Positions 1 to 64,000 of a DNA stretch of 64,000 nt are shown here, in pieces. A program made the translations under genes and the position numbers. Numbering within the stretch: the stretch's first letter is position 1; every line of letters begins with the position of its first letter. This stretch comes from an uncultured Sediminibacterium sp. (GTDB taxonomy: Bacteria; Bacteroidota; Bacteroidia; Chitinophagales; Chitinophagaceae). Where the stretch lies: NCBI GenBank assembly GCA_964519475.1, contig CAZFKE010000003.1, positions 98,704 through 162,703 on the forward strand, written 5' to 3'. The notes under the pieces are model-generated. The model ran no database searches, was not told where the DNA came from, and saw nothing but the letters and a program-made list of their open reading frames with translations.

Positions 1-1
1 G

Positions 2-79
2 GCGCATGTTGGCGGTGCGATTGTTGGACTCCTCATCGTAATTACCTGGAACAAAACCAACAAAAAAACGTTCTATTAA
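2..79 (+). CDS. 3' end of a rhomboid family intramembrane protease (partial, runs off window start)
   Basis: Frame 2 reads AHVGGAIVGLLIVITWNKTNKKTFY*; AHxGG is the rhomboid catalytic-His helix motif, and a second rhomboid follows directly. Confidence 0.75.
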   Translation, partial: AHVGGAIVGLLIVITWNKTNKKTFY

Positions 80-106
80 GTGTAGTCATTGTAAACAGCC
101 GAAATT

Positions 107-1030
107 ATGTCTTCACCATCATACAAAACCAATCGTAAGATCTTATTAGGACAGGATAATAACGCACTTGTATTCCTATTCGCTATAAACGCATTGGTTT
201 TTGTACTCATCAATTTTGTACAGATCATTTATTACCTGTCTGATATTCCGCTGGAATTTTTCTATAAGCAGGTATTGAACTGGTTTACATTACCTGCATC
301 GGCAGATACACTTTCATCAAGGCCATGGACCTTGTTTGTATACATGTTCACGCATCATGGTATCTGGCATCTCATCAGTAGTATGTTATGGTTATGGTGC
401 TTTGGTTATATTCTTCAGGATCTTACCGGTAACGATAAACTCATACCTATTTATCTCTATGGTGGTTTTGTGGGAGGAGTGGTTTTTGTAATCATAAATA
501 ATCTTTTCCCCGCATTACAAAGTCATATTGATTCTACACAGCCTTTGTTAGGGGCCGGTCCCGCAATTATGGCTTTGGCTGTGGCTACTACCACCTTAGC
601 ACCCGATTACCGAATGTTTCCGATGATCAGCGGTGGTATACCGCTATGGGTGCTTACGCTCATCTTTGTTGCGATCGATTTTGCAACATTGGCAAGCGGT
701 AATGCCGGAAACAGTGTTGGCCATTTACTTGCAGGGGCTACGGGCTATCTTTTTATCAGGCAATTGCGAAGGGGCAGCGATTGGGGTTTGTGGATGAATA
801 ATCTGGTTGACTGGCTGGATGATCTGTTCAATCCTGAAAAAAAGCAAAAGAAAAAATCAGCCAAAGATCAACTGCATTATCAGTCTGACAGAAAACCCTA
901 CGAAAAAATATCCAATGTAACCCAGCAACGTTTAGATGCGATCCTGGATAAGATCAATCAGCAAGGCTACCAGTTTCTTACCGATGAAGAAAAAGAGTTC
1001 CTCAAAAGGGCCAGTTCAGAAGAATTATGA
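107..1030 (+). CDS. Rhomboid family membrane protein with soluble C-terminal tail, possibly catalytically inactive
   Basis: Multiple TM segments, PWTLFVYMFTH and GHLLAG motifs, C-terminal ...LDAILDKINQQGY..LT.EEKEFL tail typical of Bacteroidota tandem rhomboids. GAGP stands where GxSG is expected. Confidence 0.85.
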   Translation: MSSPSYKTNRKILLGQDNNALVFLFAINALVFVLINFVQIIYYLSDIPLEFFYKQVLNWFTLPASADTLSSRPWTLFVYMFTHHGIWHLISSMLWLWCFGYILQDLTGNDKLIPIYLYGGFVGGVVFVIINNLFPALQSHIDSTQPLLGAGPAIMALAVATTTLAPDYRMFPMISGGIPLWVLTLIFVAIDFATLASGNAGNSVGHLLAGATGYLFIRQLRRGSDWGLWMNNLVDWLDDLFNPEKKQKKKSAKDQLHYQSDRKPYEKISNVTQQRLDAILDKINQQGYQFLTDEEKEFLKRASSEEL

Positions 1031-1114
1031 TCCGGGTATAACTTATTGCGCCCTGTTCAATAACATTCACAACAGATATTCAACTACACCCCCTGATTTT
1101 TAGTAATTTAGAGC

Positions 1115-2218
1115 ATGGCAAAAAGTGTTCTTCGCCGTGTAACTAAAACAATTGTGATATCTATCAATGCGATCATATCACTGTTGTTCTTAACTGCATG
1201 CCTTTCTCCTTACCTGAACCCTACCCATTGGTGGGTGATTGGTTTTGCCGGCCTTGGTGTTCCTTATCTGGTATTGGCACTTATCTTTTTTATTATTTTC
1301 TGGCTAATGGTAAAACCCTGGATCGCTTTGCTGCCCTTGTTTACATTGGCTATCGGCTGGCAGCAATTAACAGTGATGTTTGCCTGGCACCCCGGCTCAG
1401 GCTTCAGTAAAAGACGGCACGATAATATTTTACGGATAGTGGATTGGAACGTGCAAAGCTTTAACGGGCTAAGCAAAAGCAAGGAGGTAAAAAAAATGAT
1501 CCGTAACGATCTTGCCGCCAGTATTATGAGCCAACATCCCGATCTGATCTGTTTGCAGGAGTTTAATACGGCGGCTAGCGTTGATAATATTTCCCTATTC
1601 TCAAAATGGTACCGGTATCATTACTTTTCCAGAGATTATCAGAGAGCGAGTGGTTCATATCAATCTGGCTGTATCATCTTTTCCAAATTCCCCATCATCG
1701 ATTCAGGTAAAATCAATTACCCGGTAGCAGAAAGCCTGATATATGCCGATATTGTAAAAGGCGGAGATACCATCCGGGTATATACCACCCACCTGCAATC
1801 GTTTAAATTTAAAAAAGAAGATTATAACGATATTGAAAAAATACGCGAACAGGAAGATGAAGACCTAACCGCATCCAAAAGCATCTTCCGTAAAATGAAA
1901 CTGGCTTTTAGCCGTCGAGGCATACAGGCTAATATGGTTAGGGAAGAAATAGACAAAAGTCCTTACCCTTCCGTTATCTGTGGCGATTTTAATGATGTAC
2001 CTAATTCTTATGCCTATTTCCGCATAAGAGGAGAACGGCGGGATGCTTTCCTGGAAAAAAGCTTTGCCATCGGCCGCAGCTTTATTGCCCTGGCACCCAC
2101 TTTGCGAATCGATTATATACTCCCCACCCGCCAATTTATCATAAAGCAATTCGATATGGTGGATGAGGGGCTTAGCGACCATATTATGCTGGTATCTGAT
2201 ATTCTTTTGCAAAAATGA
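1115..2218 (+). CDS. Endonuclease/exonuclease/phosphatase (EEP) family protein with N-terminal TM helices
   Basis: Motifs WNV, DLICLQE, THLQS, VICGDFND, RIDYI, SDH. Confidence 0.9.
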   Translation: MAKSVLRRVTKTIVISINAIISLLFLTACLSPYLNPTHWWVIGFAGLGVPYLVLALIFFIIFWLMVKPWIALLPLFTLAIGWQQLTVMFAWHPGSGFSKRRHDNILRIVDWNVQSFNGLSKSKEVKKMIRNDLAASIMSQHPDLICLQEFNTAASVDNISLFSKWYRYHYFSRDYQRASGSYQSGCIIFSKFPIIDSGKINYPVAESLIYADIVKGGDTIRVYTTHLQSFKFKKEDYNDIEKIREQEDEDLTASKSIFRKMKLAFSRRGIQANMVREEIDKSPYPSVICGDFNDVPNSYAYFRIRGERRDAFLEKSFAIGRSFIALAPTLRIDYILPTRQFIIKQFDMVDEGLSDHIMLVSDILLQK

Positions 2219-2347
2219 AATATCTTCGCAGTCCAATGAAATACCCACACCTATATAGTTGTTGCTGTTAAACAGCCCTTTGTTCCGGCAAAACAATCGC
2301 TGGTCCTTTGTAATCCTCATTTCTAATCTGTAATCCTTATAGATCGC

Positions 2348-3856
2348 ATGCCACTTAAAGTATACAATTCGTTAACCCGGCAGAAAGAAACCTTTACACC
2401 CATTAATGCTCCTTATGTAGGTATGTACGTGTGCGGGCCTACCGTTAGTGGTGAAAGCCATCTTGGTCACGCAAGGCCTTATGTTACGTTTGATATTCTG
2501 TATCGTTACCTGAATCACCTGGGTTATAAAGTACGCTATGTGCGCAACCTTACCGATGCCGGGCATTTTGAAGAAGAGGGCCGGGAGGCAGAAGATAAGA
2601 TCAGTACAAAAGCAGTACTCGAAAAACTGGAGCCGATGGAGCTGGTGCAGAAATACACCAATCTCTACCATTGGGCCATGGCTTTATTAAATAATCTTCC
2701 GCCAAGCATAGAACCTACGGCTACCGGGCATATTGTGGAGCAGATAGAAATGATCAAAAAGATTATTAAAGATGGATATGCTTACGAAGTAAATGGCTCT
2801 GTTTATTTTGATGTAGAAAAATACAATACGGATTATTCAAAAAAAAATCAGCCCTACGGAATTTTGAGCGGGCGTGTTCTGGAAGATCAGCTTGATAGTA
2901 CACGCGACCTTGATAACCAGGATGAAAAACGTAACCGAAGCGATTTTGCTTTGTGGAAGAATGCGCCACCGGAACATATCATGCGCTGGCAAAGCCCATG
3001 GGGCGAGGGTTTCCCGGGATGGCACATTGAATGTTCTGCGATGAGTACGAAATATTTAGGTGAAGAATTTGATATACACGGCGGTGGTATGGATTTGCAG
3101 TTTCCGCATCACGAATGTGAAATTGCACAAAGCACGGTATGCAATCATAAAATGCCGGCACGTTACTGGATGCACAATAATATGATCACCATTAATGGCC
3201 GTAAGATGGGGAAGAGCTATAATAATGTGATCAAGCTAAGCGAACTGTTCAGTGGCGCGCATCCGATATTGGAGCAGGCGTATCATCCGATGACGATCCG
3301 TTTCTTCATCTTGCAAAGCCATTACCGCGGTACACTTGATTTTAGTAATGAAGCCCTGCAGGGATCGGAAAAAGCATTCAAACGTTTGTGGGAAGCATTC
3401 GACTGGGTAAGCCAGTGGTTGGTAAAAGAAGGGCAGGTTGCTTCTGATAAAGAACTGGATAGCAAAGTACAGAAACTCGTTAATGAATTTACCGAGTTTA
3501 TGGATGACGACATGAGTACGGCCAAAGTATTGGCCAATATGTTTGAACTGGTATCGATAATCAATTCGATAAGAGACAAGCATATTGATACTGATGCGTT
3601 AAGTGCCGAAACGGTAGTATTGCTTCGAAATCAAATGCGTCTTTTTATAGAAGATATCTTTGGCTTAAAAGGAGATCATCGCGCTGATAACAGCGGTAAA
3701 CTGGACGGCGTCCTTCAATTACTGATCGATATCCGTAAAGAAGCCAAACGCAGAAAAGATTTCGTTACCAGCGACAAAATCCGCAACGAACTCGCCGCCC
3801 TGGGGGTACAGTTGAAAGACGAGAAGGATGGGGGGATGAGTTATACGATTGCCTAG
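2348..3856 (+). CDS. cysS: Cysteine--tRNA ligase
   Basis: [12 protein letters not shown] (HIGH), [34 protein letters not shown]. Confidence 0.98.
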
Positions 3857-3860
3857 TAGT

Positions 3861-3908
3861 ATTATGCATGTTGAATGCTTCTTTCATTTACCATGCAACC
3901 TGCATAAT
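3861..3908. repeat. Imperfect inverted repeat between convergent cysS and merC-like gene (possible bidirectional terminator)
   Basis: ATTATGCATGTTGAATG (3861-3877) vs CATGCAACCTGCATAAT (3892-3908), 2 mismatches. Confidence 0.6.
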
Positions 3909-3911
3909 AAG

Positions 3912-4304
3912 CTAATGGTCACAATCATCTGCATGTGCATGATTATGCACCCGACATAAACGGAAATTGATAAAATGAGCGGTTACAATACAGGCTACGG
4001 CAGGGATTAAAAACCAATTTCTCCAATCATGCCAATACATTTTGGCCAATAAAAAGGCAATTCCTGCTGCAAACAACACCATGGGTAGCCATCTGTGATG
4101 GTGCTTTTTATGCCCGTGATAGAGTGAATAAGCGCCTACGGCAAACGCAATGCCAATCATCAGGTATTCAAACCCACGGTTCTCAATAATATTAATCCCG
4201 AATAAAGGCAGGCTGGTGAGGAATAAGGGCAATAGGGCGCAGTGGATGGCGCAGGCGAGGGAAGACGTAATTCCCAATGCATCCCAGTTGATTTTTCTGT
4301 TCAT
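3912..4304 (-). CDS. MerC-domain membrane protein (putative metal transporter)
   Basis: DALGITSSLACAIHCALLP N-terminal motif, four TM segments, His-rich loop (GHKKHHH) and tail (HNHAHADDCDH). Confidence 0.85.
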   Translation of the reverse strand: MNRKINWDALGITSSLACAIHCALLPLFLTSLPLFGINIIENRGFEYLMIGIAFAVGAYSLYHGHKKHHHRWLPMVLFAAGIAFLLAKMYWHDWRNWFLIPAVACIVTAHFINFRLCRVHNHAHADDCDH

Positions 4305-4311
4305 CAGTCTG

Positions 4312-4342
4312 CAAAAATAGGCTAATGCAACAATGTTGCAAA
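4312..4342 (-). promoter_or_regulatory. Bacteroidota-type promoter of the merC-like gene containing a perfect 7-1-7 palindrome (Fur/Zur-type operator)
   Basis: Minus strand TTTG (4342-4339), 19 nt spacer, TATTTTTG (4319-4312); TGCAACA-A-TGTTGCA at 4326-4340 overlaps the spacer and the -33 box. Confidence 0.7.
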
Positions 4343-4412
4343 ATATTTGTTGAGAGGTTTCCTTTGCTATCCAAAGCCTGTGGAAACGTAACTTTGTCCT
4401 TCAATTTTTGGT

Positions 4413-5072
4413 ATGAGTAGAAAGATCTTAGGTTATATCGTGTTTTTTGTGGTATTGGTAGGTGTATTCTATTATTTCCTTTTCCGCGGAACGGATAAAT
4501 GGAAAACCAAACTACCGGTGATCAGTTATGTAAAACCCTTTCAGTTTACTACACAGGATGGGTTGGCTTATACAGACAGGGATATGCTGGGCAAAGTTTG
4601 TGTGATAGAATATTTCTTTACCACCTGTAAAGGCATTTGCCCGAAAATGAATACTCATATGAAAACCATCTATGAAGCATTTAAAGAAGAACCCAATTTC
4701 ATGATCGTATCACATACCTGTAACCCTGGCACCGATTCTGCCGCCCGGCTGAAAGTGTATGCGGATTCTATGAAGATTGATACAAAGAAATGGGTATTGC
4801 TTACCGGACGTAAAGACAGTTTGTACCAAATTGCACGCACTGCCTATCTGTTGGATGACCCTAAGAACAGTGTTGAGAAAATTGAAGACCAGTTTATACA
4901 CACACAATTTTTTGCATTGGTAGATAAAGATGGTAAAGTACGCGGGCAGGTGTATGACGGCTTAAAACAGGCAGAATTGGACAGGCTGAAAAAAGATATC
5001 AAATCCCTGCTGGCAGAAAAAGCCGGTACAGCTAATTTTGTAAACGGGATTTTTAATAACAACCCACAATAA
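4413..5072 (+). CDS. SCO1/SenC family copper chaperone
   Basis: N-terminal TM anchor, FFTTCKGICP (CxxxC), WVLLTG, IHT motif. Confidence 0.92.
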   Translation: MSRKILGYIVFFVVLVGVFYYFLFRGTDKWKTKLPVISYVKPFQFTTQDGLAYTDRDMLGKVCVIEYFFTTCKGICPKMNTHMKTIYEAFKEEPNFMIVSHTCNPGTDSAARLKVYADSMKIDTKKWVLLTGRKDSLYQIARTAYLLDDPKNSVEKIEDQFIHTQFFALVDKDGKVRGQVYDGLKQAELDRLKKDIKSLLAEKAGTANFVNGIFNNNPQ

Positions 5073-5077
5073 ACAGT

Positions 5078-5494
5078 ATGCTGTACGGTATCAACGAAAC
5101 ACTGAAAAAGAGCCAGCTGAGCGTAACAGACAGCCGTAAAAAAATACTCGAACTTTTTATGCGTTCCAGCGGTGCCCTGGCACATGCCGATATAGAACAC
5201 GAGAGTGGCACCGAGTTCGACCGCGTAACGATTTACAGAACACTGCAAACCTTTGTAGAAAAAGGCATCATTCATACCATACCAACCGCAGATAATTCTG
5301 TTCGTTATGCTTTATGCAAGGATGAATGTTCGGAAGGCCGTCATCATGATAACCACGTACATTTTATGTGCGATGATTGTGGAACCACGTATTGCCTGGA
5401 CCATGTAAGCGCACCTGAATTGGTTTTGCCAGACGGTTTTTCGGCAAGCCGAACTGATGTAGTGGTTAGTGGTAAGTGTAAGAACTGCGCATAG
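5078..5494 (+). CDS. Fur-family transcriptional regulator (Zur-like)
   Basis: TDSRKKIL, DRVTIYRTLQTF winged HTH, HHDNHVHFMCDDC and C-terminal CKNC Zn-binding motifs. Confidence 0.9.
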   Translation: MLYGINETLKKSQLSVTDSRKKILELFMRSSGALAHADIEHESGTEFDRVTIYRTLQTFVEKGIIHTIPTADNSVRYALCKDECSEGRHHDNHVHFMCDDCGTTYCLDHVSAPELVLPDGFSASRTDVVVSGKCKNCA

Positions 5495-5529
5495 AAAACC
5501 CGTATTTATCTCATTTAATCAATTTTATG

Positions 5530-5556
5530 TGACAGGTTCTGCCTGTCATTTTTTTT
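5530..5556 (+). terminator. Rho-independent terminator after SCO-Fur operon
   Basis: TGACAGG-TTCTG-CCTGTCA followed by 8 T. Confidence 0.8.
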
Positions 5557-5584
5557 GTATCGTATCTTCGTAAAAATCGAGCAC

Positions 5585-6559
5585 ATGATCTTAGTAACGG
5601 GCGCCACCGGTTTGGTAGGCTCACACCTGTTGAAGCAACTGGTTGCCAATGGTAAAAAAGTAAAGGCGCTCTACCGATCAGCTGTTCCAAACATAGAGGG
5701 TACAGAAGGGGTGCAATGGGTTCGGGGAGATATACTCGATGTGATCTCACTGGAAGAAGCCATGCCGGGTGTGAAACAGGTATACCATTGCGCGGCCATG
5801 GTAAGCTTTCATCCTAAAAAGAAAGAACAGCTTCATCAAACCAATATAGAAGGAACAGCCAACGTAGTCAATGCCTGCTTAAATGAAGGCGTAGATAAAT
5901 TATTGTTTGTAAGTTCTGTAGCGGCACTTGGCAGGATACGGGAAGATACACCCATCAATGAAACGATGAACTGGTCAGAAGAAACCAGTAACAGTGAATA
6001 TGGCAAGAGTAAATATTTTTCGGAAATAGAAGTATGGAGGGGCATTGGTGAAGGATTGAACGCGGTGATCGTAAACCCGGTGATTATTCTGGGTGCGGGC
6101 AACTGGACAAAAGGCTCCTCCGAATTATTCAAATCTGCTTACGATGAATTTCCATGGTATACAGAAGGTACAGGTGGGTTTGTAGATGTAATGGATGTGG
6201 TAAAAGCAATGATACTGCTGATGGAAAATAATGTTTCAGCAGAAAGGTTTATCCTGAGTGCCGACAATCTTTCTTACAGGGAAGTGTTTACAAGGATTGC
6301 AAAGAATTTCGGTAAAAAGCCGCCATATAAAAAAGTAACGCCTTTGTTATCAGCCATTGTATGGAGATGGGAAGCTATAAAAGCCATGTTTACCGGCAAA
6401 GATCCCCTGCTAACCAAAGAAACGGCCCGTACCGCTTCTGCCAAAGTGCAGTTTGATAACCAGAAACTGAAATTGTTCTTTCCCGGTTTTCAATATACAG
6501 CCATCCCTATATCTCTGCAAAGAATCTGCGAAGAGTTAACTATCAAACATCGCTTATAA
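5585..6559 (+). CDS. NAD-dependent epimerase/dehydratase (dihydroflavonol-reductase-like extended SDR)
   Basis: MILVTGATGLVG Rossmann motif, VYHCAA, VSSVAALG, YGKSK (YxxxK). Start set at ATG 5585. Confidence 0.9.
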   Translation: MILVTGATGLVGSHLLKQLVANGKKVKALYRSAVPNIEGTEGVQWVRGDILDVISLEEAMPGVKQVYHCAAMVSFHPKKKEQLHQTNIEGTANVVNACLNEGVDKLLFVSSVAALGRIREDTPINETMNWSEETSNSEYGKSKYFSEIEVWRGIGEGLNAVIVNPVIILGAGNWTKGSSELFKSAYDEFPWYTEGTGGFVDVMDVVKAMILLMENNVSAERFILSADNLSYREVFTRIAKNFGKKPPYKKVTPLLSAIVWRWEAIKAMFTGKDPLLTKETARTASAKVQFDNQKLKLFFPGFQYTAIPISLQRICEELTIKHRL

Positions 6560-6600
6560 AAAACCGATCGGAGTATAAGCACAGGTTTTCCCTTTCCCAA

Positions 6601-7545
6601 TTATTCCATCACCTTCTTCCATAACTCCGGGATCCTTTTTATCCAAACCAATTCCCTTCTTTTAATCGAAGCATCTTCTGCCGGGTATCCAAAATAGGTT
6701 TTGCCACCCGCCAGTGAAGAAGGAACACCACTTTGTGCGAGAACCACCGCATTGGCGCCAATGGTTAGTGTTTTACTTACGCCAACCTGTCCCCAAAGGG
6801 TTACACCATCTTCGATAATGGTTCCGCCAGCAATACCCACTTATGCGGCAAATAAACAATTTTTACCAATATGGGTATCATGGCCAATATGCACCATATT
6901 ATCCATTTTGGTTCCCTGGCCAATTCTTGTTTCTGCAGTAACACCGCGATCGATGGTGCAGCCGGCACCAATTTCTACATGGTTCTCTATAATTACATTA
7001 CCGCAACTCTGCATTCTTTTATACCAAAGCTCACGGTTCTTTTTGGTGTTATAATAAAACGCATCACTACCGATTACTGTACCTGCCTGTATCACTACAT
7101 GATCACCGATCACTGTATAATCTAGTAATGAAACATTGGGATGTATAACACAATGTTTGCCAATACTCACTTTATGCCCGATAAAAACATTAGGCATAAT
7201 TACCGAGCCTTCGCCAACGATCGCATCATCGCTGATGGATTGACTGGAAGGAATAAAAGGGCGGAAATGATTGACAATTTTGAGATAAGCTTCAAAGGGA
7301 TCATTACAAACAAGGATTGCTTTTCCTTCGGGTATGCTAACGTCTTTTGTGTTAATGATGACAAAGCTTGCTTCACTTTGTAAGCAGGTATCATAGTATT
7401 TAGGATGATCAACAAAAACAAGATCACCGGTTTCTACTTTGTGTATTTCATTGATTCCGGATGCCTGTGCGTTTGTATTGCCTGCTGCTTCGGCATTGAT
7501 CAATTCGGCTATCCATTGTACGGAAACGGGTGCTGGAAACTTCAT
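6601..7545 (-). pseudogene. lpxD: LpxD-like hexapeptide acyltransferase interrupted by one in-frame TAA at 6841-6843
   Basis: Continuous frame from ATG 7545 (MKFPAPVS...GINEIH...IDRG...KMDNMVHIGHD...CLFAA*VGIAGGT...LWGQVG...) to TAA 6601; the two ORF-track pieces are in the same frame and abut at the stop. May be a paralogue rather than the main lpxD. Confidence 0.85.
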
Positions 7546-7890
7546 ATGGCGGTTTTTTAGAAAAATCAAAGGTAATATTACTCTTTCAGCAGAATTTTTT
7601 TTTAACTGTTTTCAGGGCTTTTTTGTTGCCTGCAGAGCTGTTTTTTTCCGATTGCAAAATGATGTGTTGTAAAAAAATTATTTTATGGTGATGTGCTGAA
7701 ACCCTTTATTCATCAATGTTTCAATAAAGTGAAAAAAATAAAAATGAAAAGCCGCAGCAAAAAAACAAACATAAACTTGTGTATGTACGCCGCGTTTTTA
7801 AAGCCAGCTATTCACATATCCCCCCAAAATGTTAATAAAATTGTTTAAATTTTTTTTTGCATTAGTTAAAAGTCTTTTTAATATTGTGTA

Positions 7891-7960
7891 GGGAAATTTA
7901 TTTCCCGGTACTTACTAACCCATCCATATACAAAGTCTCGCTTCTGCGGGACTTTTGTTT
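7891..7960 (+). ncRNA. Candidate short structured RNA or attenuated leader ending in an intrinsic terminator
   Basis: 5' hairpin GGGAAA-TTTA-TTTCCC (7891-7906), A/C-rich linker, terminator AAAGTCTCGC-TTCT-GCGGGACTTT plus T-run (7932-7960); no + strand gene lies immediately upstream. Confidence 0.4.
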
Positions 7961-7964
7961 TTGT

Positions 7965-8555
7965 ATGAACACGTACTTCCTAATTTATAAACCTTACCAG
8001 GTATTATCACAATTCTCTCCGCAGAAAGGAAAGCAAACACTTGCCGATTTTTTTACCGTTCCGAAAGATGTTTATCCTGTTGGAAGATTGGATTATGACA
8101 GTGAAGGCTTATTACTATTAACAAACGATACGTTGTTAAACAACCGCCTGCTTCATCCAAAGTTTGCACATGAGCGGGAGTATTGGGTGCAGGTGGATGG
8201 TGCGATTAACAATGCAGCGATCGATACATTGCAAAAAGGAGTTACCATTACTTTAGATGGAAAAGCGTATCAGACAAAACCCTGTAAAGTTGCTTTGTTT
8301 GAAAATAACCCAGCACTACCCGAAAGAAACCCGCCTATCCGTTTTAGAAAGGAAATTCCTGCACCCTGGATCTGTATGATACTGACAGAAGGGAAAAACA
8401 GGCAGGTTAGAAAGATGACCGCACAGTCGGGATTTCCTACCTTGCGTTTGGTGCGTTACCGAATAGAAGAACTGATGTTGGGTAACTTGCAACCCGGCGA
8501 AATGATCCAATTATCACAAACAGCTATCTACCAAAAACTGTTTCATGGCAAATAA
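7965..8555 (+). CDS. rRNA pseudouridine synthase, RluE/RsuA family
   Basis: YKPYQVLSQF, GRLDYDSEGLLLLTND (catalytic Asp), EGKNRQVRKM, PTLRLVR. Start set at ATG 7965. Confidence 0.93.
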   Translation: MNTYFLIYKPYQVLSQFSPQKGKQTLADFFTVPKDVYPVGRLDYDSEGLLLLTNDTLLNNRLLHPKFAHEREYWVQVDGAINNAAIDTLQKGVTITLDGKAYQTKPCKVALFENNPALPERNPPIRFRKEIPAPWICMILTEGKNRQVRKMTAQSGFPTLRLVRYRIEELMLGNLQPGEMIQLSQTAIYQKLFHGK

Positions 8556-9006
8556 CACAGATTTTGAAAAAAATGGATACTCGATCAGTACGGATAATGC
8601 TAAACTGGATATGGGATTTATCCATCAGTATCTATCGGAAGAATCTTATTGGGCACAAAACATTCCTTTGGAAGTTGTGCGGCGTTCTATTGAAAACTCT
8701 CTTTGCTTCGGTCTATATCATCAAGATAAACAGATTGGATTTGCCAGATTGGTAACCGATAAAGCCACATTTGCTTACCTGGCAGATGTATTTATTATTG
8801 AAATGTACCGCGGTAAGGGTTTATCTAAATGGTTAATACAATTTATTCATACCTATCCGGACGTTCAGGGATTACGTCGCTGGCTGTTAGGTACTAAAGA
8901 TGCGCATGGTTTATACGCCCAATTTGGCTGGAAGCCCATTCCCGAAGACCTGATACATCGCTTTATGCAAATTCATAATCCGGAAGTATATACGCCTAAG
9001 GTTTAA
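8545..9006 (+). CDS. GNAT family N-acetyltransferase
   Basis: QIGFAR, AYLADVFI, YRGKGLSKWL acetyl-CoA motif, AHGLYAQFGW. Confidence 0.92.
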   Translation: MANNTDFEKNGYSISTDNAKLDMGFIHQYLSEESYWAQNIPLEVVRRSIENSLCFGLYHQDKQIGFARLVTDKATFAYLADVFIIEMYRGKGLSKWLIQFIHTYPDVQGLRRWLLGTKDAHGLYAQFGWKPIPEDLIHRFMQIHNPEVYTPKV

Positions 9007-9059
9007 TGCAGAACGCAGAACGCTTTTTCATAAGCGTTTTGCGTTCTGCGTTTCGCATT
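9005..9059. repeat. Inverted repeat built from GCAGAAC heptamers
   Basis: GCAGAAC-GCAGAAC-GCT (9008-9024) vs AGC-GTTTTGC-GTTCTGC-GTTTCGC (9033-9056). Confidence 0.8.
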
Positions 9060-9099
9060 TAGCTTAATAAAGCTAAATTTGCGCTCTATTCAAAAAGTT

Positions 9100-10623
9100 A
9101 TGAGTCAAACACATTTGTCAGAGCAGGAACTGATCCGCCGTGAGAAACTGGTTAAGCTGCAGGAAGCGGGTATAAATCCTTATCCGGCGCCTTTATACCC
9201 TGTTTCGCATTTTTCAACCGATATCAAGGATCATTACACAGAAGAAACCAAGGAACAATTTGCTTCGGTTTGTGTAGCGGGCCGTATCATGAGTATGAAT
9301 GATAAGGGCAAAGTCTTCTTTATTAAGATCCAGGATAGCAAAGGTATTATCCAGTTATATGTAAAAAGGGATGACCTGTGTCCGGATGAAGACAAATCAT
9401 TTTGGGATAACGTAGTTAAACACGGATTGGATCTGGGAGATATTATCGGTGTAACGGGTTATGCTTTCATCACCAAAACAGGGGAGACTTCCATTCATAC
9501 CCAAACAATAACCCTGCTAACCAAATCTTTAAAACCGTTGCCGGTGATTAAAAGAGACGAAGAAGGCAATGTATTTGATGCGGTAACAGACCCCGAATTC
9601 CGCTATCGCCAGCGTTATGCAGACCTGATCATCAATCCCGATGTGAAGGATACATTTGTAAAAAGAACGAAACTGATCAACACCATTCGGGAATTTTTAA
9701 ACGCACAAGGTGCACTGGAAGTAGATACACCTGTTTTACAGGCCATTCCCGGCGGTGCAGCGGCGCGCCCGTTTGTGACACACCATAATGCATTGGATGT
9801 TCCCTTCTACCTGCGTATTGCCAATGAGCTGTACTTAAAGCGGTTGATTGTGGGTGGATTCGATTGGGTATATGAGTTCAGCCGTAATTTCAGAAATGAA
9901 GGAATGGACAGAACGCATAATCCGGAATTTACGGTGCTTGAGTGGTACACTGCCTACAAAGATTATTTCTGGATGATGGAAACCACCGAGCAGTTATTTG
10001 AAAAAATCGCCATGGCTTTACATGGTACAACCGATGTTCCATTGGGAGACAAGGTTATTAATTTTAAAGCACCGTTCAAACGCATCAGTATTCTTGAAGC
10101 CATTAAAGAAAATACCGGTATTGACGTAAGTGAAATGGATGAAGCAGGGCTGCGCGCTGTATGTAAGCAATTGAATATTGATGTACCGGGCAATATCGGT
10201 AAAGGCAAACTGATTGATGAACTCTTTGGTGCTACCAGTGAGCACACTTATATACAACCCACTTTTATTATGGATTATCCGGTGGAGATGAGCCCGCTTA
10301 CCAAAAAACACCGCAGTAAACCCGGATTGGTAGAGCGTTTTGAACTGATGGTAAACGGGAAAGAGATTGCCAATGCCTATACAGAATTGAATGATCCGAT
10401 CGACCAGCGTGAACGTTTTGAAGAACAGGCCAAGCTGATGGAGCGCGGTGATGATGAAGCCATGTTTATTGACCATGATTTTTTACGTGCATTGGAATAT
10501 GGTATGCCGCCAACTTCTGGCATCGGTATCGGTATCGACCGTTTGTGTATGATGATGACCAATCAGGTTTCGATACAGGATGTACTCCTCTTCCCGCAGA
10601 TGCGGCCCGAGAAGATGGATTAA
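9100..10623 (+). CDS. lysS: Lysine--tRNA ligase (class II)
   Basis: VAGRIM, RYRQRYADL, GGAAARPF, YLRIANELYLKRL, RNEGMDRTHNPEFT, YGMPPTSGIGIGIDRL. Start set at ATG 9100. Confidence 0.98.
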   Translation: MSQTHLSEQELIRREKLVKLQEAGINPYPAPLYPVSHFSTDIKDHYTEETKEQFASVCVAGRIMSMNDKGKVFFIKIQDSKGIIQLYVKRDDLCPDEDKSFWDNVVKHGLDLGDIIGVTGYAFITKTGETSIHTQTITLLTKSLKPLPVIKRDEEGNVFDAVTDPEFRYRQRYADLIINPDVKDTFVKRTKLINTIREFLNAQGALEVDTPVLQAIPGGAAARPFVTHHNALDVPFYLRIANELYLKRLIVGGFDWVYEFSRNFRNEGMDRTHNPEFTVLEWYTAYKDYFWMMETTEQLFEKIAMALHGTTDVPLGDKVINFKAPFKRISILEAIKENTGIDVSEMDEAGLRAVCKQLNIDVPGNIGKGKLIDELFGATSEHTYIQPTFIMDYPVEMSPLTKKHRSKPGLVERFELMVNGKEIANAYTELNDPIDQRERFEEQAKLMERGDDEAMFIDHDFLRALEYGMPPTSGIGIGIDRLCMMMTNQVSIQDVLLFPQMRPEKMD

Positions 10624-10653
10624 TGCGGATAAGAATAACTTTAGCCATAAAAA

Positions 10654-10699
10654 TACAGATCACCACAGATACATTCTGTGAGAATCTGTGCTTTCTATG
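10654..10699. repeat. CACAGAT/ATCTGTG-type intergenic palindrome
   Basis: CACAGAT (10664-10670) ... ATCTGTG (10684-10690); related motifs at 28390-28452 and 62438-62460. Confidence 0.55.
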
Positions 10700-10782
10700 A
10701 CTTTTTTTATTGCGCTCTTGCCCCTTTGCCTGAAATTCGGTTTGGTTTTGTAGATTGCTACACCAAACTAACTCCACAGCGA

Positions 10783-12027
10783 ATGAAATATCTTAAAGTA
10801 TTGTATGTACAGGTAATCATTGGTATTGCCCTGGGGGTATTGGTAGGCTGGCTTTTCCCTTTTTTTGCGCCTACGGCTAAACTTATCAGCGAATCATTTA
10901 TCAACATGATCAAAATGGTGATCACGCCGGTGATTTTTCTAACCATCGTTCTCGGAATTACCGGTGCAGGCAGCTTGAAAAAAGTTGGCAGGGTAGGCGG
11001 AAAGGGGTTAATCTATTTTGAGGTGGTAACCACTTTTGCGCTAATTCTTGGACTGGTAGTTGCCAATGTAATTAAACCCGGTGCTGGTATTGCAACGGAT
11101 CATCTACCCAAAGAAAACCTCGATAAATATACATCGGCAGCAAAAGAAATGAATTGGGGAGAGTTCTTCTCACACATCATTCCAACCAATATTATTGACT
11201 CATTTGCCAAAGGAGACCTGCTGCAGATCCTATTTTTTGGCGTGCTGTTTAGCATTGCCATTTCTAAAATGGGAGCTGCCGGTACAAAACTGATCTCAAT
11301 GTTTGAGGGATTGAACAAAGCATTTTTCAATGTGATTCATATCGTGATGAAATTTAGTCCTATCGGCGCTTTCGGAGGTATGGCATACACGATCGGAAAA
11401 TTCGGATTTGCCAGTCTTTTCGTGTTGGGTAAATTATTACTCGCTTATTATATCACGTCACTCTTGTTCATTTTTGTGGTACTGAACCTGATCGGCAGGT
11501 ATTATGGGTTTAATGTTTGGAAATTATTGGTCTATATCAAAGAAGAATTATTGATTGTATTAGGTGCCAGCAGCAGTGAGTCGGTATTGCCAAATATTAT
11601 GGAGAAGCTTGAATCGGCAGGCTGTGAACGAAGTGTGGTAGGGTTGATTATTCCTACAGGCTATAGTTTTAACCTTGATGGAACAACAATTTACCTGAGT
11701 ATGGCCACTATCTTCCTTGCTCAGGTATTTAATATCGATCTTTCGCTTACACAACAACTTACCATCATCGGCATTCTATTAATTACCAGTAAAGGGGCGG
11801 CCGGTGTTACAGGAAGTGGATTTATTGTATTAACATCCACATTAACCATCTTGAAAGTGATCCCGCTTGAAGGACTGGCTTTATTGATCGGTGTTGACCG
11901 CTTTATGAGCGAGGGCCGTGCATTGACCAATATGATCGGTAATACGATTGCAACCGTGATCATTGCTAAGAGTGAGAAGGCAATTGATATGGATGTTTAT
12001 AAAAGAGTGGTGGAGAAGAAATCGTGA
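10783..12027 (+). CDS. dctA: Dicarboxylate/amino acid:cation symporter (DctA-like)
   Basis: LYVQVIIGI, FINMIKMVI, SSSESVLP, PTGYSFNLDGT, SKGAAGVTGSGF, DRFMSEGRA. Start set at ATG 10783. Confidence 0.92.
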   Translation: MKYLKVLYVQVIIGIALGVLVGWLFPFFAPTAKLISESFINMIKMVITPVIFLTIVLGITGAGSLKKVGRVGGKGLIYFEVVTTFALILGLVVANVIKPGAGIATDHLPKENLDKYTSAAKEMNWGEFFSHIIPTNIIDSFAKGDLLQILFFGVLFSIAISKMGAAGTKLISMFEGLNKAFFNVIHIVMKFSPIGAFGGMAYTIGKFGFASLFVLGKLLLAYYITSLLFIFVVLNLIGRYYGFNVWKLLVYIKEELLIVLGASSSESVLPNIMEKLESAGCERSVVGLIIPTGYSFNLDGTTIYLSMATIFLAQVFNIDLSLTQQLTIIGILLITSKGAAGVTGSGFIVLTSTLTILKVIPLEGLALLIGVDRFMSEGRALTNMIGNTIATVIIAKSEKAIDMDVYKRVVEKKS

Positions 12028-12083
12028 ATCGTCAATTGTGAAGAAAGCTTGCGCAATTTACTCACGATTGACGATCCACGATT
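12020..12083. repeat. Inverted repeat of AATCGTG-type heptamers between convergent dctA and amidohydrolase
   Basis: AATCGTGAATCGTCAATTGTGA (12020-12041) vs TCACGATTGACGATCCACGATT (12062-12083), 20/22 complementary. Confidence 0.85.
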
Positions 12084-12086
12084 TGG

Positions 12087-13529
12087 TTAATCTCTGTAAT
12101 TTAAAGCGGGCTTCCTGTCGCCAAGCAGGGCCTTATATTGATAATCTCCTTTTGATTTTTTGAATTCCTCTTTGGCTTTAATGATCAGATCAGCATCTGT
12201 AAAAAGATCAATAGCCGTAAGTGCCATGGTTTTGGCAGCTACCATCATTCCTTTGGTACCTACTTCTGTTCCATCGCAGGCAACGGCCTGCCAGCTGTGC
12301 GCAGGCGTGCCAGGTATCCAGGTAGCGGCTTCCATTCCAACGGTGGGTATGGCATAACTAACATCGCCAACATCGGTAGAACCACCGCCTGCGTCAATTA
12401 CAGATTTTAAGGGTGTAATGGTGGAAGCTCTTTCCATGGCAGGTGGCTGATAAGTAAAAGACGATTGTATTTTTTTACCAAAATCAACTTCAGCAGGTGA
12501 ATACGAAACCCCACCCACTTTTTGCAGGTTTAGTTGCATGGCTTCTCCTAATGTACGGTTGATCAGCAGGTCATGTGTTCCGCCGATGATCTCGTAGTCA
12601 ACTTTTGTTTCTGTACCCATGGCTGCCCCTTTGGCTGCTTTCACCAATCGCTCAAAAATACTAGTCACCCATTCTTTTTTAGGATGGCGCACATAATAAA
12701 ACACTTCTGCAAAATCAGGAACCACATTGGGCGCTTTACCCCCCTGCGTGATCACATAATGAATTCTGGTTTCCTGAGGTACATGTTCACGCATCATGTT
12801 TACCATATTATCCATGGCTTCAACGCCGTCAAGAGCAGAACGTCCTTTCTCAGGCGCCATGGATGCATGTGCGGAAAGACCATAAAACCTGAATTTGGCT
12901 GAAGTGTTGGCAAGGGCGCTTGTCATAGTAACACCATTCGCGTCTCCGGGGTGCCAGTGTACGGCAACATCCACATCCGAAAACAATCCTGCACGAACCA
13001 TATACACTTTGCCGCTGCCACCTTCTTCTGCCGGACAACCATATACACGGACAGTACCGGATAGTTTTTTGGTTTCGATCATTTTTTTTATTTCAATACC
13101 GGCTGCAGTTGATGCGGTGCCAAAAAGGTTGTGGCCGCAACCATGACCTGCGTCAATACCGGCAACCAATTTTTTTTCAGGAACCGCATCCTGTGATAAA
13201 CCGGGTAGTGCATCATATTCTGCAAGAATGGCAATAACCGGTTTACCGGTTCCATAACTGGCTACAAATGCAGTTGGCATATCTGCCACACCCGCCTGTA
13301 CAGTAAAACCATTGTCTTTAAGTGTTTGCTGAAGCAGGGCAGAACTTTTTTGTTCCTTATAACCCACTTCTGCATAGCCCCATATCTGCAAAGCAATTTT
13401 TTTGTAAGCATCGTACTTTACATCCATGTTTTTAATGGCCTCTTCTTTTAAAATAGCAATGCCTGGCTTCTGGGCATGCAAGGCAAATAAAACTGCACAT
13501 AATGATACAGTCAGCAAGATCTTCTTCAT
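12087..13529 (-). CDS. M20 family amidohydrolase (AbgB-like) with signal peptide
   Basis: AEYDALPG, GHGCGHNL, GCPAEEGG, WHP, GRSALD, GSTDVGDVS. Confidence 0.9.
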   Translation of the reverse strand: MKKILLTVSLCAVLFALHAQKPGIAILKEEAIKNMDVKYDAYKKIALQIWGYAEVGYKEQKSSALLQQTLKDNGFTVQAGVADMPTAFVASYGTGKPVIAILAEYDALPGLSQDAVPEKKLVAGIDAGHGCGHNLFGTASTAAGIEIKKMIETKKLSGTVRVYGCPAEEGGSGKVYMVRAGLFSDVDVAVHWHPGDANGVTMTSALANTSAKFRFYGLSAHASMAPEKGRSALDGVEAMDNMVNMMREHVPQETRIHYVITQGGKAPNVVPDFAEVFYYVRHPKKEWVTSIFERLVKAAKGAAMGTETKVDYEIIGGTHDLLINRTLGEAMQLNLQKVGGVSYSPAEVDFGKKIQSSFTYQPPAMERASTITPLKSVIDAGGGSTDVGDVSYAIPTVGMEAATWIPGTPAHSWQAVACDGTEVGTKGMMVAAKTMALTAIDLFTDADLIIKAKEEFKKSKGDYQYKALLGDRKPALNYRD

Positions 13530-13549
13530 AATAAATATTTAATGGATAA

Positions 13550-14368
13550 TTAAACAAACAGGTCTTTATACAGTTCGGCACCCGGAACAACAGAATATTT
13601 ACTGAGATCAGTAATGCCCTCTGCTGCCATTACTTCCTCATCAATAAAGGTATTGCCGGTGCATTGCTCGGCCGGTTTACGGAGAATATAATAAACGGCA
13701 TCAGCAATAATATCAGGTGTACGGCTCATCCTGGCTAATGTTTCCCCACCTAATAAGTTTCTGACAGCAGCCGTATCAATGGTGGTTTTTGGCCATAGCG
13801 CATTGGATGCAATACCGGCGCCTTTCAATTCAGCTGCCCAACCTAAAGCCAGCATGCTCATGCTGTATTTGGTGATGGTATAGGCAATATGCCCACCCAT
13901 CCATTTAGGATTAAGATTAATAGGGGGTGATAAAGTAATGATATGCGGATTCTTTCCTTTTCTCAGATGCGGTATGCAATGTTTACCCATTAAAAAAGTG
14001 CCGCGCACATTAATACTTTGCATTAGGTCGAAACGTTTGGATTCGGTTTGTTCTGTTGGGGTAAGTTGAATAGCCGATGCATTATTGATTAAAACATCAA
14101 TACCACCAAATGTATCAACTGCCTGCTGAACAGCAGCCTGTATCTGGTCTTCATGACGGATATCTACCTGCACAGCCAGTGCCTTGCCGCCCGCAGCTTC
14201 CACTTCCTGTGCAGCAGAAAAAATGGTGCCGCCCAAGCGGGGGTCTTCTTCCACACTTTTGGCAGCGATCACAATATTGGCACCTTCTTTCGCCAAACGT
14301 AAAGCCATGGCTTTACCAATACCGCGGCTTGCGCCGGTAATCAATACGGTTCTGTTCTGAAACGGCAT
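13550..14368 (-). CDS. Short-chain dehydrogenase/reductase (HSDL2-like)
   Basis: TGASRGIG, NNASAI, YTITK (YxxxK), NALWPKTTIDTAA. Confidence 0.9.
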   Translation of the reverse strand: MPFQNRTVLITGASRGIGKAMALRLAKEGANIVIAAKSVEEDPRLGGTIFSAAQEVEAAGGKALAVQVDIRHEDQIQAAVQQAVDTFGGIDVLINNASAIQLTPTEQTESKRFDLMQSINVRGTFLMGKHCIPHLRKGKNPHIITLSPPINLNPKWMGGHIAYTITKYSMSMLALGWAAELKGAGIASNALWPKTTIDTAAVRNLLGGETLARMSRTPDIIADAVYYILRKPAEQCTGNTFIDEEVMAAEGITDLSKYSVVPGAELYKDLFV

Positions 14369-14406
14369 AAAAGGAATGTTAAACGATAAATTTCAGGAAA
14401 ACAAAC

Positions 14407-14982
14407 TTACCAACCTAAGAAATCTTTGATCACGGCCTCTGTTTCGGCACAGGCTTTATCCAATTCGTCGTTCAGGATGGTTTTGCTGAAGTGGTGGTTA
14501 AACGACATTTCATAACTGGCTTTGTTAACCCTTGTTTCCAGGCTTTCGGGTGTTTCGGTACCACGGCTTTCCAGTCGCCGCCTGAGTTCTTCTACAGAGG
14601 GCGGCTGAATAAAAATAGAAAGACAATCGCCTGCAAATTGTTGTTGCACATGAATTGCTCCTTTCACATCGATATCCAGCATTGGCACTTTGCCCTCATT
14701 CCAGATACGGTCGAGTTCACTTTTTAATGTGCCGTAGTATTTGCCTTCATATACCATTTCCCACTCAATAAAATCATTGGCATCAATACGGCGCCTGAAA
14801 TCTTCTACACTCATGAAATAATATTCGATACCATTCTGCTCTGTACCCCTTGGAGAACGGGTAGCAGCAGAAATAGAGAAAGACAGTTTCGGATATTTAT
14901 TAATTAGGAAGCGGGTAATAGAGGTTTTACCCGAGCCGGACGGCGCCGTAAGAATAATCAGTTTACCGTGTGATGCTGGCAT
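14407..14982 (-). CDS. gmk: Guanylate kinase
   Basis: APSGSGKT P-loop, SATTRSPRGTE, YYF, YYGT, LDIDVKG. Confidence 0.97.
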   Translation of the reverse strand: MPASHGKLIILTAPSGSGKTSITRFLINKYPKLSFSISAATRSPRGTEQNGIEYYFMSVEDFRRRIDANDFIEWEMVYEGKYYGTLKSELDRIWNEGKVPMLDIDVKGAIHVQQQFAGDCLSIFIQPPSVEELRRRLESRGTETPESLETRVNKASYEMSFNHHFSKTILNDELDKACAETEAVIKDFLGW

Positions 14983-15106
14983 GAATGAGATTTAAGCAAA
15001 GAAACAATTTAATCGTGATATCAGGCCGGGGCGCTTAAGCAGCCTGACCGGGTATTGTCGCAAATCGTGCATATTTTATTTCAAACTGCGATGGGTGTTT
15101 CATGAT

Positions 15107-15691
15107 TCACGATTTCCAAACGATCTTTTCTTCCAAAGGAATATTCCTTTTTCCTGCCGTAACACGGGTATCTGTATATCCCATAAACAATAGCCCCATC
15201 ACCATATCTTCCGCTCCAAGCCCAAGATAATTTTTTAATGAAGGATGATGCACCATTCCACCGGTACTCCATAAACACGATATATTCAGCGATTCGGCAC
15301 CCAGTAATATATTTTGGATAGCCGAAGAAACGGCACAAATTTCTTCAATCGCGGGGATAGGATTGGTAACGGTTCTTTTCATATACACCAATATAATATG
15401 CGAAACGGATTCTCCGTTCTGAATGATCTTATCATATTTGGCAGTAGTGAATTTTTCAGGGTTGGTATGTGTTTTATATAATTCAGCATGATCAGCACAA
15501 AATATTTTTTTGGCATGGCCTTCATATACAATAAAACGCCAGGGTTCTGTGCGGGCATGCGTGGGGGCCCAATCTGCCAGTTCCAGTAATTGCTGAATAT
15601 CAGCATTCTCTATCTTTTTGCTGTTCATATCAGTAGGCTTGCTGCTACGCCTGCTTTTTATGATCTTACTTACTTGTTCAAATGTATTCAT
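15107..15691 (-). CDS. Nitroreductase family protein (YdjA-like)
   Basis: IKSRRS, WAPTHARTEPWRF, AIQNILLGA, LWSTG. Confidence 0.9.
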   Translation of the reverse strand: MNTFEQVSKIIKSRRSSKPTDMNSKKIENADIQQLLELADWAPTHARTEPWRFIVYEGHAKKIFCADHAELYKTHTNPEKFTTAKYDKIIQNGESVSHIILVYMKRTVTNPIPAIEEICAVSSAIQNILLGAESLNISCLWSTGGMVHHPSLKNYLGLGAEDMVMGLLFMGYTDTRVTAGKRNIPLEEKIVWKS

Positions 15692-15792
15692 GCCGCAAAG
15701 GTATTTGTTCAGCAGTATGATCAGTAGTTGTATTCGTTTATTTTGAATAAATTGTTAGCTCAACAGGATTGAAAGAAAATAATTTTAGTGTC

Positions 15793-17115
15793 ATGCCCTA
15801 TTCTTTTGCCCATATACTGATCGTATTACTTATTGGAATCAGCCTGATTGTTGTGTTAACGGCCAGGTTACGCCTGCATCCTTTTTTTGCATTACTGATA
15901 GCCTCTTTTGTAGTGGGCTTAGGGGTACAGCTGCCGATTATGGATGTATTGAATACCATGAAAGAAGGGTTCGGTAATATTCTAAAATCATTGGGGTTTA
16001 TAATACTGTTGGGTACTGCATTAGGAGTGGTATTGGAACGAAATGGCAGTACTGGTGTAATGGCCAATTATATTCTGGCAAAAATCGGTAAGCGTTACCC
16101 TGCGTTAGCAATGAGTATTACGGGGTTTATGGTAGGCCTGCCTATTTTTTGTGATTCCGGTTTTATTGTACTAAGTGGTTTGAACAGCACATTGGCTAAA
16201 AGAACGGGAACGCCGCTGGTGATCATGGCTGTGTCTATGGCAACGGGTTTGTATTCGGTGCATTGTTTAATTCCGCCACATCCCGGTGCAGCGGCTGCGG
16301 CAGGTATTATAGGTGTTTCATATGGCAAGCTGATCCTATTGGGAATAGGCATCGCAATTCCTGCCATGCTGGCTGCCTATCTGTATACGGGATATGCCGG
16401 AAGAAAAATAGTAACCGGTTCGCTAAATCCTGAAGAGGAAATAATAACGGATGATAGAATACCTCCTTCTGTTCTTAATTCGTTTCTGCCGGTTGTGCTT
16501 CCCATTTTGCTGATCGCATTAAAATCGATCTTAACGGGGGAGAGCAATTTGGCAGAGAGAATCTTTACTGTATTGGGGGATCCCGTAATCGCTTTATCTG
16601 TGGGTATGGTACTGGCGCTTGTGAGTAGCAGGCCAGGTAAAAACAGACATATCCATCATTGGTTACAGGAATCTGCAGAGAAAGCGGGAGGTATTCTTGT
16701 GATCATTGGCGGGGGCGGTGCATTTGGTGCTGTTTTGGCTGCTACAAAAATCGGGCAGCATATGGGTGAGGCTTTGCCTTTGGCAGGGATGGGAATACTG
16801 TTTCCTTTTTTGATTACTTCGGTTTTGAAAACGGCACAGGGTTCTTCCACAGTAGCGATCATTACCGCAGCTTCTATTGTTCAACCTTTATTATCTGTAT
16901 TGGGATTTGTCACACCCGATCAGAAACTGCTTTGTGTACTTGCTATGGGAGCAGGCTCAATGATGATCTCTCATGCCAATGATGCCTATTTCTGGGTGAT
17001 CGCTAAATTTGAAAAAATTGAGATGACTGCTATGCTGAAAGTATATTCGGTAGCAACGCTGATCATGGGATTGACTTCTTTGCTAATGATATACCTTCTT
17101 TCATTCCTTTTATAA
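15793..17115 (+). CDS. GntP family permease
   Basis: HPFFALL, PIFCDSGF, HCLIPPHPG, KTAQGSSTVA, SHANDAYFW. Start set at ATG 15793. Confidence 0.92.
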   Translation: MPYSFAHILIVLLIGISLIVVLTARLRLHPFFALLIASFVVGLGVQLPIMDVLNTMKEGFGNILKSLGFIILLGTALGVVLERNGSTGVMANYILAKIGKRYPALAMSITGFMVGLPIFCDSGFIVLSGLNSTLAKRTGTPLVIMAVSMATGLYSVHCLIPPHPGAAAAAGIIGVSYGKLILLGIGIAIPAMLAAYLYTGYAGRKIVTGSLNPEEEIITDDRIPPSVLNSFLPVVLPILLIALKSILTGESNLAERIFTVLGDPVIALSVGMVLALVSSRPGKNRHIHHWLQESAEKAGGILVIIGGGGAFGAVLAATKIGQHMGEALPLAGMGILFPFLITSVLKTAQGSSTVAIITAASIVQPLLSVLGFVTPDQKLLCVLAMGAGSMMISHANDAYFWVIAKFEKIEMTAMLKVYSVATLIMGLTSLLMIYLLSFLL

Positions 17116-17119
17116 TCCT

Positions 17120-18256
17120 ATGCATATCCTTGTTTCACCTAATGCTTTTAAGAACAGTATTGATGCGGCAGCTGCGGCAAGCGTTATTGCAGAAGGATTG
17201 CGGCAAAGCAGATTGAACTGCACAACTACCTGTTTTCCTGTTGGAGATGGAGGAGATGGGACAGGGAATTTACTAACCAGGATCTTCAACGGTATTTTTA
17301 TTAATGAAATGGTTCATGACCCATTAGGAAGAAAAATACAGGCGGGTTTCGGGTTGATCGATGACGGACGAACAGCCGTTATTGAAATGACAGCTGCATC
17401 AGGATTACGATTATTGCAAAAAGAAGAATTGGATCCTTTACATGCTTCTTCGTATGGTACGGGTGAGTTGATGATAAAAGCATTGGGTAAAGGAGTGAAG
17501 AAGTTCCTTTTATGTGTGGGGGGAAGTGCAACGGTTGATGGAGGTTGCGGAATACTGGAAGCATTAGGCATCCGTTTCCTGGATGCAGACGGAAACACTT
17601 TAAAAGCTATGCCAGCAAGTCTTGTGCGTCTTACCGCGCTTGATCTCTCGGGATTGGACCAAAGAATTTCGAAAATGGATATTACGATTCTTGCCGATGT
17701 AACCAATCCATTATTAGGTGAAAAAGGAGCTGCAAAAATATTCGGTCCGCAAAAAGGGGCGTCTGATACAGATATAAAAAAACTGGAAGCATCGCTAACG
17801 CAATTCAATCAGATCGTTCTTCAAAAAACGGGTATTAATATGGCTTCTGTAAAGCATGGGGGCGCTGCGGGTGGAACGGGCGCAGCACTACATGCATTGT
17901 TGAATGCAAAACTTGTTAATGGGATCGATCATTTTCTTGCGATCACCCAGTTTACGGATGCTTTACAAAAAGCGGATATCGTGATTACAGGAGAAGGCAG
18001 TATTGATCTTCAAACGCTGGAAGGCAAAGCACCCTATGGTGTCGCTTTTCGTGCGAAACAAAAGAACATACCGGTTATCGGTTTTGCTGGTAAACTGCCT
18101 GATGCACCTTGCCCGGAACTGGATAACTTTTTTAATCGGTTGATTAATATCAACGGCGAAGAAACAGATCTGACTACTGCCATGCTTGCAGTAAAAGATA
18201 ACCTGTTTCGTTCTGCTTTTGAACTGGGTAACAGATTAGCTGCTGAACAGACTTAA
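17120..18256 (+). CDS. glxK: Glycerate kinase (GlxK/GarK family)
   Basis: SPNAFK, DGGDGT, GGSATVDGG, FGPQKGA, GAAGG, ITGEGSIDLQTLEGKAP. Confidence 0.93.
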   Translation: MHILVSPNAFKNSIDAAAAASVIAEGLRQSRLNCTTTCFPVGDGGDGTGNLLTRIFNGIFINEMVHDPLGRKIQAGFGLIDDGRTAVIEMTAASGLRLLQKEELDPLHASSYGTGELMIKALGKGVKKFLLCVGGSATVDGGCGILEALGIRFLDADGNTLKAMPASLVRLTALDLSGLDQRISKMDITILADVTNPLLGEKGAAKIFGPQKGASDTDIKKLEASLTQFNQIVLQKTGINMASVKHGGAAGGTGAALHALLNAKLVNGIDHFLAITQFTDALQKADIVITGEGSIDLQTLEGKAPYGVAFRAKQKNIPVIGFAGKLPDAPCPELDNFFNRLININGEETDLTTAMLAVKDNLFRSAFELGNRLAAEQT

Positions 18257-18307
18257 AATCACCGGGTATGCTATTTGAAGTCTTCATGCAATCATTTTGC
18301 CACTCCG

Positions 18308-18380
18308 GACTTTGTAGCTTAGTTGGTAGAGCAGATGACTATTAGTCATCGGGTTTAGGGTTGGAGTCCTAGCAGGATCA
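18308..18380 (+). pseudogene. Degenerate full-length tRNA-like sequence (probably derived from tRNA-Lys or tRNA-Asn)
   Basis: 73 nt cloverleaf: TAGCTTAGTTGGTAGAGCA D-arm, GATGA-CTATTAG-TCATC anticodon arm (ATT), T-loop TTGGAGT instead of TTCGA, imperfect acceptor GACTTTG/CAGGATC, ends A-CCC. Confidence 0.8.
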
Positions 18381-18653
18381 CCCAATAGGAATGAAGGGTT
18401 TAGTGGATATGCTAAGACCTTTTTTTGTTACTTATTAGAAAAGAAACCGGAAGTATATCAGTCTTCTGGTCTATATCAAAACCGGGAACAATGGATCTCT
18501 GCAATTAGACAAGAAACGTGAATTTGATCAACAATTAAAGGGCCTTTAAAAGTACTTTTTCTGAAAAGCAATAAATACTCCGTCCCATAGAAATGAGACG
18601 GATAAAATTAAAAAAGTAGGTATTTGTCGGATAAGTAGAAGTCGGATACTTAA

Positions 18654-19073
18654 TCAGTGCATCTGCTTTTCTTTCAGGCTTATACGATTACGATAAATCA
18701 CCCCCTCTTTAGATTCTGGAACTAGATCAACTCTTTTACCAATGGTTCCCCATTTAATGATACCATGTTGTGAAGACATCTTAATGTTATTTATCCAGAG
18801 TGTTGTATCAGTAATTTGATTTAGTTGGGCTTCTCTTTTTTTAAATAATATTCTTGCATTAACCATGTATCCTTCATCGATATTTTTAGATTCTATGGCA
18901 ACTACTCTGAAATCAGAAGGAATCTTTCCCCTGTATGATGTATCCGCTTTGATATAATCATAGACGGCTGTCATTATATCTTTTTTCGGGTATTTATTTT
19001 CAGACTGTTTCACAGGGTCGGAGCAAGCCATCAATAGCAATAGCAGGATAAAATTTAATAACGTGTATTTCAT
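18654..19073 (-). CDS. Hypothetical lipoprotein
   Basis: MKYTLLNFILLLLLMAC signal peptide II; no recognisable domain; AT-rich. Confidence 0.7.
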   Translation of the reverse strand: MKYTLLNFILLLLLMACSDPVKQSENKYPKKDIMTAVYDYIKADTSYRGKIPSDFRVVAIESKNIDEGYMVNARILFKKREAQLNQITDTTLWINNIKMSSQHGIIKWGTIGKRVDLVPESKEGVIYRNRISLKEKQMH

Positions 19074-19121
19074 AAGATTGAAAATGTTTTACGATGATAG
19101 TGTATGGCTCACTAAACAATT

Positions 19122-19937
19122 TTACTTTTGCGCTTTTGAAGGAGCTGTTAGTGTCCACCAAATACTACCACCTGTAAACTGCCCATAATCTAAGCTCGTT
19201 CCACCACCAGGCTGCAATAAATCAACATATCCGGTGAACGTGGTAACCGTTCCATCGCTTAATGTAAATCCTTTCGCAGAAATAGCAACTTTGTTAATTC
19301 CCGACACCTCGAATACTAAAGTACCATTTTGCACGTAAACGGTAAAATTTACACCTATTTGAGTGTATGTAGCTAATGAATAACCAATTATTCCTGATGA
19401 AAATGCGGGGGCTCCTACAAAATGGCCGTTGCCATCGGTATTATAATCTATTCTAAAATAGTAATTAGGTGTTGTGCCACTACCCCAGAGGTAATATGTT
19501 TTAGAATACTTATATCCACCGCCACTAGTGAAAGGTTCATCATCGGTTGAAGCTACTTTTATATTTTTTTTTTCTGCGGGGAGAAGCTTAGCAAGCTCTT
19601 TAATTTTATCTATTTGTTTTTTACTGTCAGAAGCGTTGAACTCAACATTTTTTTTGTTGTCTTCCACAAGACTTTGAATGTGTGAAGATTCATTGTAAAC
19701 CTTAAGGTCTTGAAGAATGGTTTTCAACTCTTTTAATGAAGACACTTTATAAGTGTTTGGCTGTAAATCCGAAACGGTGTAATTGTACGTGGCGGCAAGT
19801 TCTTTAATTTGTCCTTCAGTAATAGCAGACTCTTCTGCATTATCCGTTGATTTGTTACATCCTATCAAAGTAGAAGACATGGTGATTGCGATTAAGGCAA
19901 ATGCGAATGCAATGCCTGTATTAAATGATTTAAGCAT
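19122..19937 (-). CDS. Hypothetical lipoprotein
   Basis: Hydrophobic N-terminus ending LIGC, helical charged N-half, Gly/aromatic beta-rich C-half; 271 aa open frame. Confidence 0.75.
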   Translation of the reverse strand: MLKSFNTGIAFAFALIAITMSSTLIGCNKSTDNAEESAITEGQIKELAATYNYTVSDLQPNTYKVSSLKELKTILQDLKVYNESSHIQSLVEDNKKNVEFNASDSKKQIDKIKELAKLLPAEKKNIKVASTDDEPFTSGGGYKYSKTYYLWGSGTTPNYYFRIDYNTDGNGHFVGAPAFSSGIIGYSLATYTQIGVNFTVYVQNGTLVFEVSGINKVAISAKGFTLSDGTVTTFTGYVDLLQPGGGTSLDYGQFTGGSIWWTLTAPSKAQK

Positions 19938-20016
19938 GGTTTGTGTGTTTTATATGATTAAAATAATAAAGTGATTTATAGTATTTTCCGAACGGAAGGG
20001 TAAGTGATTTTGCCAC

Positions 20017-20478
20017 TCATAGTTTCCATGAACATTGCATAGCCGTATAGCTATCAGTTATGTATGTTTTTGACTTAGACTCATATCCATTGTCAAATTT
20101 TGTATCCAATTCTTTCAAACCCTCCGGAATATTATTTGAATACATGGAAAACTCCGCTATCGAATGAAAATGGTAAAAGCTTGCCAGCTCTTTTTGTATT
20201 ACTGTGTTGTTTGGATCGACGGCAAGTCTTTTCAGGATCCCAATACTGGCATCAGAGATCTCTCTGGGTGTTCTTGTACCCTTGTACACAATTTTCAGGT
20301 ACTCAGGATCGAAGCGGTTCATGGGATTGTTCAGCTTCATAAAGCTTTCATCCGCCGCTACCTTTTCGACAAATGAAACGGATTGGCTGTTATGGGTTTG
20401 CTCATTTTTACAGGAGTAGATCCCCAGTAAAATAACCAGCACCAAGGACAGCACACTTAAGATGTGTTTTGTTTTCAT
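20017..20478 (-). CDS. Hypothetical lipoprotein (possibly truncated)
   Basis: MKTKHILSVLSLVLVILLGIYSC lipobox from ATG 20478. Confidence 0.6.
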   Translation of the reverse strand: MKTKHILSVLSLVLVILLGIYSCKNEQTHNSQSVSFVEKVAADESFMKLNNPMNRFDPEYLKIVYKGTRTPREISDASIGILKRLAVDPNNTVIQKELASFYHFHSIAEFSMYSNNIPEGLKELDTKFDNGYESKSKTYITDSYTAMQCSWKL

Positions 20479-21051
20479 GGTTTTGAATTTTAGGTTTTTA
20501 AATTTTTTTAACAAGATGAAGGTATCATCAGGCTCTTGCAGAAGACGAATTAAAAACACCCTTTTTCATTAGGTATTTATGCGCAGTTTGATAGCTTGAT
20601 TTCTATCTTTTTTTTCCATAAACACAAAGGCTTTTGTCCTAAACAATGCGAAAACAGTTTATAACACTTCTTATTTTTACTGTGTTTCACCAAACCGAAA
20701 AATTTACCGTATGAAAAAAATCCCGTTTGCAAGCCTCTTTTTAAGTCTTGTATCATGAAATGTCTTCCTGTTTTAGGAGCATATTTATTTTTTATGATTT
20801 TCTGTCGGGAAAAGTAGACAACACATGAAATTTGTAATAGAAGAGAATGTGAAGAATATCCCGTATGGAAAAGTATATCTAAAGAAAGCTTACTATTGTA
20901 GTATTCTTCTTGGCTCAATTGAATGTAGTAACGGGCCTTTTTTTTAAACGAAAAGTTGCTTCTTTTTTACCCCGTCATGGCAATCGCTTTATATCCGCCC
21001 CCAAATTTCTCAATCGCTCATCAATAAACTGATAAGCTCTGTCTGATGGCA

Positions 21052-21800
21052 GGTCTTGTGTCTTCACAAGACCCTACCCGATGTTATTTTTGAGAGTCTG
21101 TCATCGTAGTCGAAATAATGATATAAGAAATCAAATTCATTAATGCCTGTTTCATAAAATCTTGCGGAAGAGTATTTATAGGCAATGGGGTCATTTGCTA
21201 ATCTCCATTTCATATGCAAAGGGTTATTGTGTATATAATTTAGTTTTTGCAAAGTTGTTTTCTGTGTAAACAGCAAAAACCAATCAGGTTCCGGCTGCCA
21301 GAAATTATACTTCCGGCAACGCCAGTCAACTTTGTAATTTGCCAGATCATCCGGGTTTGTTTTCAGTAGATGTTGCTCAAAACAGTGGGCAGTAAATTTC
21401 ATTAGACTGGCTGCCGGACTTTCTCTGCCATTGCGTTTGATCAGCTGCCAGATTATGTGTATATGATTTGGCATGATCACAAATCCATATACCCTGATCA
21501 CAGCTCTTTTATGTAGAAAAGATAAAGAGTCGGTTATGGATTCATAAAAATCATATTGACTGATCAATGGCCGCCATTGATGTATAGTGCTTGTATAAAA
21601 ATAAAGCGCACCGTATTCCATACTTTACTTTTTATTCAGTTTGCAAAGTAGGAGAGTGCGGGTAGAAATCATAGGGTATTCATACCTGTAAAATACCGCG
21701 GTATTCAAGTGTAGTATTTGTGTTGTGGACTTTATGATATGGTGTTTGTGGTGACACAAACACGGCTACCCTGCGCAGTTCTTGTGAGGACACAAGAACT
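21052..21800. mobile_element. RAYT locus with three flanking REP-like hairpins
   Basis: GGTCTTGTG-TCTT-CACAAGACC (21052-21073), GTGTTTGTG-GTGA-CACAAACAC (21742-21763), AGTTCTTGTG-AGGA-CACAAGAACT (21777-21800); GTAG tags on the minus strand at 21074-21077 and 21766-21769. Confidence 0.75.
21064..21621 (-). CDS. REP-associated tyrosine transposase (RAYT, IS200-like Y1 HUH endonuclease)
   Basis: YFYTST, YGFVIMPNHIH (HUH), FWQ, QKLNYIHNNP (catalytic Tyr), YKYSSARFY. Confidence 0.9.
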   Translation of the reverse strand: MEYGALYFYTSTIHQWRPLISQYDFYESITDSLSFLHKRAVIRVYGFVIMPNHIHIIWQLIKRNGRESPAASLMKFTAHCFEQHLLKTNPDDLANYKVDWRCRKYNFWQPEPDWFLLFTQKTTLQKLNYIHNNPLHMKWRLANDPIAYKYSSARFYETGINEFDFLYHYFDYDDRLSKITSGRVL

Positions 21801-21816
21801 TTCATGATAATAACAA

Positions 21817-23124
21817 TCAAGACACCCGCTGTATATCTGCTCCCAATTTCCTCAATCGTTCATCAATGAACTGATACCCCCTGTCTATCTGTTCAATATT
21901 CTGTATCACACTTTTTCCTTCCGCACTTAATGCAGCGATCAGCAATGCCTGTCCGGCACGTATATCCGGACTGCTCATCGTAATGCCACGTAGACTGTTT
22001 TTTCTTCCGAGTCCAATTACAGTTGCACGGTGTGGATCGCAAAGAATAATTTGCGCACCCATATCTATCAACTTATCTGTAAAAAACAAACGGCTCTCAA
22101 ACATTTTCTGGTGTATTAACACACTGCCTCTTGCCTGTGTGGCTACTACCAAAACAATACTTAACAGATCTGGTGTAAATCCCGGCCAGGGGTGATCATA
22201 TATGGTTAAGATACCACCATCCATAAAAGTCTGTATCTCATATACATCCTGTGCAGGAATATAAATATCATCACCTTTGATCTGGAATTGAATACCCAGC
22301 TGCTGAAACTTTTCCGGGATTACGCCCAGGTGTTCAACACCGGCATGTTTAATAGTGATCTCACTTTGCGTCATAGCCGCCAGGCCAATAAAACTGCCGA
22401 TCTCGATCATATCGGGTAACATGCGGTGTGTGGTTCCACCTAAAATACTTACCCCTTCAATATTCAGAAGATTACTTCCAATACCTGTAATCTTTGCGCC
22501 CATCCGGTTCAGCATTTTACATAACTGCTGCACGTAAGGTTCACAGGCTGCATTATAAATGGTAGTGGTGCCTTCTGCCAATACAGCTGCCATCACAATA
22601 TTAGCAGTACCGGTTACCGAAGGTTCATCCAGTAACATAAACGTACCGGTTAATTGTGCTGATGATAATTTGAAACAGCCCAATTGATCGTCATATTCAT
22701 ATTTGGCACCCAGTTTTTCAAAACCAATGATATGCGTATCCAGTCTTCTGCGGCCGATCTTATCACCACCCGGCTTGGGAATATAAGCGCGTTTAAATCT
22801 TGCGAGCATCGGCCCCGCAAACATCACACTGCCACGCAGCCTTCCGCCTTTTTTCCGAAAATCATCAGAAGCCAGGTAATCTGCATCTATCGTATCTGCC
22901 TGGAATGTACAGGTATCTTTTGTTGTGCGGGTAACTTTCACGCCGATATCCTGTAATAATTCGATCAACAGGTTTACATCCAGTATATCCGGAATATTTG
23001 AAACGGTAACCGGCGATGCAGTTAATAACACAGCCGATAATATCTGCAAAGCTTCATTCTTCGCGCCCTGCGGAATAATCTCTCCTTTTAATGTATTGCC
23101 ACCGATCACTTCAAATGAGCTCAT
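21817..23124 (-). CDS. murA: UDP-N-acetylglucosamine 1-carboxyvinyltransferase
   Basis: GAKNEAL, LRGSV, PGGDKIGRRRLDTH, SVTGTAN, PDMIE, PWPGFTPD, MFESR, DIRAG, IDRGY. Start set at ATG 23124. Confidence 0.97.
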   Translation of the reverse strand: MSSFEVIGGNTLKGEIIPQGAKNEALQILSAVLLTASPVTVSNIPDILDVNLLIELLQDIGVKVTRTTKDTCTFQADTIDADYLASDDFRKKGGRLRGSVMFAGPMLARFKRAYIPKPGGDKIGRRRLDTHIIGFEKLGAKYEYDDQLGCFKLSSAQLTGTFMLLDEPSVTGTANIVMAAVLAEGTTTIYNAACEPYVQQLCKMLNRMGAKITGIGSNLLNIEGVSILGGTTHRMLPDMIEIGSFIGLAAMTQSEITIKHAGVEHLGVIPEKFQQLGIQFQIKGDDIYIPAQDVYEIQTFMDGGILTIYDHPWPGFTPDLLSIVLVVATQARGSVLIHQKMFESRLFFTDKLIDMGAQIILCDPHRATVIGLGRKNSLRGITMSSPDIRAGQALLIAALSAEGKSVIQNIEQIDRGYQFIDERLRKLGADIQRVS

Positions 23125-23274
23125 GTTGTTTATTGGTTTTGGGTTATCAGTGATTAATCTGATGGCTATCTGCAAGCTAATTAGCACAAATAAAAAAGCA
23201 TCAGTGTTTTCTGATGCCTAAAAATATCTTTTTACCCGTAAACAAATAAACAAATAAACCGGTAAACGAATAAA

Positions 23275-24060
23275 CTAGTAGCGTTTTTTAAACTGACCGC
23301 CTCTTCCTTCCTGTCTGCCGCCATTGTTCCTGTTATCTCCGCCACGGGTATTTCCGTTGCCGGCACCATTGTTGTTTCGGTTATTTCTGCCATCGGTTCT
23401 TCCGCCGCCGCTTCGGTTATCTCTTCCGCCGCCGGTTCTTCCACCACTGCGTCCGCCAAAGTTCTGCTGCCAGCGTCCGCCACCGGTGCTGCGTGGATAT
23501 TCATCACGCTCAAAATTCTGGTTGCGGTGTTTAATGTATGGCGTGTTGCTGAATTCCAATTGCCCGCCGGTAATACTGTTCAACTCGGTACGGATGGTAT
23601 CATCATGCACCAGTTCCTTATGCCAATTGCTGTAAGCCAGCTTCATGTAATAGGCAATCGCATGTGCAAAGCCCGCTTTTTTCTCCGGATCTTCTTCATG
23701 CAATGCTTTATCTATCACCACTTCCAGGTTCTTACCCAGGTGCGCATATTTTGGATGGCGTTTGGGATAAGGTAAGGGATCCGGTTTTTGCTTATAGGTT
23801 TCTTTTTGCGGGATCGGATAGGGACTATCCACTTCCAGCTTAAAATCACTGATAAAGAAAAGATGGTCCCAAAGCTTATGCCTGAAGTCTTCTACATTCT
23901 TTAAATGCGGGTTCACAAAACCCATTAATTCAATTACACAATGTGCCTGTTGCTGACGTTTTTCCTTGTCCTCAATGGTCAGTAAATACTCCACCATCTT
24001 TTGTACATGGCGGCCATATTCTTTCATGCCCAGGTAGTTTCGCTCTGTGTTGTACTCCAT
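23275..24060 (-). CDS. DUF4290 domain-containing protein with Gly/Arg/Asn-rich C-terminal tail
   Basis: MEYNT...EYGRHVQKMV...KLWDHL...SPYP motif of the Bacteroidota family usually adjacent to murA; start could be 24072. Confidence 0.85.
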   Translation of the reverse strand: MEYNTERNYLGMKEYGRHVQKMVEYLLTIEDKEKRQQQAHCVIELMGFVNPHLKNVEDFRHKLWDHLFFISDFKLEVDSPYPIPQKETYKQKPDPLPYPKRHPKYAHLGKNLEVVIDKALHEEDPEKKAGFAHAIAYYMKLAYSNWHKELVHDDTIRTELNSITGGQLEFSNTPYIKHRNQNFERDEYPRSTGGGRWQQNFGGRSGGRTGGGRDNRSGGGRTDGRNNRNNNGAGNGNTRGGDNRNNGGRQEGRGGQFKKRY

Positions 24061-24326
24061 ATAATTGTTCATCTGCAAGAACAAATGTAAGTAATAAGCG
24101 CAGATTTGCAGGATTTAGGGTATGATTGATATAATTTAGGCGGGTATTCGGCCGGCTTTAACAATACGCGATCGCTGAATTCCGCTTATTTACCGGCTTC
24201 TGCACACATGGCATCGCCGCTTGTGTCACTCACTTCAGGGTTCCGAACGGCTATCAGCAGCCTGATGAATCCAAATCATACCAATCATACCCCAAAACAT
24301 ATTCAATCAGCGTTTATCTTTGCCCT

Positions 24327-25358
24327 ATGGAACAGTTAGTAAACCAGATTGAGGCATACAGGCAGGAAGTGACTGCATTCGAAGCTGATTCGCCTGATGC
24401 CGTAGAAGAATTCCGCATCAAATACCTCGGTACCAAAGGCATCGTAAAAGCCATCATGGGCGAAATGCGCAATGTACCCAACGACCGAAAAAAAGAATTC
24501 GGCCAGGCGCTCAACGATTTCAAACTGTTTGTAGAAGGTAAATACGAAAGCCTCAAAGAAAACAACTCCAAACCCCAAACCCCAAACCCCAAACTAACCG
24601 ACTGGAGCCTCCCCGGCGACCCCGTTCCCGTTGGTACACGCCATCCGTTAAATATTGTACGCAACCAGATCGTGTCTATTTTCAAACGCCTGGGTTTTGC
24701 CGTAGCGGAAGGTCCGGAAATAGAAGATGACTGGCACAATTTCGGCGCCATGAATCTGCCGGAAGACCATCCTGCGCGCGATATGCAGGATACTTTCTAT
24801 ATCAGTCAAAACCCATCCTGGCTCCTGCGCACGCATACCAGTAGTGTACAGGCAAGGGTAATGGAAACACAAAAACCGCCGATACGGGTTATCTGTCCGG
24901 GACGTGTTTACCGTAATGAAACCATCAGTGCCCGTGCGCATTGCTTCTTTCACCAGGTAGAAGGATTATATATAGATGAGAACGTAAGCTTCGCCGATCT
25001 CAAACAAACCCTTTACTTTTTTGTGCAGGAAATGTTTGGGAAAGAGGTGAAAATTCGTTTTCGCCCCAGCTATTTTCCATTCACAGAACCCAGTGCCGAA
25101 ATGGATATCAGCTGTTTGATTTGTGGCGGCGAGGGTTGTAATATTTGTAAACATACGGGCTGGGTAGAGATACTGGGAAGTGGAATGGTACACCCTAATG
25201 TATTGGACAATTTTGGTATCGACTCAAATAAATATACCGGTTTCGCTTTCGGGATGGGTGTAGAAAGAATTACCCAATTAAAATACCAGGTAAATGATTT
25301 ACGCCTGTACTCACAGAATGATGTTCGCTTTCTGAAACAGTTTACGGGTGTTGTATAA
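24327..25358 (+). CDS. pheS: Phenylalanine--tRNA ligase alpha subunit
   Basis: GTRHPL, HPARDMQDTF, LLRTHTS, GRVYRNE, FHQVEG, RPSYFPFTEPS, GFAFGMGVER. Confidence 0.98.
   Translation: MEQLVNQIEAYRQEVTAFEADSPDAVEEFRIKYLGTKGIVKAIMGEMRNVPNDRKKEFGQALNDFKLFVEGKYESLKENNSKPQTPNPKLTDWSLPGDPVPVGTRHPLNIVRNQIVSIFKRLGFAVAEGPEIEDDWHNFGAMNLPEDHPARDMQDTFYISQNPSWLLRTHTSSVQARVMETQKPPIRVICPGRVYRNETISARAHCFFHQVEGLYIDENVSFADLKQTLYFFVQEMFGKEVKIRFRPSYFPFTEPSAEMDISCLICGGEGCNICKHTGWVEILGSGMVHPNVLDNFGIDSNKYTGFAFGMGVERITQLKYQVNDLRLYSQNDVRFLKQFTGVV
24563..24595 (+). repeat. (AAACCCC)3 heptamer run in frame within pheS linker
   Basis: AAACCCC at 24570, 24577 and 24584, flanked by degenerate copies; encodes NSKPQTPNPKL. 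Confidence 0.85.
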
Positions 25359-25545
25359 CCTTACTATGACATGAATAACAAAAGCCCTAACGCGTGCTTT
25401 TTTGTTTAACTGCTATTGGATCAGTTCATCTGATGAAATAAACAATTGTATAACAAGCATTTATTTATCATAAATTGTAACCGGATTTCTTGCAGGTTTG
25501 TATTATTCACTTACCTTACCAACTTAACCCCCGCAATCTTTTTTT

Positions 25546-26325
25546 ATGCTTGCTATTTTGTGTTTCTTTTTGGGACATTGGTTCCTGTCTCTGTTTTTCC
25601 ACTCCTTTTTTTTACACCGTTTCTGTTCCCATAAAATGTATACGACCAGTAAGAACTGGGAGCGTATTTTTTATGTGACCACCTGGCTGGTGCAGGGGTC
25701 TTCCTTTTTGATTCCGAGAGCATATGGCGTAATGCACCGCATGCACCATACCTACAGCGATACCGAACAGGATCCGCACTCGCCACATTTTTTTAAAGAT
25801 GTGTACCGGATGATGCAGAGCACGGTGCTTATCTTCCGAAGTTTTGTAACCGGCGAACGTTTGCCGGATGAACAGTTTACCAAAGAGTACCTGCCCGTTT
25901 GGGACCGGCTTGATAAATTTGGGCACCACTGGTTTACCCGTTTGTGTTTTATAGCGGCATACACTGTCTTCTATATTTATTTTGCACCTAATATGTGGTG
26001 GTTCCTACTATTGCCCATTCATTATTTAATGGGGCCGATACAGGGCGCAGTTGTAAACTGGTGTGGGCATAAATATGGCTACAGTAATTTTGATAATGGC
26101 GATCATTCCAAAAACTCATCGCCCTGGGGTATTTTCATGATGGGCGAGTTATTCCAGAATAACCATCACTATGCTAAGAATGATGCCAACTTTGCCAAGA
26201 AATGGTTCGAGTTTGATCTTACTTATTTTATTATGAGAGGATTGAATAAAGTTAGAATCATACAATTGATTCCGGTACCGATAAAGGTGATTACTCCTTT
26301 CGAAGATAACCGCAGAGGTGCTTGA
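25546..26325 (+). CDS. Acyl-CoA (delta-9-type) fatty acid desaturase
   Basis: Three His boxes HRFCSH, HRMHH, QNNHH; AVVNWCGH. Confidence 0.92.
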   Translation: MLAILCFFLGHWFLSLFFHSFFLHRFCSHKMYTTSKNWERIFYVTTWLVQGSSFLIPRAYGVMHRMHHTYSDTEQDPHSPHFFKDVYRMMQSTVLIFRSFVTGERLPDEQFTKEYLPVWDRLDKFGHHWFTRLCFIAAYTVFYIYFAPNMWWFLLLPIHYLMGPIQGAVVNWCGHKYGYSNFDNGDHSKNSSPWGIFMMGELFQNNHHYAKNDANFAKKWFEFDLTYFIMRGLNKVRIIQLIPVPIKVITPFEDNRRGA

Positions 26326-26373
26326 TAAACCATTAGTCTCTGTACTTTTACAGCAACCCATTTCTCATAATCC

Positions 26374-27111
26374 ATGGTTCACGCAACCAAAGGCATTGTA
26401 TTAAGGACAGTAAAATATGGTGATACCAGTATCATTACCACAATCTATACCGAGCTGTTTGGTATACAGAGTTATATCGTAAAAGGGGTACGGCAAAGCA
26501 GCAAAACTTCTGCCGGCAAAGCAAGCTTTTTTCAACCGGCAGCGATGCTGGATATGGAAGTGTACCATAATGAATTGAAACAATTACAATTCATCAAAGA
26601 ATACCAATGGGCCTATTTGTACGAGAAGGTTTTGTTTGATGTGGTAAGAAATACAGTTGCCCAGTTTGTAATTGAACTGTTACAGCACAGCCTCAAGCAA
26701 CCGGAGGCCAATCCTGAATTATTTTATTTGATTGAAGACACGTTAAAACAATTAGACAAAGGCAATGATACCCTAACCGGAAACCTGCCATTATATTTCA
26801 CACTTCATTTAGGCAGTGAATTGGGTTTTCAATTCCACGGAAATTATAGCGAGCAAACGCCTGTGCTTGATTTGCAGGAAGGTATGTTTATTGCAGAAAA
26901 GCCCACACATCCCTATTATTTGGAAAGCAATCATGCTAAAATAACTTCGGACCTTTCCGGCTTGCAATTTTATAATGATCTGGAAACGATCTCACTCAAC
27001 AGAACAACCAGAAGGGAATTGTTGCAGGCCTATCAAACCTATTTATCACTGCATATTGCAGATTTTGGGGAGATGAGAAGCTTTGAGATTTTGCGGGAAA
27101 TATTATCGTGA
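26374..27111 (+). CDS. recO: DNA repair protein RecO
   Basis: TKGIVLRTVKYGDTSII...FGIQSYIVKGVR OB-fold N-terminus, LGFQF, YLSLHI. Confidence 0.92.
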   Translation: MVHATKGIVLRTVKYGDTSIITTIYTELFGIQSYIVKGVRQSSKTSAGKASFFQPAAMLDMEVYHNELKQLQFIKEYQWAYLYEKVLFDVVRNTVAQFVIELLQHSLKQPEANPELFYLIEDTLKQLDKGNDTLTGNLPLYFTLHLGSELGFQFHGNYSEQTPVLDLQEGMFIAEKPTHPYYLESNHAKITSDLSGLQFYNDLETISLNRTTRRELLQAYQTYLSLHIADFGEMRSFEILREILS

Positions 27112-27161
27112 AATGTTAGACATGAGTCAAAATGTATTCACTCACGACTAACGATTCACGA
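27106..27161. repeat. Inverted repeat of TCGTGAA/ACGACTC-type heptamers between convergent recO and amidohydrolase
   Basis: TCGTGAAATGTTAGACATGAGT vs ACTCACGACTAACGATTCACGA, 18/22 complementary. Confidence 0.7.
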
Positions 27162-27165
27162 ACCA

Positions 27166-28350
27166 CTAAATCAAACGTTTACTAAAGCTCGTTTGCGTTA
27201 AGCAATCATTCTCCAATCCGCTTACTAAAACCACGCCCGGTTTCTTACCTTTCTCAAAACTTCCCAGATGATCATCCATTTGGAGGGCTTTAGCACCGTT
27301 GAGTGTTGCCCATTGTAATAATTCATTTAATGGAACAGATGGAAAATGTTTGCTGATGGTTTTTAACTCATCCAGCATATTCAGGCTCCAATTGCTGGCA
27401 AGGCTGTCTGTACCTATTACAATGCTGCAACCATTCTTTCGTAAAAGATCAATAGGTGGAACAGCATTTTCAATATATTGATTTGCATTAATACAAACAC
27501 ACCAACTTACAACCGACGACTCACGACTCACGAATAACAGATCTTCTTCTTTTGTAAAAGTATTATGAACAAGCAATACTCTTTTTGCATTACTCATTCT
27601 TGAAAAATACGATTGTAAACTGCTTTTACCTGTTGGTTTAAAAAAAGAAGTATCCATTTTCATCATACCATACATTCTTGTAAAATCGCCTTCGTTTTTT
27701 TGGAAAAGCAAATCCTCGAAATTAGTTTCCTGATTATGAATGGTTACTGTTTTTTCTTTAAAATAAGGTGCTATCATTGCCCACAACTCGTTTGAAACGG
27801 AGTACGGGGCATGGGGTGATAAACTATTTTGAATTTTGAATTTTGAATTCTGAATTGAGTTGAAGGATTTGTAAAAGTCTAATGATCTTTCAAATCTCAA
27901 TTGTGCAACCGAAGGCATCCACCCGCTTACTTCAATAAAATTATAATAAGCCAGGTTTTGTTTTTGTTTCTGCGGAAGGCTTAGTGTGTTATTACAAATA
28001 TCACCCACAGCTACAATTCCATTTGTAAGCATTTCCGTTTCTGCGTTCGTAAGGGCATCCATTATTTCTTCTTCAGGAAAATGACGTTCGTTAACCACGG
28101 CAAAAACAAAATCAACCAAACCGGTAGCTTCAGGTATAAGGCCGCGCATATGGCTGAGTTCAAGATGGCAATGACAATTAATAAAACCGGGGCTTAATAA
28201 GCCATCCAGTTGCTGAATACCCTCACCGGCATCTTTTGCAGAAATGATCTCTTCTACTTTGCCTTGTTCATCAGTGATCAATACATGACCCGGGCCGAGT
28301 ATTCCGGTGCCGGTGAAAATTTGTGTGGGTTGGAATTTTCGGTAACTCAA
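27166..28350 (-). CDS. Metal-dependent amidohydrolase (SsnA/MTA-SAH deaminase-like)
   Basis: PGFINCHCHLELS, SPHAPYS, IHNQE, HNT, IGTDSLASN, ATLNGAKAL, GSFEKGKKPG. Start set at TTG 28350 because the ORF-track start (28407) lies inside a repeat element; start uncertain. Confidence 0.85.
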   Translation of the reverse strand: MSYRKFQPTQIFTGTGILGPGHVLITDEQGKVEEIISAKDAGEGIQQLDGLLSPGFINCHCHLELSHMRGLIPEATGLVDFVFAVVNERHFPEEEIMDALTNAETEMLTNGIVAVGDICNNTLSLPQKQKQNLAYYNFIEVSGWMPSVAQLRFERSLDFYKSFNSIQNSKFKIQNSLSPHAPYSVSNELWAMIAPYFKEKTVTIHNQETNFEDLLFQKNEGDFTRMYGMMKMDTSFFKPTGKSSLQSYFSRMSNAKRVLLVHNTFTKEEDLLFVSRESSVVSWCVCINANQYIENAVPPIDLLRKNGCSIVIGTDSLASNWSLNMLDELKTISKHFPSVPLNELLQWATLNGAKALQMDDHLGSFEKGKKPGVVLVSGLENDCLTQTSFSKRLI

Positions 28351-28389
28351 GTGGATTATATTGATGGCAAATGTATTCAACGTATGGGG

Positions 28390-28452
28390 TTTTGCCACAG
28401 ATGGCATAGAAAGTGAAAAAATCTGTACTAATCTTTACCATCCGTGGCAAAA
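28390..28452. repeat. GCCACAGAT-type palindromic element
   Basis: TTTTGCCACAGATGG (28390-28404) vs CCATCCGTGGCAAAA (28438-28452), 14/15 complementary. Confidence 0.75.
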
Positions 28453-28702
28453 ACGCCTGCCCAAACCCCTTGTTACCGCTGAAGCGTGCGACGCAACCAT
28501 AGCCAAATAGCCCTGTCATTGCTGGTTTCAGTAGCATTATTTTAAAACGTTTCAAAATTATTATTGAAAATCAGTAAGTTACAAAGGTGCGTTGTAAAAT
28601 ACTTTCTTAAATACTTGGAAAATTGCATGGGTGAGGGCTACCTTCGCCGTCCATTAAAATCCGGCGGGATAGCGTCCGGGTTCATTAAAACAGAAATAGT
28701 AT

Positions 28703-29146
28703 ATGAGTAAACTTCATTTCACCACTAAGCATGCAAACGCGGCTACCGTTCAGCACAACTGGTATGTGGTTGACGGTGCTAATCAAACCGTGGGACGTAT
28801 TGCCTCTAAAATTGCTGCTGTTCTTCGTGGTAAGAACAAAGCCTATTACACCCCACACGTAGATTGTGGCGATTATGTGATTGTGCTTAACGCAGAAAAA
28901 GTTGTTTTTACCGGCAAAAAAGCGGAACAAAAGCAATACATCAACTTCTCTGGTTACCCCGGTGGTAAAAAAGAAGAAGTAGCGGAAGACCTGCTGAGAC
29001 GTCGTCCGGAAGTAATTATGGAAAGAGCGGTAAAAGGTATGTTGCCTAAAAACCGTCTGGGCCGTAAAATGATCAAGAAATTGTTCGTGTATGCAGGTAC
29101 GGCACATCCGCACAGTGCACAACAGCCTAAAGAATTAACATTCTAA
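28703..29146 (+). CDS. rplM: 50S ribosomal protein L13
   Basis: [48 protein letters not shown]. Confidence 0.98.
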
Positions 29147-29183
29147 TTCTCAACCTCAACATTCAAATTCCAAATTAATATAA

Positions 29184-29573
29184 ATGGAAAAGCAAAAAAA
29201 TGCAGTTGGTCGCCGTAAAGAAGCCGTTACCCGCGTATTCGTGAGTAAAGGCGATGGTAAGATCACTGTGAACGACAAAGATTACAAAGCTTATTTTCCA
29301 CTGGTGTATTTACAGAACCAGGTTGAAGCTCCTCTGAAAACCGCAGATATGATCGGAAAGCTTGATATCGTTATCAATGCCCAGGGTGGTGGTTTAAAAG
29401 GACAGGCCGAAGCAGCCAAACTGGGTATTGCACGTGCCTTGCTCGAAGTGAATGCTGAATTCCGTCCTGCCCTGAAAGCAGCCGGCCAGCTGAAACGCGA
29501 CCCACGTGGTGTTGAACGTAAGAAATTCGGTCATAAGAAAGCACGTAGAAGCTTCCAGTTCAGCAAACGTTAA
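29184..29573 (+). CDS. rpsI: 30S ribosomal protein S9
   Basis: GRRKEAV, GGGLKGQA, RDPRGVERKK, QFSKR. Confidence 0.98.
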   Translation: MEKQKNAVGRRKEAVTRVFVSKGDGKITVNDKDYKAYFPLVYLQNQVEAPLKTADMIGKLDIVINAQGGGLKGQAEAAKLGIARALLEVNAEFRPALKAAGQLKRDPRGVERKKFGHKKARRSFQFSKR

Positions 29574-29575
29574 TC

Positions 29576-29649
29576 GTTGGTCCATGGTCCATAGTCGATG
29601 GTCCATGGTATTACAAACACTATGGACCTTGGTCTATGGACTATCGACA
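29576..29649. repeat. Inverted repeat of CATGGTC heptamers between rpsI and rpsB
   Basis: CATGGTC-CATAGTC-GATGGTC-CATGGT ... ACTATGG-ACCTTGG-TCTATGG-ACTATCG-AC. Confidence 0.85.
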
Positions 29650-29682
29650 GAAAATAAATAATAACAATTTATAATCATACAA

Positions 29683-30591
29683 ATGGAAAATAGCACTTCA
29701 TTACAACAACAACTCCTGGAGGCCGGCGTACATTTTGGTCACCTGAAAAAGAAGTGGAATCCGAAGATGCTGCCTTACATCTTTGCGGAGAAAAAAGGTA
29801 TCCACATCATCGACCTGAACAAAACAGTTGATCACCTGAAAGAATCCGCTGCTGCTATTAAGCAGATCGCGAAAAGCGGTAAGAAGATCATGTTTGTGGC
29901 TACTAAGAAACAGGCAAAAGAGATTGTTAGCGAATGTGCCAAGCGCGTAAACATGCCGTATGCCACTGAGCGTTGGTTGGGTGGTATGTTAACCAACTTC
30001 AATACGGTTCGTAAGAGTGTTAAAAAAATGCAGAGCATTGAAAAAATGCTGGCTGACGGAAGCGCAGAAAGCCTGACCAAAAAAGAGCGTCTGACGTTAA
30101 CCCGCGATAAAGATAAAATGGAGAAAGTATTGGGCGGTATTGCTCAGCTGGGACGTTTACCGGCAGCTTTGTTCCTGGTGGATATTGGAAATGAGCATAT
30201 CGCTTTGTCAGAAGCAAAACGTTTAGGCATCACAACGTTTGGTATGGTAGATACCAATTGCGATCCTAACAAAGTAGATTTCCCGATTCCTGCCAATGAT
30301 GATGCAACCAAGTCAATTGCCATCATTACTAATTATATCATTGCGGCTATCGCAGAAGGTTTGGCCGAGCGCCAGGCTTCTAAAGATGAAGATGAATCAG
30401 ACGACAGCAACAACGAAAACGAAGCCAAAGCACGCCGCTTGGAAGCTGAAGCACAAGCCGAAGCAGCACGTGGTGGCCGCTCACGCGGTGGCAATACAGC
30501 TGGTGGCCCTGGTGCCGGCGGCCCTCCTAAGCGTCGTGTTCCGGGTAACCGTCGCCCTGCGGGTGGTGGTGGAACCGGTGGCGGCAGATAA
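29683..30591 (+). CDS. rpsB: 30S ribosomal protein S2 with acidic then Gly/Arg-rich C-terminal extension
   Basis: LEAGVHFGH, WNPKM, RWLGGMLTN, DTNCDP, PANDDA. Confidence 0.98.
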   Translation: MENSTSLQQQLLEAGVHFGHLKKKWNPKMLPYIFAEKKGIHIIDLNKTVDHLKESAAAIKQIAKSGKKIMFVATKKQAKEIVSECAKRVNMPYATERWLGGMLTNFNTVRKSVKKMQSIEKMLADGSAESLTKKERLTLTRDKDKMEKVLGGIAQLGRLPAALFLVDIGNEHIALSEAKRLGITTFGMVDTNCDPNKVDFPIPANDDATKSIAIITNYIIAAIAEGLAERQASKDEDESDDSNNENEAKARRLEAEAQAEAARGGRSRGGNTAGGPGAGGPPKRRVPGNRRPAGGGGTGGGR

Positions 30592-30620
30592 TCTCTGTTT
30601 TGAGGTCTTTCTATAGATCG

Positions 30621-30707
30621 AATTAATAATTAGTAGTTAGTAATTAGTAATATTTATTGCTGGTTCTGGCTGCTAATTATTAATTACTAATTATTAATTA
30701 CTAATTA
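30621..30707. repeat. Inverted repeat of AT-rich TAATTAG/CTAATTA heptamers between rpsB and tsf
   Basis: AATTAATAATTAGTAGTTAGTAATTAGTAA ... CTAATTATTAATTACTAATTATTAATTACTAATTA; near-identical arms at 44575-44663. Confidence 0.8.
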
Positions 30708-30714
30708 AAGAACC

Positions 30715-31551
30715 ATGTCTACTATAACAATAACGGCATCAGATATTAATAAACTACGCCAGGCAACCGGCGCTGGTATGATGGATTGCAGGAAAGCATT
30801 AACCGAAACCAATGGCGACTTTGAAGCGGCTATTGACTGGTTACGTAAACAAGGACAGAAAGTGGCGGCTAAACGCAGCGACCGTGAAGCGAAAGAAGGC
30901 GTGATCATTGCACAAACTTCTGCAGATAAGAAAACAGGTTTTGTGGTATGTATCAGTTGCGAAACGGATTTCGTATCCAAGAATGCTGAATTTGTTGCTT
31001 TTGCACAGAGCATTGCCGATGCAGCGGTTGCCAACAATGTAAAAACTGCTGAAGAACTGAATGAAGTGGTGATCAACGGGGCGAAAGTGTCTGATATGAT
31101 CAACGATAAATTAGCGTCTATCGGTGAAAAGATCGGTATAGCTAAATTTGAAAGGATTGAAGCGCCTTATGTAGCTTCTTACATCCATGGTTCCTACCGT
31201 ATGGGTGTGTTGGTTGGCTTAACTACTGCTGCTGAAGAAGCAGGAAAAGATGTAGCTATGCAGATTGCTGCTATGAATCCATTGGCAGTTGATGCAGCCA
31301 GCATTCCTGCAGAAACCATTGAAAGGGAAAGGGCGATCGTAGTGGAAACCATGAAAGCAGATCCTAAAATGGCCGGTAAACCTGATGAAATGATCGCTAA
31401 GATCGCAGAAGGTAAACTGAATGCATTCTTTAAAGAGAACACTTTATTGGCACAGGCTTTTGTAAAAGACGGTGCTGTTACTGTTGAAGCATACCTGAAA
31501 TCTGCCGGTAATGTAACGGTTACAGAATTTAAACGTGTGGCTTTAGGATAA
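30715..31551 (+). CDS. tsf: Elongation factor Ts
   Basis: LRQATGAGMMDCRKAL, CETDFV, SYIHG, DVAMQIAA, LLAQAFVKD. Confidence 0.98.
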   Translation: MSTITITASDINKLRQATGAGMMDCRKALTETNGDFEAAIDWLRKQGQKVAAKRSDREAKEGVIIAQTSADKKTGFVVCISCETDFVSKNAEFVAFAQSIADAAVANNVKTAEELNEVVINGAKVSDMINDKLASIGEKIGIAKFERIEAPYVASYIHGSYRMGVLVGLTTAAEEAGKDVAMQIAAMNPLAVDAASIPAETIERERAIVVETMKADPKMAGKPDEMIAKIAEGKLNAFFKENTLLAQAFVKDGAVTVEAYLKSAGNVTVTEFKRVALG

Positions 31552-31575
31552 TCCTTAGGCTGATGAATATGTTAG

Positions 31576-31603
31576 AAAAGGGTAGCCATGTGCTACCCTT
31601 TTT
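31576..31603 (+). terminator. Rho-independent terminator after tsf
   Basis: AAAAGGGTAGC-CATGT-GCTACCCTTTT plus T-run. Confidence 0.85.
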
Positions 31604-31999
31604 GTTTTCTCCAATATTCTGATGGGTAAGGTAAATGTTCTTGCGAAATATAAATTTTCAATAATTGAATATTTATACCGACGGGATGTTCCGCTAGGAA
31701 CATATTTTACGGTATAAAAAGGATGAAAACACCTGATTCGTTTGCGGCAAATACGCTACTGATATCTAATCGCTATTTCTATTTTTAAAATATAAAGCAA
31801 AGCCATATTTCATGTATCGTCAGGAATATCTGGCAGGGCTTGATAGTACATGTGTTCCATTGGAACGGATTTATCATGAAACCTGTGATTTTCCAGCATA
31901 GTAAAACGCCAATATACTATCACTATCCACATTTTACCTTTCATTTTGGCTACTCATTAAAAAATCAGGTTATTTGCATAGAAATCAACTTACTCTATC

Positions 32000-32716
32000 A
32001 TGCTTCCTAAGTTCAAACGCATCCTTCTTAAATTATCAGGTGAAGCTTTACTTGGAGACCAGCGAAATGGTGATCCATTCAACCCTAAGATTATTGAACA
32101 ATATGCGCATGATATTAAGCTGGTAACAGACCTGGGTGTTCAGGTTGCAATTGTGATTGGCGGCGGTAATATTTACCGGGGTATGAATGAAGCCGATAGT
32201 GGTATTGAACGAGCCCATGGCGATTATATGGGCATGTTGGCCACCGTAATCAATGCCATGGCTATGCAGGCTATGCTGGAGCGGATTGGTGTGTATACCC
32301 GTTTGCAAAGTGCCATCAATATGGAGCAGGTAGCGGAACCCTATATTCGCAGAAAAGCCCTACGTCACCTGGAAAAAGGAAGGGTAGTGATCTTTGGTGC
32401 AGGTACCGGTAACCCGTATTTTACAACAGACACTGCAGGATCGCTCCGTGCCATTGAAATGAAAGCAGATGTAATCCTAAAAGGAACCCGGGTGGATGGT
32501 GTGTATAGTGCAGACCCCGAAAAAGACCCGGCCGCTGTAAAATTTGATAGGATCAGCTTCCATGAGTGCATCTCGAAAAACCTGAAAGTGATGGATATGA
32601 CCGCATTTACACTCTGTATGGAGAACAAACTCCCCATCATTGTGTTTGATATGAACAAACCCGGTAACCTATTACAGGTAGTGGAAGGCACCAATGTAGG
32701 GACACTGGTTAGCTGA
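32000..32716 (+). CDS. pyrH: UMP kinase
   Basis: [51 protein letters not shown]. Confidence 0.98.
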
Positions 32717-32774
32717 TCATCCGCTCATGTAAATTTTTAGATTGCTTATAGCTCTGTTGGTAATTTCATAAAAC

Positions 32775-34073
32775 ATGAAAAAAATCGCATTCTTCTTCTT
32801 TTGTTCGATCAGCATAGCGGGCTTTGCCCAGCAAAAAATGAGTTTAACGGATGCTATTAATACGGCATTAAAGAACAGTTATGATATAGAGCTGGCCAAG
32901 AATAACCTCGAGATCAGTAATACCAATAATTATATAGGAGTAGCGGGTGGTCTGCCGGTAGTAAGCGGTACCGCCAACGATAATGAACAACTTACCAGCA
33001 TCAATCAGAAATTTGCTGACCCTGCACGTGATACCAAACGTGATAATGTAGGTTCCAATAACCTGGCAGTTGGCATTACCGGAAGCATTTTACTGTATAA
33101 CGGCTTAAGGGTGGTGGCTACCAAAAAAAGACTGGAAGCATTACAATTGCAGAGCCAGCAATTTTTAAATGCACAGATTCAGGGTACCATTGCGGCGGTA
33201 ATGACCAAATACTATGACGTGGTTCGCCAGCAGTCTTATCAGAAAACCATCCTTCAATCGATTGATGTTTCCAAAAAAAGACTAGAGATATTACAGATAA
33301 GAAAAGATATCGGTGTATCTAATAATGCAGATGTGTTACAGGCACAACTCGACGTGAATGCACTCATTCAATCGCAGCAGAACCAGAACCTTGTGATAAG
33401 CCAGGCCAAGACCGATCTGCTGAACCTGATCTTCATGAAACCGGATTCTCCTATTTCTATCATCGATACCATTGTTGTTGACAAGTCTGTGAACCTGGAT
33501 TCGGTGCGTAACCGTGTTGTAACCCATCCTTTATTAGTCGCTGCGAATAATCAGATACATATTAATGAACTGATTGAAAAAGAAACAGCCGCCCTTCGTT
33601 ACCCGACCATCCGTGCAACAACCGGTTATAATTTTACCAGCAGCAAAAGTGCAGCAGGTTTTAGTTTGCTTAACCAGAGTTACGGGCCGTTTGTAGGCAT
33701 TAACCTGGCGGTACCTATTTATAACGGAAATATCAGCAAGCGACAACAGCGGGTTGCTTCTATCAACACTCGCAATGCAGTGATACTGCGCGATAACCTG
33801 GCTTTTGATTATGAAACCGGCGTGATACGTACTTTTCAATCTTATGAAAATACATTGATCCAGTTACAAACAGAACAGAAGAACTATGCCTTGTCTACCC
33901 AACTGCTTGATCTGGTTTTGCAAAAATTCCAGCTGGGACAGGCAACGATTATTGATGTAAAACAGGCACAACAGAGTTTCGAGAATGAAGGCTACCGTTT
34001 GGTAAATCTGAATTATGCTGCAAAAACGGCTGAGATAGAACTGAAACGTTTGGCCAGTCAGCTTACGTACTAA
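32775..34073 (+). CDS. TolC family outer membrane protein
   Basis: Signal peptide, SLTDAINTALKNSYDI, two OEP-like repeats, coiled-coil composition. Confidence 0.85.
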   Translation: MKKIAFFFFCSISIAGFAQQKMSLTDAINTALKNSYDIELAKNNLEISNTNNYIGVAGGLPVVSGTANDNEQLTSINQKFADPARDTKRDNVGSNNLAVGITGSILLYNGLRVVATKKRLEALQLQSQQFLNAQIQGTIAAVMTKYYDVVRQQSYQKTILQSIDVSKKRLEILQIRKDIGVSNNADVLQAQLDVNALIQSQQNQNLVISQAKTDLLNLIFMKPDSPISIIDTIVVDKSVNLDSVRNRVVTHPLLVAANNQIHINELIEKETAALRYPTIRATTGYNFTSSKSAAGFSLLNQSYGPFVGINLAVPIYNGNISKRQQRVASINTRNAVILRDNLAFDYETGVIRTFQSYENTLIQLQTEQKNYALSTQLLDLVLQKFQLGQATIIDVKQAQQSFENEGYRLVNLNYAAKTAEIELKRLASQLTY

Positions 34074-34165
34074 TAGTCAGAAACACTCCCCCTTATTTAC
34101 TGTTTTGGTATGATTTTCTACTTCTGAAAAAGGATAGAATATTTAGTTTACCACAACTAACTGTA

Positions 34166-36568
34166 TTGCTTATGCATGGGAGAAGATTAACACTCATTGT
34201 ATGCTTGTTGCTAAGTATGGCCGGGCTGGGTAAGGCACAAACCATTGATTCTTTATTGGATCAATATGATGCCAAAGTTCCGCAAGAAAAACTTTATGTG
34301 CATTTTGATAATACTGTGTATGTACCCGGACAAACCGTTTGGTATAAAGCCTATCTTTTTAAAGGCAGGGAACTATCTGATATCAGTAAGAATTTTTATC
34401 TCAACTGGTTTGATGAAAAAGGGAAAATCATCGGCAGGGTTGTTGCGCCCGTTATTGGATCTACAGCCGCGGGAAGTTTTACGGTTCCTGAAAACTATAC
34501 CGGCAGCCGTTTACAGGTATTGGCTTATACCAAATGGATGCTGAATTTTGATTCTGCTTTTTTGTTTCACAAGATCATTCCGGTATCGCAACCAACGATG
34601 GTGAAAAATAACGAGACTGGAGTAGTTCCAGTTACTTCACTCAGGTTTTTTCCTGAAGGAGGAGATATGGTGGAAGGATTGACTTCTGTCATTGCATTTA
34701 AAGCGGTAAATACAGCTGGTTTACCGGTGCAGGTAAACGGCATCATCACTAACCGAAAAATGCAAACGGTTACAGAATTTACTTCTCTGCATGATGGAAT
34801 GGGTGCCATCAAATTAACACCCGAGCCCGGTGAACAATATACTGCAGAATGGAAAGATGCATGGGGTGTAACACAATATACAAACCTGCCTGCTGCTAAA
34901 AGCACAGGAATTGTACTAACAGTAAACAATCAATCGGCTATTCCGCTTTTTTCAATTAATCGGCAATCTGTATCGGAAGATCGGTTTAAAAAATTGAGTA
35001 TTGTGGCTACTATAAACCAGCAACTGATGTACCGGGCAGTGGCCAATCTTTCTGAAAAACCAACACTTAATGCGAGTTTGCCATCTTCGAATTTTACATC
35101 GGGCATCTTACGGTTAACGGTATTTGATGCCAACAGGCAACCGGTGGCAGAAAGAATATTGTTCCTTAATAACAATGAATACCAGTTAGTGGCGGAGGTA
35201 AATTTTGATACAGTAAACCTTGGCAGACAAGGTAGAAACCTTTATAATATTGTATTGCCTGATTCTGTACTTGCATCGCTTTCAATAAGCATTACTGATG
35301 GGGAGAGCGTGTATGATTCTTCTCAGAATATCATATCACAACTTCTACTTTCGTCTGAGATCAGAGGTAAGATTCATAACCCGGCTTTTTATTTTTCATC
35401 AGAAGAAGATAGTGTATCCCATTACCTCGACCTGGTAATGCTTACCAATGGATGGAGAAGATTTGCCTGGGATGATGTAATGAATACAACAACCCCATTA
35501 TTGAAATATGAACGCGATACCAGTTATGTATCCATTGCCGGAAAAATTGATAAACTAAACGAAAGCAAGATAAAAAAAGCGGAATCAGTGAATCTGATAC
35601 TGATGGCAAAAGATTCCAGCAAACAATTCATTTTTACATCACTCCGGCCGGATGGTAGTTTTAGTGAAGACAACCTGCTACTCTTTGATACAACCAAATT
35701 ATTTTATCAACTAAACAAAACAAACATACCTGTTCGCAGTAATATTACGATCCGTAACAGCTTTCTGCCATTCGATACTGCGAAACGGGTACGTATTCTC
35801 GAATTGTTTGTACCGGATACAACGGGTCTTGGCCGGCTAAATGCCATTGCCGCAGAACAAAAAAGAATTGAGGAACTGATTAAACAAGCAACATTAAAAG
35901 AAGTGGTGGTTCATGCAAAAGTAAAATCACGCCTGGAAGAAATGCATGAACGTTATGCCAGTGGCTTTTTCCAGAGCTGGGATGCATATCAGTTTAATGT
36001 TGCTGATGACAGGCTTGCCCATTCACTTCCTTCAGCATTTGAATACTTACTCAGCAAAGTGGCAGGTTTAAAGATCGATAATGCCTATTCTCCAAGTCCG
36101 CGAGCCAGTTGGCGTGGAAGTCCTGTAGCGCTTTTTCTTAATGAGTTTCCCGTCAATGCAAGCGTACTTTCTTCTGTTTCCATGTCTAATGTTGCCTATA
36201 TCCAGGTTTTCCGGCCGCCTTTTATAGGTGCTATAGGTGGTGGTGCGGGTGGTGCTATTGCTGTGTATACACGCAAAGGAGAGGATAGCAAATCGGTAGT
36301 TATAGGTCTTGACTTTACTTTGATACCCGGCTATACGCCTGTAAAAGAGTTCTACTCACCCAATTACGCCGAACAACAACAGAATTTTCCACAAAAAGAT
36401 CTGCGCAGAACGGTATACTGGAAACCGAATATTCTTTCAGACGGCGTGAATAAAAAGATCACGGTCTCTTTTTATAATAACGATATCAGTCATACATTAC
36501 AGCTGGTAATCGAAGGTGTATCACAGGATGGGAAACTGATCCATGTGAGCCGGTTATTGAAACAATAA
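34166..36568 (+). CDS. Large secreted protein, macroglobulin-like N-terminus with TonB-plug-like C-terminal region
   Basis: QEKLYVHFD..Y.PG.TVWYKAY, FFPEGGDMV, LDLVMLTNGWRRF, GGAIAVYTRKG, FYSPNY, RRTVYWKP; recognised by motif pattern only. Confidence 0.6.
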   Translation: MLMHGRRLTLIVCLLLSMAGLGKAQTIDSLLDQYDAKVPQEKLYVHFDNTVYVPGQTVWYKAYLFKGRELSDISKNFYLNWFDEKGKIIGRVVAPVIGSTAAGSFTVPENYTGSRLQVLAYTKWMLNFDSAFLFHKIIPVSQPTMVKNNETGVVPVTSLRFFPEGGDMVEGLTSVIAFKAVNTAGLPVQVNGIITNRKMQTVTEFTSLHDGMGAIKLTPEPGEQYTAEWKDAWGVTQYTNLPAAKSTGIVLTVNNQSAIPLFSINRQSVSEDRFKKLSIVATINQQLMYRAVANLSEKPTLNASLPSSNFTSGILRLTVFDANRQPVAERILFLNNNEYQLVAEVNFDTVNLGRQGRNLYNIVLPDSVLASLSISITDGESVYDSSQNIISQLLLSSEIRGKIHNPAFYFSSEEDSVSHYLDLVMLTNGWRRFAWDDVMNTTTPLLKYERDTSYVSIAGKIDKLNESKIKKAESVNLILMAKDSSKQFIFTSLRPDGSFSEDNLLLFDTTKLFYQLNKTNIPVRSNITIRNSFLPFDTAKRVRILELFVPDTTGLGRLNAIAAEQKRIEELIKQATLKEVVVHAKVKSRLEEMHERYASGFFQSWDAYQFNVADDRLAHSLPSAFEYLLSKVAGLKIDNAYSPSPRASWRGSPVALFLNEFPVNASVLSSVSMSNVAYIQVFRPPFIGAIGGGAGGAIAVYTRKGEDSKSVVIGLDFTLIPGYTPVKEFYSPNYAEQQQNFPQKDLRRTVYWKPNILSDGVNKKITVSFYNNDISHTLQLVIEGVSQDGKLIHVSRLLKQ

Positions 36569-36581
36569 GAGCAATATAATA

Positions 36582-37736
36582 ATGAAACCATCACCTATTC
36601 AATCCAAACTTCCCGATGTAGGCACAACCATCTTTACCGTTATGAGCCAACTGGCATTGGAGCAAGGTGCGGTAAACCTGGGCCAGGGATTTCCTGATTT
36701 TATGATGAGTGAGGAATTGACCTCATTGGTTGATGATGCCATGAAGAAAGGCTATAACCAGTATGTGCATATGAACGGGCTGATGTTGCTGCGGGAAAGG
36801 CTGGCGGAAAAATCAGAAAAATTATATCATACAAAAATCAATCCCGATACACAGATCACCGTAACACCGGGTGGAACGTATGCCATCTATACAGCACTTA
36901 CTACGGTATTACGACCCGGTGATGAAGTGATTGTGTTTGAACCGGCCTACGATAGTTATATTCCTAATATTGAAGTAAACGGTGCAATACCGGTCCGGAT
37001 CTCTTTACAATTTCCTGATTATTCTATTCCCTGGGAAGAAGTGCGATCGAAACTGAATGCGAGAACAAGAATGATCATGATCAATACCCCGCATAACCCA
37101 ACCGGCGCGGTATTGCGTGAAAAGGATATGGAAGAATTACAGAAGATAGTAACCGGTACTGATATCCTGATCCTGAGTGATGAAGTGTATGAACACCTGA
37201 TCTATGATGAGATACCGCACCAAAGTATTCTCCGTTACCCGGATCTGCTGGAAAGAAGCTTTGTCTGTTTCTCTTTCGGCAAAACCTATCACTGTACGGG
37301 CTGGAAACTGGGCTATTGCATCAGTACGGCAGAACTGATGAAAGAATTCAGAAAAGTACACCAGTTCAATTGTTTTTGCTGCGATACACCGAAACAGGTT
37401 GCCATTGCCGCATATATACAAAACGAAGAAGCCTATCTTTCCTTAGGCGGCTTTCTGCAAAAGAAAAGAGATTTTTTTAGAGAACTGATGAAAGACACGG
37501 TTTTCCAATGCATTCCATCCCATGGAAGCTATTTTGAATGTTACAGCTACAGCCATTTTTCTAATGAAGCCGATAAAGACCTTGCTATACGGTTAACCAA
37601 AGAATATGGAATTGCTACCATTCCGGTTTCTGCTTTTTATAAAAATGGAGATGATAATAAAGTATTACGTTTTTGTTTTGCCAAGAAAGAGGAGACACTG
37701 GAGAAAGCCGTTGCGAAATTGGTGCACCTCAAATAA
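36582..37736 (+). CDS. Methionine aminotransferase (YbdL-like, PLP class I/II)
   Basis: TTIFTVMS, NLGQGFPDF, NTPHNPTG, SDEVYEH, SFGKTYHCTGWKLGY, RFCFAK. Confidence 0.92.
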   Translation: MKPSPIQSKLPDVGTTIFTVMSQLALEQGAVNLGQGFPDFMMSEELTSLVDDAMKKGYNQYVHMNGLMLLRERLAEKSEKLYHTKINPDTQITVTPGGTYAIYTALTTVLRPGDEVIVFEPAYDSYIPNIEVNGAIPVRISLQFPDYSIPWEEVRSKLNARTRMIMINTPHNPTGAVLREKDMEELQKIVTGTDILILSDEVYEHLIYDEIPHQSILRYPDLLERSFVCFSFGKTYHCTGWKLGYCISTAELMKEFRKVHQFNCFCCDTPKQVAIAAYIQNEEAYLSLGGFLQKKRDFFRELMKDTVFQCIPSHGSYFECYSYSHFSNEADKDLAIRLTKEYGIATIPVSAFYKNGDDNKVLRFCFAKKEETLEKAVAKLVHLK

Positions 37737-37751
37737 AGAAGATAGGGTAGG

Positions 37752-39926
37752 TTATAAACTCCACCAGTAATTAAACTTTAAAACCAGGGCCCTGTTTTTT
37801 ACAAAGAAAGGGGCTGAGTAATAATTATCGGTATATACCAAAAACAGGTCTGAAGCAGGTTTATAACGCCATTGAAACCTTCCGTTAAAATTGATATTTT
37901 TCAGCTGCTCATTGTATTGTATATAGGTTGTGATAAACAATTTGTTGGTTAGTGTTACATCAAGTTTTGGCCCGATTAAAATGAACGATCTGTTTCCCCA
38001 GGGTTTAGGCAGATCAAGTTTATTGTAGCTGGTACTGAGCGCGATGCTAACAAAAGGCTGAAATCGATATCCGAGATCGGTAGTAAGGGATAAGCGCCTG
38101 CCATCGGCAAAATAACCGCCCTGTCTTAGCGAAAAGGCATATGTAAATAATTTTTGTGGTTGCGATATTAAATCAAAACCCATACTGTTCCATGAATGTC
38201 TTGTTCCTTTAGCCAGCGAGTCTTTGCCGGAATTGGTTGGGTCGAATGCCTGCAATAATTCTACATAATCATGCTGCAAGGATGCGGCAATGGTTATCCT
38301 GTTCCGGAAAGTGATGAGATAACTGAAATTGTTCTGATCATCCGTCTTACGAAAATTTTCATCAAAGAATATGGTGGAGGTAAATTGGGGGCCATGACTC
38401 AGGATATTCCCCTGCTTTGGAAAGAAATTTCTTACAACAGATGGGCTGATCTTTATATAGCCCTGTCGTGGAACATAGCCAACCTCCGCCAGATAGTTGC
38501 TTCCTACATATTCATGTTGCCAGAGAATATTCCATTGTTTGCTGTTATAAGAAAGTGTAGCAGCATGTGAGATATCCTTTCCTGATTTGCCCGGACGGAA
38601 AGATTTTAAGAAAAAAGTTTTCCCGGTCCAGAGATTATTGGAAGAAGCAAGATTGTATTCCAATCCGATATTCCGGTTATAGGATGCATAAACAGGGTTG
38701 GTAGAATCTTTACCGGGCTGATAATTCAGGGAAGTTTTATCGAGGTAAATAAACCCGATACTTGAACGTTTGGCTATTTTTCTTTGCAGCGATATCACTG
38801 CAAAATTCTGTGCGGGTAAGGCAATCGCATCATTCGTTTCCGTTTGTATATCCATCATGCCTATCCGCCAGTTCTTATCCAGTTTACCGCTAAGCCTTGC
38901 CCCAAAACGAATGGGTACGCCCAGCCCGATACGTCTTGAAAAGAAGGGCCGGATATTGGCATTGCCGAAATTGGCAAATATGTCGTTGTTCTCAAGGAAG
39001 AATTGTCTTTTTTCCGGAAAGAACAATTCGAAACGATCCAGATTGGTAACCTGTTTATCTACTTCTACCTGCGAAAAATCAGGGTGCAGGGTAAGATCAA
39101 GGTTCATGGAAGAGGTAACGGATATTTTGGCATCTAAACCAATATCCGATTTGTATCGGGTATTCTTTCCGTTGGTATAGTCTTTTGATAATCCGGTAAG
39201 TGCATATGGGATCAGGGAGATATTGGGTCCCTGAACCGGCGGTGGCTCATCCCATACCAATACACCGGTATAGGCAAGTGATGCAGTCGGAAACTGTCGC
39301 GGAACCGGCGCCCAGCTTGATTTTTCCGTGGTCTTCAGATCATTTCGGCTGAAATTAATTCCCCATTCCCTGATCCCTTTTTTATAACGGATCGTTTTAA
39401 AAGGGATAGCCGCTTCAAAGATCCATTTGTCTTCATAATTTTTTACAAAGGAGGTCCACTTATTGTCCCAGTTAAGATCCGCTTTACCGCCCTCATATAA
39501 AGTAGCATCCCATTGCGCACCCGCCGCATTGGCTCCGAAGGTGAATCCGTTGGTCTGGTCTTCGAAAGGGTCTATAAAAAAAATGAAATTGTCATTCTTG
39601 CCGAAATTGAAATCACGTCTTAACGATTCAACCATGTTGGCGCCCTTTGCCGTTTTATAACAGGTGGCAATGATGTATAGTGCCTGGTCATCATACGTCA
39701 TACGAACTTCTGTTGGCACTTTTGCTTTGCTGGTATCCATGGGCAATACCATGAAAAAATCTTTAACCGGTTCAGCCTGTTTCCAGGCTTCATCATCAGC
39801 AGAACCATCTACCTGAACCGGTAAATGGGTTTTATGGATATGCAGGCGATAAGCGGCATTTTTCTTCTGTGCATCAATAGCATGAGAAAAAAGTAAACAT
39901 AAAATAACGGCAAGTACAGGTTTCAA
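37752..39926 (-). CDS. CBM9-like/DUF5916 family protein (TTG start)
   Basis: VDGSADDEAW, TEVRMTYD, WDNKWTS, WGINFSR, LTLHPDFSQVEVD, LFFPEKRQFFLE, RPFFSRRIG; ends KFNYWWSL (barrel-like). Confidence 0.8.
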   Translation of the reverse strand: MKPVLAVILCLLFSHAIDAQKKNAAYRLHIHKTHLPVQVDGSADDEAWKQAEPVKDFFMVLPMDTSKAKVPTEVRMTYDDQALYIIATCYKTAKGANMVESLRRDFNFGKNDNFIFFIDPFEDQTNGFTFGANAAGAQWDATLYEGGKADLNWDNKWTSFVKNYEDKWIFEAAIPFKTIRYKKGIREWGINFSRNDLKTTEKSSWAPVPRQFPTASLAYTGVLVWDEPPPVQGPNISLIPYALTGLSKDYTNGKNTRYKSDIGLDAKISVTSSMNLDLTLHPDFSQVEVDKQVTNLDRFELFFPEKRQFFLENNDIFANFGNANIRPFFSRRIGLGVPIRFGARLSGKLDKNWRIGMMDIQTETNDAIALPAQNFAVISLQRKIAKRSSIGFIYLDKTSLNYQPGKDSTNPVYASYNRNIGLEYNLASSNNLWTGKTFFLKSFRPGKSGKDISHAATLSYNSKQWNILWQHEYVGSNYLAEVGYVPRQGYIKISPSVVRNFFPKQGNILSHGPQFTSTIFFDENFRKTDDQNNFSYLITFRNRITIAASLQHDYVELLQAFDPTNSGKDSLAKGTRHSWNSMGFDLISQPQKLFTYAFSLRQGGYFADGRRLSLTTDLGYRFQPFVSIALSTSYNKLDLPKPWGNRSFILIGPKLDVTLTNKLFITTYIQYNEQLKNINFNGRFQWRYKPASDLFLVYTDNYYSAPFFVKNRALVLKFNYWWSL

Positions 39927-40033
39927 TCAAAGATATTGTTGGGGCTAAATACGTACAAGATAAAAGATGTTTGCCTATCAATAAAGAATAGCCGCAGGTT
40001 TATTTTTAACCGGCAAATCTGCGGCTTGATTTC

Positions 40034-40834
40034 TCACCATCCGCCATCCCCGTCCAATAAATTTCCCAATCCTCCTAATACGCTGCCTTCTTCTCTTCGG
40101 GTGGTGGTAGCATATTGCAAAATGCGTCCTGCCAGTCGGCTGATGGGTAAGGTTTGGATCCAAACCGTACCCGGTCCGCGCAGGGTGGCAAAGAATAATC
40201 CTTCTCCGCCAAAAATGGTATTCTTGATACCACCTATAAATTGAATATCATACTCAACGCCACCAGTAAAACCTACAATACAACCGGTATCGATCTTTAA
40301 TAATTCTCCGGGTTGAAGGTCTTTTCTCAGCACATGTCCACCAGCATGTAAAAAAGCCATACCATCACCTTCCAGTTTTTCCATGATAAAACCTTCACCA
40401 CCAAATAAACCGGTTCCGAGCTTGCGTTGAAATTCGATACCGATGCTTACGCCTTTGGCTGCACACAAAAAAGCATCTTTCTGGCAAATGATTCTATTAC
40501 CCAATTGCTGCAGGTTTACGGGAATGATCTTGCCGGGATAGGGCGATGCAAAACTCACATGTTTTTTACCCTGCCCGATATTGGTGAAAGCCGTCATGAA
40601 TAAATTTTCACCCACCAATACTCTTTTACCGGCATTCAATAATTTCCCCAGCAGTCCGCTGCTGTTTTGCTGCTGGCTGCCATCGCCAAACATGGTTTCC
40701 ATGGCAATGCCATCATCCATCATCATAAAAGCGCCGGGTTCTGCAATGGCTGTTTCATTTGGATCGAGTTCCACTTCCACATACTGCATCTCCTCACCAA
40801 AAATGCGGTAGTCTATTTCGTGATTCTGTATCAT
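40034..40834 (-). CDS. TIGR00266 / AIM24 family protein
   Basis: GEEMQYVEVEL, QKDAFLCAA, GLFGGEGFI, KIDTGC, GPGTVWIQTLP. Confidence 0.9.
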   Translation of the reverse strand: MIQNHEIDYRIFGEEMQYVEVELDPNETAIAEPGAFMMMDDGIAMETMFGDGSQQQNSSGLLGKLLNAGKRVLVGENLFMTAFTNIGQGKKHVSFASPYPGKIIPVNLQQLGNRIICQKDAFLCAAKGVSIGIEFQRKLGTGLFGGEGFIMEKLEGDGMAFLHAGGHVLRKDLQPGELLKIDTGCIVGFTGGVEYDIQFIGGIKNTIFGGEGLFFATLRGPGTVWIQTLPISRLAGRILQYATTTRREEGSVLGGLGNLLDGDGGW

Positions 40835-40925
40835 GTTATAAAATTTATGATGAAATTATCGAAGAGAAAAGTATCTGAGAAATAAATATAGGATGAGTGG
40901 TAAGAGAAATTAGTGCTAAAAATAA

Positions 40926-40951
40926 AAGCCGTTCCCAAAGAGGAACGGCTT
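40926..40951 (-). terminator. Rho-independent terminator after RND permease
   Basis: AAGCCGTTCC-CAAAGA-GGAACGGCTT with a T-rich tail on the minus strand. Confidence 0.8.
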
Positions 40952-40980
40952 AATTACTAAATCCGAAAATCAATTATACT

Positions 40981-43900
40981 TTATACTGCCGGCGAATCTT
41001 TCATTTTACCCATCCAGACTTTTTTGCCTTGTATTCTTCTTACCAGGAACATAATACCTACCGTGATAAAAAAGAAGGGTCCTAAGAAACCTAAGAGGGC
41101 AACAAATTTGGTTCCGTAGAATCTCTCCATTGGTCTTCTTAATCTTTCGCTGATCAGGTACATACTTGGTACCATTACCAGTGTTAAGAAGAATGCGAAG
41201 ATCAAACCGAAGATAATTGTCCAGCTTAAAGGCCCCCAGAATACCACGCTATCCCCACCAAAGAAAATATGCGGGTTAAAATGGCGGAACAGGGAAACAA
41301 AATCAATATTGAACCCGACTGCCAAAGGCAATAGTCCTAACATCGTTGCCAATGCCGTAAGCATAACGGGAATGATACGGATCTTACCCGCTTCAATGGC
41401 TGCGGCCCTTGTTTTATAACCACGCCCTCTTAACTCATCTGTGAACTCTATCAACAGGATACCATTCTTAATAACAATACCCGCCAACCCAATTACACCC
41501 ACACCTACCATGATGGTGGCCATTGTCATACCGGTTACCGCATATCCAATAAATACGCCAATGATTGAGAAGAAGATCTCTGTTAATACAATGAATGGTT
41601 TACTCAAACTGTTGAATTGTAATACCAGGATCAGGAAGATCAATAACAAAGCCGTTAACAGTGAGGTTCCCAGGAAACTTAAAGTTTCTGCCTGTTGTTC
41701 ACTTTCACCGGTTTGCTTGATGGTTACATCAGCCGGAATTTTTGTTTTGCTGGTGAAGTCTGCGATCTTCTTGGCCAATTCTGCATTTACTGGTCCTGTT
41801 AACGAAGGATCAGAAACATTGGATTGTAATTGTATGGTACGTTTTACATTCTTTCTTTTTACGCCGCCGGATGTATTGGTATAGTCAACCGTTGCCACTG
41901 CATTCAATGGTACCTGCTTAATGGCCATCGTTGCAAAATCGCGGAAAGTTAACCGCATATTCATCAGGTCGTTGATATTGTTGCGTTGTAACATGTTATA
42001 ACGGATCTGGATTTTATATTCATCCTCACCATCTTTCAATTTGCTCGCTTCTTTTCCAAAAACAGCGGAACGTATTTCCATACCGATCTGTGCGGTACTG
42101 ATGCCTTCACGCAGGGCTCTTTCACGGTCAATATTGATGGTGATCTCAGGGTTTTGCAGGTCAACATCCATTTTCAGGTTATCGAGGCCGGCAATGCGGT
42201 TTGTGTCGAGATGATTCTGAAGGTCATACGCCACTTTAGCGATCTCTTCAAAATTATCTCCGCTGATCTCAATGTTTACAGGCGGATCTGTTGGCGGACC
42301 CGCATCTTCCTGCGCTACTTCAATACTGGCGCCAGGTATCCCTTTCATTTGTTCACGAATTGCTTTCATAAAAGGGGCTGTAGATTTTCCATGGCGTTTT
42401 TCAAATTCCACAAATGATACCTGTATCCTTCCGAGATTACTTTGTGTACTTCGGTTATTATCACGCGGATTATTAGCGCTTACGGCTACATTGGTAATAA
42501 TACTTTCCACGATGGAGCCTTCTGTACCTGGTTTTTCTGTTTCCAGTACTTTATGAACCCTTGCTTCCAAAATTTTTGTTACCGAATCGGTAGCCGTTGT
42601 TTTTGTTCCGATCGGCATTTTCAGGTACACATAAATAAAATGCGGATCGCCGCTGGGGAAGAAAGGTTTGGGATTATTACGGATCACCAGCATGATCAAT
42701 GAGATGGGGAACAAAAGGAATAACCATAATAGCAATCTTGCCGGCCTTGCCCCTTTTAATACCCAATGCAGCATTTTTTCATAACGGTTCATCAGGCCGG
42801 GTAATATCCTTTCCTGGAACACATGTATAATGCCACGTAATACATAACGGTTCAGCACCATCATTAATGCCATTACCAGAAGAAAATTACCAAACCCATG
42901 CCATCCTGCGAGGTTACATAATACACCGAATGCAATCACGGTCCAGAACAAAGGTTTTCTGAAGATGGTATTCTTCTGCTCTTCATATTCCCTTCCCTCG
43001 GGACGCATAAAGCTAACCGCGAATACAGGGTTAATGACAAATGCCACGATCAAGGATGCTGCCAATGTAAGGATCAGCATGGTGGGCAGATAGATCATGA
43101 ACTTACCGATGAGTCCTTTCCATAACAATAGCGGGAAGAAAGGTGCCAGTGTTGTTAAGGTTCCGGCTAATACAGGAATGAATACTTCACCCGCCGCTTC
43201 TTTTGCTGCCCTAACCACTCTTACTTTTCCGTTATTATAAATACGGTGCGTATTTTCAATAACCACAATGGCATCATCTACAATAATGCCCAGTCCAAAT
43301 AAAAGCGCAAACAGTACAATAAAGTTTAGGGTAACATGTGTTCCAACAATAGAGTCTGCGATCGGTAAAAACAGGAAGGAAACGAATACGCTCAATGGCA
43401 CGCTGAGTGCTACAAAGAAGGCATTGGTTACACCCATAAAAAACATCAACACCAGTAATACCAATATAAAACCGATGATAATCGTATTGACCAGATCGTT
43501 AAAAGAGGTTTTGGTAGACACGCTCTGGTCGCCGGTGATCACAATCTTCAGGTCTGGTGGCAACACTTTCTTTTCCTTCATATCCGCCACAATACCCTGG
43601 ATCTTTTCAGCGGCATTGATCAGGTTTTCCCCACTTCTTTTAATGATGTTCAGCGTAACCACATTCTTGCCATCAAGCCTTGCGAAGCTTTCTGTTTCTT
43701 TTACCGTATCTATGATCTGTGCCACATCTTTCAGGTAAATAGGCGCAGCCTGCAGGTTTTTTACAATAATATTCTGCATATCCAGTGCGCTCACAAACTG
43801 CCCTTTTACGCGGATCGTTCTTTTCATTTCCCCTACTTCCAGTAAACCGCCGCTAATGTCTTTGTTCTCATAACTAATGGCATTGGCAATATCTGTGAAT

Positions 43901-44541
43901 GATAATTTAGCTACCTGCATTTTAAAAGGATCTACATTAATCTGTATCTCCCTTTGCGGTGCGCCTACAATATCTGCACGGTTGATCTCGGTCAGTTCTT
44001 CAAACCTGTCCTGCATCTTATCGGCATACTTCTTCAATGTCATTCCGTCAAAATCTCCGCTCACATTCACATACATAATGGGTTGCTCACTAAAATCAAA
44101 CTCCTGTACATTGGGTAACTGGGTAAGGTCTGTTGGTAGGTCGGTCTGCGCTTTGTCTATTGCATCTTTTACTTTCTGTTTGGCTATTTCTGTTTTTACA
44201 TCGGTATCAAACTCTACAATGATGAGCGAGAAATCCTGTTGCGAAGTAGATTGGATATTCCTCACTTTGGCACCGCTGATGCCTTTTAATTGTTTTTCAA
44301 TGGGCCTTGTTACCAGGTTTTCCATGTCTTTCGGAGAAGTTCCAAAATACACGGTATTTACACTAATGGTAGGCACCACAATATCCGGAAACTGTTCCCT
44401 GGGTAAGGTGTTGAATTTGTTCAGCCCGTACAGGGAAATCAGAATGGTAATAATATAAATAGCCGTTCGGTTATCCACAGCCCAACTCGTCGGTTTGAAC
44501 TGCTTAAATTTTTTGGCTACACCTTCTATAAATGGATGCAT
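40981..44541 (-). CDS. RND efflux transporter permease subunit (AcrB/AcrD/AcrF family)
   Basis: LPREQFPDI, GIIVDDAIVVIEN, KNGILLIEF, RIIPVMLTALAT, two large periplasmic loops. Confidence 0.95.
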   Translation of the reverse strand: MHPFIEGVAKKFKQFKPTSWAVDNRTAIYIITILISLYGLNKFNTLPREQFPDIVVPTISVNTVYFGTSPKDMENLVTRPIEKQLKGISGAKVRNIQSTSQQDFSLIIVEFDTDVKTEIAKQKVKDAIDKAQTDLPTDLTQLPNVQEFDFSEQPIMYVNVSGDFDGMTLKKYADKMQDRFEELTEINRADIVGAPQREIQINVDPFKMQVAKLSFTDIANAISYENKDISGGLLEVGEMKRTIRVKGQFVSALDMQNIIVKNLQAAPIYLKDVAQIIDTVKETESFARLDGKNVVTLNIIKRSGENLINAAEKIQGIVADMKEKKVLPPDLKIVITGDQSVSTKTSFNDLVNTIIIGFILVLLVLMFFMGVTNAFFVALSVPLSVFVSFLFLPIADSIVGTHVTLNFIVLFALLFGLGIIVDDAIVVIENTHRIYNNGKVRVVRAAKEAAGEVFIPVLAGTLTTLAPFFPLLLWKGLIGKFMIYLPTMLILTLAASLIVAFVINPVFAVSFMRPEGREYEEQKNTIFRKPLFWTVIAFGVLCNLAGWHGFGNFLLVMALMMVLNRYVLRGIIHVFQERILPGLMNRYEKMLHWVLKGARPARLLLWLFLLFPISLIMLVIRNNPKPFFPSGDPHFIYVYLKMPIGTKTTATDSVTKILEARVHKVLETEKPGTEGSIVESIITNVAVSANNPRDNNRSTQSNLGRIQVSFVEFEKRHGKSTAPFMKAIREQMKGIPGASIEVAQEDAGPPTDPPVNIEISGDNFEEIAKVAYDLQNHLDTNRIAGLDNLKMDVDLQNPEITINIDRERALREGISTAQIGMEIRSAVFGKEASKLKDGEDEYKIQIRYNMLQRNNINDLMNMRLTFRDFATMAIKQVPLNAVATVDYTNTSGGVKRKNVKRTIQLQSNVSDPSLTGPVNAELAKKIADFTSKTKIPADVTIKQTGESEQQAETLSFLGTSLLTALLLIFLILVLQFNSLSKPFIVLTEIFFSIIGVFIGYAVTGMTMATIMVGVGVIGLAGIVIKNGILLIEFTDELRGRGYKTRAAAIEAGKIRIIPVMLTALATMLGLLPLAVGFNIDFVSLFRHFNPHIFFGGDSVVFWGPLSWTIIFGLIFAFFLTLVMVPSMYLISERLRRPMERFYGTKFVALLGFLGPFFFITVGIMFLVRRIQGKKVWMGKMKDSPAV

Positions 44542-44574
44542 AATATATTTTTTTAAGTAATCATCTTTGGTTTT

Positions 44575-44663
44575 TAATTAGTAATGAGTAGTTAGTAATT
44601 ACTAATAGAGATCCGGTTTTGCGTTACCTCAATTACTAATTACCAATTATTAATTACTAATTA
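44575..44663. repeat. Inverted repeat of AT-rich TAATTAG heptamers between RND and MFP genes
   Basis: TAATTAGTAATGAGTAGTTAGTAATTACTAAT ... AATTACTAATTACCAATTATTAATTACTAATTA; shares AGTAGTTAGTAATT and AATTATTAATTACTAATTA with 30621-30707. Confidence 0.8.
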
Positions 44664-45869
44664 TTTCTTCACGTCTGTCTTCAACAACTGCCCGTCATAA
44701 ATATTCTGAAATCCTTCTGTGATCAGTTGCTCACCAGCTGTTAAACCGCTTTTTACTTCTACAAACTGATTATACAGTTCACCGATGCTGATAACCCTTT
44801 TCCTGGCGATCTGTTTGCCGGCTTCTGTAGTAGCCACATACACGTATTTTCCTTTTTCATCGGTACCCACAATATTCACCGGAATTGCGATCGCGTTTGA
44901 GGCTGCATAATCCTGAATTTTAACCATCGCAATCTGGTTAGGGCGAACAGCGCCATCAGATGGCAGTTTCGCTTCTACATGGAAGGAACGGTTATTCTGA
45001 TCGATGGTTTTACCTGATAAGGAAATACTGGTATGGAAGGTTTTATTAATATCGGGCATGCTCACCACAACCGCAGAACCTATTTTTACTTTGCCGCTGT
45101 AATTCTCGGGTACATCCGTAATTACTTTCAGGCTAGACATATTTACAATCTTGATCTGTGGTAAGTTTCCTGAAAAACCGGTAAACAGCTCACCTACTCT
45201 TACATTCACTTCATCGGCAATACCATCTACATCGCTGTAAATATTGGATGAGTTTACTTGTTCCTGTATGGTTTTGATATTTTCTTCAGCGCCGGCAATT
45301 TGTTTTTCCAGGGTTTCCACATTTGTTCTGGCGGTGAGCAGTTCTATTTCAGACCCAATGCCCTGTTTCCATAAATTGTTACGGCGGTTATATATGTCTT
45401 TCGTAAAACTTAGCTGCGTTTTCAGTGCTTCTGTATTCTGTTTGGCAGCAGTAACCTGTTGCTTTACCAGGGCATCATCCAGTTTAACCAGTAACTGGCC
45501 TTTCTTTACGTAATCGCCTTTCTTAACATATAGCGCCTTTACCTGCCCGCCACCCATGCGGGGAGAGATATAAGAAATGTTTTCAGCATCCACTCTTCCC
45601 TGCAGGTCTATATAATGGACAAAATTCTGTGTGGTAACCGGCGTAGTGCCTACAAGTTTGGCCACGTCTTCTTTGTTTGAAGAAGTATCGAGTTTGGCAA
45701 TTTCTGTTTCAAGGGCTTTGATTTTATCGCCGATACTGTTTTGCTCTTTTTTCAGTTTTTCTACTTCGGCTTTTTTATCAGCCAGTGATCCACCCCCTTC
45801 ATTTTTACCGCCGCAGGATATGATTGTGAGGGCTGCTGTCAGAAAAAATACATGTATTATCGTTTGCAT
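44661..45869 (-). CDS. RND efflux periplasmic adaptor (MFP) lipoprotein
   Basis: LTIISC lipobox, GGQVKALYVKKGDYVKKGQLL lipoyl motif, VKSGLTAGEQLI. Confidence 0.93.
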   Translation of the reverse strand: MQTIIHVFFLTAALTIISCGGKNEGGGSLADKKAEVEKLKKEQNSIGDKIKALETEIAKLDTSSNKEDVAKLVGTTPVTTQNFVHYIDLQGRVDAENISYISPRMGGGQVKALYVKKGDYVKKGQLLVKLDDALVKQQVTAAKQNTEALKTQLSFTKDIYNRRNNLWKQGIGSEIELLTARTNVETLEKQIAGAEENIKTIQEQVNSSNIYSDVDGIADEVNVRVGELFTGFSGNLPQIKIVNMSSLKVITDVPENYSGKVKIGSAVVVSMPDINKTFHTSISLSGKTIDQNNRSFHVEAKLPSDGAVRPNQIAMVKIQDYAASNAIAIPVNIVGTDEKGKYVYVATTEAGKQIARKRVISIGELYNQFVEVKSGLTAGEQLITEGFQNIYDGQLLKTDVKK

Positions 45870-45900
45870 AAACTATGTTTTGTTTGGTTGTTGTTATGGA

Positions 45901-47244
45901 TTATAATTTTCCGGTTGCTTTTAAATAATCTACTTTGGCAATGATGGCGCTGTACAAAGCACTGATATAATTGGTTTGCGCCGTTACCAGGTCTGTTTGT
46001 GCTGCGGTGATCTCTGTATTGGATCCTGTGCCTGATTCAAATTTCTTTTTGGTCTGGTTGTATACCGTTTCTGCCAGTTTCATATTCTCTTTCTGAAAGC
46101 CCATGGTAGCCAGTGATGATTTGAAGTTGATCTTGGCCTGTTCTACTTCACCATCAATCGATATTTTCAGGTTATCCAGCTGGTTCTCAGTCTCTTTCAG
46201 TTCTATCCTGGATCTCGCAATCCTTGACGTTCTTGCAAAGCCATTGAAAATAGGGACAGACAGGTTTAGGCCTACGTAAGAAGTAGTGAACCAATCTCCT
46301 TTACCAAAAAAGGTAAACTGGTTACGCTGTGCATTTTTACTGTAACTGCCGTTTAGTGACAAAGCGGGCAGACTGCTTAACTGGTAACGTTTGATATTGA
46401 ACTCATTCAGCTTTTTTGCCAATGACAGATATTGAAAATCTTTTCTGTCGGCATACTGGTATACCGTATCGTTAGAGAAATCTTCTTTTACCTGTTCTTC
46501 TGTGATCTGGTCAACCAATACCAAACTGTCTTTTACCGGCATCCCTATCAGGGTTTTTAAACCCAGATAGCCAATAGCGATACTGTTAAGTGCTTTTATT
46601 TTTTCTGTTTGCAGGTTTGACAACTGAACAGACACTTTATCGAGGTCCAGTTTTTCTGCAAAACCGTTCTTGTATAATTCATTGGCATCGTGCTTCAGCT
46701 TTTCCAAACGTGCAATATTGGCGTCCAGCAAAGCGATCTGTGTTTTGCTCAATACCAGCTGGTAATAGATCTTGTAAATATTGGTTTTAATGGCTTCTTC
46801 TGTTACTTCCAGGTTCTTTGTCTGGAACTGGATAGAAGTGGCTCTTGCCTGCAAACCAATAAATACCTGTCCGTCAAACAAAAGCTGTTGTAACTGCAGG
46901 CTGGCGGTAGACGTATACTTTGTACCAAACTTCACCGGAATATACGTTCCAGCCGGCTGGCCAAATACCTCTCCCGGTAATAAGGAAGTAGGTATATCAA
47001 TATAATCGGTTACACCGATGCTGCCGCTGATTGTTGGCAATGCGGCAGCGGTAATTTCTCGATTGGTTTGCTCTTGGCTGCGGATGTTTAATAATGCATT
47101 TTTTACCTGGGCATTATTCTTCCGGGCATAATCAACTGCCTGCTGAATCGTAAATTCATGGGTAGTTTTTTGTGCGGCAATATTGCCTGTTATCAATATT
47201 AGGCATAGCAGCCATACCAATCTTTCGGGTCCTCTGTTTTTCAT
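45901..47244 (-). CDS. TolC family outer membrane efflux protein
   Basis: FTIQQAVDYARKNN, LSVPIFNG, FESGTGSNTEI..AQ; overlaps the TetR stop. Confidence 0.9.
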   Translation of the reverse strand: MKNRGPERLVWLLCLILITGNIAAQKTTHEFTIQQAVDYARKNNAQVKNALLNIRSQEQTNREITAAALPTISGSIGVTDYIDIPTSLLPGEVFGQPAGTYIPVKFGTKYTSTASLQLQQLLFDGQVFIGLQARATSIQFQTKNLEVTEEAIKTNIYKIYYQLVLSKTQIALLDANIARLEKLKHDANELYKNGFAEKLDLDKVSVQLSNLQTEKIKALNSIAIGYLGLKTLIGMPVKDSLVLVDQITEEQVKEDFSNDTVYQYADRKDFQYLSLAKKLNEFNIKRYQLSSLPALSLNGSYSKNAQRNQFTFFGKGDWFTTSYVGLNLSVPIFNGFARTSRIARSRIELKETENQLDNLKISIDGEVEQAKINFKSSLATMGFQKENMKLAETVYNQTKKKFESGTGSNTEITAAQTDLVTAQTNYISALYSAIIAKVDYLKATGKL

Positions 47245-47864
47245 GCGGTTATGGTTTTTAGTCTTTGTTGCTTGTATTTCTGAATTAATTTCTGGCCTTT
47301 TGCGGTAGCCAATCCGTATAAAAAATTATCTGTCATTTCATTGATAATAGCCAGTAAACCGTATTTTCCATGCGGAAAAAGTTCCTGGTTAAAGAGCAGT
47401 AAAGTAGATGCCAGCCTGAACCTTGCCATGATCTCAGAATTGATCTCCGCCCTGTACAACCCTTCAGCTTTACCCAGATCGAGATTTTCCTTCACAATGG
47501 CATACAGAAACTTATTCTTAAACTCACTGTGTTTTTTAAAAGCTTTCGGGTGGTATTTCTCCAGGTCAAAAATCACATTCGGGTTGATCTTGTTTAAGAC
47601 TTCCTGCATCATATCTACCGCCATAAATACTTCGTGGATAGGGTTTTCGCTTTTTTGTTTGTGCTGCTTGCATTCCAGCTGGCTGGCTGCAATCTCCATA
47701 TCGATCACGTCTTCTACCAGTGCGTCCTTATCGGCATAAAACTGGTAAATGGTCTTCTTACTCATACCCAGGTGATTGGCCACCTCATCCATGCTCACGC
47801 TGCGTATACCATACCGCATAAACAATTCATGGGCCTTGATCACGATTCTTTCCTGTGGTTCCAT
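47241..47864 (-). CDS. TetR/AcrR family regulator heading the efflux operon
   Basis: GIRSVSMDEVANHLGMSKKTIYQFY HTH. Start set at ATG 47864. Confidence 0.93.
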   Translation of the reverse strand: MEPQERIVIKAHELFMRYGIRSVSMDEVANHLGMSKKTIYQFYADKDALVEDVIDMEIAASQLECKQHKQKSENPIHEVFMAVDMMQEVLNKINPNVIFDLEKYHPKAFKKHSEFKNKFLYAIVKENLDLGKAEGLYRAEINSEIMARFRLASTLLLFNQELFPHGKYGLLAIINEMTDNFLYGLATAKGQKLIQKYKQQRLKTITA

Positions 47865-47889
47865 AAATAACATTAAAGGAGGGTAAAAC

Positions 47890-47923
47890 TATGGAAACTT
47901 TAATTGTAACCAAAGTTTCCGTA
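47890..47923. promoter_or_regulatory. Candidate TetR operator of the efflux operon
   Basis: GGAAACTTT-N10-AAAGTTTCC perfect inverted repeat (47893-47920), about 30 nt upstream of the TetR start. Confidence 0.6.
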
Positions 47924-48034
47924 TGCATATTTTTATTATTTTTGTGTTAAGCGGTTTATAGGGGGGATAAATGATCGTTGCAGCGATGCTTACTTTTGTT
48001 AGTTTTTGTGCGGGCCATTTAGGAATTTGTGAAT

Positions 48035-48089
48035 CGTCAGACCTGGATCGTACCTATGGAAACATTTTACCCACGATCCAGGTCTGACG
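48035..48089. repeat. Perfect 17-bp inverted repeat (REP/MITE-like)
   Basis: CGTCAGACCTGGATCGT (48035-48051), 21 nt spacer, ACGATCCAGGTCTGACG (48073-48089). Confidence 0.85.
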
Positions 48090-48149
48090 GCTGACGAAGC
48101 AGAAAGCAAAGAAGTGCATTTTCTTATTTATCTTACAGCCTAATTAAGG

Positions 48150-48806
48150 ATGATGAACAGCGAGCAACGAAAATTGACGGTTAAGGCTTACCTGAGAAAA
48201 TTATTGCAATATTTTTTCCAGGGCTTAATCGTACTCGCACCCATAGGGATCACTATCTGGGTCGTACTTGGGTTGTTCAATTTTGTGGATGATATCCTGC
48301 CCAATATGATTCATGCGGTGGCTCCCGACCTGCTTACCAAAGATGCCGCCGGTAACCTGAATAAAATACCCGGACTGGGTTTTATCGTAGTAATCGTTCT
48401 GGTATTGTTTGTAGGCTGGGTCTCATCGCTGTTTGTGGTGGGCCGTCTAGTGTCTGTTTTAGATACCGTGCTGGAAAAAACACCCGGCATTAAATTCATC
48501 TATTCATCTGTCAAAGATTTTCTCGAAGCTTTTGCCGGTAACAAAAAGAAATTTGATAAACCCGTAATCGTCAATATTGATGCGCCGGATGTTTGGCGAA
48601 TCGGTTTCATTACCCAGCAAAATGCGCAGGCATTTGGTATGGAAGAGCATGTAACTGTATATGTGCCACATTCTTATGCCATCTCCGGTATTACATATAT
48701 CGTTCCCAAAGAGCGTGTTCGGCTCTTACCGAATATGAGTGCTGCCGATGCAATGAAGTATACCGTATCAGGTGGGGTTACGGATGTACATGAGTCGTTT
48801 TCATGA
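48150..48806 (+). CDS. DUF502 domain membrane protein
   Basis: FFQGLIVLAPIGIT, IPGLG, PGIKFIYSSVKD, IGFIT, VYVPHSY..SG, AMKYTVSGG. Confidence 0.9.
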   Translation: MMNSEQRKLTVKAYLRKLLQYFFQGLIVLAPIGITIWVVLGLFNFVDDILPNMIHAVAPDLLTKDAAGNLNKIPGLGFIVVIVLVLFVGWVSSLFVVGRLVSVLDTVLEKTPGIKFIYSSVKDFLEAFAGNKKKFDKPVIVNIDAPDVWRIGFITQQNAQAFGMEEHVTVYVPHSYAISGITYIVPKERVRLLPNMSAADAMKYTVSGGVTDVHESFS

Positions 48807-48931
48807 GTCGTCTGACGCGCATCATGCGTTTTCCTCCTTCAATCAATTACACTTCACGATTCAGCTCTCATCAATTCCTACCGCCTCCATTTCATCGAAA
48901 TGATTTTACTTTGCCCCTTCAAGTAAGCGTA

Positions 48932-50002
48932 ATGAAACTGCATAATTTTAATTCCGGCCCTTCTATTCTGCCACAACCCGTGCTCGAAGAAGCTGCCAAA
49001 GCGATCCTCAATTTTAATGATACCGGTTTATCTGTACTGGAGATAGGCCACCGTACGCCATGGTTCCAGGAAATATTGCAGGAGGCGGTTTCTTCCGTAA
49101 AACAGTTAATGCAGCTGGATGATACTTATGAAGTATTGTTTCTTCACGGAGGCGCCACAACCCAATTTATGCAGGTGCCGATGAATTTATTGGATGAAGG
49201 CCAAACGGCGGCGTATTGCGATAACGGTATCTGGGGAAGTAAGGCAGCCAAAGAAGCCGCTTTGTTTGGAAACGCAGTGGTCGTATCTGATACATCCGAT
49301 AAAAAACATACGTATATACAAAAAGATTTTGCCATTCCTTCCAATGCGGCTTACCTGCATATTACCAGTAACAATACAGTGGAAGGAACGCAATGGCATC
49401 ATTATCCAGATACCCCTGTTCCATTGATTGCTGATATGAGCAGCGATATCTTTAGCAGGCCAGTTGATTTTACAAAATTTTCTTTGATCTATGCCGGTGC
49501 CCAAAAAAATATGGGTGCTGCAGGTGTTAATCTTGTAGTGATTAAAAAAGATATATTGGGTAAGGTAAAACGCAAGATCCCTACGATCATGAATTACCAG
49601 AAACATATTGAGGCAGGTTCATTAATGAATACGCCCCCCGTGTTTGCCGTATATGTAAGTATGCTTACCCTGCGCTGGATTATTGCAGAAGGAGGTTTAG
49701 CGGAAATGGAAAAAAGAAGCACTGAAAAAGCAGCCCTTTTATATAATACATTGGATTCACTACCTGTTTTTACCTCCCCGATTGCTAAAGAAGACCGGAG
49801 TCAGATGAATGCGGTGTTTTTTCTCAGTAATCCTTTATTGGAAGCCTCTTTTCTCGACCGCTGTAAACAAGAAGGAATGATTGGCGTAAAAGGGTATCGC
49901 ACCATCGGTGGTATACGCGTTAGCATGTACAATGCCTTGCCTCTAAGCAGTGTTCAGATCTTCTGCGATCTGATGAAGGATTTCGCACAGAAGAACGGCT
50001 AA
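48932..50002 (+). CDS. serC: Phosphoserine aminotransferase
   Basis: HNFNSGPSILP, GHRT, FLHGGAT.QF, SNNTVEG, DMSSD, YAGAQKNMG, NTPP, GYRTIGGIRVSMYNA. Start set at ATG 48932. Confidence 0.96.
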   Translation: MKLHNFNSGPSILPQPVLEEAAKAILNFNDTGLSVLEIGHRTPWFQEILQEAVSSVKQLMQLDDTYEVLFLHGGATTQFMQVPMNLLDEGQTAAYCDNGIWGSKAAKEAALFGNAVVVSDTSDKKHTYIQKDFAIPSNAAYLHITSNNTVEGTQWHHYPDTPVPLIADMSSDIFSRPVDFTKFSLIYAGAQKNMGAAGVNLVVIKKDILGKVKRKIPTIMNYQKHIEAGSLMNTPPVFAVYVSMLTLRWIIAEGGLAEMEKRSTEKAALLYNTLDSLPVFTSPIAKEDRSQMNAVFFLSNPLLEASFLDRCKQEGMIGVKGYRTIGGIRVSMYNALPLSSVQIFCDLMKDFAQKNG

Positions 50003-50040
50003 TTTGATAAGCGGCGTTCCCGTAAACGGTTTTTCCCCTA

Positions 50041-50073
50041 TTTTTGGACCAAAATACGATTTTGGTCGAAAAA
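50041..50073. promoter_or_regulatory. Candidate TetR operator abutting the start codon of the inositol-lipid operon regulator
   Basis: TTTTTGGACCAAAAT-ACG-ATTTTGGTCGAAAAA, 14/15 complementary. Confidence 0.65.
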
Positions 50074-50687
50074 TGCTAATAACAAAGGACGATATTATCA
50101 AGGATGAAATCCTGAAAGAGGCTCAGAAATTATTCCAGCAGTTTGGCGTAAAGAAAACCACCATGGAAGATATTGCCAAAGCCATGGGTAAGGGCAAGAG
50201 CACACTCTATTATTATTACTGCAGCAAGGAAGACATATTTGATGCCGTAATCCAGAAAGAAATGGATGAGGTATTTCATTTTGTACAACAGGCCGTAGAA
50301 AAAGCAGTAACCGCGGAAGAGAAATTAAAAGTATTTACCCTTTCCAAAATCAAAGCCGTACAAAAAAAAGCAAACCTCTATAAGATTGTCAGGGGTGAGA
50401 TGCAGGATACCCTTCGCTGTATGAAACACCTGCATACAGCATACGATATGCAGGAAACCCGTCTTGTAAAAGAAATTTTACTGTTCGGCATTCAAAATGG
50501 CGAGTTTGCGAAAGAGATCAAGAAGGATCTGGATATTCTTCCGTCGGTAATGGTTAGTTCATTGCGGGGGCTGGAAAGGGATCTTTTCACCAATCATAAA
50601 TACGCCAAACTGGAATCGCGCATGGAATCCATTATGGGTATTATGATGCGGGGTTTGAAAGCGGTACATTACCAGGCGGCACATTAA
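50073..50687 (+). CDS. TetR/AcrR family regulator
   Basis: FGVKKTTMEDIAKAMGKGKSTLYYYYCSKEDIF HTH. Start set at ATG 50073. Confidence 0.92.
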   Translation: MLITKDDIIKDEILKEAQKLFQQFGVKKTTMEDIAKAMGKGKSTLYYYYCSKEDIFDAVIQKEMDEVFHFVQQAVEKAVTAEEKLKVFTLSKIKAVQKKANLYKIVRGEMQDTLRCMKHLHTAYDMQETRLVKEILLFGIQNGEFAKEIKKDLDILPSVMVSSLRGLERDLFTNHKYAKLESRMESIMGIMMRGLKAVHYQAAH

Positions 50688-50727
50688 AACAGCAGGTCCT
50701 TTTTTCTGAAAGTATAAAACAAAGTAT

Positions 50728-52053
50728 ATGAAAGAGAGCATTCAATCGGCAGAGGGTAAACTGGGTATCTTGCTTCCCGGTCTTGGGGCCGTTGCCACCA
50801 CTATGATCGCGGGCGTAGCAGCGGTTAAAAAAGGGATTTCACAACCCATTGGGGCTTTAACACAAATGGGTAGTATCCGTTTGGGAAAGCGCACCGAGAA
50901 CCGTTATCCGTTAATCAAAGATTTTGTGCCTTTGGCAGCACTCAGTGATATCGCCTTTGGCGGATGGGATGTATATGCAGATAATGTATACGACGCGGCT
51001 ATGAAAGCCCGGGTGCTGGAGCCTTCTTTATTACAATCCATTAAACCGGAACTGGAAGCAATCGTTCCGATGAAAGCGGTGTTTGATACCTCTTATATCA
51101 AAAACCTGGATGGAACCCATATCAAAAAAGCAGCCACCAAATATGATCTGGCCTTGGCAGTAATGGAGGACATTGAAAATTTTCGTGATGCCAATGACTG
51201 TTCACGTGTGGTAATTGTTTGGTGTGGATCTACCGAAAAATATATTGAAGAATCTGAAGTACATCAAAGCATTGAATTTTTTGAAGAAGGATTACGAAAC
51301 AATGATCCGGCCATTGCGCCAAGCATGATCTATGCATATGCTGCTTTAAAACTGGGTGTTCCTTTTGCCAATGGCGCCCCCAACTTAACCTGTGATATAC
51401 CGGCATTGATCCAATTGGCTAAAGAAACCGGTACCCCTATCGGCGGTAAGGATTTCAAAACCGGTCAGACTTTAATGAAAACCATACTGGCGCCGGGTTT
51501 AAGTGCACGTGCCCTGGGTATCCGTGGATGGTTCTCTACCAATATCCTGGGTAACCGTGATGGTTTAGTATTGGATGATCCGGATAATTTTAAAACAAAA
51601 GAAGTATCCAAGCTGAGTGTATTGGAAGATATTTTACAACCGGACATCAATCCTGAATTATACGGAGATCTTTATCATAAAGTGCGCATCAATTATTATC
51701 CGCCGCATGGCGATAATAAAGAAAGCTGGGATAATATCGACATCTTCGGATGGCTTGGCTATTCTATGCAGATCAAGATCAATTTTCTTTGCCGCGATTC
51801 TATTTTAGCTGCTCCGATCGTATTGGACCTGGCTTTATTCATGGATCTTGCCAAACGTGCCAATATGAGTGGTATCCAGGAATGGTTATCCTTCTATTTC
51901 AAATCGCCGCAAACAGCGCCGGGCTTACGTCCTGAGCACGACATTTTTAAACAACTGATCAAATTACAGAATACCCTAAGGCATATGATGGGTGAAGACC
52001 TGATTACGCATCTGGGATTGGATTATTATCAGGATCTGGTTGAAGCCCTTTAA
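50728..52053 (+). CDS. ino1: myo-inositol-1(3)-phosphate synthase
   Basis: GLGAVAT Rossmann motif, FGGWD, VWCGSTE, NGAPN, GKDFKTGQT, NILGNRDG, KESWD, CRDSILAAP, FYFKSP. Confidence 0.96.
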   Translation: MKESIQSAEGKLGILLPGLGAVATTMIAGVAAVKKGISQPIGALTQMGSIRLGKRTENRYPLIKDFVPLAALSDIAFGGWDVYADNVYDAAMKARVLEPSLLQSIKPELEAIVPMKAVFDTSYIKNLDGTHIKKAATKYDLALAVMEDIENFRDANDCSRVVIVWCGSTEKYIEESEVHQSIEFFEEGLRNNDPAIAPSMIYAYAALKLGVPFANGAPNLTCDIPALIQLAKETGTPIGGKDFKTGQTLMKTILAPGLSARALGIRGWFSTNILGNRDGLVLDDPDNFKTKEVSKLSVLEDILQPDINPELYGDLYHKVRINYYPPHGDNKESWDNIDIFGWLGYSMQIKINFLCRDSILAAPIVLDLALFMDLAKRANMSGIQEWLSFYFKSPQTAPGLRPEHDIFKQLIKLQNTLRHMMGEDLITHLGLDYYQDLVEAL

Positions 52054-52502
52054 TGAACTTCTATAAAACCATAGCATCTATATTCGGTATCGGCTTTATC
52101 AAAGGCGGAGGATCTATAGCAGCGGCAGTTACCTGTTTGTTTTGGTTTTGGTTACAACCGGATGGAAAATTTCATCTGTACCTTTTACCTGTAACGCTTC
52201 TGATCACAGCATTAGGTGTGTGGGTTTCGAATAAGGTAGAAGCAGATTGGGGCAGTGATAGCAGCAGGGTAGTGATAGATGAGGTGGCGGGTATGTGCAT
52301 CAGCCTGTTGTTTGTGCCGGTAACCATTAAATATGTGATCATAGGGTTTGTGCTGTTTCGGTTCAATGATATTGTAAAGCCTCTGTTTATCAAAAAAGCA
52401 GAAGCATTACCCGGTGGTTGGGGTGTAATGGCAGATGATCTGTTGGCGGGTGTTTATGCCAATGTATTGTTACAGTTGATTATTTATTTAAAATGGGTTT
52501 AG
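52053..52502 (+). CDS. pgpA: PgpA-family lipid phosphate phosphatase (putative PIP phosphatase)
   Basis: VVIDEVAGM, FRFNDIVKP, GGWGVMADDLLAG; TAATG coupling to ino1. Confidence 0.9.
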   Translation: MNFYKTIASIFGIGFIKGGGSIAAAVTCLFWFWLQPDGKFHLYLLPVTLLITALGVWVSNKVEADWGSDSSRVVIDEVAGMCISLLFVPVTIKYVIIGFVLFRFNDIVKPLFIKKAEALPGGWGVMADDLLAGVYANVLLQLIIYLKWV

Positions 52503-52506
52503 ATAC

Positions 52507-52878
52507 ATGGCTACATTCATCAAAGCGCAGGCAGCATCTTTAACGGCAACGGCTGTTGATTTTACAGTTACGGTTGTGCTGAAAGAGCTGTTGGGTTGCT
52601 GGTATTTGCTGGCCAGCGTTTTAGGAACGTTCAGTGGCGGGATTGTTAATTTTTTAATGAACCGTTCCTGGGTATTCAGGGCAAAAGATAAAAAAATCCA
52701 TTTTCAGGCTATGAAATATATCATGGTGTGGATGGGTAACCTGTTACTGGTATCTGGCGGCGTATTTTTTTTAACGAATTACGGTGGTATCAGTTACCTG
52801 ATTTCCAAAATAGCCGTATCTGGTATCGTAGGTATGTTTTATAATTATGTGCTTCAAAAGCGCTTTGTGTTTAAATAA
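52507..52878 (+). CDS. GtrA family small membrane protein
   Basis: ATAVDF, GGIVNFLMNRSWVF, YNYVLQKRFVF; four TM segments. Confidence 0.88.
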   Translation: MATFIKAQAASLTATAVDFTVTVVLKELLGCWYLLASVLGTFSGGIVNFLMNRSWVFRAKDKKIHFQAMKYIMVWMGNLLLVSGGVFFLTNYGGISYLISKIAVSGIVGMFYNYVLQKRFVFK

Positions 52879-52884
52879 AGAATA

Positions 52885-55431
52885 ATGAAAAGAAAAAAGG
52901 CAAGTGGCGGATTGGTAGTATTGTTCCTTTTAATAGGGTGGGTTCAGGGCTTGGCACAAACGGTTGTGCAGGGAGAGGTTACCGATATGATCAGTAAACG
53001 GCCTTTACAATATGTAAGCGTTGTTTTAAAAGGAGGAAGGGGAACGGTTACCGATAGCCTGGGGAAATTTACCCTTCGCTCTTCCGGTGGGATTGCTGTT
53101 ATCCAGGTAACATATATAGGCTATAAAACGATCCTGAAAAATATTACACCGGGCATTTCGCAAACGATGAATTTTGAATTGGAAACCGATCCTAAGGCAA
53201 CTAATAATGTAACGGTTACCACCAATAAAAGAGCCTCGTATAAGAATAAAGGCAATCCTGCAGTAGAACTGATCAGGCGCGTTATCGAAAACAAAGCGAT
53301 CAACCGAACCGATCATTATGATTATGTGCAGTATGATCAATATGAAAAACTGGAAGTATCACTCAGTAATATAAATGATAAACTTACCAATTCAAAACTG
53401 CTTAAAAATTATAAATTTCTTTTTGAGAATAGAGATACCACCAAAGTAGAAGGCAAGTCTTTATTACCCGTTTACCTCGAAGAAACCTTATCCAAAAAAT
53501 ATTTTCGTAAAAAACCTGAAAAGACAAAAACCATTGTAACCGGCGAGAAGCGTGTAAACTTTGGCGAGTATATTGACAATGCCGGTGTAAGCAGTTACCT
53601 GAATCGTTTGATTATGGATATTGATATCTATGATAATGATATTCCTTTGTTTACGTACCAGTTTTTAAGCCCGATAGCCGATCTCGCCCCAACATTTTAT
53701 ATGTATTACATCAGGGATACCACTACGGATGCAAGCGGGCAGAAGCTGATCAAATTATATTTCACGCCACGTAATACGAATGATCTTTTGTTCAGGGGCA
53801 ATATGTGGATCACATTGGATGGTAACTATGCTGTTCGGAAAATGAGTATGTTCCTGAGCAAGAATGCCAACCTCAATTTTGTACGTGAATTACATATTGA
53901 TCTGGATTTTGAAAAAAGTGAAGACAATCGTTATCACCTGAGTAAGAGTAACGTAATGGCTGATGCAAGCGTGACCAAAAATTCGGGGAGTGGTTTTTTT
54001 GGAGAGCGAACGGTTTCGTTTAAAAACTTTAAGATCAACCAGGCAATGCCGGATACAATATACGCAGGCCCGGCAACGGTAAAGCTTGATCAATCGGATA
54101 CGCATCCGGATAGTTTCTGGCTGGCTAACCGCCATGACACCTTAACCAGGGTAGAAGCCAAAGTATATAGTAATATTGACAGCCTGGAAAAAATGCCTTC
54201 TTTCCGCAGAACGATGGCTTTTCTGACTTTCCTGTTGGCAGGTTACACTTCTTTTGGTGGATTTGAACTTGGGCCCGCCGCGGCCTTCTACAGCTTTAAT
54301 CCCGTGGAAGGTTTTAAATTAAGATTGGGAGGAAGAACCACACCCAAACTCAGTAAAAGCATTTATTTTGAAGGATATGGTGCATATGGTTTTAAAGATG
54401 AACGATGGAAATATTTTCTGAGCAGCACATACTCGCTCAATAATAAATCGATCTATGAATACCCCTTAAATTTTATAAGGGTGGGTTATCAACACGACAC
54501 CAAAATTCCCGGACAGGAATTACAGTTTGTATCGGAAGACAATTTCCTTCTGTCTTTTAAACGCGGTAAGAACGATCGCTGGTTATACAATAGTAATTTC
54601 AAATTTGATTATGTACATGAATTACCGAATCATCTTTCATATACATTAGGATTTAAGAACTGGAAACAGGAACCTGCCGGATCTATCGTATATACCAAAG
54701 TAGATAATGGTTCTACGGTGAATGTAAATAAACTGATTACCAGTGAATTCTCCGGTGAATTGCGTTGGGCACCGCATGAACAATTCTACCAGGGTAAAGT
54801 GTATCGTATCCCGATCATTAATAAATATCCCATTTTTACATTGCGTTTTATTGCCGGTGTAAAAGGGATCTTGAATAGCGAATACAATTACCAGAATATA
54901 AGTGCGAGGTTTGAGAAAAGAGCGTTCATGTCGCAGTTGGGTTACAGTGATTTAGTATTGGAAACGGGTTATATCTTCGGCAAACTGCCTTATCCTTTAA
55001 TGACTATTCACCGTGCTAACCAGACGTATGCGTATCAATTAAATTCGTATAACCTAATGAACTTTCAGGAATTTGTGAGTGATCATTTCTTTGCAATCAA
55101 TATTGATCACCATTTTAATGGCCTTTTCTTTAATCGTGTACCCTTATTGAAAAAGCTGAAATGGCGCGAAGTAATCTCGCTGAAAATGTTATATGGCGGT
55201 GTGCGCGATGAAAATAAACCGTCCAACGACCCATCGTTGATTAAATACCCGGTTATTGATGGCGGGCCAGCTACTTTCTCATTGGATAAAAAGCCATATA
55301 TAGAAGGTAGTGTAGGCATTACTAATATATTTAAGTTGATACGGGTTGACCTGGTAAAAAGGTTTAACTATCTTGAAAACCCATATGTGGCCAGTTTGGG
55401 TATCAGGGCCAGGTTCAAATTTGATTTTTAG
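52885..55431 (+). CDS. DUF5686 family protein with carboxypeptidase-regulatory-like N-domain, probable outer membrane protein
   Basis: Signal peptide, GEVTD...TDSLGKFTL...YIGY domain, NPAVELIRRVI, YDQYEK, FNPVEGFKLRLGGRT, YIEGSVGITNIFKLIRVD, terminal FDF. Confidence 0.85.
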   Translation: MKRKKASGGLVVLFLLIGWVQGLAQTVVQGEVTDMISKRPLQYVSVVLKGGRGTVTDSLGKFTLRSSGGIAVIQVTYIGYKTILKNITPGISQTMNFELETDPKATNNVTVTTNKRASYKNKGNPAVELIRRVIENKAINRTDHYDYVQYDQYEKLEVSLSNINDKLTNSKLLKNYKFLFENRDTTKVEGKSLLPVYLEETLSKKYFRKKPEKTKTIVTGEKRVNFGEYIDNAGVSSYLNRLIMDIDIYDNDIPLFTYQFLSPIADLAPTFYMYYIRDTTTDASGQKLIKLYFTPRNTNDLLFRGNMWITLDGNYAVRKMSMFLSKNANLNFVRELHIDLDFEKSEDNRYHLSKSNVMADASVTKNSGSGFFGERTVSFKNFKINQAMPDTIYAGPATVKLDQSDTHPDSFWLANRHDTLTRVEAKVYSNIDSLEKMPSFRRTMAFLTFLLAGYTSFGGFELGPAAAFYSFNPVEGFKLRLGGRTTPKLSKSIYFEGYGAYGFKDERWKYFLSSTYSLNNKSIYEYPLNFIRVGYQHDTKIPGQELQFVSEDNFLLSFKRGKNDRWLYNSNFKFDYVHELPNHLSYTLGFKNWKQEPAGSIVYTKVDNGSTVNVNKLITSEFSGELRWAPHEQFYQGKVYRIPIINKYPIFTLRFIAGVKGILNSEYNYQNISARFEKRAFMSQLGYSDLVLETGYIFGKLPYPLMTIHRANQTYAYQLNSYNLMNFQEFVSDHFFAINIDHHFNGLFFNRVPLLKKLKWREVISLKMLYGGVRDENKPSNDPSLIKYPVIDGGPATFSLDKKPYIEGSVGITNIFKLIRVDLVKRFNYLENPYVASLGIRARFKFDF

Positions 55432-55460
55432 TTATTTTATTGTTGATAAAGTATGTTTTA

Positions 55461-56786
55461 ATGGAAAGAGTTCCTCTTAGAATACGATTGCAGAAAGCGA
55501 TATATATTGTGATTGACCCGTTTGTGAAACTATTGATTAAACTGGGGTTGACCCCGAATGCAGTTACCACTATCGGTTTTGTTTTAAATGTAGGTGTGGC
55601 AGTGATTTTTGTGGCAGGCGCAGAAGAAGGCAACCGCGACGATCTTTCTTATGTAGGATGGGCAGGCGCTTTAATATTATTTGCCGGGTTATTTGATATG
55701 CTTGACGGACAGGTGGCACGCATTGGCAAAATGGGCTCTTCTTTTGGTGCATTGTACGATTCTGTACTTGACAGGTATAGCGAATTGATTATGTTTCTGG
55801 GTATTTGTTATTATCTCGTAGGGCATCATTATTTTCTCAGTTCTCTTTTTGCTTTTATTGCGCTCATCGGTTCAATGATGGTAAGTTATACAAGGGCCAG
55901 GGCGGAAGGATTGGGTATTGAATGCAAAGACGGTTTAATGCAAAGGCCCGAACGGATTATACTGATAGGCGTTTCGGCTATTGCCTGTGGGATGACCGGT
56001 TATTATATGGGAGGTGATCATAAATGGTATATATCGGGTATTTCTTTTCATGTGCTGGAAACCATGTCCATCTTCACAATCCCGATTGCAGTCATGGCCA
56101 TATTAACCAATATAACCGCATTAAAAAGATTATTGGGCGCCAAAAAAACACTGGATGCAAGAGATGGCAAACAAAATGCTCCTGAAATTTCATCTCATAA
56201 ATTAATGATGGGTATTGGCCTGGTTATGTTAACTAGCTTTGCTTTTACCAATAAGCATACATCCGTTACAATAATGCCTGAAACGGTAATGACGGAAGAA
56301 AGGGAGGGAGACCCACAGGATAGTTTTCCGGTTCCCAGCGGCAATCTTAACCAGTTATTCTACCTGCAAAGAACCACCAATACCAATACGATCATTTGTG
56401 AATTGAATATAGACAGCAAGGGAAAGCTAAATGAAGAATCACCTGTACATGTTTTCTGGATCCGTTACAATGAAGGAGGGATGCACAAAGAACTCAGTTA
56501 TATACAACGTGTGTTTGCATATGGCATAAAATCACAATCATTGGGTAATGGAACCTATAAACTACATTTTGTTTCTTACAAAAAGCAGTCACTCACGTTA
56601 ATGACATCGCCTAAAGACAATAAATACCATGTGTATGTCACCATCAATCAAAAGCAGGCATTACTGAACAGGATATTTATAAAAGTAGATGGTGGTTCTT
56701 TCTGGGCGCCCAATGTAGTATACATGGAAATGAAAGGAACAGACCCCGTTACTGGTAAAGAGCTGGTAGAAAGATTCAAACCCTGA
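55461..56786 (+). CDS. CDP-alcohol phosphatidyltransferase (PIP-synthase-like) fused to a C-terminal DUF4833-like domain
   Basis: DMLDGQVAR...G...DSVLDRY signature, MVSYTRARAE, MQRPER; after a hydrophobic linker the C-domain reads LFYLQRTTNTNTIICELN...WIRY...AYG...GGSFWAP. The DUF4833 call is by recall. Confidence 0.8.
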   Translation: MERVPLRIRLQKAIYIVIDPFVKLLIKLGLTPNAVTTIGFVLNVGVAVIFVAGAEEGNRDDLSYVGWAGALILFAGLFDMLDGQVARIGKMGSSFGALYDSVLDRYSELIMFLGICYYLVGHHYFLSSLFAFIALIGSMMVSYTRARAEGLGIECKDGLMQRPERIILIGVSAIACGMTGYYMGGDHKWYISGISFHVLETMSIFTIPIAVMAILTNITALKRLLGAKKTLDARDGKQNAPEISSHKLMMGIGLVMLTSFAFTNKHTSVTIMPETVMTEEREGDPQDSFPVPSGNLNQLFYLQRTTNTNTIICELNIDSKGKLNEESPVHVFWIRYNEGGMHKELSYIQRVFAYGIKSQSLGNGTYKLHFVSYKKQSLTLMTSPKDNKYHVYVTINQKQALLNRIFIKVDGGSFWAPNVVYMEMKGTDPVTGKELVERFKP

Positions 56787-56787
56787 T

Positions 56788-57729
56788 ATGGATAATCCGT
56801 CAGCCAAAACAAATTTGCTATTCTCAGCCAATCATATCTGGGCCTGTGCGGCTGTTTCGGCAGGTTACCTGTTGCTGTCTGCTTTCCTGATCGGGTTTAA
56901 GACAGAACAGGTTTATTTGGTTGCCATCTTCAACGCAATGTATTTTGCTTCGGGCATTACACGAAAATTTATCACCGGGTTTTCCATCTTTTTTATTTTC
57001 TGGATTCTATACGATTATATGAAGGCCTTCCCCAATTATCTCTATCAAACGGTACATATTGAAGACCTTTATCTCACAGAAAAAAGAATATTCGGTATTC
57101 ACTATGGAGGAACGGTGCTTACGCTGAATGAATATTTTCTGCAACACCCTACAACCCTGTTAGATATCCTTACCGGTATCAGCTATTTATGCTGGATGCC
57201 GGTGCCCCTGGCATTTGCGGGCTATTTATTTTTTAAAGAGCGATCTGCTTTTCTCCAGTTCTCCCTGAGTTTCTTTTTAGTTAACATGATGGGTTTTGTT
57301 ATTTACTACCTGTATCCTGCAGCACCACCATGGTATGTGCAACAACATGGGTTTCAATTTATCGCTTCCACACATGGCAATACTGCCGGGTTAGAAAGAT
57401 TTGACAGCTATGTTCATTTACCCATTTTCCAGTCATTATATACAAAAGGTTCCAATGTGTTTGCGGCTATGCCTTCATTGCATGCTTCTTACCCGGTGAT
57501 TGTTTTATATTACGGTTATAGGTTCAGGCTGGGAAAAATAAATAGTTTATTTGCCCTGCTGGTAGCCGGTATCTGGTTTTCGGCCATTTATAACAGCCAT
57601 CATTATGTATTGGATATTCTTGCCGGAACCGGCTGTGCCATTGCGGGTATTGCCTTGTTTCAATGGGCAATGAAGAAAAATGCAGCCTTCCAACGATTTT
57701 TACGAATGTTTGTTAGGGCAATAGAATAA
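56788..57729 (+). CDS. Aur1/IPC-synthase-like PAP2 membrane protein (putative inositol-phosphoceramide synthase)
   Basis: YPAAPPWY, FAAMPSLH, HHYVLD motifs; multiple TM segments. Confidence 0.88.
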   Translation: MDNPSAKTNLLFSANHIWACAAVSAGYLLLSAFLIGFKTEQVYLVAIFNAMYFASGITRKFITGFSIFFIFWILYDYMKAFPNYLYQTVHIEDLYLTEKRIFGIHYGGTVLTLNEYFLQHPTTLLDILTGISYLCWMPVPLAFAGYLFFKERSAFLQFSLSFFLVNMMGFVIYYLYPAAPPWYVQQHGFQFIASTHGNTAGLERFDSYVHLPIFQSLYTKGSNVFAAMPSLHASYPVIVLYYGYRFRLGKINSLFALLVAGIWFSAIYNSHHYVLDILAGTGCAIAGIALFQWAMKKNAAFQRFLRMFVRAIE

Positions 57730-57827
57730 ACAGCAACCCGTGGATAGTTGATGATTCATGAACCATGCTCTTTCAACTATGGATGATGATAATGTTTCTT
57801 TTATAATTATTTACGGATATTTGCGGC

Positions 57828-59063
57828 ATGGCAATTATCCGACCCTTCAAAGCACTGCGTCCGCAGCCACAACTGGCTAAGCAGGTGGCAAGCCGTCCAT
57901 ACGATGTACTTAGCAGCGCCGAAGCAAAAATGGAAGCACAAGGCAATCATAGTTCCTTTCTGCATATTACTAAAAGTGAAATAGATCTTCCTGATACCGT
58001 AGATGTACATGATGCATCTGTGTATGAACAGGCCAAAGAAAACCTGGCGGCTTTTATACAACGCGATATTCTGTTTCGCGAATCAAAAGCGTGTTACTAT
58101 ATCTATCAATTGATCATGAATGGGAGAAGTCAGACAGGGCTTGTGTGTGTAAGCAGTGTGGATGATTATGAGAAAGATATTATTAAAAAGCACGAATTTA
58201 CCCGTCCGGAAAAAGAGAAAGACAGGATCAACCATATTAAAATTTCCGGTGCACAAACAGGCAATGTATTTCTTGCATACCGGAATCACCCGAAGATTGA
58301 TCAACTGATCAATCAGTGGCAAGAAACCAAATCGCCTGTCTACGATTTTACTGCCGATGATGGTATTCAACATACGATCTGGATCGTGAATAATGATAAA
58401 ACAGCAGATCAGATCAGTTCTGTTTTTGAAAAAGAAATTCCCTGTACCTATATAGCAGATGGCCATCACCGTGCAGCATCGGCAGCCAAAGTGCGTAAAG
58501 CATTGGGCGCAACGGCTAAAGAAGGGGCAGATTATTTCTTAACCACACTGTTTCCATCTAACCAGTTATATATCATGGATTATAACCGGGTGGTAAAAGA
58601 CCTCAATGGATTAACGCCCAAAACCTTTATCAAAGAATTAAGCAAACAGTTTACCATAGAATTGGTGAATACCGGCGCTTACCGCCCGGAAAGCCTGCAT
58701 ACATTTGGTTTGTATATTGATAAGAACTGGTATAAACTTACATCCAAACCCGGAACGTTTACAAACGATCCAATGGGCGTGCTGGATGTAACGATCCTGT
58801 CTAACAATGTGCTGGATAAATTACTGGGCATTAAAGACCAACGTACAGATAAGCGAATCGATTTTATTGGCGGTATACGGGGGCTGGAAGAGCTGGAGAA
58901 AAGAGTAGACAGTGGAGAAATGGCTGCGGCTTTCAGTTTATATCCTGTAACCATTGATCAGCTTTTTGATATTGCCGATAGCGGGAATGTAATGCCACCG
59001 AAGAGTACCTGGTTCGAACCTAAATTACGGGATGGATTACTTACGCATCTGATCTATGAATAA
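57828..59063 (+). CDS. DUF1015 family protein
   Basis: IRPFKALRP, RPYDV, SFLHI, KHEFTRPEKE.DR, YIADGHHR, MPPKSTWFEPKLRDGL. Confidence 0.92.
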   Translation: MAIIRPFKALRPQPQLAKQVASRPYDVLSSAEAKMEAQGNHSSFLHITKSEIDLPDTVDVHDASVYEQAKENLAAFIQRDILFRESKACYYIYQLIMNGRSQTGLVCVSSVDDYEKDIIKKHEFTRPEKEKDRINHIKISGAQTGNVFLAYRNHPKIDQLINQWQETKSPVYDFTADDGIQHTIWIVNNDKTADQISSVFEKEIPCTYIADGHHRAASAAKVRKALGATAKEGADYFLTTLFPSNQLYIMDYNRVVKDLNGLTPKTFIKELSKQFTIELVNTGAYRPESLHTFGLYIDKNWYKLTSKPGTFTNDPMGVLDVTILSNNVLDKLLGIKDQRTDKRIDFIGGIRGLEELEKRVDSGEMAAAFSLYPVTIDQLFDIADSGNVMPPKSTWFEPKLRDGLLTHLIYE

Positions 59064-59104
59064 ATAACCATGCAGTTTACAAAGCCTGCTGGTTACATTT
59101 TAGT

Positions 59105-60124
59105 ATGAAACATATTTTCATTGTTCTATTAGCGCTTACCGGATTCTGTGAAATACAGGCACAGGAACAAACGGCAAAGCTTTTGCAGGAAACCGCAAGA
59201 ACCCTTGTGCAGAAAGGCGATTATGATAATGCCATAGTCATACTGGAACGTGCCAAACAACAGGAGCCGGATAATATTGAGTTGCTTCGTGATCTCTGCT
59301 TTGCCCATTACCTGAAAAGAGATTTTGCCAAAGCCATTGAAGCAGGCAAAGAACTTATTGCCAAACCCAACGCAGATCAACAATCTTTCCAAGTGCTGGG
59401 GTTTGCATATAAAGCCATCGCTTCTTATACTGATTGCGGCAAATTATACAGAACCGCTTTACGAAAATTTCCCAATAGCGGTGTTATCTATAATGAATAT
59501 GCCGAATTACTTGCTTTACAGAATGAACTGGAAGAGGCAATCACCCAATGGGAAAAAGGAATTGAACTGGATCCGGGTTACAGCGGCAACTATTATAATG
59601 CCACAATGTATTATGCCAAAAAAAGCAACTGGATCCGTGTAGCCTTATATGGCGAATTGTTCCTGAACCTAGAAAGCTATTCTACCCGTACAGAAGAAAT
59701 CAAAGAAAAATTATTTGATGCGTATAAAAGCCTGATCTCCGCAACGGCTGTTCAACAACTGGCAGATAACAAAAACAATTCTGCTTTTGAAAAAGCGATA
59801 CTGGATATATTAGGGAAATTAAATGCCGACAATAAACAACCCGCAGGTATAGACAGGCTGATCAGCATCCGCACAAGATGGGTGATCGAATGGTTTCAGG
59901 GTAAACAGAAAAACTACCCCTTCCGGTTATTCGACCATCAGCAGTATTTATTAAACCAGGGTTTGTTTGAAGCGTATCATTACTGGTTGCTCAGTCCGGC
60001 TATTGGCCAGGAAGCTGTGCAGGCATGGCAGAAAACGCATACCAAAGAAACCGAAGAATACAAAACGTTCCAGCAAAGCCGTGTATTTAAGATCCCGGTG
60101 GGTGAATATTATTTTACACACTAA
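59105..60124 (+). CDS. Secreted tetratricopeptide repeat protein
   Basis: Signal peptide; repeated A..L..G.Y..A...(Y/W)..A...P pattern. Confidence 0.8.
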   Translation: MKHIFIVLLALTGFCEIQAQEQTAKLLQETARTLVQKGDYDNAIVILERAKQQEPDNIELLRDLCFAHYLKRDFAKAIEAGKELIAKPNADQQSFQVLGFAYKAIASYTDCGKLYRTALRKFPNSGVIYNEYAELLALQNELEEAITQWEKGIELDPGYSGNYYNATMYYAKKSNWIRVALYGELFLNLESYSTRTEEIKEKLFDAYKSLISATAVQQLADNKNNSAFEKAILDILGKLNADNKQPAGIDRLISIRTRWVIEWFQGKQKNYPFRLFDHQQYLLNQGLFEAYHYWLLSPAIGQEAVQAWQKTHTKETEEYKTFQQSRVFKIPVGEYYFTH

Positions 60125-60143
60125 CCAGTTTGTGTAAACAGGT

Positions 60144-60173
60144 AAAGCCGGTGCTTTGGTCACCGGCTTTTTT
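60144..60173 (+). terminator. Rho-independent terminator
   Basis: AAAGCCGGTG-CTTTGGT-CACCGGCTTT plus T-run. Confidence 0.85.
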
Positions 60174-60220
60174 ATTTGTGCTTAATTACCTAAATTGACT
60201 GTCCTAAACTCTCCTACTGT

Positions 60221-60502
60221 ATGGAACCAACCAATGACGAAAGGTTATGGCGCATAGCCCGCCGCAGAGCCGCCTTCAAGAAAAGCCTGTTCAGCTACCT
60301 CGTAATCAATGCCTTTTTATGGGGTATCTGGTGGTTTACCACCGGCCATAATTCAGGTTTCCATAGCTACCCCTGGCCCATTTGGGTAATGTTGGGATGG
60401 GGTGTAGGACTGGGTTTCCAATACTTTGATGCCTACAGTGGAAATAAACAGGATATCGCCATAGAAGAATTCAAGAAATTGAAGAAGGAAGAAGAACAAT
60501 AG
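60221..60502 (+). CDS. 2TM domain-containing protein
   Basis: ARRRAAFKKSLFSYLVINAFLWGIW...WPIWVMLGWGVGLGFQY. Confidence 0.85.
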   Translation: MEPTNDERLWRIARRRAAFKKSLFSYLVINAFLWGIWWFTTGHNSGFHSYPWPIWVMLGWGVGLGFQYFDAYSGNKQDIAIEEFKKLKKEEEQ

Positions 60503-60536
60503 CTATCAGAAACTGTTTTGTTAGAACGATTAACGA

Positions 60537-62330
60537 TTGCCAATGACCATCAAGAGACTTTTTGATTGTATCGATCATCAGCTACAACATTTTCCACGGC
60601 CCGATATGCTGGCTGCCAAGGAAAACGGCCAATGGGTGCAGTACAGCACAGAACAGGTAGCGGATACCGTAAACCGTTTAAGCGCAGGATTGATAAAATT
60701 AGGTGTTAGCGGAAATGATATGAGTCCGGAAGGAAGCGATAAGATCGCCATCATCAGCAATAACCGGCCGGAATGGGTGTTTACAGATATGGCTGTGCAG
60801 CAACTGGGTGCCATACTGGTTCCGGTATATCCCACAACCACCCCTTTGGAACTTGAATTTATTCTGAATGATGCGGCGGTGAAATTCATTTTTGTGAGCA
60901 ATGAAGAATTGCTGCAGAAAATACAATCCGTCTTACCGAAAGTCCCTTCACTCAAAAATGTGTATACTTTTGACAGAATAGCCGGAGCTGCACACTGGAG
61001 CGAGATAACGGGTTTGGCGGATAAGGATTCTTTGCAAAAAGTTGCTGCCATCAAACAAACCATTCCTGCTTCACAGCTTGCAACGATTATTTACACATCA
61101 GGTACCACCGGAACACCCAAAGGTGTAATGCTGAGCCATAAGAATATTTATTCCAATGTGCAGTTATCGAAAGAAAGTTTTCCGTTTAATGATGCACCAG
61201 GTACCAAGGTGTTAAGCTTTCTGCCTTTGAATCATATTTTCGAAAAAACCTGCACATATATCTATCTCTACAGCGGCATCAGTATCTACTATGCTGAAAG
61301 CCTTGAAACCATTGGCGATAACCTGCGTGAAGTGCAGCCTAACGGATTTACCACTGTTCCAAGATTATTGGAAAAAGTATTTGAACGTATCATGTCCAAA
61401 GGCAATGAGTTGACCGGCATAAAAAGAAAATTATTTTACTGGGCCGTGGCGCTGGCAGAAAAATATGATAACCGCAAAAGCGGCGGTCTATGGTATACTA
61501 TGCAATTGGCTATGGCCAATAAACTCATCTTTAGTAAATGGAGGGAGGCGTTGGGTGGTAATGTATCTTTTGTAATAACCGGTGGCGCGGCATGCCAGGT
61601 AAAACTGTTGCGTATTTTTAATGCAGCCAAAGTGCCGGTATACGAAGGATATGGCCCAACCGAGAATAGCCCCGTGATCAGCGTTAACCGTCAGGGGAAA
61701 GATGGTACCAAATTCGGAACCGTAGGTCCTGTAATCAATGGCATAGAAGTCAAACTGGAAGATGACGGAGAGATCTGTGTTAGCGGCCCATGTGTCATGG
61801 AAGGCTATTTTAAACGCCCCGATATTACGGCTGAAACGGTTATCAACGGCTGGTTACATACGGGAGATATTGGCGTATTTGAAGAAGGCAAATTCTTGAA
61901 AATCACCGATCGTAAAAAAGAACTCTTTAAAACCAGCGGCGGTAAATATGTAGCACCACAGCCCATCGAGAATAAATTAAAAGAAAGCCCCTTTGTGGAA
62001 CAGGTGATGGTGGTGGGTTCAGAAAGAAAATTTGTAGGCGCATTGATCGTTCCTTCGTTTCATACACTGCGCGATTGGATGAAAGAAAAAGGGATTACTT
62101 ATACTACAAATGAAGATGTGATCAATCACCCCAAAGTACTGGAGATGTATCGTGGATTGGTAGAAAGTTTTAATCAATATTTCAATCACGTAGAACAGAT
62201 CAAGAAATTTGAATTATTACCGCGTGAATGGACCATTGAAACCGGAGAGATGACACCGAAGATGAGCCTGAAACGAAAAGTGGTGATGGAGAAATGTAAA
62301 GATGCAATAGAGAGGATCTATGCTTTATAA
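60537..62330 (+). CDS. Long-chain-fatty-acid--CoA ligase
   Basis: YTSGTTGTPKG, SFLPLNH, VPRLLEK, GGAA, EGYG.TE, WLHTGDIG, DRKKELFKTSGGKYVAP, TPKMSLKR. Confidence 0.95.
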   Translation: MPMTIKRLFDCIDHQLQHFPRPDMLAAKENGQWVQYSTEQVADTVNRLSAGLIKLGVSGNDMSPEGSDKIAIISNNRPEWVFTDMAVQQLGAILVPVYPTTTPLELEFILNDAAVKFIFVSNEELLQKIQSVLPKVPSLKNVYTFDRIAGAAHWSEITGLADKDSLQKVAAIKQTIPASQLATIIYTSGTTGTPKGVMLSHKNIYSNVQLSKESFPFNDAPGTKVLSFLPLNHIFEKTCTYIYLYSGISIYYAESLETIGDNLREVQPNGFTTVPRLLEKVFERIMSKGNELTGIKRKLFYWAVALAEKYDNRKSGGLWYTMQLAMANKLIFSKWREALGGNVSFVITGGAACQVKLLRIFNAAKVPVYEGYGPTENSPVISVNRQGKDGTKFGTVGPVINGIEVKLEDDGEICVSGPCVMEGYFKRPDITAETVINGWLHTGDIGVFEEGKFLKITDRKKELFKTSGGKYVAPQPIENKLKESPFVEQVMVVGSERKFVGALIVPSFHTLRDWMKEKGITYTTNEDVINHPKVLEMYRGLVESFNQYFNHVEQIKKFELLPREWTIETGEMTPKMSLKRKVVMEKCKDAIERIYAL

Positions 62331-62437
62331 AAAATCAAACGATAGATACAAAGCCGTAAAGAAACCCTCTTTCCGGCTTTTCTTCTTTCCGGCCAGGCAT
62401 TAAAAAAGCCTCAGACTAACAGAGATTTTTTTGTGCC

Positions 62438-62460
62438 AATCTGTGTAATCTGTGGCAAAA
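62438..62460. repeat. AATCTGTGTAATCTGTGGC repeat arm (same family as 10654 and 28390)
   Basis: Tandem AATCTGTG x2 followed by GCAAAA, matching the right arm at 28438-28452. Confidence 0.55.
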
Positions 62461-62587
62461 AAATAAGTATGTTAAAAACCTGTGCGCATTTATTACTATT
62501 TCGTTTTATATTGTGTGTGTCTTGCAAATCCTTCTAGGATATATAAGAAATAACCAAACCTATTTCTGTACTTTAAAATTTTCTGAC

Positions 62588-64000
62588 ATGCACAAATCCT
62601 TCCCGTTTCTGAAGCGGAAAATGATCAAGGGTTATCTTTCCGGGCTTTTTCTTTTTGTGTTACTCTCTCCAGTTCTCTCACAAACGGCTAAAAAATATGA
62701 TGCCGCTTTTGTTGAAGCCCTGAAAAAAGAGGCATTAACCTCAGTTTCCGCAAAAGAAAAAGCCGTGCAGGAAATGGTAGATATGGTGTTCAGTTTTGGC
62801 GAACTCGGTTTCCAGGAAATTGAGACCTCTAAATACATCACCGGTATCCTTGAAAAAAATGGGTTTACCATCGAACGCGGTATTTCCGGTATCCCAACGG
62901 CGTGGATGGCTAAATGGGGTAATGGCAGCCCAGTAATTGCATTGGGCAGTGATATCGATTGTATCCCCAAAGCCTCACAAAAACCAGGAGTAGCTTATAA
63001 AGACCCCATTGTGGAAGGGGCACCCGGTCATGGTGAAGGGCATAATTCAGGCCAGGCTGTCATTGTGTTTGCTGCGCTTGCCGCAAAAGAACTGATGCAG
63101 AAAAACAATATGCCCGGCACGCTTGTAATCTGGCCCGGTGTGGCGGAAGAACTGGTGGGCAGTAAAGCCTGGTATATACGCGATGGCTATTTTAAAAATG
63201 TAGATGCCTGCATTTTTACCCATGTAAGCAGTGAGTTCAAATGCGATTATGGTGATCCGGGTATGAATGGACTTGTATCCGTTCAATTTGCATTTGACGG
63301 AGAGGCGGCCCATGCCGCCGGTGCCCCATGGCGCGGCAGAAGTGCATTGGATGCTGTTGAATTGATGGATGTGGGCTGGAACTTTAAACGCGAACATTTA
63401 AAACCCACACAACGCTCGCACTATGTAATCACTGATGGCGGTGATCAACCCAATGTGGTTCCTTCCAAAGCCAGTGTATGGTATTATTTCAGGGAGAGAA
63501 CATATGAAGATATTCAAAGCATGTACGATGCCGGCATTAAAATAGCCAATGGTGCAGCCATGATGACGGATACCAAGATGAGTTATAAAATAGTAGGCAC
63601 CGCCTGGCCCGGACATTTTAATAAAGTGTTGGCGCAAACCATGACCAGTAATATTAAAAAAGTAGGTTTCCCGCAATGGACGGATGCCGATAATGAAATG
63701 GCACGCGCTGTTCAGAAATTAGTAGAAGCGCCCAAAAAAGATCAGATGGGAAAAGAAATCAATGGCCTGAAAACAACGATTGATACAGCCAAAGGGTCGG
63801 TGCCTTTTTCATGGGGCGGCGGGTCTGACGATATTGCAGATATTTCATGGAACCTTCCAACCATTGTACTGAATTATCCGGCCAATATACCCGGCACAAA
63901 AGGCCATCACTGGGCAGATGCGATTGCGATGGCTACCCCTATTGCACACAAAGGGTCACTGGCCGGGGCCAAAGCAGCAGCATTAACGTTGATCGATCTT
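62588..64000 (+). CDS. M20/AbgB-like amidohydrolase with signal peptide (partial, runs off window end; absent from the ORF track)
   Basis: Open frame from ATG 62588: MHKSFPF...ELGFQEIETS...GSDIDCIP...GHGEGHNSG...WPGVAEE...AHAAGAPWRGRSALDA...GGGSDDIA. Confidence 0.9.
   Translation, partial: MHKSFPFLKRKMIKGYLSGLFLFVLLSPVLSQTAKKYDAAFVEALKKEALTSVSAKEKAVQEMVDMVFSFGELGFQEIETSKYITGILEKNGFTIERGISGIPTAWMAKWGNGSPVIALGSDIDCIPKASQKPGVAYKDPIVEGAPGHGEGHNSGQAVIVFAALAAKELMQKNNMPGTLVIWPGVAEELVGSKAWYIRDGYFKNVDACIFTHVSSEFKCDYGDPGMNGLVSVQFAFDGEAAHAAGAPWRGRSALDAVELMDVGWNFKREHLKPTQRSHYVITDGGDQPNVVPSKASVWYYFRERTYEDIQSMYDAGIKIANGAAMMTDTKMSYKIVGTAWPGHFNKVLAQTMTSNIKKVGFPQWTDADNEMARAVQKLVEAPKKDQMGKEINGLKTTIDTAKGSVPFSWGGGSDDIADISWNLPTIVLNYPANIPGTKGHHWADAIAMATPIAHKGSLAGAKAAALTLIDL

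Follow-up and report, generated by a model that had tools for sequence, protein, structure and literature searches.

Inositol lipids are produced in Bacteroides thetaiotaomicron by the gene cluster BT_1522-BT_1526 (Heaver et al. 2022, PMC9246714; Sartorio et al. 2022, PMC8791184). Its PgpA-like protein was given the role of PIP phosphatase (Heaver 2022, PMC9246714), and deletion of BT1524 decreased IPC and increased PI (PMC8791184). BT_1527, a neighbour of the cluster, is described as 'carboxypeptidase-regulatory-like' (Heaver, PMC9246714). Near a BT-like cluster (L135) we noticed a 421-aa carboxypeptidase-regulatory-like protein, a candidate BT_1527 homologue, which has only an N-terminal domain in common with the DUF5686 protein described below.

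We compared the B. thetaiotaomicron cluster with a locus from an uncultured Sediminibacterium sp.; the window is the whole 64,000-nucleotide stretch of DNA that was analysed. Its features are as follows.

50039..50046, + strand: putative -7 promoter box TATTTTTG, fitting TAnnTTTG and overlapping the left end of the operator
50040..50074, no strand: inverted repeat, putative TetR operator (repeat search, 16-nt arms, 94% complementary)
50073..50687, + strand: TetR-family regulator, 204 aa, first gene of the operon (PF00440, TetR_N, 51 bits)
50728..52053, + strand: myo-inositol-3-phosphate synthase (MIPS), BT_1526 counterpart (PF07994 347 bits, PF01658 114 bits)
52053..52502, + strand: PgpA-family phosphatase, predicted PIP phosphatase, BT_1525 counterpart (PF04608 131 bits)
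52507..52878, + strand: GtrA-family small membrane protein, candidate PI flippase, BT_1524 counterpart (PF04138 75 bits)
52885..55431, + strand: DUF5686 protein, 848 aa (Pfam DUF5686 188 bits, CarbopepD_reg_2 47 bits)
DUF5686 protein, N-terminal part: signal peptide 1-25, CarboxypepD_reg 28-111, beta-rich middle domain ~125-400
DUF5686 protein, C-terminal part: two helices ~409-452, predicted Omp85-type beta-barrel ~455-848 (window 54247-55431)
55461..56786, + strand: PIP synthase (PIPS) of the BT_1523 type fused to DUF4833 (CDP-OH_P_transf 60 bits, PF16117 (DUF4833) 165 bits)
56788..57729, + strand: Aur1-like PAP2, predicted phosphoinositol transferase, PI-dihydroceramide synthase-like, BT_1522 counterpart (PF14378, PAP2_3, 94 bits)

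Five families (MIPS, PgpA-like, GtrA, BT_1523-type PIP synthase and Aur1-like PAP2) are shared with BT_1522-BT_1526, and the same route is predicted, G6P to Ins3P, PIP, PI and PI-dihydroceramide. The core is the already known Bacteroides-type inositol-lipid operon, as the initial annotation had proposed; GtrA, which it had counted as an extra component, is in fact BT_1524 of the published cluster, with a known deletion phenotype (PMC8791184). What the window operon adds to BT_1522-BT_1526 is a TetR with its operator at the head, the DUF5686 protein between GtrA and PIP synthase, and the synthase-fused DUF4833. The seven ORFs, all with family matches, lie on the + strand of window 50040-57729 in the order listed, neighbours being -1 to 40 nt apart. 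From the coordinates, the junctions are +40 (TetR/MIPS), -1 (MIPS/PgpA), +4 (PgpA/GtrA), +6 (GtrA/DUF5686), +8 or +29 (DUF5686/PIPS, from a TTG start or from the ATG at 55461) and +1 (PIPS::DUF4833/PAP2), and no + strand terminators were predicted at the gene junctions. This spacing and the absence of junction terminators suggest that the seven genes form one operon from TetR to PAP2, in agreement with the first description of the locus.

By homology, MIPS is predicted to form inositol-3-phosphate, the BT_1523-type transferase to form PIP from CDP-diacylglycerol, and the PgpA-like phosphatase to convert PIP to PI. The PIP synthase scored 388 bits against NCBIfam PIPSynBT1523 (NF052561; cut-off 350) and carries the CDP-alcohol motif DmlDGqvAR...GalyDsvlD. 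Homology likewise indicates that the Aur1-like PAP2 can move phosphoinositol from PI onto a second lipid, predicted to be dihydroceramide in relatives that carry serine palmitoyltransferase (SPT). The window enzyme contains the PAP2 His/Asp motifs PSLH and SHHYVLD and is 52-68% identical to its counterparts in clusters with a true SPT.

A Caulobacter ceramide pathway, Spt-bCerS-CerR, was reportedly described by Stankeviciute et al. in 2022. Similarly, about 30 loci related to ours add an SPT (728 bits, cut-off 640), a bCerS-like gene (a 374-aa protein with a weak GNAT match), a CerR-like gene (a reductase of the NAD-epimerase family) and a hydroxylase, with the SPT, GNAT-like and reductase genes directly upstream of MIPS. 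In contrast, the window carries none of these three genes, and no SPT was detectable in this genome, which is 99% complete. The best scores with the SPT model were 354 and 287 bits; the 354-bit match was rejected because it is Kbl (TIGR01822, 658 bits), and the type represented by the 287-bit match sits alongside a true SPT in relatives. Without a detectable SPT, the last step catalyzed by PAP2 has no known acceptor here. Thus, of the earlier proposal of an inositol sphingolipid operon, the inositol-lipid enzymes stand by family match, whereas the sphingolipid half is uncertain in this strain. It is quite possible, though we hold this only tentatively, that the operon makes no inositol sphingolipid because the genome cannot make sphinganine, and that the pathway ends at PI or PAP2 uses another phosphoinositol acceptor. 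The low SPT-model scores in a nearly complete genome agree with this, as do the failure to find a CerR-like gene of more than 27% identity in the genome and the score of PAP2 against the NCBIfam PI-DHC synthase model NF052609 (316 bits, under the cut-off of 480). However, the genome does have a bCerS-like gene, which shares 48% identity with the cluster-adjacent copies in L138 and L139, and the assembly consists of 51 contigs, so that a gap is possible. Within the genus, moreover, PIPS and SPT occurred together in 8 genomes, PIPS only in 4, SPT only in 1 and neither in 28; of the four with PIPS only, three are incomplete.

Over its full length, the regulator weakly resembles MtrR and Bacillus FadR-type TetRs, and in many loci an orthologue of it (35-80% identity) adjoins the cluster. 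Translation starts at the ATG at 50073. A longer ORF from a TTG at 50004 received no support from homologues, and 50041, the first position of the locus as initially described, belongs to the palindrome and does not start an ORF. The palindrome arms occupy 50040-50055 and 50059-50074, and the 22-bp operator core GGACCAAAATACGATTTTGGTC (50046-50067) ends 5 nt before the TetR ATG. The core occurs once in the 4.07-Mb genome and is found again upstream of the gene that opens the operon in ten related loci (L049, L050, L052, L053, L055, L058, L074, L077, L083 and L106), for which the genera named are Pontibacter, Pedobacter and Chitinophaga. The -7 promoter element of Bacteroidota sigma-A is TAnnTTTG, and this motif was found directly 5' of the operator, overlapping it, in all nine related (Sediminibacterium-type) loci inspected, suggesting that TATTTTTG may act as a promoter element. 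The complementarity of the arms and the conservation of the core bear out the dedicated TetR with a palindromic operator that had been read from the locus. TetR would bind the palindrome over its own -7 box and would free the operon upon binding a ligand, which is probably lipid-like.

We then considered the two proteins of unassigned function. The AF2 model of the DUF5686 protein had a mean pLDDT of 81.9 and a pTM of 0.69. A Foldseek search with its C-terminal ~400 aa returned BamA/TamA/Sam50 at probability 1.0; matches to BamA, TamA, Sam50 and Toc75 had E values of 4e-8 to 5e-6, and the TM-score to the TamA barrel reached 0.64. The predicted barrel has 16 strands and a long conserved inward loop, and the sequence ends in ...RARFKFDF, as the relatives end alike. 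The Pfam Omp85 model did not match the protein, and neither Pfam nor the AF2 model revealed POTRA domains; the N-terminal domain resembles that of SusC/RagA-type receptors. These predictions suggest that DUF5686 is an Omp85-fold outer-membrane barrel with periplasmic N-terminal domains, and they strengthen an outer-membrane assignment first made from the C-terminal Phe.

The PIPS::DUF4833 protein is a single 448-aa ORF that is open also from a TTG at 55440, although the ATG at 55461 is the PIPS start in homologues. Numbered from 55440, PIPS spans residues 14-244, a hydrophobic linker with LMMGIGLVMLTSFAF lies at ~254-272, and DUF4833 covers residues 307-445 (window 56358-56774). The domain, earlier called 'DUF4833-like', is a genuine DUF4833 by its PF16117 score. 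In the AF2 model (pLDDT 86.4, DUF4833 part >90), the N-terminal half resembles the PIPS structures 6wmv, 5d92 and 6h5a (E ~1e-9). The structure search gave no PDB neighbour for DUF4833 and the domain has no recognisable lipid-binding fold; it is predicted to be a periplasmic beta-sandwich.

Chitinophagaceae, Pedobacter, Mucilaginibacter, Hymenobacter, Pontibacter, Rufibacter and Spirosoma share the gene order, and ceramide genes are often attached to it. In 58 informative loci, defined as encoding a close DUF5686 relative with enough flank, the order MIPS-PgpA-GtrA-DUF5686-PIPS-DUF4833-PAP2 with all six partners was found in 30, and DUF4833 adjoined DUF5686 in 42. A BT1523-type PIP synthase occurred in 19 genomes of a 401-genome class sample, adjacent to DUF4833 in 15 and to DUF5686 in 13. 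In a genus sample of 41 genomes, DUF4833 lay beside PIPS in 12 of 12 PIPS genomes (Fisher p = 6e-6, uncorrected for phylogeny). The expected co-occurrence with ino1/PIPS clusters was therefore recovered, but it is not obligatory: both proteins are missing from G063, a genome of the same family, and from two BT-like clusters, only 4 of 13 DUF4833 loci in the phylum sample lie in inositol clusters, and close DUF5686 relatives are found also in genomes without MIPS. Three genus relatives (G664, G666 and G690) keep the DUF5686-DUF4833 pair intact at the same SerC...DUF1015 locus without PIPS or SPT, L056 and L057 have it without any lipid enzyme, and one Pedobacter locus reads TetR-SPT-CerR-DUF5686-DUF4833-hydroxylase with the inositol genes absent. 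Copies embedded in the cluster are spread widely over the DUF5686 tree, and solitary copies are confined to a few derived clades. Other DUF5686 relatives, too, were seen in lipid contexts: GT2-PAP2-DUF5686-PlsC-type acyltransferase, acyl-AMP ligase-acyltransferase-DUF5686, and SIS/CBS sugar-phosphate-isomerase-like gene-TatC-DUF5686-ABC ATPase.

Since a single ancestral arrangement could have given rise to the clusters, and the co-occurrence statistics carry no phylogenetic correction, DUF5686 and DUF4833 might be passengers that are functionally unconnected to the pathway and owe their gene order to common descent. We consider this very improbable: the order is kept across lineages in which DUF5686 is only 52-60% identical, the junctions are tight, DUF4833 has repeatedly fused with and separated from two different pathway enzymes, and it adjoins PIPS in L141-L143, clusters that lost DUF5686, GtrA and PgpA. 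Taken together, these data give us good confidence in the predicted locations of DUF5686 and DUF4833 and in their functional partnership with the pathway.

What the partners do is less certain. To our knowledge, characterised Omp85 proteins all handle proteins, not lipids, the exception being the proposed lipid role of TamA-TamB. The Foldseek neighbours of DUF5686, the signal peptide on DUF4833 in the 18 loci where it is a separate gene, and the persistence of the adjacent pair without lipid enzymes (in the five cases above) would thus be consistent with an Omp85-kind protein-handling pair, comparable to a two-partner secretion system or a specialised insertase, in which the barrel exports or assembles DUF4833 or another protein; the pair would then be no more than co-regulated with lipid synthesis, for example on account of a cargo that binds or requires the lipids. 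This seems unlikely to us. In 29 of 47 loci, the hydrophobic segment ties DUF4833 covalently to an inner-membrane enzyme with six helices, so export of DUF4833 fits poorly unless the protein is cleaved; DUF5686 lacks POTRA, the part that recognises protein cargo; and its other relatives have no consistent exported neighbour, whereas lipid-enzyme neighbours recur.

The fusions can also be read to mean that DUF4833, like Kei1, is neither a catalyst nor a carrier but serves in the periplasm as a subunit or scaffold that links PI supply and hydroxylation with the PAP2 transferase, and that DUF5686 has a general outer-membrane role. Besides the 29 PIP synthase fusions, DUF4833 is fused to a membrane fatty-acid hydroxylase in P0180, follows a different CDP-alcohol transferase and GtrA in L017 and L022, and abuts PAP2 (1-nt gap in the window) or has only the hydroxylase in between. 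We doubt this explanation, however, because DUF4833 persists beside DUF5686 where all these enzymes are missing, the B. thetaiotaomicron enzymes function without it, and the interleaving of DUF5686 in the operon would be left unexplained.

We favor a model of a TetR-autoregulated inositol-lipid operon of the mycobacterial/Bacteroides route in which DUF5686 and DUF4833 handle the lipid after its synthesis; for the model as a whole, we regard the case as evenly balanced. Its biosynthetic and regulatory part is held with high confidence. GtrA, which may have PI flippase activity, would flip PI to the periplasmic leaflet, where the PAP2 active centres would lie. DUF4833, anchored at the inner membrane via its fusion to PIP synthase, would together with DUF5686 remove the lipid from the inner membrane's outer face for delivery to, or insertion into, the outer membrane. 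Lipid trafficking as the job of the two proteins is plausible and compatible with their predicted locations, but we propose it with reserve, given that B. thetaiotaomicron makes and exports inositol lipids while DUF4833 is absent from its control genomes. DUF5686 and DUF4833 are unstudied, widely conserved envelope proteins, and they are candidates for inositol-lipid handling after synthesis.

The N-terminal half of the fusion protein shares the CDP-alcohol transferase motif and fold with the actinobacterial PIP synthase PgsA1 (structures 6h59, 6wmv and 5d92), whereas the window protein has an additional hydrophobic segment and a 150-residue, predicted periplasmic DUF4833 at its C-terminus. 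By analogy only, the operon recalls yeast Aur1/Kei1, where a PAP2-type phosphoinositol transferase with PI as donor has a small accessory protein alongside; DUF4833 has no relationship to Kei1, and a soluble periplasmic domain is predicted for it, not a membrane-embedded one. With the Omp85 superfamily (BamA, TamA with TamB, TpsB/FhaC and PlpD), DUF5686 shares the predicted 16-strand barrel, the inward loop and the C-terminal aromatic residue, but it carries a SusC-type CarboxypepD_reg and a beta-rich domain instead of POTRA. TamA-TamB provides a precedent for an Omp85 barrel in lipid transport; in place of a TamB-like partner, the window has the small DUF4833 domain.

Seven co-directional ORFs occupy window positions 50073-57729, and we assigned their families with Pfam and NCBIfam models as follows.

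50073-50687, + strand: TetR regulator, with an N-terminal TetR HTH (PF00440, TetR_N, 51 bits)
50728-52053, + strand: myo-inositol-phosphate synthase, MIPS (PF07994, 347 bits; PF01658, 114 bits)
52053-52502, + strand: PgpA-family phosphatase, the predicted phosphatidylinositol-phosphate (PIP) phosphatase (PF04608, 131 bits)
52507-52878, + strand: GtrA-family membrane protein (PF04138, 75 bits)
52885-55431, + strand: 848-aa CarboxypepD_reg plus DUF5686 protein (DUF5686, 188 bits)
55440/55461-56786, + strand: PIP synthase::DUF4833 fusion (NF052561, 388 bits, cut-off 350; DUF4833, PF16117, 165 bits)
56788-57729, + strand: Aur1-like PAP2_3 protein (PAP2_3, 94 bits; NF052609, 316 bits, cut-off 480)

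These matches confirmed what the initial annotation had described, a TetR-headed inositol-lipid operon that includes DUF5686 and DUF4833. The gene-to-gene spacing is -1 to +40 nt, and terminator prediction found no + strand terminator-like site at the operon's gene junctions. The PIP synthase (PIPS) carries the CDP-alcohol motif D-x2-DG-x2-AR-x8-G-x3-D-x3-D, read in the sequence. The Aur1-like protein has the catalytic His/Asp motifs and matched NF052609, the equivalog model for phosphatidylinositol (PI)-dihydroceramide (PI-DHC) synthase, over its full length at a score under the cut-off. SerC lies upstream of the operon (48803-50002) and a DUF1015 gene downstream (57828-59063). The SerC ORF as listed, from 48803 on, extends about 43 residues N-terminally of the NCBIfam model and overlaps a DUF502 gene; its true start is probably an internal Met at about 48932. 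On the minus strand at 45901-47873, a second TetR-family gene and a gene for a TolC-like outer-membrane efflux protein overlap by 4 nt. This block, which continues with an HlyD-type adaptor in the related locus L049, is an efflux operon with no relation to the inositol-lipid operon.

We examined the region preceding TetR. An inverted repeat at 50040-50074 reaches the TetR ATG. Its 16-nt arms are 94% complementary, and its core, GGACCAAAATACGATTTTGGTC, occurs only once in the 4.07-Mb genome. The palindrome recurs at the operon head in ten related loci; the TetRs there are only 36-80% identical. It lies upstream of TetR in the loci titled Pontibacter and Pedobacter and, in two Chitinophaga loci, just upstream of the serine palmitoyltransferase (SPT) gene that opens the operon. 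The -7 promoter element of Bacteroidota is TAnnTTTG, and the left arm overlaps a match to it in all nine Sediminibacterium-type loci inspected. A palindrome situated at TetR's own promoter and kept in orthologous loci is, judged from the sequence, a putative operator, and the likeliest mechanism is that TetR would repress its own operon by promoter occlusion. We know of no description of how bacterial inositol-lipid synthesis is regulated, and the conserved TetR operator would offer a handle on this question.

The 848-aa protein was modelled with AlphaFold2 on 67 relatives (mean pLDDT 81.9, pTM 0.69). The model consists of a signal peptide, a CarboxypepD_reg beta-sandwich (residues ~25-100), a beta-rich middle domain (~125-400), two helices and a C-terminal barrel (~455-848). 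The top Foldseek matches in the PDB were all Omp85 proteins (Toc75, Sam50, BamA and TamA; probability 1.0, E 4e-8 to 5e-6), and against barrel-only targets the barrel gave TM scores of 0.5-0.64, the TamA barrel being the best at 0.64. The model thus suggests that the C-terminus is a 16-strand Omp85-type beta-barrel. The Pfam Omp85 model PF01103 gave no match to DUF5686 at E <= 0.01, and a profile search of PDB sequences found the N-terminal domain alone. An Omp85 superfamily member would be expected to carry at least one N-terminal POTRA domain, whereas no POTRA was matched in DUF5686, which has the CarboxypepD_reg and beta-rich domains there instead; its N-terminal domain resembles that of the SusC/RagA receptors. 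The C-terminal residue is aromatic throughout the family. There are four DUF5686 paralogues in the genome; two of them were scored against the operon copy and share 29-31% identity with it, and no clear theme was found in the neighbourhoods of the paralogues (contigs C9, C32 and C21). Our literature search found DUF5686 solely as a passing mention in two unrelated papers.

Distant DUF5686 relatives (33-38% identical) were seen in three contexts (related loci L041:5761-12411, L044:2030-7059, L042:7814-11968 and L045:6870-12466). The first contains GT2, PAP2 and PlsC-type acyltransferase genes, and the second an acyl-AMP ligase and an acyltransferase. The third has a SIS/CBS sugar-phosphate-isomerase-like gene and TatC on one side and an LptB-resembling ABC ATPase on the other; the labels KdsD and LptB for these neighbours are our reading of generic domain matches.

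The DUF4833 domain of the fusion was matched over the full length of its model (positions 1-138 of 138). In the structural model of the fusion (pLDDT 86.4), the N-terminal half superposes on the mycobacterial and Renibacterium PIP synthases and residues 300-448 form a confident beta-sandwich. The linker, modelled with low confidence, holds the hydrophobic stretch LMMGIGLVMLTSFAF. Because the solved PIP synthase structures end in the cytoplasm, this extra hydrophobic segment would put the fused DUF4833 in the periplasm. PIPS and DUF4833 are one ORF in 29 related loci and two ORFs in 18, and in the split form DUF4833 starts with a typical signal peptide. We infer that DUF4833 would be periplasmic in both forms. 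A fold search for DUF4833 against the PDB gave a best hit no better than E 0.2, and a PDB sequence search with the fusion found nothing past the PIPS half. DUF4833 relatives number 1,094 among 1.84 billion representative proteins, most of them 170-220 aa and standing alone. P0180, a 498-aa protein of the representative library, is a fatty-acid-hydroxylase::DUF4833 fusion, which makes the hydroxylase the second membrane lipid enzyme fused to this domain. That DUF4833 acts as a scaffold seems unlikely to us. Several genus members (genomes G670, at C3:156001-175000, locus L151; G661; G691; G686) have a second, more divergent DUF4833 gene, which lies ~8 kb from the one in the operon; in G686 it is ~13 kb from an SPT gene. 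We found no literature on DUF4833.

We asked how regularly the two DUF proteins accompany the inositol genes. Starting from DUF5686, we collected 80 genome loci with relatives at least 52% identical, whose titles name Chitinophagaceae genera, Pedobacter, Mucilaginibacter, Hymenobacter, Pontibacter, Rufibacter and Spirosoma. Flanking sequence was sufficient for judgement in 58 of them: all six partner genes were present with their order kept in 30, DUF4833 adjoined DUF5686 in 42, and 13 had no partner gene. In a tree, cluster-embedded copies occur throughout a well-supported clade of 80 sequences, and solitary copies fall in a few derived groups, mainly Mucilaginibacter and Pedobacter. The PIPS of the BT_1523 type occurred in 19 genomes of a 401-genome class sample: 15 had DUF4833 adjacent and 13 had DUF5686 adjacent. 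Three of the 19, one from the window's family and two BT-like, had neither. The co-occurrence that the initial annotation named as a check was seen from the side of PIPS, with DUF4833 adjacent in 15/19 PIPS genomes of the class and in 12/12 of a 41-genome genus sample. Starting from DUF4833, only 4 of the 13 loci in a phylum sample of 301 genomes belonged to inositol clusters. Two of the other DUF4833 loci in that sample come after a different CDP-alcohol transferase and GtrA. These are L017:7638-10540 and L022:9681-12356, both of genus code g22, where a PhyH dioxygenase gene, a gene for a CDP-alcohol phosphatidyltransferase that is not of the BT1523 type, GtrA and DUF4833 stand in a row, which by its sequence is a different head-group module also bearing GtrA and DUF4833. 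That DUF5686 and DUF4833 have no functional link to the pathway is, in our estimate, very improbable.

The pair also occurs where the pathway is missing. In the matching position between SerC and DUF1015, DUF5686 and DUF4833 were found alone in genomes G664, G666 and G690 and loci L056 and L057, TetR-MIPS-DUF5686-DUF4833 in G685 and L053, and DUF4833 alone in G674. The genus relatives (L056, L057, L145, L147, L148, L149) form a graded series at this position, from the full operon down to DUF4833, as would arise if genes had been lost, or gained, step by step at a single site. The genome G681 has a DUF4833 remnant carrying five in-frame stops. Since the pair is kept where the pathway is absent, it would be either of some value without inositol lipid or slow to decay. 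In a Ferruginibacter MAG (L080:9148-9978), PgpA and GtrA were each matched as two separate pieces and the genes for PIPS and PAP2 are absent, while DUF5686 and DUF4833 remain intact, as if the cluster were decaying. The ability of the pair to stand alone, and the fact that the Omp85 proteins characterised so far are known to act on proteins, would fit a pair that handles protein for export, but other DUF5686 family members show no consistent exported neighbour and DUF5686 lacks a POTRA domain, and we hold this explanation to be rather improbable. A family-wide rule of a translocator with adjacent exported cargo was rejected, as the downstream neighbours of 30 other DUF5686 relatives were inconsistent.

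About 30 related loci extend upstream with SPT (NF047600, 728 bits, cut-off 640), a 374-aa protein with a weak GNAT match and an NAD-epimerase-family reductase, the same pattern as the bacterial Spt-bCerS-CerR ceramide route, and in these loci a fatty-acid hydroxylase is inserted between DUF4833 and the PAP2 gene. In L077:6444-13752 (Pedobacter sp. UYP1), an operator-like palindrome is followed by TetR, an SPT-like gene, an epimerase-family reductase, DUF5686, DUF4833 and a fatty-acid hydroxylase, and inositol genes are absent; by gene content the pair is here embedded in a cluster of sphingolipid type alone. In the genus sample, PIPS and SPT occurred together in 8 genomes, PIPS only in 4, SPT only in 1 and neither in 28 (Fisher p = 4e-5, uncorrected for phylogeny), and SPT was above the NCBIfam cut-off in 8 of the 11 other genus members with PIPS.

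No SPT was detected in the window's own genome (G000; 99% complete, 51 contigs), its best NF047600 matches scoring 354 and 287 bits against the cut-off of 640. Its three alpha-oxoamine synthases (C4:125206-126285, C5:217948-219204 and C15:6902-8020) are Kbl, which gave the 354-bit match (TIGR01822, 658 bits), a BioF-like protein under its own cut-off, and a third type that relatives have besides a true SPT. Of these synthases, the 418-aa AOS2 was rejected as a divergent SPT because its counterparts occur in relatives already holding a true SPT. As no SPT was detected in the genome, a ceramide product is doubtful in this Sediminibacterium strain: either an assembly gap hides the gene, or the strain stops at PI, or the PAP2 enzyme uses another acceptor. 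A second type of bCerS-like protein, 390 aa long and unnamed by Pfam and NCBIfam, is encoded right next to the inositol cluster in L138:6980-8134 and L139:12049-13197 (family code f108); the window's genome encodes such a protein, unlinked, at C1:321247-322419 (48% identity).

To our knowledge, it has not been described how Bacteroidota carry sphingolipids and inositol lipids across from the inner to the outer membrane and its vesicles. A role of the pair in lipid handling is favoured by the fusion of DUF4833 to two different membrane lipid enzymes, by the pair's place inside two kinds of lipid operon, and by the lipid-enzyme neighbours of other DUF5686 subfamilies; we hold this reading tentatively, at somewhat below an even chance. 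If the pair handles lipid, a POTRA-less Omp85-type barrel and a small periplasmic partner, itself tethered to enzymes that synthesise lipids, would make up a Bacteroidota envelope module. Its task would be to bring specialised polar lipids to the outer membrane or insert them there, namely inositol phospholipids and sphingolipids and perhaps others. That DUF5686 and DUF4833 form such a previously unrecognised module for polar-lipid delivery is possible but doubtful; if true, an Omp85 family member would have lipid, not protein, as its substrate. The enzyme-fused DUF4833 and the interleaved Omp85-like DUF5686 are two concrete knock-out targets and would yield functions for two DUF families. If the pair is unrelated to lipid transport, the finding shrinks to a further example of a known operon. 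Taken together with TetR, the pair gives a concrete, testable proposal for the post-synthetic handling of inositol lipids, one built on genomic data and structure prediction.

Finally, we compared the operon with BT_1522-1526 of B. thetaiotaomicron, characterised as PI-DHC synthase, PIP synthase, the GtrA protein BT_1524, a PgpA-like PIP phosphatase and MIPS (PMC9246714, PMC8791184). In gut Bacteroides, inositol lipids and sphingolipids play a part in capsule expression, in resistance to antimicrobial peptides and in colonisation of the host (PMC9246714). Deletion of BT_1524 lowered inositol phosphoceramide (IPC) and raised PI in one study (PMC8791184), whereas a TLC phenotype was absent in the other (PMC9246714). 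The idea that BT_1527, the neighbour of the cluster noted by Heaver, is a DUF5686 protein found no support in the class sample: no DUF5686 lies within 10 kb of its two BT-like clusters, L135 and L136, and the 421-aa CarboxypepD_reg protein close to L135 aligns with DUF5686 over residues 35-125 and nowhere else. The B. thetaiotaomicron genome does hold a DUF5686 somewhere. MIPS, the BT_1523-type PIPS, the PgpA-family phosphatase and GtrA are common to both clusters; since BT_1524 is a GtrA protein, GtrA belongs to the known cluster and is no addition to it. The biosynthetic core of the operon is thus already known, and the interpretation given in the initial annotation is partly supported; what would be new relative to BT_1522-1526 is the conserved, operator-bearing TetR, the predicted POTRA-less Omp85-like barrel and the enzyme-fused, probably periplasmic DUF4833 domain.
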